From positions 4,320,001-4,352,000 of the forward strand of contig NZ_LT934425.1 of NCBI RefSeq assembly GCF_900232105.1: a stretch of DNA of 32,000 bases. Direction: 5' to 3'. This DNA comes from Candidatus Kuenenia stuttgartensis. Its GTDB lineage: Bacteria > Planctomycetota > Brocadiia > Brocadiales > Brocadiaceae. A model generated the notes under the pieces. The model ran no database searches and was not told the origin of the DNA. It saw only the letters and a list, made by a program, of their open reading frames with translations. A program made the position numbers and the translations under genes. How positions within the stretch are numbered: position 1 is the stretch's first letter; every line of letters begins with the position of its first letter. Shown here one piece after another: positions 1 to 32,000 of this stretch.

Positions 1-140
1 CACTACTTTGTTTACGTGTCGCCATCCATACCCCGACAGATTTACCGATTGCTTTTGGTTGTTGCTTCATCAGTAATACTAACTTTCACCATCTTTGCAG
101 TGGTTCAGTATCTGTTTCGCCGCCACTTCGCAAGTTCTAT

Positions 141-1993
141 CGGATGTTCACCCCTGCCAAAACGCATAAGTGCTTAATAAATAGTTGGTTAAGGCTGTAT
201 TTTTAATAAATATGTAGTCACTAATATATTGTTATTATACGACAATATACTTGACGGATAATGGTTGTTATCTGTACAATGGTGGACATGCATATTGTAG
301 AGAACAAGTCAAAATCCGGTAAAAAAATCTATCGATCTACCCTTCTGCGGGAATCGTACCGTGAGGATGGGAAGGTCAAGAAACGCACCATTGCGAATCT
401 GTCGAATTGCACTCCCCTGGAGATTGAAGCGATAAGACTTGCACTCGCACATAAAGACGATCTCTGTGCATTGGGCGCATTGTCAGAATCGGTGAAACTC
501 CATGAGGGTTTGTCTGTGGGAGCAGCGTGGAGCGTGTACCAAGTGGCAAAGGAATTAGGGATAGAAGAGGCATTGGGAAAGGACTTTGAAGGAAAGCTGG
601 CGCTTTGGCAAGTAATGGCAAGGGTAATAGGCCAGGGGTCAAGACTGTCTGCAGTAAGGCTGGCGCAGATACATGCTGCGGGTGACGTCCTGGATATGAA
701 GCGTGGGTTTGACGAGAACAATCTGTACGATAATTTGTCATGGTTGTCAGAGAATCAGGCAAAGATAGAGCGAAAGCTGTTTGAGTTAAGACGAGGAGGC
801 AATAAGCCGAAGTTGTTTTTGTATGACGTGACGAGCAGTTATTTAGAGGGGAAGTCGAATCATTTTGGTGAGTACGGGTATAATCGTGACGGCAAAAAGA
901 GGAAAAAACAGATAGTGATCGGTATGCTTTGTGATGAATCCGGGGAGCCGGTATCAACAGAAGTATTTAGGGGCAACACCCAGGATCCGAAGACCTTTGA
1001 ATCTCAGGTAAAGAAGGTATTAGAGCGGTTTGGATGCAAAGATGTAACGATTGTAGGAGATCGTGGGATGATCAAGACGGTGCAAATCGAAAGTTTACCG
1101 GAAGGGTTTCATTACATAACGGCGATAACCAAGCCGCAGATAGAGTCGTTGATAAATAAAGGGATACTGCAATTAGGATTGTTCGAAGAAAAGCTCTGCG
1201 AGATAAAGGATGATGAGGTTCGATATATTCTGAGGCGCAATCCGGTAAGGGCGGAAGAGATGTCAAAGACCCGTGTATCAAAATTACAGAGTATAGAGAA
1301 ATACATCGCGAAGAAGAACAGTTATCTGAAGGAACATCCTAAGTCGTCAGTATCGAAGGCACTGGAAACAACAAGGGAAAGGCTAACGAGATTGAAACTT
1401 GATGGGTGGGTGCAGATAAAAGAAGAGGATAGGACGCTAAAGATAGAGAGAGATGAGGAAGCATTAAAGGAGGCATCATACCTTGATGGTTGTTACGCAA
1501 TCAAGACTGATCTTGAGGAGAACGAGGCGGATACCAATCTGGTACATGAACGATACAAGGATTTAACGGAAGTGGAGAAGGCGTTTCGGGACTGTAAGAC
1601 GGTGAATTTGGAGGTTCGTCCGGTGTATGTAAGAAAGGAGGATAGTACACGGGGACATGTGTTTGTGGTAATGCTTGCGTACATGATAATTCGAAGGCTG
1701 CGCAGAGCGTGGAAGAATTTTGACTTGACGGTAGAGGAAGGTCTCGCACAATTGACGACCATTTGTTCGATGGAAGTAACAATCAAAGGCCAAAAAGCTA
1801 GTTGCCAGAAGATCCCGCGTCCGCGGCAACAATCACATGAATTATTAGAGGCATTACAGATAAAGTTGCCAGAAGTATTGCCAAGCCGGAACATACGGGT
1901 AGTCACTAGAAAAAAGCTTGCTGTTCGGCGTAAAAGTCAATAAATATAAGGCTTTTACGGCACTTTTGTTTTTTGACTTGGGGTGAACATCCG
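141..1993 (+). mobile_element. IS1634-family insertion sequence, copy 1 (complete, 1853 bp)
   Basis: Terminal inverted repeats CGGATGTTCACCCC (141-154) and GGGGTGAACATCCG (1980-1993). A 6-bp direct repeat TTCTAT lies at 135-140 and 1994-1999. One 560-aa transposase ORF sits inside. Two further near-identical copies occur in the window. Confidence 0.9.
261..1943 (+). CDS. IS1634-family DDE transposase
   Basis: 560-aa ORF. The N-terminus (IVENKSKSGKKIYRSTLLRESYREDGKVKKRTIANLS) and length are typical of IS1634-group IS4-superfamily transposases. It differs at 4 residues from the copy at 28547-30229. Confidence 0.88.
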   Translation: MVVICTMVDMHIVENKSKSGKKIYRSTLLRESYREDGKVKKRTIANLSNCTPLEIEAIRLALAHKDDLCALGALSESVKLHEGLSVGAAWSVYQVAKELGIEEALGKDFEGKLALWQVMARVIGQGSRLSAVRLAQIHAAGDVLDMKRGFDENNLYDNLSWLSENQAKIERKLFELRRGGNKPKLFLYDVTSSYLEGKSNHFGEYGYNRDGKKRKKQIVIGMLCDESGEPVSTEVFRGNTQDPKTFESQVKKVLERFGCKDVTIVGDRGMIKTVQIESLPEGFHYITAITKPQIESLINKGILQLGLFEEKLCEIKDDEVRYILRRNPVRAEEMSKTRVSKLQSIEKYIAKKNSYLKEHPKSSVSKALETTRERLTRLKLDGWVQIKEEDRTLKIERDEEALKEASYLDGCYAIKTDLEENEADTNLVHERYKDLTEVEKAFRDCKTVNLEVRPVYVRKEDSTRGHVFVVMLAYMIIRRLRRAWKNFDLTVEEGLAQLTTICSMEVTIKGQKASCQKIPRPRQQSHELLEALQIKLPEVLPSRNIRVVTRKKLAVRRKSQ

Positions 1994-2553
1994 TTCTATG
2001 GTGGTCTGCGTAACGAGGTTGCAATATTCCCTTTATGGTACGACCCGTAAACTTGTTTGCCCTTCGCTTGCAAGGACTTTTACTTCTGAGCTTTCATATT
2101 GCAAGTTACCTTTACAATATGTCAGATATAGCTAATCGGTCAAACAACCAATTTCCGATATGGGACTTTCACCCATTTAGTAATGCAGCATTATAGGCTG
2201 CGAACAAAGACGCTCAGAAATTTTGCGGCAAGACCTTTTCTTGCACTTCAAATGCTTCGCTTGTAATGTAGAGAACAAAAAAAAGCCTTTATTTTTTACT
2301 CTCTCTTTTTCATTACTACAGGGATACTCCCACTCCATTTTGCTTGTTTTGCTCATTTTTGCCGATTTACATGAGAACCCTATCGTTTTTTACTTTCTTC
2401 TCCACTTATTGACGGGAGCTTTTGGCACAAATTCTTGATCCGTGTCTTTCGTAGGGTGACTTTGACGTTGCCGTATCTGCATGAAGGGTTGAAAGTATAG
2501 TGAGTAGATGTTAAACTTAGGGCGTAGAATAAGGGAAGCGAGGGTACCAAGGG

Positions 2554-3864
2554 GTGAAAAGAGACAAACATTCGCCCAAAACATCAGAAAAACAGAGTCA
2601 TCAAAAGGAGAACTGCCACGCCATGAGAAAAAGATTCGAGCCGCAAAGGAGACTTGGAAGCACACCAATATCAGAGGTAGAAATTCCCGAAAAGAGCAGG
2701 GATGAGTTAGCGCCGATTTTGAGGGCATTACAATACATATTTGTTACAGAGGAATTACGAGAGGAAGTATTCAGGGTATTGGAAGCAAAGGTAAAGGGTG
2801 GGAAGAAAGAGACAGGGCGTAATGGTATGGAGTTATGGCAGATAATGGTAATAGGAGTGGTGAGATTGGGATTAGATGCGGATTATGACAGGTTGGAAGA
2901 TATGGTGAATCACCATAGTCTGATTCGTCAGATAATGGGAGTAGATACCGTATTTGGGAGGGGTAAGAAGTATTCGCTGCAAAGCATCAAGGATAACGTA
3001 AGATTGCTCGATGAGGAGACGTTGGGGAAGATTAATGATGTGGTGGTAAAGGCAGGCCAGAGGCTGGCAAAGAACGGACGGGAGGAGAAGCTCCGCATAA
3101 AGACGGATACGTATGTGGTGGAGACAAACGTACATTTTCCTACGGACATGAATTTGCTGTGGGATGCGGGTAGGAAGTGCCTTGATGGGATAGAGGCATT
3201 TATAGAGGGAGGGGTATTGAACGGGAAAGGATGGAGAAAGGTAAAGAATTGGAGGAAAGAGCTAAAGAGTCTGATGAGGAGTAGTTCGAAAGCGGCAAGT
3301 GGTGGTGGAAACAAGAAAGAGGAGGCGGTTAAGAAGCAAGTAAAAGAGTATCTTGGATTAGCAAAGAGATTAAGTGAGAAGATAGGTGCGAGCATAATAG
3401 CGGTGTACGAAAAAATATTAACAACGGGTGCGGAAGAAATGCAGAAAGAGGCATTGGAGTCGATGGAATATTTTTATCAGATGCTGGAGAAGCACAGAGA
3501 TTTGGTAGAGAGGAGAATTATCAAGGAAGAGCAAATACCGGTAGGGGAAAAGGTATATTCACTGTTTGAACCACACACAGAATGGTTGAGTAAAGGGAAG
3601 GCGAATAAGAGGGTGGAATTAGGCCACAATCTGGTGATAGCAAGTGACCAATGGGGGTTTATCGGATATCACCAAGTAGTGGAAAAAGAAGCAGATGTGG
3701 CGTTAATTCTGCCGTTAGCAGACAAGCTATTAAATTTGTTTGGTGAAGAAGAGATAGAAAGTATAAGTGCAGACAAGGGTTTTTACAAGAAGGAATACAA
3801 GGAACTGATAAGTCTTTATATACCGAAAGTGATCATACCGAAGAAAGGAAAAAGGGGGAGGGTA
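2554..3864 (+). pseudogene. DDE transposase (IS5/IS1182/ISNCY-like, family not resolved), 3'-truncated
   Basis: Contains TDTYVVETNVHFPTDMNLLWD and SADKGFY motifs, matching the first and second D regions of IS5-type DDE enzymes. The likely true start is ATG 2623, preceded by AAAGGAG. Homology ends near KKGKRGR (~3864), where the ORF runs into IS66-type sequence. Confidence 0.6.
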
Positions 3865-4155
3865 AGAAGGACAAAGGCACGGAATCTTCTGGAACGATTG
3901 AGGAAGTATGAGGGAGATGTGCTGAGGTTTATGGACAATAAAAATGTCCCATTTACGAACAATTTGGCAGAAAACGATATCAGGATGACGAAGGTTCAGC
4001 AGAAGATATCTGGCTGTTTTCGTTCTTTGGAATGAGCGAAAATTTTCTGCCGCATCCGGAGTTATCTCTCGACCTGTCGAAAGCAAGGGGTAAATTTGAG
4101 CCGGGCATTACAGATGCTATTCCGTGGCGAATTGCCTGATTTTGCTAGCTCGTAG
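3865..4155 (+). pseudogene. IS66-family transposase C-terminal fragment
   Basis: NLLERLRKYEGDVLRFMDNKNVPFTNNLAENDIRMTKVQQKISGCFRSLE*AKIFCRIRSYLSTCRKQGVNLSRALQMLFRGELP is colinear with IS66-family C-termini. An in-frame TGA at 4033-4035 sits where Gly is expected. There is no N-terminal part. Confidence 0.65.
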
Positions 4156-4189
4156 CGACAGTGGGTGAAAATACGCTGAATAGATACGT

Positions 4190-4736
4190 TTCTTCATGTA
4201 TTCTTTGTCTAATGTCTTCACCGTATCCCAGTCCAGCTTGAACTCCTTCGCCACATCCTTTACGGTCATAGTACGGCACTTCCGTCCTACAGAATAGGCA
4301 AATCGCTTAGTGTAAAAGGGATTGTCCGCAAGCCATTCCAGTTTTTCCCGCTTCACCTTTTTGCACTTCCGACATAATACTCGCCGCACCTCCACTTCCA
4401 GGTAAATCCGTGCATCTCCACAGGATAAATCCCGTACCAGACGCACCTTCTTGTCGTAATGACTCCAATGAATCTTTCCACAACACCCACATACCGTTTT
4501 TTTTGTGTCCGCTTAAGTCTAAATAACACGTGCCTTCGAGTCTCCAAATATCCCCTTAATTTCTGCTATCGGACTAAACCCGGGGAACCTGTATTCGTCC
4601 AGCAGTCGTCTCTTTTTTTCCATGCAAGTATCATACAGTTTTTTTTGCTCATAAAAAACTTCTTTTTCCCCTTATTTTATGCTATGTTGCAGTCAATTCA
4701 TGACTCATTTTTACCCACTCACTTGCCTGAAGAGCC
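4190..4736 (-). mobile_element. ISL3-family element, 5' fragment with decayed transposase N-terminus
   Basis: The terminus GGCTCTTCAGGCAAGTGAGTGGGTAA (reverse complement, ending at 4736) resembles the IRs of the intact ISL3 at 26685-28065. Reading from ATG 4623 gives a CxxC...CxxC zinc-finger/HTH N-terminus (VCGCCGKIHWSHYDKKVRLVRDLSCGDARIYLEVEVRRVLCRKCKKV). Two in-frame stops (TAG, TAA) lie near 4518-4526. Homology stops after DKEYMKK (~4190). Confidence 0.7.
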
Positions 4737-4759
4737 ATATTAAGATGCGACCCCAAGTC
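4737..4759 (-). repeat. Unclassified repeat, copy 0 (23-nt stub cut by the ISL3 fragment)
   Basis: ATATTAAGATGCGACCCCAAGTC matches the right-hand end of the 166-169-bp repeats at 4806-4974 and 5661-5826. It abuts the ISL3 terminus at 4736. Confidence 0.7.
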
Positions 4760-4805
4760 TCCATTAGAGTTTTTACGTCTTTTTCCCTTTTCCGTCATTT
4801 CTGCT

Positions 4806-4974
4806 ACGGCAACGTTTCATTAAAACATGGCAGAAATTACAAAAAAATCAGGAATGCATCCGTTGATGATATCAACCGTTCGTGGCGTTCAAAGAATGTT
4901 GGGTTTCGCTTTGCTTTCTCTTCGAGTCGTGCCTCATCCAACCTGGCTTAATATTTAAGATACGACCCCAAGTC
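4806..4974 (-). repeat. Unclassified 169-bp direct repeat, copy A (downstream of hicB)
   Basis: Aligns end to end with 5661-5826 (ACGGCAAC...TTCATTAAAACATGGCAGAAATTACAAAAA...GAATGTTGGGTTTCGCTTTGCTTTCTCTTCGAGTCGT...GGCTTAATATTTA.GAT.CGACCCCAAGTC). There are scattered substitutions and one short indel block. Confidence 0.85.
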
Positions 4975-5097
4975 TACCATTTTACCTGCCTGTGCGATGC
5001 ATTTGACCCTAAATCACCTATTTTATGCAGATTGCCTCTTGATGTGATATGATAAAATGTGCCTTCAAATTCCAATCTCTGACTCTGTTTGCCTTTT

Positions 5098-5298
5098 TTA
5101 CAAGGCATTTACAAGAGCTTCTTTTAATACCACCTTTATTTTAGGCTTTTTGATTTCCAGTATAAGCTCAATAACCTCTTTTATATTATGAATGGCCTCC
5201 TCTATTGTTTTTCCCTGAGTAAAACAATTTGAGTGTTCCTTGCACTGTGCAATGTAAAACTTTTCCCCCTTGGCTATGGTAACGGTAAATGTTTGCAT
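5098..5298 (-). CDS. hicB: HicB-like (UPF0150) antitoxin
   Basis: 66 aa. MQTFTVTIAKGEKFYIAQCKEHSNCFTQGKTIEEAIHNIKEVIELILE fits the small HicB/UPF0150 pattern. It lies 15 nt downstream of a HicA-like ORF on the same strand. Confidence 0.8.
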   Translation of the reverse strand: MQTFTVTIAKGEKFYIAQCKEHSNCFTQGKTIEEAIHNIKEVIELILEIKKPKIKVVLKEALVNAL

Positions 5299-5313
5299 TG
5301 GTATACCTCTTTT

Positions 5314-5520
5314 TTAGTTAATATGTCTTTTAAATTCTTCCCATTCAATTTGTATTTCTTTGGCGATAGCCCTTGCCGTATCGCGGTCAATTTCTTTGTG
5401 TCTGCCTACAGGGATATTTATTTCCCCATTTGTAAAAATAGTATGATTGCCGCCTTCCCGCAAAAATGTAAAACCATATTCCCTTAAAACTTTTATAATC
5501 TTTGACCGTTTATAACTCAT
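5314..5520 (-). CDS. hicA: HicA-like (YcfA family) mRNA-interferase toxin
   Basis: MSYKRSKIIKVLREYGFTFLREGGNHTIFTNGEINIPVGRHKEIDRDTARAIAKEI matches the HicA pattern (xxLxxxGFxxxRxxGSHxxF...VPxH). The track ORF extends to 5625, but homology starts at the internal ATG at 5520. Confidence 0.75.
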   Translation of the reverse strand: MSYKRSKIIKVLREYGFTFLREGGNHTIFTNGEINIPVGRHKEIDRDTARAIAKEIQIEWEEFKRHIN

Positions 5521-5660
5521 AAAAAACAATCGCTGTCCCAATTTAACCTGATACATTTTCTTTTTTCTAATGCCATGCGCTTCAAACCAATGCACCTCAG
5601 CAAGACGTATAGTATCATCGGTCAAATGAACATGAACAATCCCTGTCAGGGGTTAACACA

Positions 5661-5826
5661 ACGGCAACATTTCATTAAAACATGGCAGAAATTACAAAAA
5701 ACCAGAAATGCATCCCTTTACATCAACCGTTCGTGGTATTCAAAGAATGTTGGGTTTCGCTTTGCTTTCTCTTCGAGTCGTACCTCAATCCAACTTGGCT
5801 TAATATTTAGGATGCGACCCCAAGTC
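5661..5826 (-). repeat. Unclassified 166-bp direct repeat, copy B (upstream of hicA)
   Basis: Same unit as 4806-4974, in the same orientation. Confidence 0.85.
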
Positions 5827-6018
5827 CTCCCTGATTTCTGGCAATGCACATGATAGATTCATTGCTTTCGTTTGCAAAAAAGTAAATCCTCCTACCATTT
5901 ATGTACAAGATTGTGTGCATTGATTTTCTTCTCCTAATCCGAAGAAAGCAGGGGAAAATATAGGGACACTTCCAATATTTATCCACCAGATTAAGCAAGA
6001 AATATGGGAAGTGTCCCC

Positions 6019-7400
6019 ATAAGCGCTAACTTGTTTTAGGTATGCTCGAAGTATTTTGATATCTGTGTTTTTCGGATTCTTGTATTTTCTGCTAAAGAAC
6101 AAGCAATGTCATTCCAGCACTTAAGAACTTCCTGTAATGATAACGCTGGTTCTATAGCCCGTTTTACTTGATTAGGCATAAAAGCAAATTCACGCCATTT
6201 GCTTTTAGTCTTCTTGCTTGACAATGAAGTATCCCCAGGGGGAAAAAGACGTAGCAAAATCTATTAGTTTTTCTGTCAAAAGAGCAACGAATAGTTTGCC
6301 ATAAAGCCAAGCTTTTGAGCTATCATCATCGTATTTAGGTAAGTGTCCAAATTGTGCTATTTGTTTAAATCTTTTAAAGACCAGTTCAATTTGCCATCGA
6401 ACTCGATACCATTCTAAGATATCAAAAGCGGTAAATTGATTTTCAGGAAACGTTGTGAATACTATTACGTACTTGGCATAAATAAGGGTCTCCGGTTTTA
6501 GTTCAATGCCCTTTTTGCTTGCATGTCTTTTAAGTTTTTTATGAGCTATTTTAATGGCTTCTTCTGTTTTGCGTATTATACAAAGACGACCTTTGACATA
6601 TTCAGTATTATCAACGTTTGGAATAAAAACGTTCCATGATTTTATAGCAAGGGGTCTTTTTAAATATTGGATTTCTTTCAATAAAGGAAAGGGTTTCTTT
6701 TCTTCGCCGAATATCCGTAGAGATTGCGAATTAACTCTAACGCTAAGATAAGCGCCTTTCCTTGTTGCATGATGAATTCCTTGGCCAGTACAGTAACCTC
6801 TGTCAGCTATAATATAATCATCTTTTTTCATCGGAAACTGCCGAAAAGATTCTCCTGTGCCTTCTCCTTCAGTTCCCGTAAGTTTAAAGAAATCGCAAGA
6901 TAATGAAGGAACCTCAATACTATAATGAATGCGCCAAAGACTTCCTGTTTTCCCAGGTTCCTTTACTGTTGTTGCATCAAATAAGCGAAGATGAAAATTA
7001 TTCCGTTTATTAATTTGGAGGCCACGCTCACGGAATAAAGATAAACATAATTTATATAGCCATTCTTTGCTCTTTTTTAATCGCTTTAATAAGGCAACAT
7101 CGGATAAATCTGCTAAGTTAGCACGCTTGGCTCGAACTACTGTTTCACGCAATGAATAGCCACATCCTAAATGAATTAATAATGTTCGAAGAAGCTTTTC
7201 TTCAGATTTATCCTTGCGCAAGCCTTTTAAAGCATTTGTATCAACGGCTAAACTTTTCCAATCGTTTGGGAAGAAAGTTCTTAGAAGATCCCAATCTTCT
7301 CTCATCATGGCTTTATCCTCCTATAGAGTGATTAGCGGGATAATTAATATAAAAATACCATGATGAATAAAATTTGTCAATAAAACAAGTTAGCGCTTAT
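6019..7400 (-). mobile_element. IS4-family insertion sequence (complete, 1382 bp)
   Basis: Perfect 20-bp terminal IRs ATAAGCGCTAACTTGTTTTA (6019-6038) and TAAAACAAGTTAGCGCTTAT (7381-7400). A 13-bp direct repeat GGGAAGTGTCCCC lies at 6006-6018 and 7401-7413. Confidence 0.85.
6205..7308 (-). CDS. IS4-family DDE transposase
   Basis: 367 aa. Motifs LRLFDATT, IIADRGY and YRVRWQIELVFKRFK (the Y-2-R-3-E-6-K signature of IS4). Confidence 0.85.
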   Translation of the reverse strand: MMREDWDLLRTFFPNDWKSLAVDTNALKGLRKDKSEEKLLRTLLIHLGCGYSLRETVVRAKRANLADLSDVALLKRLKKSKEWLYKLCLSLFRERGLQINKRNNFHLRLFDATTVKEPGKTGSLWRIHYSIEVPSLSCDFFKLTGTEGEGTGESFRQFPMKKDDYIIADRGYCTGQGIHHATRKGAYLSVRVNSQSLRIFGEEKKPFPLLKEIQYLKRPLAIKSWNVFIPNVDNTEYVKGRLCIIRKTEEAIKIAHKKLKRHASKKGIELKPETLIYAKYVIVFTTFPENQFTAFDILEWYRVRWQIELVFKRFKQIAQFGHLPKYDDDSSKAWLYGKLFVALLTEKLIDFATSFSPWGYFIVKQED

Positions 7401-7631
7401 GGGAAGTGTCCCCTAATTCCCCTTCGGCTAATTAAATGACACAGCTAAGATGTTATTTATCAATGATTTTCGTTCTTATCTGTAACAAATAGCTTTATCA
7501 ATATAATCATTGTTTTAATCTCCACTTCACACACCGTGGTAATATTTCGCTCAATGCGCTTTTCTGCCTTCTGTAGTAAAAACGCATATCTTCCATAACC
7601 TCCGTCTCTTTGTCAAGCTTGGTATAATTGC

Positions 7632-7967
7632 TCAAAATTTGAACATATTTTTAATGATAGATTTTACGGCATTTAGTTCTGCTTCTGCCAATGTTCCCAA
7701 TGGTTTGATCACGTATTTTTTTTCGATTGTTGCCTGCTTACTAATTCTTATAAAGGATTCCACAAGAAGACCGCAACTTTTCCATTCAACGATTTTATAA
7801 TCAGTCCCAGTGGTATATTCCTGTGTTGTTATTCTTGCTATGAGAATATCTTGATCCCCCGAATCGTATAAAATAAGGGCAGGCCTTTTAGAAATGTCCT
7901 GCAAGTCAGTATGGGGAAATCTCACAAGAATAATTTCGCCAAAGTTATAGGTTGTCATATATGGCAT
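7632..7967 (-). CDS. mazF: MazF/PemK-family toxin
   Basis: 111 aa. FGEIILVRFPHTDLQDISKRPALIL...ILIARITTQ...GLLVESFIRISKQATIEKKYVIKPLGTL fits the PemK/MazF fold pattern. It overlaps the upstream antitoxin ORF by 23 nt. Confidence 0.8.
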   Translation of the reverse strand: MPYMTTYNFGEIILVRFPHTDLQDISKRPALILYDSGDQDILIARITTQEYTTGTDYKIVEWKSCGLLVESFIRISKQATIEKKYVIKPLGTLAEAELNAVKSIIKNMFKF

Positions 7968-8148
7968 CCTTTTCCGAGTAACCTTTCAGGAACTGTGACA
8001 TCGCAAAGTTATTCCACGCTGTTTCCTCATCATCAAGCAAAAGCATGATTCTTACCTTTGAATCAGGTTTCAGTTTATCCTTAAGACCTTTTGGAATAGA
8101 CAAATGCCCATCAGGCAAAACCTCTGCATAATATTCATAAGCTTTCAT
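7945..8148 (-). CDS. mazE: AbrB/MazE/SpoVT-type antitoxin
   Basis: 67 aa. The PDGHLSIPKGLKDKLKPDSKVRIML swapped-hairpin-like segment sits directly upstream of mazF, with AAGGAG 8 nt before the ATG. Confidence 0.65.
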   Translation of the reverse strand: MKAYEYYAEVLPDGHLSIPKGLKDKLKPDSKVRIMLLLDDEETAWNNFAMSQFLKGYSEKDAIYDNL

Positions 8149-8273
8149 GTTTTACACTCCTTAAATTTGATGATTAAAATAACATTTTCCCGCTCCGCAA
8201 ATTGGCAATTATTCGCTCAATGCGTTTTTCTGCTCTTTGTCGTAAAAGACTAATGCAATCCAATACCTCGTTT

Positions 8274-8302
8274 TTTAAATGGTTAAGATGTGTGCATGTC
8301 AA
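8274..8302 (-). promoter_or_regulatory. Candidate sigma70-type promoter for mazEF
   Basis: On the minus strand, TTGACA (8302-8297), an exact 17-nt spacer, then TTTAAA (8279-8274), about 125 nt upstream of mazE. Motif match only. Confidence 0.35.
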
Positions 8303-8320
8303 GAATTGCTCGTGTAGTCG

Positions 8321-8394
8321 CACGAGGCTGTCAAAGTTTTTCATAAGCACATAATATACAAAGATAAGTATCGTGTCCCCCGGAATTCTAATTA
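8321..8394 (+). mobile_element. Terminal fragment of an ISAs1-type (DUF4338-carrying) element, cut by IS630
   Basis: CACGAGGCTGTCAAAGTTTTTCATAAGCACATAATATACAAAGATAAG aligns with the ends of the elements at 22881 and 16432 (CACGGCGCTGTCAAAGTTTTCCATAAGCGCATAATATACAAAGATATG). Homology stops at the TA target of IS630 (8393-8394). Confidence 0.55.
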
Positions 8395-8793
8395 TAGTCA
8401 AAAGCATTTATTTTTAGAAAAACCTGTTTTTTTCTTGCATTTGAATTGTTTCTAGAGTATTAAATTCTGCATGAATCCATTTCTCAGTGAAAAAACCCGA
8501 ATAGAATTTAAAAAAGCACATAAGAAAGAGCCTCATAGACGTCATGCCGACCGAATCAAAGCTATACTTCTTCTTGATTCAGGATGGAGTTATGAAGAAG
8601 TAGCAGAGGCGCTCTTGTTAGACGATCAAACAATCAGGAATTACGAAAAACTATACAAAGATAAAGGTTTTGACGGGCTTTTATCTGACAATTATGTTGG
8701 CTGTGTGCCAAAACTCACCTGCGAACAAGAAGAACAATTAAAAGATTATATCAGGAAAAACAACTATAGCGCGGCAAAAGAAATTGTTGAATA
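8395..8793 (+). pseudogene. IS630-family element, copy 1, 5' fragment (transposase residues 1-107 only)
   Basis: Terminus TAGTCAAAAGCATTTATTTTT follows a TA. ORF 8471-8794 matches the N-terminus of the copy at 28415 at all but 4 residues. Identity ends between 8793 and 8794. Confidence 0.8.
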
Positions 8794-8960
8794 AGTGCCT
8801 TAATTGTATACTGAAGATTTTCTTGCCTTTCGTGAACCATCTTTCACCCCCCTGCGTATAAATTAACCACAATCTCTTCTTCCTATGTTATATACCAATA
8901 TTTACCATCTCCCGAGACCTCTACCTCTTCAAGGGTGAACTTATCGCCTACGGCGGACTT

Positions 8961-9203
8961 TTAATCTTTTCTTATATACTCCATGGTATAATTATTACAA
9001 CCAGGACATCCAACTTTCGGCATATAATTCTCATAATATTCATTGTTAAATTTCGCCATTCCAATTCCAGCATCCACTATTGCTTCATTCACCAACAGTT
9101 CTTTGTTACATACTGAACAGCGGTATTTGTACTCTTCGGGGAGTGGGCCGAATGGTTCCTCCATCCCCTTCTGGTTTGATAACCTTCTCTTCTTTCGGCT
9201 CAT
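8961..9203 (-). CDS. Hypothetical small zinc-ribbon protein (CxxC...CxxC)
   Basis: 80-aa ORF with CSVCNKE...CPGCNN. It overlaps the last ~33 codons of the IS91 transposase ORF in another frame. No homolog recognised. Confidence 0.3.
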   Translation of the reverse strand: MSRKKRRLSNQKGMEEPFGPLPEEYKYRCSVCNKELLVNEAIVDAGIGMAKFNNEYYENYMPKVGCPGCNNYTMEYIRKD

Positions 9204-9990
9204 ACTTACCTCGCATTATCTCTTCTATTTCATTATAGATTATTCCGTATTTCGGATGCCATATCACATTAAGTTCCATCTCTCTTCCGCAATGCTCACA
9301 AACAAACGGGTCTTGACCCGTACTTGCACGATATCTCTCCTGATAACTTTTTCGCCCGATTATCTTTACCGCGCCTACTACCTCTCTACCTATCCGTTTC
9401 AATGCTTCCCGAACTATTACTTTGATCTGCTCATATATCTTCGCCGCCTGCACTCCATAATATCGTATCCTTTTAAAACCCTTCGGCAATACATGCTGGA
9501 TCATTCTACCTATAAACCGGTACACACTTACACGCTCCTTTTTCACTCTCTGCATCTCGTGAGACCTATAATGATACGTAACCCTTCTTCCATCATACTC
9601 ATCTATGCGTCTCAATGATATGGGCGGACTTACTACATATTTCGCTACATATCTCGCTAAACTCTCATATCTCTCTGGTACCTCTCCTTTTTGGACATTC
9701 GCTACAAATCCTTCGGGATAACACCTGTAACACGCATCCACTATCTTCTCGATTTCTTCCGTATCCAGCTCTTTTCTCATCATCTCCAATAAATACCATT
9801 GCCACTTCTTATGCAGCATCTTATACGGTAAATAACTTAAATGCTCCCACCTCTGCCTTTCCTCATCAAGTCCGCCGCTACTTGCTATTATATGCAGATG
9901 GGGATTATACTGACCACTTCTACCGTGGGTCTGCAACACTACTATATACCCTCCCTTGAGTGGCCTTTTGCTCACTTTAGGCACTGTCCA
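9106..9990 (-). pseudogene. IS91-family transposase, C-terminal catalytic part
   Basis: VVLQTHGRSGQYNPHLHIIASSGGL, YVAKYVVSPPISLRRI and FKRIRYYG are IS91/Y2 transposase motifs. Residues of the track ORF upstream of W (codon 9990-9988) come from the ISAzo13 end. Confidence 0.8.
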
Positions 9991-11880
9991 AAAATAATTT
10001 GGTATTTTTATTAATTTAGTTAAGTGAAATTGTATAATTCCAATCTGGCAAGACACTGTGTTTGTTTATGTTTATTTCTTTCATTTGGTCATCAGTGATT
10101 TTGATTCCTTTTTGGTATTCTTTCTCGTTAAGAATGGTTTGTACGAGAAGACCCGCTGTTGTTGTAGTGCCAGCAATTAAACTTAGCATAACATCATAAG
10201 ACCTCAAAGGATTCCCCTCCCAATTTTTACTGATAAAACTAAACAGACGATGTTCTACCGGATTCCATTTTGATGCTCCTGAGGGATAGTGGCAAATCCT
10301 GATGGAGAGTCCGTAAACTTTACAAATATTTTGATAAAGCGCATATTTCCACAACCGGGGACGAAATCCGTTGCTCCCTCCTGCGTCACAAAGAATAAGG
10401 AGTTCTTTTGCGCATGGATACCTCTTCCAACCAAATTCATCCAGCCAAATCTTAATTGACTCGACTGCAAATTCCGGTGTGTCATAGGACGTACCAACAA
10501 TAACTGTCCCTAAATTAGTCAGCAATTCATAGATACCAAACGGACATCCAACACCAATTGCCTGAGAACGAAAATCATGGGCCAAAACTTCATTTACTAT
10601 TTTTGTCCACGCCTTGCCCTCATTTCTGAAATTACCTATCAATTCCTTTTTCTTACTGTCAACACTGATTATTGGCTGACCAGAATCTTCAAAATACTTT
10701 TTTGTCTCATTAATAATTTCAAACTGTCTATTACGGTCCGGATGACGTGTCTCTGCTATCGTTTTGCGATTTACTCTCAGAGAATAATCCATGTCCTTAA
10801 GAAGCTTACTAACTGTTGTTGCACATACGCTTACACCTCTATCACCGCATTCTTTTTTTAGAGTACGTGTGCTTCTTCTCGTCCATATTTTTCCTTTACC
10901 CATTGGGTCTCCTGCAGTATCGCCCTCCATCAATTCTTCAAGAAGTTTTACCACATCAGTTTTTTTTTAATCGAAGAACGACCTGAACCAACCTTACGTA
11001 TCCGTCCCGGTGTAATGTTCTTACTCGAAAGTTCCCGACGCCCCTTGGCAATTGTTTTTACATTTATGCCGGTTAGCTGTGAAAGTCTTAAATCGCCGCC
11101 ATGTCCCAGTTTCATTGATTCTAAACCAAGATAAAGCCGTTTCTGCCTTTCATCAAGTATGGAAAGAAATGTCTGCAGGCAATCCGTAACCACTTCACTC
11201 CCAAAGCCGGGAATTAATACCTTTTCTTCCTTACAAGCACACAACATGATTGACTGTTTACGTCTGGCGAGTTGATCCGTACCTAACACCTTGGAGATAT
11301 ACAAATATTCTCCGGCAATCTGCTCGCGCAAGACCCTTCCAGATACCACTAATTGAGTCAGTGCATTAAAGACTCGCACATGTACCAGCGTTTGAAGCTC
11401 CGAGGCAAAATAACCTTCCTGGGATTTATTAATGATGGCCTCGAGAGTATCTACAAGACTTCCTTGTTGAGAAAAATATATTTGATTGAAACTCCAAATG
11501 CCATATTTATTATAGCTTGCAAGTTCATCCAGTGTATGATATTTGCCCGCATGGGAATAACTCGCACGATGTCCGAGCGATTTTAGCTTCCTGAAAACCG
11601 TTGCTTTTGAAGTCGTTCCCAAAGCTTCTCTGATACTGTCCAGAGTTAAAACGACATCCCTGCTGAATAGTCCCAAGAGCTTGCGATGAGAATACTTAGC
11701 TAAACGCATAATGACACCATTAGGATTAATACGCCGGATAAAATACCACTTAATCCTAATGTTATCATTATGGCTGGAGGGTGTCAATGCCTATATTTAC
11801 TAGTTGTAACGGCTATTACCGTGACATACACAAAGACACTGCAACGATACTATTGGTACTATACAATACCATGTTATTTG
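9991..11880 (-). mobile_element. ISAzo13-family insertion sequence, copy 1
   Basis: Imperfect terminal IRs AAATAATTTGGTATTTTTATTA (~9992-10013) and the reverse complement of TACTATACAATACCATGTTATTT (11857-11879). It encloses the two transposase ORFs. Boundaries are approximate. Confidence 0.6.
10016..11787 (-). CDS. ISAzo13-family transposase encoded as two ORFs (10948-11787 and 10016-10954) that need a -1 shift at an A9 run
   Basis: The upstream ORF ends ...RIRKVGSGRSSIKKKLMW*. The downstream frame reads TDVVKLLEELMEGDTAGDPMGKGKIWTRRSTRTL.... Together they are colinear with ISAzo13 (Rhodopirellula-type DDE) transposases. The DDE region motifs are ISVDSKKKE, LILCDAGGSNG and KWNPVEHRLF. A run of 9 A on the coding strand lies at 10960-10968. 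The likely true start is MRLAKYS (~11709). Confidence 0.8.
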
Positions 11881-11897
11881 TAGTCGCTCCCTTACTA

Positions 11898-14419
11898 TAG
11901 TCGAATAAATCTGTTTTTCGAAAAACATTCTGGGTAGGGGCGAAGCATTTGCCTGCATATAAGCTAATCTTTACCCACAAATTTCAAGAGCACCGTAGTT
12001 GTACGGCCAATTGAGCTGAAGGCTAAGTGGTGTAAAGTTCGTAAGCAACTTCAATATCAGCCAAACGTGACATGCCTCGCCAAAGTACTTCACTTCCGGG
12101 ATGGCCATCACCACGGCGACCCAGATGACCGCCAAGTTTACCTAAAAGCCGCACGGCATCATTGAGGCTTGGAGGTAAATCAGGAGGCTCCTTGACCTTG
12201 TTCGCAAAAGTTGTCAATGCTTTCCATTCAGAATCGCTGAAGTAGACAGTACAAGGGACATCAGGTGTTTCTTGTCCTAAAGTAGTCAGGTAATGGATAC
12301 GCCAAGCTATAATCATATCAATGGCCAAAGCGTTGCATAGACGACGAGCACTCTCCAACTGCCGGGCCTCGACACGACAACCGCTCTTGATAATACGATG
12401 ATAACACTCAATACCCCATCGGCGAGCATACCATTCCAAACGTTCGTAAGCATCTTTTTCTTGCTTAACCGCAACTGTGGTTAACAGCATCCATTCTAAC
12501 CCATCAATTCCGATAGGCGGATTGACTTCCTGCGCCAGCACCGCCCACACCCTGACCGCAGGCATATTCTTTTTTAGCATAGGTGGGCGTAGCGTAACAG
12601 GCATCGCCGGTTGCTGTTCCAGTTTAGTCCACAAAAACTCGCATGATTCTTTATCATCAACAACCTTTCTATTGCGCGAACGTTCTGCACGGATCAGCAA
12701 CTGAGCGCCATCAGGCGTATTATACTGCTCAGCGAATACCTCGTGAATATCGGCCTCACGATCTGCCACAACCACCAGCAAAGATTTGTTTCGACAGCGT
12801 TTCTGTACTTGCGATACTGCATGGTAACTCTCCACCCATTTCCAGCTTTCCTTCTCTTCGATAGGCTTCTTGTGTCGTTCATGTTTGCTGCCTATTCCGT
12901 CCCGCGCCCAGCATTGCACATTCAGAAGTCCCAAGGGTGTACCACTTTCAGTAAACGCCATCGTATCATGCACCATCAGTCCACGAACTTTTTCACTCTT
13001 AGTACCTATCGGCCCTAACCCCTGCGTATTCGGATGTGTGCTATAATTCAGAGTCGTAGTATCTTGCGCTACCAAAACCAAACTATTCTCCTTCACACGC
13101 TCTTCCGTGGCCTCATAATGAGCTTGCAATATCGCCTTCCAATCTACATTCTCATTGTCAAGGAATCGGTATGCAGCCTTAGTCGCACTGACTGAACCGC
13201 ACGCCTGCGGAATGTTTGCCAAAGGTTTGTCATAAAACATACCTGTCATTTCTAAAAGTCTTGAGGTCAATCGTGCATCGCCCAATTTTGTTCCTCCAAG
13301 TTCCGCTTCTATCCAATCCCGAGGCTCTTTTTGTGCCACTCTTTGGCGAACATGTACTTTGCCATCGGCACAACAACACAACACCGCCTGCCATTTCTTT
13401 TGCAACGGCATAACATAAACGTCTTTGACCGTTGCACCTGTTCCTTTTCGTCCTCGACCTTCCGTGCCTCCTACATACTTCCAGTTAGCTGCCCGATAAC
13501 AGCTTCCGGAAAACCGTCCTCGTTCCACATAGGTTTCTAAAAGTACAGGACGATATTTATACACTCTTTCCCAATCATCTACCAAACGTGTTTGGCATTT
13601 TGCCAATACATGCGATGCCAAACATTTTACTCTTACCGTAGGCGCTATTAAATACCGACTGTTATTGATAACAAACGTATGATTCCGCTTACGTGCTTCC
13701 TCCGTCCATCCTATCCACTCGTCGCGACTTTCCACCCGTCTGGCACAGGCACTATAACTTAGCCCTCCTATCCATCCGTAATATTCACTGCGTACAAGAT
13801 ACCGAAGTTGCGCCCCGCATAGGGGCCCACTTCCAAGATAATGATGCGCTTCTAACATGCTACGCCAAAGTTTCGAATGGAATCTCGTTGTAACCCGTAT
13901 AATCTCTACGTCACCCAACTCCGCTAGCTCGCATGACACTTCCGCAATCGGAGGCGCCTCCGCAGGTTTATTGACTTTTTGAAATGCATAATGCTTGTTC
14001 ACCTTTGGAAGATTGATCTCTTTACGACGATCCAATTCCAATAACGCCTTGCGACAACTCATCTCTTGCAAACGGCCCGCTTGATTCCTCCAGTCCATCC
14101 ATTCGCATACCAGACGCGACAGTTTACGACGCGATAGACAGGGTTCCTTTTGGATAGTTTCTGATAAACGCTTTATTACATCATCTGAAAATATTCGACC
14201 TCCTACTCTAAGCATGTACACAGTGTAACATACGGTTAACACGGTGTCCAGCAAAAAATATGGGTCATCCCCAGCATATAAGAGAGAGACGTAAAATGCT
14301 GTACATACGCCAACCCCGCTATGTTGAAGGAGTTATACTGTACGCAGGCAAATGCTTCGCCCCCATTTTTCAAAAAGCCAAATTACCGCTAAGTTTATAA
14401 AACCAGATTTGTTTGACTA
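11898..14419 (-). mobile_element. Tn5/IS50-like IS4 element carrying a DUF4338-like N-terminal domain, bracketed by IS630-type termini
   Basis: Inner IRs GGGGCGAAGCATTTGCCTGC (11937-11956) and its complement (14344-14364). Outer inverted termini TAGTCGAATAAATCTG (11898-) and TAGTCAAACAAATCTGG (reverse complement, ending 14419) are each preceded by TA. Confidence 0.65.
12023..14254 (-). CDS. Fusion protein: DUF4338 (DruA-like) N-terminal domain plus Tn5-like IS4 transposase
   Basis: 743 aa, with the likely start MLRVGG at 14215. N-terminal motifs are HHYLGSGPLCGAQLRYLV, WIGW, INNSRYLIAP, LLETYVE and CYRAANWKYVG. The C-terminal part has WIEAELGGTKLGDARLTSRL...TKAAYRFLDN...VAQDTTTLNY...ADREADI...YARRWGIECYHRIIKSGC...PGSEVLWRG, as in Tn5/IS50. 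Confidence 0.8.
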   Translation of the reverse strand: MLDTVLTVCYTVYMLRVGGRIFSDDVIKRLSETIQKEPCLSRRKLSRLVCEWMDWRNQAGRLQEMSCRKALLELDRRKEINLPKVNKHYAFQKVNKPAEAPPIAEVSCELAELGDVEIIRVTTRFHSKLWRSMLEAHHYLGSGPLCGAQLRYLVRSEYYGWIGGLSYSACARRVESRDEWIGWTEEARKRNHTFVINNSRYLIAPTVRVKCLASHVLAKCQTRLVDDWERVYKYRPVLLETYVERGRFSGSCYRAANWKYVGGTEGRGRKGTGATVKDVYVMPLQKKWQAVLCCCADGKVHVRQRVAQKEPRDWIEAELGGTKLGDARLTSRLLEMTGMFYDKPLANIPQACGSVSATKAAYRFLDNENVDWKAILQAHYEATEERVKENSLVLVAQDTTTLNYSTHPNTQGLGPIGTKSEKVRGLMVHDTMAFTESGTPLGLLNVQCWARDGIGSKHERHKKPIEEKESWKWVESYHAVSQVQKRCRNKSLLVVVADREADIHEVFAEQYNTPDGAQLLIRAERSRNRKVVDDKESCEFLWTKLEQQPAMPVTLRPPMLKKNMPAVRVWAVLAQEVNPPIGIDGLEWMLLTTVAVKQEKDAYERLEWYARRWGIECYHRIIKSGCRVEARQLESARRLCNALAIDMIIAWRIHYLTTLGQETPDVPCTVYFSDSEWKALTTFANKVKEPPDLPPSLNDAVRLLGKLGGHLGRRGDGHPGSEVLWRGMSRLADIEVAYELYTT

Positions 14420-14423
14420 TATA

Positions 14424-14840
14424 AAAATCATCCAGACATCTCTCCCCGCATGCCATGAATGCTCCTAACAATTTCTCTGAATTGTTATAAAATATTCTTC
14501 GCAACACCGACGGTACCGTTAATACTATATGCCGGTAGATTACTCCCTCATGTAACATCTTGCTTATTTGACTTATCCAATTATCTACATACACTTTACT
14601 ACACCTTAAACAAAAACTGCTCTTACAACTCATCGGCACTACTCGTTTACCGCGTCCACAACTAAAACACAAATATTCCGTCAATCCCATCTTCTCTGGA
14701 TCACCACAATTAAGCATCTTCTCCACTACTTCATCATAATAGGTGGTATCATACCTGGGAAACAACTTCTTAAAATTATCCCAATGATCAAAAAATATCT
14801 GCTTGAATATATTCCACCCTTGCCTCTGAATTATTTCCAT
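14424..14840 (-). pseudogene. IS91-family transposase, N-terminal zinc-binding part
   Basis: MEIIQRQGW...CFSCGRGKRVVPMSCKSSFCLRCSKVY is the IS91 N-terminal zinc-finger pattern. Homology ends at ...CLDDF (codon 14426-14424), where the IS630-type terminus begins. Confidence 0.8.
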
Positions 14841-15054
14841 AATCTGATTAGTATAACAACTGTCATATCTATCTACAATATAATATTTTACAACAATACA
14901 TCCCCGCAAACCCGCATAATTAAAATGAAAATTCCTATACTATCAAGTTATTCGTTTAATTCGGTGCTGGTCCAAATCCTGCGGATTTCAATGCGGCCAT
15001 GGCCTTTTTCAATTGTTTCGTGCTGAGGGGGGGAAAAGAACTGAGATTCAGTTC

Positions 15055-16338
15055 CTAGATGGCTTGTTTTATGGTTTTTTGATTATCTTTCACCGTGAAT
15101 ATATATTCTGCCTTTTTGTCTTCTACCAGATAACGGGCGGTTTCCTTTTGCGCATGTAAGGCATCGAAAGTAACGACACGGTCTTTTATGTCTAAATCAT
15201 CAAACAATACCGGAACCATCGGTATTTCGTTTGTTTTGCAGTCTACCTGAGTTTGTGCGAGAACTATACCCTGTTTATGAAGAAAAGCGGCAAGCAAATG
15301 TACCTGTTTGCCGTCAGGCTGTCTTGCACCGCAAAGGGTTTTCCCGTCAACCGCAATGGGCAGGCTTTTATCACCTACAGATTGAAACCAACGCGAGAGG
15401 ACTTTATCAACTGCTTCTGCATCCACCTGCTGTAAGAAACGCCTGATGGTAGGTTCACTCGGTGGTTCGTATCGTTTCGTTTTTGTATTATAACGGCAGG
15501 AGAGACGTTTTAGCATATTTTGCGGACAACGCTTTGCCCACTCTGCAATGGCGGCAAAGCTCCAGGCATTGCAGATGATAGCACAGATAGAAATTGCCAG
15601 GATAGAACGTTTCCTGTGGCGAACGCCTCTGGGCATGCGATGTTCAGGGATTTGCTGCAATAATTCGTCAAGAAATTCCGCATCTTTTAAAGATAATTTC
15701 ATAGGCTTTGTCTCCTTTCTTAATTGTATGGTAAGATTAAGGTTGTTAAGTTGTTTTTGGACTTGTGCATTCAATGAGCGAACAAAGACCATCTTTGGCT
15801 TATTGTGCAGAAGATAGCCTTGTGATGATCTGGCAAAACCGGTTGAATGTCCTAAAAAAATCCATCCTGCGGCCTTATAGCAGACGCCTTTAAAAAAACG
15901 AGGATCGACAAAGGTCTCCACAAGCCAGATTGGATGCCCATAGACCTTAGTCCAGTCTTGTGATAAGCGCTTAAGGTTAAGAGAAAGAATACGGGAGGCA
16001 AGGTTTGGTACGTGTATCTGAGGAAGGATCAGGAAACGTGAGTTGTTTGCTATGAGTTTCAGTCGTTGCGATTTTAAAAATGGCGGCCATCCAATCCACT
16101 TATCGCGAACGGTACATTTTAATGCTGCGGCAGCCCAGCCGATCAAGGCAAGCCATTGTCCCTGTGATTCCGCTACGTAGCGAATTGATTCTCCTACGAG
16201 AGAATGAAATCCAAGGTAATGATGCTGGCGCATCAGTGTGTCCCAATTTGCCTGGTCGTTTTGTGAAACAGGACGAACGGTAATTGAATGAAGTAGTTCG
16301 TTGTGTGTGTTATCGATTGGTGTTGTATGCTGGTTCAT
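15055..16338 (-). pseudogene. Fusion protein: DUF4338 (DruA-like) domain plus ISAs1-family transposase, C-terminally truncated
   Basis: 427 aa. N-terminal motifs are HHYLGFHSLVGESIRYVA, WIGW, ANNSRFLILP, LVETFVD and CYKAAGW. These are followed by ISAs1-type IPEHRMPRGVRHRKRSILAISICAIICNAWSFAAIAEWAK...IAVDGKTLCGAR...TNEIPMVPVLFDDLDIKDRVVTFDALHAQ. Confidence 0.75.
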
Positions 16339-16432
16339 GCCCTATAATATAAAATATTTTAGGGGGAATGTCCACGTTTTTTTACATATCTTTGTATATT
16401 ATGTGCTTATGGAAAACTTTGACAGCGCCGTG
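15055..16432 (-). mobile_element. ISAs1-family element with DUF4338-like domain, copy 1 (3'-truncated)
   Basis: The 5' terminus CACGGCGCTGTCAAAG... (reverse complement, ending 16432) is shared with copy 2 at 22881. The transposase ORF stops after VKDNQKTIKQAI, so the distal DDE region is missing and no second terminus is seen. Confidence 0.7.
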
Positions 16433-17285
16433 GTCATTTATCCGAGGAGCTTTATAAAAAAGGATATGGAGTTTCTTACGAAACAATTCGAGTCATTCTT
16501 AAACAACTTGGGTATAGTCTTCAAGGTAATGATAAATCTTTGGAAGATTCTCATCCTGATCGTGATGCACAATTCAAGTATATCACCATGCAGGTAAAAA
16601 AGTTTTTAAAAGACAATCTTCCTGTTATTTCTGTTGACACTAAAAAGAAGGAATTGCTGGGAAACTATGCAAACAAAGGGCAAGAATGGCGGAAAAAAGG
16701 TTCTCCCCGAAAAGTTAATGGTCGAGATTTCCCTGATCCCAAAGGAAAAGAAATAGGCATCCCCTATGGCATCTATGATCAGGGTAAAATTTAGGAGTGG
16801 TCAATGTCGGATGCGATCATGATACCTCAGATTTTGCAGTACAAAGCATTCATAGGTGGTGGACTTATATGGGAAGAAAGATTTATCCTGATGCAAAAAA
16901 GCTGTTGATATGTGCAGATAGTGGTGGCAGTAACGGCTATAGAGTTCGCCTATGGAAAATCAAACTACAAGAATTTGCAAATAAATCAGGCATGGAAATT
17001 ACAGTATGCCATTTTCCTAAAGGAACAATTAAATGGAACAAAATGGAACATAGACTTTTTTCTCATATTAGCATGAATTGGAAAGGTCATCCGCTGACCA
17101 GCCATGATGTTATGGTTAATTTAATTGGCGCAACAAAAACAAAAACCGGATTGAAGGTTGGAGTTAAAATTGACAAAAGGAAATATCCAACAGGGATAAA
17201 GGTTTCCGATCAGGAAATGGAAAAGATTAATATTGGAAAGCATAATTTCCATGGAGATTGGAATTATACAATTTCAAAAAATTGA
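16433..17285 (+). pseudogene. ISAzo13-family transposase, copy 2, N-terminally truncated with an internal stop
   Basis: The frame reads GHLSEELYKKGYGVSYETIRVILKQLGYSLQGNDKSLEDSHPDRDAQFKYI...ISVDTKKKE...(TAG at 16795-16797)...LICADSGGSNG...KWNKMEHRLF...GDWNYTI, colinear with residues ~30-312 of ORF 10016-10954. It begins exactly at the ISAs1 terminus. Confidence 0.8.
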
Positions 17286-17470
17286 GTCATTCACACCTTG
17301 TTATCCCATGCCATAGTTGTAAAAGTTATTATCTGACAACCCCTAATTGTACATTGTAGCACAAGCATCCTGCTTGTGGCATTTTACCCTCAAACTGGAT
17401 ACTTGTGTTACTATTCTTTCTCTCCCCCTTCCTGTTAATGATATTTTTACAAAAAATCGGGAATGCTCCC

Positions 17471-17503
17471 GTACGAAGGTACGAAGTTACGAAGGTACGA
17501 AAG
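17471..17503. repeat. Tandem octamer repeat (GTACGAAG x4, imperfect)
   Basis: GTACGAAG GTACGAAG TTACGAAG GTACGAAAG read directly from the sequence. Confidence 0.8.
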
Positions 17504-17547
17504 ATGCACTTGTTTAGAATTTCAAATCATTTTATCATTAGAATTTG

Positions 17548-17575
17548 TTTCGGATTTCGGATTTCGGATTTCGTG
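17548..17575. repeat. Tandem heptamer repeat (TTTCGGA x3 plus a partial unit)
   Basis: GTTTCGGATTTCGGATTTCGGATTTCGTG read directly from the sequence. Confidence 0.8.
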
Positions 17576-17743
17576 TTTCACCGTTACCGTAAATTATTTT
17601 AACATATATCCTCATAGTCACTTAATCATTGTCTATATTTATATTTTTATTGCTCTGTATGTACGTGTTTGATACAATTGCAAAACTTTTTGTAAATAAT
17701 GGCAGATGCGTTCTCTTTTTAGTATAGAAAAGGAGTTGTTGAG

Positions 17744-17986
17744 ATGGGACTTTTTTTGGGAAAAATCATAGGTCTCTATGAAATTGTTTTGATTATTAGA
17801 ATCGTACTTTCCTGGGTACCGCATAATCCCTATAACCAGGCAATACAGTTTTTGTATAAAATCACTGACCCCGTATTGAATCCGGTGCGCAGATACATTC
17901 CGACGTTCAGAGGCATTGACTTCTCCCCTATCGTGGTATTCATCGGATTAGGGATTGTTAAAAGAATTATTATGGAGATGTTTTGA
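17744..17986 (+). CDS. yggT: YggT-family membrane protein
   Basis: 80 aa. LIIRIVLSWVPHNPYNQAIQFLYKITDPVLNPVRRYIP...GIDFSPIV is the YggT signature. AAGGAG lies 8 nt upstream. Confidence 0.85.
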   Translation: MGLFLGKIIGLYEIVLIIRIVLSWVPHNPYNQAIQFLYKITDPVLNPVRRYIPTFRGIDFSPIVVFIGLGIVKRIIMEMF

Positions 17987-18313
17987 GGGGTATGCATTAT
18001 CCCTGTCCGGGAGACAGAGGTTTTAGGCAAACAAAAAGAGATTGAAACCACAGATTGTACCGGTTCATCGTCCAAAATCTGTGGAATCTGTAGTTTCAGT
18101 AATTTCTTCTAAAATCTGACTCCTTTGTTAAAGAGAAATTCTCTGTAAAGATATAAATATCCTCTAATTTCGCTTGGAATCTCACCCTCTTCTAATCAAT
18201 CCTTCTGGAAAATAAACAAAGAATTTTTTTAAGATGTTACCTGACCTGAACAAACTGAAAGTGAAATACAGGGTAAGGCGTTAGACAGGGAAGATACATT
18301 CATCATTCGTTAA

Positions 18314-19612
18314 ATGTCATACTATTTTGTGTTCTGTTTTTCTATGATAACCGCTCCAAAAAATAAAATTATTATTTTTGATGTTGACGGAGTCCTTTTC
18401 AGAGGACATTTTCTTCTTCATTTATCAAGACGTCTTGGTCTTTTACTTTCTATCCGCACGTTCTTGTTATGCATATTGTTCAACATCGGCAAATTACCCT
18501 TCCATACCTTTATAAAAAGGGTATACCGTTCCTTTCGCAATATTCCGCTTGAACAGGCAAGGAAAGTATACGAAGAGATACCTCTTATCCAGAATGCGAA
18601 AGAAACAATTGAAATATTGCGGGGGCATGGTTATTTGGTGTTTTTAATAAGCAGCGGTGTTCCTGATGTATTTGTTAAAGACCTTGCAGCAAGGGTATCT
18701 GCAAACAATGGATATGGTATTACCGTTGGCATTGACAACGGCGCATTAACAGGGGAAATATACGGACAGCTTATTATGCCCGAGGGAAAGGTAAACATCA
18801 TTGAAAGTGAATTGCAACACTATGATCTTTCATGGCATGATGTAATTGTACTGGTAGATGACCGCAATAATTCAGACATTTTGCAAAAATCGAATATAGG
18901 CATAGGAGTAAACGCTCAGTATTCAATCCGCAGGCAGGCAGATTATTTAATTGATAACAACAACCTGTCTGAACTGTTGGATATTCTGGATATAGCAGAT
19001 GCAAACACATACAAGGCCCTCTTTTCAGGGATGCGTAAACAATTTGAGCATTCATGGTACCAGGAAATACGCAGAAAACTTTTACACATCATAATTGCAC
19101 TTGTACCTGTTTTTTCCCAATATATCTTTATAACCACCCTATCGGTGCTTTTTTCCATAGTAGTTTTCTATTTGATTTCAGAGTTTTTGAGGGTCAACGG
19201 GCTTTCTTTTCCCCTGTTAGGCCTTGTTACGAAATCAAGTATACGTAAACGGGAGGAACGCGGCATTGCTTTTGGACCTATCACCTTAATATTGGGCGCA
19301 GCTTTTTCCATATTGATTTTCCCAAAAGAAATAGCAAGCGCTGTTATATGGATCGTCGCCTTTTCCGATGCTGCCGCAACTCTGGTGGGGAAAAGTATCG
19401 GGAAAATCAGGATACCTTATAACAGGCAAAAAAGTGTAGAAGGGTCTTTGGCGGCGCTGGCTGTTGCCATAATTTGCGGATGCATCTTCCTTCCTATTGC
19501 GCCAGCCTTAATTGCCGCCTTTGTTGCATGCTTTATTGAATCATTACCGCTAAGGGCAGCAGATAATTTACTGATGCCTGTTGGCGCCGGATTGATATTA
19601 TTGTGTTTTTGA
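18314..19612 (+). CDS. Fusion protein: HAD-superfamily phosphatase domain plus integral-membrane polyprenol/dolichol-kinase or CdsA-like (CTP-dependent) domain
   Basis: N-terminal IIIFDVDGVLF (HAD motif I), LISSG and LVDDRNNSD (HAD motifs). The C-terminal half is polytopic, with EIRRKLLHI, FSDAAATLVGKSIGK and KSVEGSLA, which are typical of the phosphatidate cytidylyltransferase/dolichol kinase family. An alternative start lies at 18344. Confidence 0.65.
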   Translation: MSYYFVFCFSMITAPKNKIIIFDVDGVLFRGHFLLHLSRRLGLLLSIRTFLLCILFNIGKLPFHTFIKRVYRSFRNIPLEQARKVYEEIPLIQNAKETIEILRGHGYLVFLISSGVPDVFVKDLAARVSANNGYGITVGIDNGALTGEIYGQLIMPEGKVNIIESELQHYDLSWHDVIVLVDDRNNSDILQKSNIGIGVNAQYSIRRQADYLIDNNNLSELLDILDIADANTYKALFSGMRKQFEHSWYQEIRRKLLHIIIALVPVFSQYIFITTLSVLFSIVVFYLISEFLRVNGLSFPLLGLVTKSSIRKREERGIAFGPITLILGAAFSILIFPKEIASAVIWIVAFSDAAATLVGKSIGKIRIPYNRQKSVEGSLAALAVAIICGCIFLPIAPALIAAFVACFIESLPLRAADNLLMPVGAGLILLCF

Positions 19613-19631
19613 AATCCTGAAACATACATCT

Positions 19632-20855
19632 ATGTACATTAGAAAGCCCGAATTGGTTGCCCCTGCAGGCGATATGGAGAAACTTAAAACAGCCATTGAA
19701 TATGGCGCTGACTCTGTATACATTGGCGCAGAAGGTTTTAATCTTCGGATGGGCGCGGAAAATCTTACTATGCAGGAAATTCGAAATGCCGTTGATTATG
19801 TTCATGAAAAAGAGAAAAAAATATACGTTGCGCTCAATATTTATGCACGGAATTATCATATTCGCCGCATTGTCTCTTGCGTGAAAGCACTTGCGGAGAT
19901 ACCGGTAGATGCGGTAATCGTGTCTGATCCGGGAATTTTATTAACGATAAAAGAAATAGCTCCTCACATAAAAATCCATCTTAGCACACAGGCAAACACC
20001 ACAAACTTTAAATCACTCGAATTTTGGCGTCAACAAGGTATAAAAAGAGCCGTCCTTGCCCGTGAATTAACACTTGGAGAAATTGAAGAAATTATTGCCA
20101 ATACCGCAGTAGAGACCGAAGTATTTGTACATGGTGCTATGTGTATGGCGTATTCAGGGCGTTGTTTATTAAGCAGCTATATGTCAAACCGGCATGCAAA
20201 TTTAGGCGATTGTTCGCATTCCTGCCGTTGGAAATATGTGCTGAAGGAAGAAAACCGGCCTGGGGAAACATTTCCTATTATTCAGGATGAAACAGGCACT
20301 TACATTTTAAGTTCAAAGGATTTATGCATGCTTGAATATATTCCAGAATTAGTGTCCGCAGGTATTACTGCATGGAAGATTGAAGGACGCATGAAGAGCC
20401 AATACTATGTAGCCTCCGTAACAAGAATCTATCGCGAGGCATTGGACCGTTATTTTTCTGACCCTGAAAATTACGTAATTGATGAGCAATGGTTATCTGA
20501 ACTGGAAAAGACGAGTCATCGTGAATTTGGCACCGGATTCTTTCTGGGATATCGTGAAAATAATCCGCAAGTCAGCCACCAGGACCATGCCTATATTAAA
20601 GAATATGAATTCCTGGGGATTATTAATAATGTATCTAATGATAACATCGCAGAAATATTAGTAAAAAATACCATTAAGGAAAATATCCCTATCGAAATAA
20701 TGGGCAAGAAATTAAAGGACGATTTTGAAGAGCCGTACCTGAAGATGAGGAATGAATTGAATGAACCAATAAAAATAGCGAATGCCGGACAGAAAATATT
20801 CGCAAAATTATCGCAGCCCGTTCATAAATATTTTATACTAAGAAAATGTGGTTAA
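19632..20855 (+). CDS. U32-family peptidase-like protein (PrtC/RlhA/UbiU-type)
   Basis: 407 aa. Motifs KPELVAPAGDMEKLKTAIEYGADSVYIG, EVFVHGAMCMAYSGRCLLS and the GDCSHSCRW cysteine cluster. Confidence 0.85.
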   Translation: MYIRKPELVAPAGDMEKLKTAIEYGADSVYIGAEGFNLRMGAENLTMQEIRNAVDYVHEKEKKIYVALNIYARNYHIRRIVSCVKALAEIPVDAVIVSDPGILLTIKEIAPHIKIHLSTQANTTNFKSLEFWRQQGIKRAVLARELTLGEIEEIIANTAVETEVFVHGAMCMAYSGRCLLSSYMSNRHANLGDCSHSCRWKYVLKEENRPGETFPIIQDETGTYILSSKDLCMLEYIPELVSAGITAWKIEGRMKSQYYVASVTRIYREALDRYFSDPENYVIDEQWLSELEKTSHREFGTGFFLGYRENNPQVSHQDHAYIKEYEFLGIINNVSNDNIAEILVKNTIKENIPIEIMGKKLKDDFEEPYLKMRNELNEPIKIANAGQKIFAKLSQPVHKYFILRKCG

Positions 20856-20981
20856 TTTAAAATCTAAATCGTTCCCGTGGCGGCTGGAGTTCCCCCCCAT
20901 GCCGCCTCTGAATTAAATGTAATATGATAGTAATCAACGTTTATTTTCTACATTTTTATTAAAAGAGAAAGAATATTAGAA

Positions 20982-22022
20982 ATGAACCAAAAAATAGCCC
21001 TACTCCTTGTTTTATTAATAGTCTTTACTGGATGCAGCAGCAGTTCGAAAGAATATTTAAATAATCTATCGCCCTTTAAAAGCGAGGGGAAAACGCTCGA
21101 ACCAAAGAAAGGCGCAAAGGTTACTGAGGCAGACAAATATGAACAAATATTTGTCTGTTCCGGAGACATTAACGTTGCCTATCAAAATATGGGGCAGGTG
21201 AGCCTTGGTGAGTATGGGTTTTCAGGGCATGATGTCCTGGCAAAAAAAATAAAAGAGAAGGCATTTCTGGTTGGAGTACAGGCGGTAATAAATGTGCAAT
21301 ATGATACAGGATACGCAAAAACCTACCGGTCTTACGGAGAACTTGGCGGCACTGATTATGGTGTAAATAAGACATCGTGGGTGAAGGGGACAGGCATTGT
21401 TCTTATAGAAAAACATGATCCCATTGGTTTAATTGTATGCAGCCTGACCAGGGAAAACAAAGAATGGTTTCGGTTTAAACCTAGTCAAAGCGGCGTTCTG
21501 GTTGTCAGCGTTCTTGAAGGAAGTGTTGCTGCAAAAGCGGGGATTAAAACGGAGGATCTCATTATGGACTGGAACGGAGAAAAAATTACGACGAAAAAAC
21601 AATTTGCCATGTTAACGGAAACTTCCGCCAACAAAGAAGCAAAACTTACTATACTGCGTTCAGATGGCATTATTGTTGTTACTTTGCGTATTCCTGAACA
21701 CGATTCTACCATTAATACTTCGCAGGTATCTGAACCATTGCGTAAGGAGATCGCTTCAACCCCGGTAACTGCCCCGCACAAACCGCCTATAAGAAAATCT
21801 GAATTAAAGTCCGCAGAGGTACACAATGAGATTGGCGACCTTTTACTGCGAAAGGGAATGTATCAGGAAGCAATGGAAGAATACAAAAAAGCTGTTGAAG
21901 CCGACCCATATAAAGCGCTCTCTCATTTTAATCTGAGCATCGCATATGAAAAGCTGGGTTTAAAAAGGGAAGCGGATGAGGAGTTTGCCCTTTATAAAAA
22001 ATTAAAGGTGCAAAAAAATTGA
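20982..22022 (+). CDS. Lipoprotein with PDZ domain and C-terminal TPR repeats
   Basis: Signal and lipobox MNQKIALLLVLLIVFTGC. PDZ-like segment GVLVVSVLEGSVAAKAGIKTEDLIMDWNGEKI. TPR-like segment AEVHNEIGDLLLRKGMYQEAMEEYKKAVEADPYKALSHFNLSIAYEKLG. Confidence 0.7.
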   Translation: MNQKIALLLVLLIVFTGCSSSSKEYLNNLSPFKSEGKTLEPKKGAKVTEADKYEQIFVCSGDINVAYQNMGQVSLGEYGFSGHDVLAKKIKEKAFLVGVQAVINVQYDTGYAKTYRSYGELGGTDYGVNKTSWVKGTGIVLIEKHDPIGLIVCSLTRENKEWFRFKPSQSGVLVVSVLEGSVAAKAGIKTEDLIMDWNGEKITTKKQFAMLTETSANKEAKLTILRSDGIIVVTLRIPEHDSTINTSQVSEPLRKEIASTPVTAPHKPPIRKSELKSAEVHNEIGDLLLRKGMYQEAMEEYKKAVEADPYKALSHFNLSIAYEKLGLKREADEEFALYKKLKVQKN

Positions 22023-22045
22023 ATTGATATCATGAAATAAAAAAT

Positions 22046-22759
22046 ATGAAGAAATTACTGGTAAGTACTAATAACCATTTTTGTTGTAAAAAATATATGC
22101 CTTTCATTTTATTAAAAAGCATTTTTCTCTTTTTTTTAACGATATCCTCTTTTTGCCTGCTAAAAGAATCCTTTGGCGAGAATCTACTCAAAAATGGCGA
22201 TTTTGAAACCGGCAATACTTCGGGCTGGATATGTTGGGAAACATTTCCATGGGACGGCGATGGCATTCCGGTGAAACATCCAGCAAGAGTAGATATTCAT
22301 GTTCCGGGGACAATAGGAGTTCCCACACCACCGGCAATAAGCGGTTTATACGCTTTAACACAAGAGGTAACCGCTGAAGGAACAGCCCGCGGCGGTATTT
22401 ATCAGGAACTGAATATCAATGCACATTCTACCTATGTGCTGACGGGTAGCATGGCATTCTACGGTGATAATATTGGAGATATTACTATTATAGGCTTACT
22501 TGACGGGCAGTGGAACCCTGTAAATACTTCAACCACTCCTTTTAAATTTTATATTGGCGGCGACACGGTTTCTTCATGGACTAAATTTTCACTCTCAATT
22601 ATTCCGTCAAAAAATATTATTACCGTATTTACCGAAACATGCCAGGATTGGGGATATGGGTATGTGGCAGGCTGGTATGACAATCTCTCCTTACAATTTG
22701 TCTACGAAAACAGCAAACCTTTCTCATCGGAAAAAACTCCGCCAGAAGTCCAGAAGTAA
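22046..22759 (+). CDS. Secreted protein with CBM4/9-like (galactose-binding-like) jelly-roll domain
   Basis: A hydrophobic N-terminus is followed by GENLLKNGDFETGNTSGW, a motif typical of CBM4_9-type modules. The function is unknown. Confidence 0.5.
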   Translation: MKKLLVSTNNHFCCKKYMPFILLKSIFLFFLTISSFCLLKESFGENLLKNGDFETGNTSGWICWETFPWDGDGIPVKHPARVDIHVPGTIGVPTPPAISGLYALTQEVTAEGTARGGIYQELNINAHSTYVLTGSMAFYGDNIGDITIIGLLDGQWNPVNTSTTPFKFYIGGDTVSSWTKFSLSIIPSKNIITVFTETCQDWGYGYVAGWYDNLSLQFVYENSKPFSSEKTPPEVQK

Positions 22760-22880
22760 TAATAAAATCCAATCCAATCCAATCAGAAAATTCAATAGCA
22801 TTTAACATCCTGAAATAAGACAATGAGTAATGATTAGTAACACTTTAGTTCTATGAAAAATAAAAAATGCTTGTTCCCAT

Positions 22881-23626
22881 CACGGCGCTGTCAAAGTTTT
22901 CCATAAGCGCATAATATACAAAGATATGTAAAAAAACGTGGACATTCCCCCTAAAATATTTTATATTATAGGGCATGAACCAGCATACAACACCAATCGA
23001 TAACACACACAATGAACTACTTTGTTCAATTACCGTTCGTCCTGTTTCACAAAACGACCAGGCAAATTGGGACATACTGATGCGCCAGCATCATTACCTT
23101 GGATTTCATTCTCTCGTAGGAGAATCAATTCGCTACGTAGCGGAATCACAGGGACAATGGCTTGCCTTGATCGGCTGGGCTGCCGCAGCATTAAAATGTA
23201 CCGTTCGCGATAAGTGGATTGGATGGCCGCCATTTTTAAAATCGCAACGACTGAAACTCATAGCAAACAACTCACGTTTCCTGATCCTTCCTCAGATACA
23301 CGTACCAAACCTTGCCTCCCGTATTCTTTCTCTTAACCTTAAGCGCTTATCACAAGACTGGACTAAGGTCTATGGGCATCCAATCTGGCTTGTGGAGACC
23401 TTTGTCGATCCTCGTTTTTTTAAAGGCGTCTGCTATAAGGCCGCAGGATGGATTTTTTTAGGACATTCAACCGGTTTTGCCAGATCATCACAAGGCTATC
23501 TTCTGCACAATAAGCCAAAGATGGTCTTTGTTCGCTCATTGAATGCACAAGTCCAAAAACAACTTAACAACCTTAATCTTACCATACAATTAAGAAAGGA
23601 GACAAAGCCTATGAAATTATCTTTAA
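22881..23626 (+). mobile_element. ISAs1-family element with DUF4338-like domain, copy 2 (5' 746 bp only)
   Basis: Near-identical to 16432-15687 in reverse complement. Identity ends at TTAA (23623-23626), where the next IS begins. Confidence 0.8.
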
Positions 23627-23649
23627 CACCGATTTTCACACACACATAA
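22975..23649 (+). pseudogene. DUF4338-like domain ORF (truncated copy of the ISAs1 fusion transposase)
   Basis: The first 217 aa differ at 2 residues from ORF 15055-16338. The tail TPIFTHT* is read-through into the inserted IS. Confidence 0.8.
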
Positions 23650-25809
23650 ACCATCATAATACACCCCTTAAAGTCGTCTGTGTTTGAAGGCTGCAGAGCG
23701 ATGAATTTATTTTGCCCTTACCTTGTAAACTTATATTACAAAATAGTCTATGCCTTGTATTTCATTACTTGCCTGTTAGTAGTAACAAATTACATTTTTA
23801 AATCAGGGCATTTTTGCATTATTCGGGAATTTCAGCAAATTTTGGGATTTTAGGGTGATAATATGATGAACAAAATGCTTGATTGATGATTATAAGTGTG
23901 CTACAATTCTGAATATTAACCAATTAGCAAGCGCAAATACCTCTCAAATAGAAGGTATTTGACGGTATTATCAGTATTCAGCAAGAATATTACAAATGCA
24001 TAATCATCATAATAACACCCTAATACATGGCAAACTTAATCTAGTTTCATATTTCAATAATCCTGTTTCACAAAGACAAAAACAATATGAAGCAGTAAGG
24101 GCCATTGTAATTGACAAACAGGCAGTTGAGACTGTAGCAACAAAATTTGGTTACAAGCCAGGCACGGTTTATTCTTTAATGAGAGACGTTAATGCAGGGA
24201 AAATAGAACTTTTCCCTATCGTGCGAAAGGGCCCTAAAAAGAAAAGGACTACTTGTGATGTTCAGGATAAAATTATCAAATACAGGAAACAGGGACTATC
24301 GACAACCGACATCCATAGCCGCCTTGCGGAAGAGGAGATCAATATATCTGCAATCACAGTAGAACGTATTCTGAAAACCGCAGGGTTCGGCAAACTAAAA
24401 CGCAGAACGAATAATGAACTTGGAAAAACTCTTAAAAACAAAATCATACCGGAACGTTCGGAACACCTGGATTTTGAGATACTCGAATATCTTAATGTGG
24501 ATTGCCCCACGGCCGGGGTTTTCTTTTTTATCCCTTATATCATAGAATCCGGTATCCTTGATTTGTTGCAGGAATGTAAGTTGCCTGAATCAAGCGATAT
24601 TGGATCGACGCAAGCCTGTCTTTCCATGTTACTGCTGAAATTAATAGGCGAGAGGAGGCTGACCCATATTTGTGCTTATGACCAGGAACCTGGCTTTGGA
24701 GTTTTTGCCGGATTAAACGTTCTTCCGAAGCCTACATACATGAACACCTATTCATGCCGTTGCTCTGAAACTCAGTTGATGAATTTGCAAAGCAAAGTTG
24801 TTTCGCTTTTCAGGAAAAAGTATCCGGACTTTTATAGTAGCGACTATATAAATCTTGATTTTCACTCGATCCCGCATTATGGGGATGAATCCGAAATGGA
24901 AAAGATCTGGTGTGGGTCTAAGGGTAAGACCATGAAAGGCGCTAATACCATCATTGCGTCTGATAGTAAAAGCAATGCAGTTTTATATACAAGAGCTGAT
25001 ATACTACGGCGCGAAGAGTCGCAAGAGGTTAAAAAGTTTGTAAGTTACTGGAAAAATATAAAAGGCAATGTTAGCGAAACACTTGTTTTTGATTGCAAGT
25101 TTACGGCTTACAATATCCTTGACGATCTTGAAAATGACAAGGTAAAGTTCATAACGCTTCGTAAACGTTATGCCGGCCTTGTGAAGGAAACATTGGTACT
25201 TCCAAAGGAGGTATGGAAAAAAGTTTATATTCCGGTTCCAAAGCGAAAGTATAAAAACGTCTCAGTTTATGAAAGCGAAGTCAGGCTTAAAGATTGTAAA
25301 AACATTTTCAGGCAAATAGTGGTGAAAGATCACGGACGGGAGAACCCTACATTTATTTTAACCAATAGCAAAGAGCTGTCCTTACAAAGGGTATTGGAAG
25401 TTTACGCTAAACGATGGCGGATAGAAAACAAAATAGCCGAACTGGTAATGTTTTTCAATCTGAACTCTCTGTCTTCACCTATTATGATCCGTATTCATTT
25501 TGACATTCTATGGACAATGATTGCTGATACCCTGTATCATCGATTCGCATGCGACCTGAGACGTTTTGAAAATAATCTTGCCCCTGCAATATTCAGGAAG
25601 TTTATTGATATGCCGGGGAGGGTCGTTTATGACGGTGGTAAGTTTTTTGTGAAAATAAGAAAAAGAGCACATACTCCGGTTTTGATGGAAGTAAAAAAAT
25701 TACAAACTCCATTCGCTGTTCCATGGCTTGGAGGAAAATCTATTGAAATTGTCTGGACGGCATGATTAGGGTGTTTTTATGATGGTTTTCATGCCTGTGA
25801 AAATCGGTG
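23627..25809 (+). mobile_element. Unassigned DDE insertion sequence (2183 bp) with ~40-bp imperfect IRs and TTAA on both flanks
   Basis: The left end is CACCGATTTTCACACACACATAAACCATCATAATACACCC. The reverse complement of the right end is CACCGATTTTCACAGGCATGAAAACCATCATAAAAACACCC. TTAA lies at 23623-23626 and 25810-25813. Confidence 0.75.
23996..25765 (+). CDS. DDE transposase, IS4-superfamily-like, family unresolved
   Basis: 589 aa. N-terminal HTH-like segments (VATKFGYKPGTVYSLMRD, QGLSTTDIHSRL), INLDFHSIP, FDCKFTAYN and YAKRWRIENKIAELV (YxxRxxxE-type motif). Confidence 0.7.
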   Translation: MHNHHNNTLIHGKLNLVSYFNNPVSQRQKQYEAVRAIVIDKQAVETVATKFGYKPGTVYSLMRDVNAGKIELFPIVRKGPKKKRTTCDVQDKIIKYRKQGLSTTDIHSRLAEEEINISAITVERILKTAGFGKLKRRTNNELGKTLKNKIIPERSEHLDFEILEYLNVDCPTAGVFFFIPYIIESGILDLLQECKLPESSDIGSTQACLSMLLLKLIGERRLTHICAYDQEPGFGVFAGLNVLPKPTYMNTYSCRCSETQLMNLQSKVVSLFRKKYPDFYSSDYINLDFHSIPHYGDESEMEKIWCGSKGKTMKGANTIIASDSKSNAVLYTRADILRREESQEVKKFVSYWKNIKGNVSETLVFDCKFTAYNILDDLENDKVKFITLRKRYAGLVKETLVLPKEVWKKVYIPVPKRKYKNVSVYESEVRLKDCKNIFRQIVVKDHGRENPTFILTNSKELSLQRVLEVYAKRWRIENKIAELVMFFNLNSLSSPIMIRIHFDILWTMIADTLYHRFACDLRRFENNLAPAIFRKFIDMPGRVVYDGGKFFVKIRKRAHTPVLMEVKKLQTPFAVPWLGGKSIEIVWTA

Positions 25810-25850
25810 TTAAAGACCTGTCCATAATTCAAATTCGGGACTTTTGTCAT
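25810..25850 (-). pseudogene. Possible HicA/YcfA-like toxin, first 13 codons only
   Basis: MTKVPNLNYGQVF... starts in an ATGA overlap with the hicB stop and is cut by the IS terminus at 25809. The K-[LIV]-P-x-L pattern fits HicA N-termini, but the fragment is very short. Confidence 0.35.
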
Positions 25851-25976
25851 AGGGCAATTTCTAATACCTGTGCATCAGGATTATACCTCATATCATCGTC
25901 AACAGGTTCAAGATATAATTCAATGGCTTCTCTGATATTTTTTAACGCCTCTTCCTTCGTATTGCCCTCGCTTATA
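25847..25976 (-). pseudogene. hicB: HicB-like (UPF0150) antitoxin, C-terminal part (residues 26-67)
   Basis: (I)SEGNTKEEALKNIREAIELYLEPVDDDMRYNPDAQVLEIAL*. It joins in frame to the N-terminal part at 30350-30426 once the nested IS are removed. Confidence 0.75.
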
Positions 25977-25988
25977 TAGTCAAACAAA

Positions 25989-26684
25989 TCAGATTTTCGA
26001 AATTTGCTCGCCAATAATTTGAAAATTTTCAGTTAAAAGAGTAGACAATTCATCTGTATACTCGTTAATATTTTTGAAAAAACTTAAACATTTGTTTTTA
26101 AACTTCTCATAAGTATCATAATACTTGTTATACAATATTTTTTTGCGAAAGAATTTCCATAATCTTTCAATGAGATTTAAATTGGGTGAATAGGAAGGGA
26201 GAAATTTGATCTTTATTCTCGAATTTGCAAGGTATTCTTTGACCAACTTAGACCTGTAATATTTAGCATTATCAGAGATTATGTAAATAGTACCGGCTTG
26301 AGCATACCTTGACTCTATTTCATGGAAAAGCTTTATTGTTGATTGAGCATTGATGCTTTCATCTTCCCGGATTGTTACTTCAAAGGTTTCTATGTCAATA
26401 GCCCCGTTTAAATTTATTCTTTTCCTGCCGGTATTAGAGGGTATTTCCTTCTTTTTGCCTTTCTCTATCCAGCAATATGCAGACGTAGAATTGTGCTGTG
26501 GATGAACTCCATCCATAAAAAGTATCTTATCTCCGGGGGCTTTCTCTTCTTTGAGTTGTTTGTATTTTTCGATAAATTCTTTTTGTTTTTCAGGGTTTGC
26601 TTTGCCTGGAACTATTGTAGTTTTCTTGTAAGTAAAGCCTAATCTATCGAGGGTATGTACCATTCCTTCGGGTGTATAGATTTT
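25989..26684 (-). pseudogene. IS630-family transposase, DDE (DDE_3) part
   Basis: FMDGVHPQHN, IISDNAKYYRS and LPSYSPNLNLIERLW form the D, D, E triad context. It is in frame with 28074-28415 after ISL3 excision (…TFNKI-YTPEG-MVHTLDRLGFTYKK…, about 345 aa in total). Confidence 0.85.
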
Positions 26685-28065
26685 GCCTCATCCGCAGAAT
26701 CTGTGGGTAAGTATTGGTTCCGGCAAATTACCAAGAGTATGATACAAGGCTGTTTGCAGGCATTCCAGAGATTTATAACCATAAGCCTTTCTCATAGTCA
26801 GTTTCGCCTTAAGGTTAAACCCCTCAACCGTACCGGAAGAAAGTCTGCCATCAGCCTTGAACCAGTTGAGAATGAGCTGCTTGTGATTGCGCAACATCTT
26901 TGCCACTTTTTTCATAGGTTCCAGGTTGGTTTTTAGGGTTCTCGTAATCCAGTTCTCGAGAAACCTGTCTGCATACGCCGGATACTTATACTCCCAAAAA
27001 CGCTGAAAATCTTCACGCATTAAATATGCCTTTATTGAACTCAGGTTGATCTTAACTATCTGGCTTAACCGTACCGTTTGCTTTTCTGTCAAGTTCTCAG
27101 GCCTTTTCAACAGTAACCAACGGCTCTTTTCCAAAACATTGTCTGTGCCTTCATCCTTGAGCTTTTTGACCTCTTCCCTCCGTATCTGGTCTATGGCTTC
27201 ATTGAATTTCTTCATGATGTGGAAACGGTCAAGAATATTAAGCGCCTGGGAAGCCTTCTTCGCTATCACCTTCAGGTACGGCGACCACATATCGCTGCAA
27301 ACGAATTTGATTCTCAGACAACGTTCTCTACCTAACTCCATGAAAAACTTCAGCAGGGTCTTTGCCTTCCGCTCAGGGCCACTCCATAAAAGCCTTTTGG
27401 CATGCGAATCAAGCTGATATACAAGGGTTAAATACTTGTGGCCACTCCAGACTTGTATCTCGTCTATTCCTATTTCCGTTATATTCTCCAAGTCCCTGTG
27501 GGCAAGGCCGTAGGCAACTACAAACTGCACTGCCCTATACACACTGTCCCAACTGGACTTGAATATCTCGGCTGTCTCTTTCCAACTCAGGCGTTTAGCC
27601 CATCGAGACAGGAATACCTTGTATGTGGTGGTCATCTGCTCCTTACCTTCTGACCAGGGAATTCGCTCTACATGGATTCCGTCCACTGGACAGGCGGCGC
27701 GTCGCGGGGAATATCGGAAAAATACTTGAAACCCCCATAATGGCGGATACTCGTATAACCGGGACGGCTGTGTATCATACCCAGACGCTCTCTTCCCACA
27801 TACTGAACATTCAGGCTTGGCATTTACCCTCGGCTTTATATCTGCTACTAATGCCTTTCTACCATTTATGACCTCGAAACTGACTGCTTTGTAAACAAAT
27901 GACTTGAAATTCTCTACCGTATTTAATAATGTCTTTATCTGCATTGCCTCTCCTTTTGGGTTAAGATGCTTTCTTGATAAAAAACATCTTACTCCCTTTG
28001 GGATGGCAATGCACCTTTTCTCTTACTAATCCTTACTTATTACCCACAGATTCTGCGGACGAGCC
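26685..28065 (-). mobile_element. ISL3-family insertion sequence (complete, 1381 bp)
   Basis: IRs GCCTCATCCGCAGAATCTGTGGGTAA (26685-) and the reverse complement GGCTCGTCCGCAGAATCTGTGGGTAA (ending 28065). A perfect 8-bp TSD TAGATTTT lies at 26677-26684 and 28066-28073. Confidence 0.9.
26688..27944 (-). CDS. ISL3-family transposase
   Basis: 418 aa. Zinc-finger CSVCGKRASGYD...RRAACPVDG, GIDEIQVWSGHKYLTLV, DMWSPY and LSSGTVEGFNLKAK match ISL3-family hallmarks. Confidence 0.9.
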   Translation of the reverse strand: MQIKTLLNTVENFKSFVYKAVSFEVINGRKALVADIKPRVNAKPECSVCGKRASGYDTQPSRLYEYPPLWGFQVFFRYSPRRAACPVDGIHVERIPWSEGKEQMTTTYKVFLSRWAKRLSWKETAEIFKSSWDSVYRAVQFVVAYGLAHRDLENITEIGIDEIQVWSGHKYLTLVYQLDSHAKRLLWSGPERKAKTLLKFFMELGRERCLRIKFVCSDMWSPYLKVIAKKASQALNILDRFHIMKKFNEAIDQIRREEVKKLKDEGTDNVLEKSRWLLLKRPENLTEKQTVRLSQIVKINLSSIKAYLMREDFQRFWEYKYPAYADRFLENWITRTLKTNLEPMKKVAKMLRNHKQLILNWFKADGRLSSGTVEGFNLKAKLTMRKAYGYKSLECLQTALYHTLGNLPEPILTHRFCG

Positions 28066-28415
28066 TAGATTTTATTGAATGTCTGTTTTACATATTCAGC
28101 AATTTCTTTTGCCGCACTATAGTTGTTTTGCCTGATATGATCTTTTAATTGTTCTTCTTGTTCGCATGTGAGTTTTGGCACACAGCCAACATAATTGTCA
28201 GATAAAAGCCCGTCAAAACCTTTATCTTTGTATAGTTTTTCGTAATTCCTGATTGTTTGATCGTCTAACAAGAGCGCCTCTGCTACTTTTTCATAACTCC
28301 ATCCTGAATCAAGAAGAAGTATAGCTTTGATTCGGTCGGCATGACGTCTATGAGGCTCTTTCTTATGTGCTTTTTTAAATTCTATTCGGGTTTTTTCACT
28401 GAGAAATGGATTCAT
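28066..28415 (-). pseudogene. IS630-family transposase, N-terminal HTH part
   Basis: 116-aa ORF (MNPFLSEKTRIEFKKAHKK...GWSYEKVAEALLLDDQTIRNYEKLY...). The stop is created by the ISL3 insertion. Confidence 0.85.
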
Positions 28416-28496
28416 GCAGAATTTAATACTCTAGAAACAATTCGAATGCAAGAAAAAAACAGATTTTTATAAAAATAAATGCTTTTTACTATACAA

Positions 28497-30349
28497 CGGA
28501 TGTTCACCCCAAGTCAAAAAACAAAAGTGCCGTAAAAGCCTTATATTTATTGACTTTTACGCCGAACAGCAAGCTTTTTTCTAGTGACTACCCGTATGTT
28601 CCGGCTTGGCAATACTTCTGGCAACTTTATCTGTAATGCCTCTAATAATTCATGTGATTGTTGCCGCGGACGCGGGATCTTCTGGCAACTAGCTTTTTGG
28701 CCTTTGATTGTTACTTCCATCGAACAAATGGTCGTCAATTGTGCGAGACCTTCCTCTACCGTCAAGTCAAAATTCTTCCACGCTCTGCGCAGCCTTCGAA
28801 TTATCATGTACGCAAGCATTACCACAAACACATGTCCCCGTGTACTATCCTCCTTTCTTACATACACCGGACGAACCTCCAAATTCACCGTCTTACAGTC
28901 CCGAAACGCCTTCTCCACTTCCGTTAAATCCTTGTATCGTTCATGTACCAGATTGGTATCCGCCTCGTTCTCCTCAAGATCAGTCTTGATTGCGTAACAA
29001 CCATCAAGGTATGATGCCTCCTTTAATGCTTCCTCAGCTCTCTCTATCTTTAGCGTCCTATCCTCTTCTTTTATCTGCACCCACCCATCAAGTTTCAATC
29101 TCGTTAGCCTTTCCCTTGTTGTTTCCAGGGCCTTCGATACTGACGACTTAGGATGTTCCTTCAGATAACTGTTCTTCTTCACGATGTATTTCTCTATACT
29201 CTGTAATTTTGATACACGGGTCTTTGACATCTCTTCCGCCCTTACCGGATTGCGCCTCAGAATATATCTAACCTCATCATCCTTTATCTCGCAGAGCTTT
29301 TCTTCGAACAATCCTAATTGCAGTATCCCTTTATTTATCAACGACTCTATCTGCGGCTTGGTTATCGCCGTTATGTAATGAAACCCTTCCGGTAAACTTT
29401 CGATTTGCACCGTCTTGATCATCCCACGATCTCCTACAATCGTTACATCTTTGCATCCAAACCGCTCTAATACCTTCTTTACCTGAGATTCAAAGGTCTT
29501 CGGATCCTGGGTGTTGCCCCTAAATACTTCTGTTGATACCGGCTCCCCGAATTCATCACAAAGCATACCGATCACTATCTGTTTTTTCCTCTTTTTGCCG
29601 TCACGATTATACCCGTACTCACCAAAATGATTCGACTTCCCCTCTAAATAACTGCTCGTCACGTCATACAAAAACAACTTCGGCTTATTGCCTCCTCGTC
29701 TTAACTCAAACAGCTTTCGCTCTATCTTTGCCTGATTCTCTGACAACCATGACAAATTATCGTACAGATTGTTCTCGTCAAACCCACGCTTCATATCCAG
29801 GACGTCACCCGCAGCATGTATCTGCGCCAGCCTTACTGCAGACAGTCTTGACCCCCGGCCTATTACCCTTGCCATTACTTGCCAAAGCGCCAGCTTTCCT
29901 TCAAAGTCCTTTCCCAATGCCTCTTCTATCCCTAATTCCTTTGCCACTTGGTACACGCTCCACGCTGCTCCCACAGACAAACCCTCATGGAGTTTCACCG
30001 ATTCTGACAATGCGCCCAATGCACAGAGATCGTCTTTATGTGCGAGTGCAAGTCTTATCGCTTCAATCTCCAGGGGAGTGCAATTCGACAGATTCGCAAT
30101 GGTGCGTTTCTTGACCTTCCCATCCTCACGGTACGATTCCCGCAGAAGGGTAGATCGATAGATTTTTTTACCGGATTTTGACTTGTTCTCTACAATATGC
30201 ATGTCCACCATTGTACAGATAACAACCATTATCAGTCAAGTATATTGTCGGATAATAACAATATATTAGTGACTACATATTTATTAAAAATACAGCCTTA
30301 ACAAACTATGTATTAAGCACTTATGCGTTTTGGCAGGGGTGAACATCCG
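28497..30349 (-). mobile_element. IS1634-family insertion sequence, copy 2 (complete)
   Basis: Same IRs as copy 1 (28497-28510 and 30336-30349). A 6-bp TSD ATACAA lies at 28491-28496 and 30350-30355. Confidence 0.9.
28547..30229 (-). CDS. IS1634-family DDE transposase
   Basis: 560 aa, with 4 substitutions relative to ORF 261-1943. Confidence 0.88.
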   Translation of the reverse strand: MVVICTMVDMHIVENKSKSGKKIYRSTLLRESYREDGKVKKRTIANLSNCTPLEIEAIRLALAHKDDLCALGALSESVKLHEGLSVGAAWSVYQVAKELGIEEALGKDFEGKLALWQVMARVIGRGSRLSAVRLAQIHAAGDVLDMKRGFDENNLYDNLSWLSENQAKIERKLFELRRGGNKPKLFLYDVTSSYLEGKSNHFGEYGYNRDGKKRKKQIVIGMLCDEFGEPVSTEVFRGNTQDPKTFESQVKKVLERFGCKDVTIVGDRGMIKTVQIESLPEGFHYITAITKPQIESLINKGILQLGLFEEKLCEIKDDEVRYILRRNPVRAEEMSKTRVSKLQSIEKYIVKKNSYLKEHPKSSVSKALETTRERLTRLKLDGWVQIKEEDRTLKIERAEEALKEASYLDGCYAIKTDLEENEADTNLVHERYKDLTEVEKAFRDCKTVNLEVRPVYVRKEDSTRGHVFVVMLAYMIIRRLRRAWKNFDLTVEEGLAQLTTICSMEVTIKGQKASCQKIPRPRQQSHELLEALQIKLPEVLPSRNIRVVTRKKLAVRRKSQ

Positions 30350-30426
30350 ATACAACCGGGAAGTGAAGGAACGATTGCCGTAAATCCCCCTTCATCACTT
30401 GGTTCTAAAATTACTTGAATTTTCAT
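30350..30426 (-). pseudogene. hicB: HicB-like (UPF0150) antitoxin, N-terminal part (residues 1-25)
   Basis: MKIQVILEPSDEGGFTAIVPSLPGC is the canonical HicB/UPF0150 N-terminus. It is cut at the TA used by IS630 and at the ATACAA used by IS1634. Confidence 0.75.
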
Positions 30427-30506
30427 TTTTTTATCCCCCCCCAAATGTTTTTTAAATTAACCACGCATATTTCGTCCCATTATCACATTTGGATTGGCAA
30501 AAATCA

Positions 30507-30617
30507 TCAATTCCTATCTTTTGCTTCGACGATATTAATTTCCTCATATGTCAATCCATACAGTCTGTAAACAATTTCATCTATCAACTTATCTATCGCC
30601 TTACTTCTTGTTTTTAA
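30507..30617 (-). pseudogene. C-terminal 36 codons of a DNA methyltransferase/restriction enzyme (type IIG, Eco57I or PglX-like tail)
   Basis: LKTRSKAIDKLIDEIVYRLYGLTYEEINIVEAKDRN*. The ID..VY.LYGLT.EEI..VE tail is characteristic of these enzymes. The upstream part is displaced by IS1634 copy 3. Confidence 0.55.
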
Positions 30618-32000
30618 CGGATGTTCACCCCTGCCAAAACGCATAAGTGCTTAATATATAGTTTGTTAAGGCTGTATTTTTAATAAATATGTAGTCACTA
30701 ATATATTGTTATTATACGACAATATACTTGACGGATAATGGTTGTTATCTGTACAATGGTGGACATGCATATTGTAGAGAACAAGTCAAAATCCGGTAAA
30801 AAAATCTATCGATCTACCCTTCTGCGGGAATCGTACCGTGAGGATGGGAAGGTCAAGAAACGCACCATTGCGAATCTGTCGAATTGCACTCCCCTGGAGA
30901 TTGAAGCGATAAGACTTGCACTCGCACATAAAGACGATCTCTGTGCATTGGGCGCATTGTCAGAATCGGTGAAACTCCATGAGGGTTTGTCTGTGGGAGC
31001 AGCGTGGAGCGTGTACCAAGTGGCAAAGGAATTAGGGATAGAAGAGGCATTGGGAAAGGACTTTGAAGGAAAGCTGGCGCTTTGGCAAGTAATGGCAAGG
31101 GTAATAGGCCGGGGGTCAAGACTGTCTGCAGTAAGGCTGGCGCAGATACATGCTGCGGGTGACGTCCTGGATATGAAGCGTGGGTTTGACGAGAACAATC
31201 TGTACGATAATTTGTCATGGTTGTCAGAGAATCAGGCAAAGATAGAGCGAAAGCTGTTTGAGTTAAGACGAGGAGGCAATAAGCCGAAGTTGTTTTTGTA
31301 TGACGTGACGAGCAGTTATTTAGAGGGGAAGTCGAATCATTTTGGTGAGTACGGGTATAATCGTGACGGCAAAAAGAGGAAAAAACAGATAGTGATCGGT
31401 ATGCTTTGTGATGAATCCGGGGAGCCGGTATCAACAGAAGTATTTAGGGGCAACACCCAGGATCCGAAGACCTTTGAATCTCAGGTAAAGAAGGTATTAG
31501 AGCGGTTTGGATGTAAAGATGTAACGATTGTAGGAGATCGTGGGATGATCAAGACGGTGCAAATCGAAAGTTTACCGGAAGGGTTTCATTACATAACGGC
31601 GATAACTAAGCCGCAGATAGAGTCGTTGATAAATAAAGGGATACTGCAATTAGGATTGTTCGAAGAAAAGCTCTGCGAGATAAAGGATGATGAGGTTCGA
31701 TATATTCTGAGGCGCAATCCGGTAAGGGCGGAAGAGATGTCAAAGACCCGTGTATCAAAATTACAGAGTATAGAGAAATACATCGTGAAGAAGAACAGTT
31801 ATCTGAAGGAACATCCTAAGTCGTCAGTATCGAAGGCCCTGGAAACAACAAGGGAAAGGCTAACGAGATTGAAACTTGATGGGTGGGTGCAGATAAAAGA
31901 AGAGGATAGGACGCTAAAGATAGAGAGAGCTGAGGAAGCATTAAAGGAGGCATCATACCTTGATGGTTGTTACGCAATCAAGACTGATCTTGAGGAGAAC
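30618..32000 (+). mobile_element. IS1634-family insertion sequence, copy 3 (runs off the window)
   Basis: Left IR CGGATGTTCACCCC at 30618-30631. The sequence is colinear with copy 1 to the window end. Confidence 0.9.
30738..32000 (+). CDS. IS1634-family DDE transposase (partial, 421 codons in window)
   Basis: ATG at 30738 in the same context as ATG 261. The frame is open to the window edge. It is absent from the ORF track because there is no stop in the window. Confidence 0.85.
   Translation, partial: MVVICTMVDMHIVENKSKSGKKIYRSTLLRESYREDGKVKKRTIANLSNCTPLEIEAIRLALAHKDDLCALGALSESVKLHEGLSVGAAWSVYQVAKELGIEEALGKDFEGKLALWQVMARVIGRGSRLSAVRLAQIHAAGDVLDMKRGFDENNLYDNLSWLSENQAKIERKLFELRRGGNKPKLFLYDVTSSYLEGKSNHFGEYGYNRDGKKRKKQIVIGMLCDESGEPVSTEVFRGNTQDPKTFESQVKKVLERFGCKDVTIVGDRGMIKTVQIESLPEGFHYITAITKPQIESLINKGILQLGLFEEKLCEIKDDEVRYILRRNPVRAEEMSKTRVSKLQSIEKYIVKKNSYLKEHPKSSVSKALETTRERLTRLKLDGWVQIKEEDRTLKIERAEEALKEASYLDGCYAIKTDLEEN

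Follow-up and report, generated by a model that had tools for sequence, protein, structure and literature searches.

Two insertion sequences of different families lie in a 32,000-nucleotide stretch of Candidatus Kuenenia stuttgartiensis MBR1 DNA (the window), and in both the transposase gene carries a DUF4338 domain in front of the transposase core. This raises the question of what a domain now filed in Pfam under the name DruA does on a transposase.

The same domain precedes two transposase cores

The earlier note had assigned the N-terminal regions of ORF1 (12023–14254, minus strand) and ORF2 (15055–16338, minus strand) to DUF4338 from five motif blocks, all of which are found in the translations. 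A Pfam scan placed PF14236 (DruA/DUF4338) well above threshold in both, at residues 80–269 of ORF1 (E 9.9e-36) and 21–168 of ORF2 (E 3.8e-23); it is the only Pfam match of ORF 22975–23649 (plus strand). The predicted partner domains were also recovered C-terminal to it: Tnp_DNA_bind, DDE_Tnp_1 and Dimer_Tnp_Tn5 in ORF1, and DDE_Tnp_1_assoc and DDE_Tnp_1 in ORF2. NCBIfam models classify the two cores as IS4 (358.7 bits, cutoff 160) and ISAs1 (134.2 bits, cutoff 70), respectively. The description of the cores as unrelated holds insofar as they belong to different IS families, but not strictly, because both match DDE_Tnp_1. BLASTP aligned ORF1 and ORF2 over the N-terminal domain only (35% identity over 167 residues, E 2e-31), with no other significant alignment outside it, so that the likeness is far above chance and the proposed homology of the N-terminal regions stands.

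The Tn5-type element

The element encoding ORF1 looks intact from its sequence, and its features are the following:

11956–11963, no strand: target-site duplication CATATAAG, an octamer abutting the low-coordinate IS end
11964–14274, minus: complete Tn5-like IS4-family insertion sequence, 2311 bp, encoding a wHTH-GNAT-transposase protein
12023–14254, minus: ORF1, fusion transposase, 743 residues from a TTG start
12026–13324, minus: Tn5-type core with end-binding, DDE catalytic and dimerisation domains (PDB Tn5 transposase, Pfam)
13406–13939, minus: DUF4338/"DruA" GNAT domain, residues ~93–270 in 730-residue numbering (PF14236, AF2 model, alignments)
14027–14215, minus: three-helix, winged-HTH-like N-terminal region, residues 1–63 in the same numbering (AF2 full-length model, secondary structure)
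14275–14282, no strand: the same octamer CATATAAG at the high-coordinate IS end

Translation likely starts at the ATG at 14215, giving the 730-residue protein of RefSeq WP_099326865.1, whose product name is "IS4 family transposase"; such generic annotation of these genes in this genome, and of their homologues, had been anticipated. The left end in coding orientation (at high coordinates, the element being on the minus strand) reads CTGGGGATGACCCATATTTTT, and the right end, read inward, CTAATCTTTACCCACAAATTT. Both are Tn5-like and can be aligned with those of a relative of 75% identity (locus L089), which sits in an FtsX/MacB gene; its ends, CTGATC…, are likewise Tn5-like, and its 9-bp target duplication is perfect. 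The duplication in the window is of 8 bp, or 9 bp when an adjoining ambiguous G is included.

The Tn5/IS50-like IS4 core that had been described in ORF1 is complete. The PDB Tn5 transposase matches residues 311–551 (E 1.5e-31), and the translation shows AQDTT, ADREAD and YARRWGIECYHRIIK, which are the DDE plus YREK motifs. As in Tn5/IS50 (IS4 family; PDB 1MUH), these motifs are intact, residues 311–743 being colinear with essentially the whole Tn5 transposase; the ends start with CTG and, in the L089 relative, the target duplication is of 9 bp. Unlike Tn5/IS50, ORF1 carries ~300 extra N-terminal residues comprising the winged-HTH-like region and the GNAT domain, the element measures 2.3–2.4 kb against about 1.5 kb for IS50, and a separate inhibitor protein is not evident in the GNAT-bearing element. 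The winged-HTH-like region, which has no Pfam match in ORF1, is kept in Tn5-type, some ISAs1-type and IS66-associated relatives.

Decayed ISAs1-type copies and relatives with probable frameshifting

Both ISAs1-type copies in the window are decayed:

14942–16434, minus: ISAs1-type IS copy 1, left terminus CACGGCGCTGTCAAAG (match to locus L092)
15037–15047, minus: homopolymer recoding site TTTTCCCCCCC; the homologous site is kept in relatives
15055–16338, minus: ORF2, 427 residues, with GNAT domain, DDE_Tnp_1_assoc and partial DDE core (Pfam, NCBIfam)
15769–16287, minus: DUF4338/"DruA" GNAT domain of ORF2, residues ~18–190 (Pfam, AF2, Foldseek)
22881–23626, plus: ISAs1-type IS copy 2, of which the 5' 746 nt survive, holding ORF 22975–23649 (224 residues, GNAT only)

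Copy 1 is 3'-truncated at 14942, where it adjoins an IS91-family element; it is 99.3% identical to positions 1405–2896 of L092, and the similarity ends at 14942. Thus the ISAs1 family assignment of ORF2 was right, but the core is partial and the gene is not intact: ORF2 covers only positions 1–178 of the 314-position ISAs1 model and terminates at a copy-specific TAG, a codon that specifies Lys in a 99%-identical relative. Past TTTTCCCCCCC, the remaining core runs in another frame (…PPQHETIEKGHGR…). Positions 15687–16432 and 22881–23626 form a 746-nt inverted repeat with 99% identity, in agreement with the proposal that 22975–23649 is a truncated copy of the same type.

One ISAs1-type relative is present as three identical 2047-bp copies at different sites, two of the three flanked by 10-bp duplications. 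Short terminal inverted repeats and 10-bp duplications are shared by the GNAT-bearing elements and the ISAs1 family, as are DDE_Tnp_1_assoc and the ISAs1-type DDE core seen in ORF2; the N-terminal GNAT domain of about 190 residues sets the GNAT-bearing type apart. The two types in the window are real insertion sequences of two DDE families whose transposase acquired a DUF4338 module.

ISAs1 elements have been described as single-ORF. In about three quarters of the complete ISAs1-type relatives, synthesis of the full-length transposase depends on shifting frame by −1 at A_AAA_AAG or, in a second lineage, by +1 at CCC_CCC_UGA. These sites look programmed, and the default zero-frame product of most relatives, of 360–442 residues, would therefore comprise the GNAT domain and the DNA-binding region but no complete DDE core. 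Such a product resembles an OrfA-type regulator; in the OrfA/OrfAB arrangement of IS1 and IS3 family elements, an A_AAA_AAG −1 signal likewise gives, besides the full-length transposase, a short product that binds DNA. This suggests that the GNAT part of the ISAs1-type protein also functions apart from DNA cleavage.

Very large families and four transposase contexts

Of the 8,000 candidates scored per protein in searches with the two full-length proteins, 2,936 and 6,636 were homologues at E≤1e-5; in each case, the best 120 have the architecture of the query. The domain profile matches 9,380 clusters at 50% identity (E≤1e-3). At least 595 loci were counted in species-representative genomes of many phyla. 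The Tn5-type and ISAs1-type fusions are very large families, of which no published description was found in the literature. The module lies N-terminal to Tn5-type IS4, ISAs1 and DDE_5 (IS701-type) cores; in the IS66 context, it is an overlapping downstream gene or a C-terminal fusion to the IS66-family transposase. The domain phylogeny follows the partner transposase in these four contexts. The earlier idea of a portable module used by different DDE transposases is thus supported and widened.

A GNAT fold closest to phage Mu Mom

The AF2 model of the ORF2 domain (pLDDT 88.8) was used for a fold search. Among PDB entries, Foldseek ranked Mom (8bv8, E 4e-9, TM 0.63) first and hundreds of GNATs after it, and the top matches in a viral structure library are Mom-like phage proteins. 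The predicted GNAT fold fits the earlier suggestion of an acyltransferase. The companion statement that the biochemical role is unknown was understated, the closest solved structure being a characterised tRNA-dependent DNA-modifying GNAT: phage Mu Mom is a Gly-tRNA(Gly)-dependent DNA adenine aminoacyltransferase, in which H58/Y59, S124, D149 and Y159 are essential or important (PMC13219725). These residues align with HHY, NLASR, ETFVD and CYKAAGW of DUF4338, where H40, Y41, R101, S115, E141, D/E145 and Y154 are nearly invariant across architecture classes at an overall identity of 29–50%. Judged from the alignments, the counterparts of most Mom-essential residues are near-invariant in all four transposase contexts. 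DUF4338 was independently called a GNAT by the Aravind group (PMC10853773).

Both Mom (PDB 8BV8; PF25680) and DUF4338 lack the CoA-type Gly-rich loop, share the motifs H-Y, P-x-N-x-x-S-R, F-x-D and Y-x-A-x-N/G-W/F, and come from mobile elements acting on dsDNA. The link is nevertheless remote, with ~17% identity and an hhalign E of 0.013; the Pfam Mom model reaches E 5e-5 on the DUF4338 domain, just below its gathering cutoff. The essential HTH-like insertion of Mom is missing, its essential R151 has no conserved counterpart, and the counterpart of R111 differs between aligners. Whereas Mom is free-standing in a phage late operon, the DUF4338 module is fused to transposases. It also has an RDxWIGW two-helix insertion and the invariant Glu141 of its own, so that donor and acceptor could differ strongly from those of Mom.

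What the module may do on a transposase

Taken as a whole, the best reading, which we favour only tentatively and at slightly less than an even chance, is that the module is a catalytically competent transferase directed at nucleic acid, placed next to the DNA-binding domain of the transposase, and writes a mark that tunes transposition. It would transfer an acyl or aminoacyl group to nucleic acid. The module stands immediately N-terminal to the end-binding domain and would therefore be kept near the IS-end or target DNA, most likely adding a covalent mark there. Marking of the ends or of fresh insertions might limit re-excision, or couple transposition to replication. Dam methylation at the IS ends gates transposition of IS10 and IS50. 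The proposed mark would be a counterpart of this control, alike in the idea of a DNA mark at IS ends, unlike it in that the enzyme writing it would be element-encoded and fused to the transposase. Were a Mom-like activity true, some transposons may chemically mark DNA. Against end marking, no obvious common modification motif was seen in the IS ends compared. A cis-acting transposase made in tiny amounts is also an odd vehicle for an enzyme, and the conserved polar residues could act in ligand sensing instead of catalysis.

A non-catalytic GNAT-fold domain, serving in additional DNA binding, target selection, dimerisation or ligand sensing, and aiding synapsis or restraining the transposase, is somewhat unlikely. 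The domain always adjoins the transposase's own DNA-binding domain; Mom itself dimerises via a Trp, near which the conserved W32 aligns, and binds dsDNA. Some ~500-residue phage proteins in the viral structure library share the fold; they are annotated as homing-endonuclease-like, a class whose extra domains are usually DNA-binding. The lack of a conserved R151 counterpart agrees with a non-catalytic role, but the near-invariance of H, Y, R, S, E, D/E and Y over four transposase families, down to ~30% identity, does not, and a near-invariant polar set at Mom active-site positions exceeds the usual need of a binding scaffold.

An acyl-CoA-dependent GNAT of the usual kind, with a protein (the transposase, a nucleoid protein) or a small molecule as its acetylation target, is improbable. 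In the Foldseek results, Mom is followed at E≤1e-3 by nearly 300 classical acetyl-CoA-dependent GNATs, among them SpeG, AAC(6') and Naa60; however, Mom is the top structural and Pfam match, and the β4–α3 loop, LPxxxVPNLASR, has no Q/R-x-x-G-x-G/A pyrophosphate-binding signature and is more like the MPRNSESR of Mom. The domain is fused in frame to the DNA-binding enzymes of four IS families and also to DndF, at its N-terminus (PMC10853773), which favours a nucleic-acid target.

A distant paralogue of DruA

PF14236 owes its current name to DruA of type I Druantia, and RefSeq labels the fragment at 22975–23649 "Druantia anti-phage system protein DruA". Of the link between defence and transposition put forward earlier, distant homology at the level of this family stands, with scores far over threshold. 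Yet the PADLOC DruA HMMs match neither the ORF1 nor the ORF2 protein, giving weak, roughly 50-residue matches to stand-alone DUF4338 relatives, and neither the window nor the related loci contain DruB–E-like genes. The domain is, moreover, an in-frame part of the transposase and not a separate cargo gene, and in the Pfam model it leaves the C-terminal quarter unmatched. The transposase DUF4338 is therefore a distant paralogue of DruA, not an orthologue, and a Druantia-type defence function, or an anti-Druantia decoy, carried as IS cargo is very improbable. DUF4338–DndF fusions do occur in defence loci; there, the same domain family supplies the variable N-terminal part of a conflict protein directed at DNA, the partner being a phosphorothioate-dependent restriction component instead of a transposase (PMC10853773).

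The window is a graveyard of nested, truncated elements, and one IS66–DUF4338 "fusion" (P0355) could have arisen when two overlapping genes were called as a single one, but the chance that the fusions are artefacts of read-through between nested elements, mis-assembly or chance motif similarity is negligible, and for the Tn5-type and ISAs1-type fusions this is ruled out by the ORF1/ORF2 E-value of 2e-31, by identical multi-copy elements with target duplications, and by a colinear architecture and length common to thousands of homologues from independent sources.

Architecture and spread of the fusion proteins

Three ORFs of the window encode the same GNAT module, DUF4338 (PF14236, 'DruA' in Pfam), which in the two longer ones is followed by different transposase cores. 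The ORFs and the elements to which they belong are:

11964-14274: Tn5-type IS, 2311 bp, with ends CTGGGGATGACCCATATTTTT and CTAATCTTTACCCACAAATTT, which align with those of the related locus L089
12023-14254, minus strand: ORF1, fusion gene of the Tn5-type element; PF14236 (E 9.9e-36, residues 80-269), then Tnp_DNA_bind, DDE_Tnp_1 and Dimer_Tnp_Tn5
14942-16434: ISAs1-type copy 1, a 99.3% match to the intact-length related locus L092 that breaks off sharply at 14942, next to an IS91-family element
15055-16338, minus strand: ORF2, in ISAs1-type copy 1; PF14236 (E 3.8e-23, residues 21-168), then DDE_Tnp_1_assoc and DDE_Tnp_1
22881-23626: ISAs1-type copy 2, which keeps only the first 746 nt
22975-23649, plus strand: third ORF, in ISAs1-type copy 2; PF14236 alone

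The earlier note had proposed that one N-terminal domain is carried by two transposase cores, and the Pfam search bears this out. PF14236 scores 123.8 bits in ORF1, 82.5 bits in ORF2 and 85.1 bits in the third ORF, all above the gathering cutoff of 27 bits, and is accompanied by Tn5-type domains in ORF1 and by DDE_Tnp_1_assoc in ORF2, as had been anticipated. When the two proteins are compared by BLASTP, the single significant segment is this domain (35% identity over 167 residues, E 2e-31). The core of ORF1 is IS4 by NCBIfam (358.7 bits, cutoff 160); its residues 311-551 match the Tn5 transposase in the PDB (E 1.5e-31), and the DDE triad and the YREK motif are legible in the translation (AQDTT, ADREAD and YARRWGIECYHRIIK). 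That of ORF2 is ISAs1 (NF033564, 134.2 bits, cutoff 70), with a match that covers only model positions 1-178 of 314. Given these Pfam, NCBIfam, Tn5 and BLASTP matches, the fusions to IS4 and ISAs1 cores are real, far beyond chance. The third ORF is a shortened copy of the second type, as had also been claimed, since it lies in an inverted repeat, 746 nt long and 99% identical, of the 5' region of ISAs1-type copy 1.

Each of the two fusion architectures represents a very large family. For ORF1, every one of the best 120 homologues is about 750 aa long and has the same three Pfam domains; their sources include Planctomycetota, Chloroflexota, Acidobacteriota, Delta- and Gammaproteobacteria and others. 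For ORF2, the best 120 homologues all contain DUF4338 and ISAs1 domains. An exhaustive HMMER search with a profile of the domain alone returned 9,380 cluster representatives (clusters at 50% identity) at E<=1e-3 and 5,845 at E<=1e-10; at least 595 loci were found in species-representative genomes, including isolates of Desulfosarcina, Thiohalocapsa, Acidithiobacillus and Nitrosomonas. DUF4338 has further partners in the top 150 representatives, where it also lies N-terminal to DDE_5 (IS701-type) transposases and occurs in a clade of stand-alone proteins of about 295-298 aa, built of a wHTH-like region and the GNAT domain. Of the three contexts examined for the stand-alone gene, two show it overlapping the 3' end of a transposase gene of the IS66 family; the wHTH-GNAT module is sometimes also fused to such a transposase, as in protein P0355. 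Examples of these IS66-linked and DDE_5-fused forms are:

related locus L085, 2905-4897
related locus L091, 914-3545
representative proteins P0355, P0356 and P0385

The suggestion that the domain is a portable module is thus upheld and extends to four DDE families (IS4/Tn5-like, ISAs1, IS701-type and IS66). In a neighbour-joining tree the DUF4338 domains group by the accompanying transposase, which suggests a few acquisition events followed by radiation.

Mobility of the elements

The window copy of the Tn5-type element looks intact, with diverged ends and an 8/9-bp duplication, CATATAAG, on both flanks. Its relative at L089, 75% identical, shows inverted repeats (17/20) that start with CTGATC, and is flanked by a perfect 9-bp target duplication (GGAATCAGG) inside an FtsX/MacB permease gene. 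Typical Tn5/IS50-like IS4 elements measure about 1.5 kb and encode transposases of about 450-480 aa, whereas the window element is larger (2311 bp, 730-743 aa; relatives about 750 aa). A 23-nt inverted repeat (11937-11959/14341-14363) was rejected as the ends of this element, which, on comparison with L089, terminates at 11964 and 14274. The element sits in a MITE-like sequence of about 104 bp (11937-11963 plus 14275-14363) bounded by these 23-nt repeats, GGGGCGAAGCATTTGCCTGCATA, of which there are no further copies in the window. An inverted-repeat search at another related locus, L088, yielded flanking palindromic repeats only and no IS ends.

Both ISAs1-type copies of the window are dead: they are truncated and contain nonsense codons, and there is no intact element with two ends and a duplication. 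Copy 1 has a private TAG at a position read as Lys in its relatives and one additional C in a homopolymer. The Kuenenia copies share a TAA, at a position occupied by Tyr in relatives (...TSTELNE*LDFPY...), in the post-frameshift DDE part (window 14942-15054; L092 ~2900-3000), and many 99%-identical ones nevertheless retain an intact upstream ORF of 442 aa; this lineage may be non-autonomous, or its upstream product alone may be retained. The stretch at 2205-2474 of the window is 95.6% identical to L092 3198-3466, at and just past the 3' end of the ISAs1-type element, and on this similarity is probably another fragment of the same IS family. Elsewhere, one assembly contains three identical 2047-bp copies at different sites, two of them with 10-bp target duplications, so the ISAs1-type fusion elements have moved recently; intact relatives with such duplications are L001 and L002.

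Most ORF2 homologues end at about 440 aa, right after 'FPPS', and rare 585-aa forms read on as 'FPPQ/EHETIEKGHGR'. A frameshift census compared 80 genome loci, 61 of them complete. The gene is uninterrupted in 14 of the 61; a +1 shift is needed in 10, at TTT_CCC_CCC_TGA/TCA around residue 436, and a -1 shift in at least 28, at a canonical A_AAA_AAG heptamer around residue 363, immediately after which the zero frame often meets TAG. A few other complete loci shift at runs of A8-9. About three quarters of the complete loci require a +1 or -1 recoding site, and both sites are conserved. They are found in the DUF4338-ISAs1 elements at:

window 15037-15047, minus strand
related loci L001-L003, ~4290-4300
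related loci L006-L084 (for example L027, ~5031, and L007)

No conserved stimulatory RNA structure was detected by RNAalifold downstream of the -1 slippery site. The interruption is no bar to mobility, because the three identical, recently transposed copies have the +1 site, and fresh target duplications accompany frameshifted copies. Owing to the frameshift requirement, the default product would consist of the GNAT domain and the DNA-binding region without a complete DDE core, in this respect like an OrfA-type regulator, which fits a role of the GNAT domain separable from DNA cleavage.

Fold of the domain and comparison with Mom

The AlphaFold2 model of the ISAs1-type domain (pLDDT 88.8) has the classical GNAT topology, beta1-alpha1-alpha2-beta2-4-alpha3-beta5-alpha4-beta6. 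Structure prediction and a fold search had been recommended for this domain, and they return a GNAT whose nearest solved structure is Mom of phage Mu (8BV8; Foldseek E 4e-9, TM 0.63), which leads a list of 293 PDB matches (E<=1e-3) made up almost entirely of GNATs. Mom-like phage proteins also head the list obtained from the viral structure library BFVD. DUF4338 was independently called a GNAT by the Aravind group, in the context of its fusion to DndF (PMC10853773). At the sequence level, the Pfam Mom model PF25680 matches the ISAs1-type domain only, at 23.2-23.6 bits (E ~5e-5), below its cutoff of 27.1 bits; hmmsearch recovers only the ETFVD...CYKAANW segment, and hhalign was uninformative against a single Mom sequence and improved to E 0.013 with a Mom-family alignment.

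Recent work established that Mom is an aminoacyltransferase acting on DNA adenine and dependent on Gly-tRNA(Gly); its residues W48, H58, Y59, R111, S124, D149, R151 and Y159 proved essential or important (PMC13219725). MAFFT, hmmsearch and hhalign agree on the equivalences of the following motifs.

Equivalent motifs in Mom and DUF4338
Mom KHY (H58, Y59): DUF4338 HHY
Mom MPRNSESR (S124): DUF4338 VPNLASR
Mom SFADER (D149): DUF4338 TFVDPR
Mom VYQASNF (Y159): DUF4338 CYKAAGW

Across 150 diverse representatives, H40, Y41, R78, W84, R101, S115, E141, D/E145 and Y154 of the DUF4338 domain are essentially invariant in every architecture class. The equivalents of the Mom H, Y, S, D/E and Y residues are aligned and nearly invariant and that of W is mostly conserved, whereas that of R111 is ambiguous between aligners and that of R151 is not conserved. 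The DUF4338 domain also differs from Mom in ending before the region of the essential HTH-like insertion (Mom residues ~175-209), and in having an RDxWIGW insertion and an invariant Glu of its own. Instead of the HTH-like insertion, ORF1 has an N-terminal wHTH-like region: its full-length model (pLDDT 83) comprises a three-helix wHTH-like region (1-63), the GNAT domain (93-270) and the Tn5 core (301-730). Among the BFVD proteins, many of about 500-560 aa from phages (I7KLM9, A0A4Y5JUX8, A0A8S5L6I5) hold a GNAT-like domain and are annotated as homing endonucleases or endonuclease-like, a further case in which the fold is linked to nucleases of mobile elements.

Relation to Druantia

As judged from sequence, the link between the DUF4338 module and Druantia is only at the family level. 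The PADLOC DruA models PDLC00001 and PDLC00002 do not match the ORF1 or ORF2 protein at E<=0.01, and their matches to the stand-alone relatives are weak, spanning about 50 residues at E 1e-5 to 1e-6. The PF14236 model is left unmatched in its C-terminal quarter. The window contains none of druB-druE, including the large DruE helicase, the neighbours being other IS elements and housekeeping genes, and Druantia partner genes are absent from the related loci examined. A tblastn search of plasmids for bona fide DruA returned only two Thiodictyon records, with IS-type or DUF4338 genes. IS-associated proteins make up most of the top-scoring family members in these data; the Pfam entry predates the description of Druantia, was first called DUF4338 and received its present name later.

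By exact sequence the window belongs to Candidatus Kuenenia stuttgartiensis MBR1, in which ORF1 is deposited as an 'IS4 family transposase' (WP_099326865.1, 730 aa with an ATG at 14215, not the 743-aa TTG-start form) and ORF2 as an 'ISAs1 family transposase' (SOH06489.1). Because such proteins are already public under generic names, the fusions are not unseen; in the literature searched, we found neither a description of them nor a link between DUF4338/DruA and Mom. RefSeq names the 224-aa third ORF 'Druantia anti-phage system protein DruA' (WP_099326875.1), which mislabels an IS remnant. Other Kuenenia fragments also carry this name. Such naming, in Pfam and RefSeq alike, probably generates false defence-gene calls in a systematic way, by which counts of defence systems can be inflated.

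Possible role of the module

The elements are IS4 and ISAs1 elements with an added module that is probably enzymatic. From the architecture, fold, mobility and conservation pattern observed, we tentatively infer that DUF4338 is competent for catalysis, as a transferase whose target is nucleic acid, a reading that we place just short of an even chance. The Tn5 end-binding domain contacts the transposon end, and the position of the module directly N-terminal to it would hold the module near IS-end or target DNA. By analogy with the established Dam control of IS10 and IS50, the module could mark DNA covalently and thereby gate transposition, an element-encoded counterpart of that control; this specific role is less probable than transferase activity itself. 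A DNA-modifying enzyme domain is not known from prokaryotic transposases. An active module would let these elements regulate or protect themselves through a chemical mark of their own making, a new layer of transposon biology. It would also supply the first concrete testable hypothesis for the biochemistry of DruA, as a Mom-like nucleic-acid acyl- or aminoacyltransferase.

A non-catalytic module that binds DNA, dimerises or senses would agree with the presence of the same fold in phage homing-endonuclease-like proteins, but the invariant constellation of polar residues speaks against it, and we hold it to be rather unlikely. An ordinary acetyl-CoA-dependent acetyltransferase of a protein or small molecule is more doubtful still, given that the CoA motif is missing: by eye, the Q/R-x-x-G-x-G/A acyl-CoA motif is absent from the beta4-alpha3 loop (LPQIHVPNLASR in ORF2, APTVRVKCLASH in ORF1), and both Mom and DUF4338 lack the Gly-rich CoA-binding loop of ordinary GNATs. 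Carriage of the module as defence or anti-defence cargo is very improbable, and an artefactual origin of the fusions can be dismissed.

A transferase acting on nucleic acid also admits a broader reading, which we consider unlikely: the IS4/Tn5-like, ISAs1, IS701-like and IS66 fusions would form a very large, previously undescribed IS class whose transposases double as writers of a Mom-type DNA mark, acyl or aminoacyl in nature and with charged tRNA as a possible donor, with DruA and the N-terminal domain of DndF as defence offshoots of the same DNA-marking enzyme. If true, type I Druantia would tell self from non-self by a DruA-installed hypermodification.

Other mobile elements in the window

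The whole window is an IS graveyard, which also contains IS66, ISL3, DDE_3 and DDE_Tnp_1_4 elements. The IS91-family element (span 9106-14909) is split into a Zn-finger N-terminal part (14370-14909) and a Y2 transposase part (9106-10056), and nested between them are an ISAzo13-family element (10016-~11790) and the MITE into which the Tn5-like IS is inserted. An element of about 1.87 kb, whose 560-aa ORF (261-1943; 28547-30229) has no Pfam match, is present in three 99% identical copies (134-2002, 28488-30356 and 30603-32000), two of them inverted, and may be an uncharacterised mobile element.
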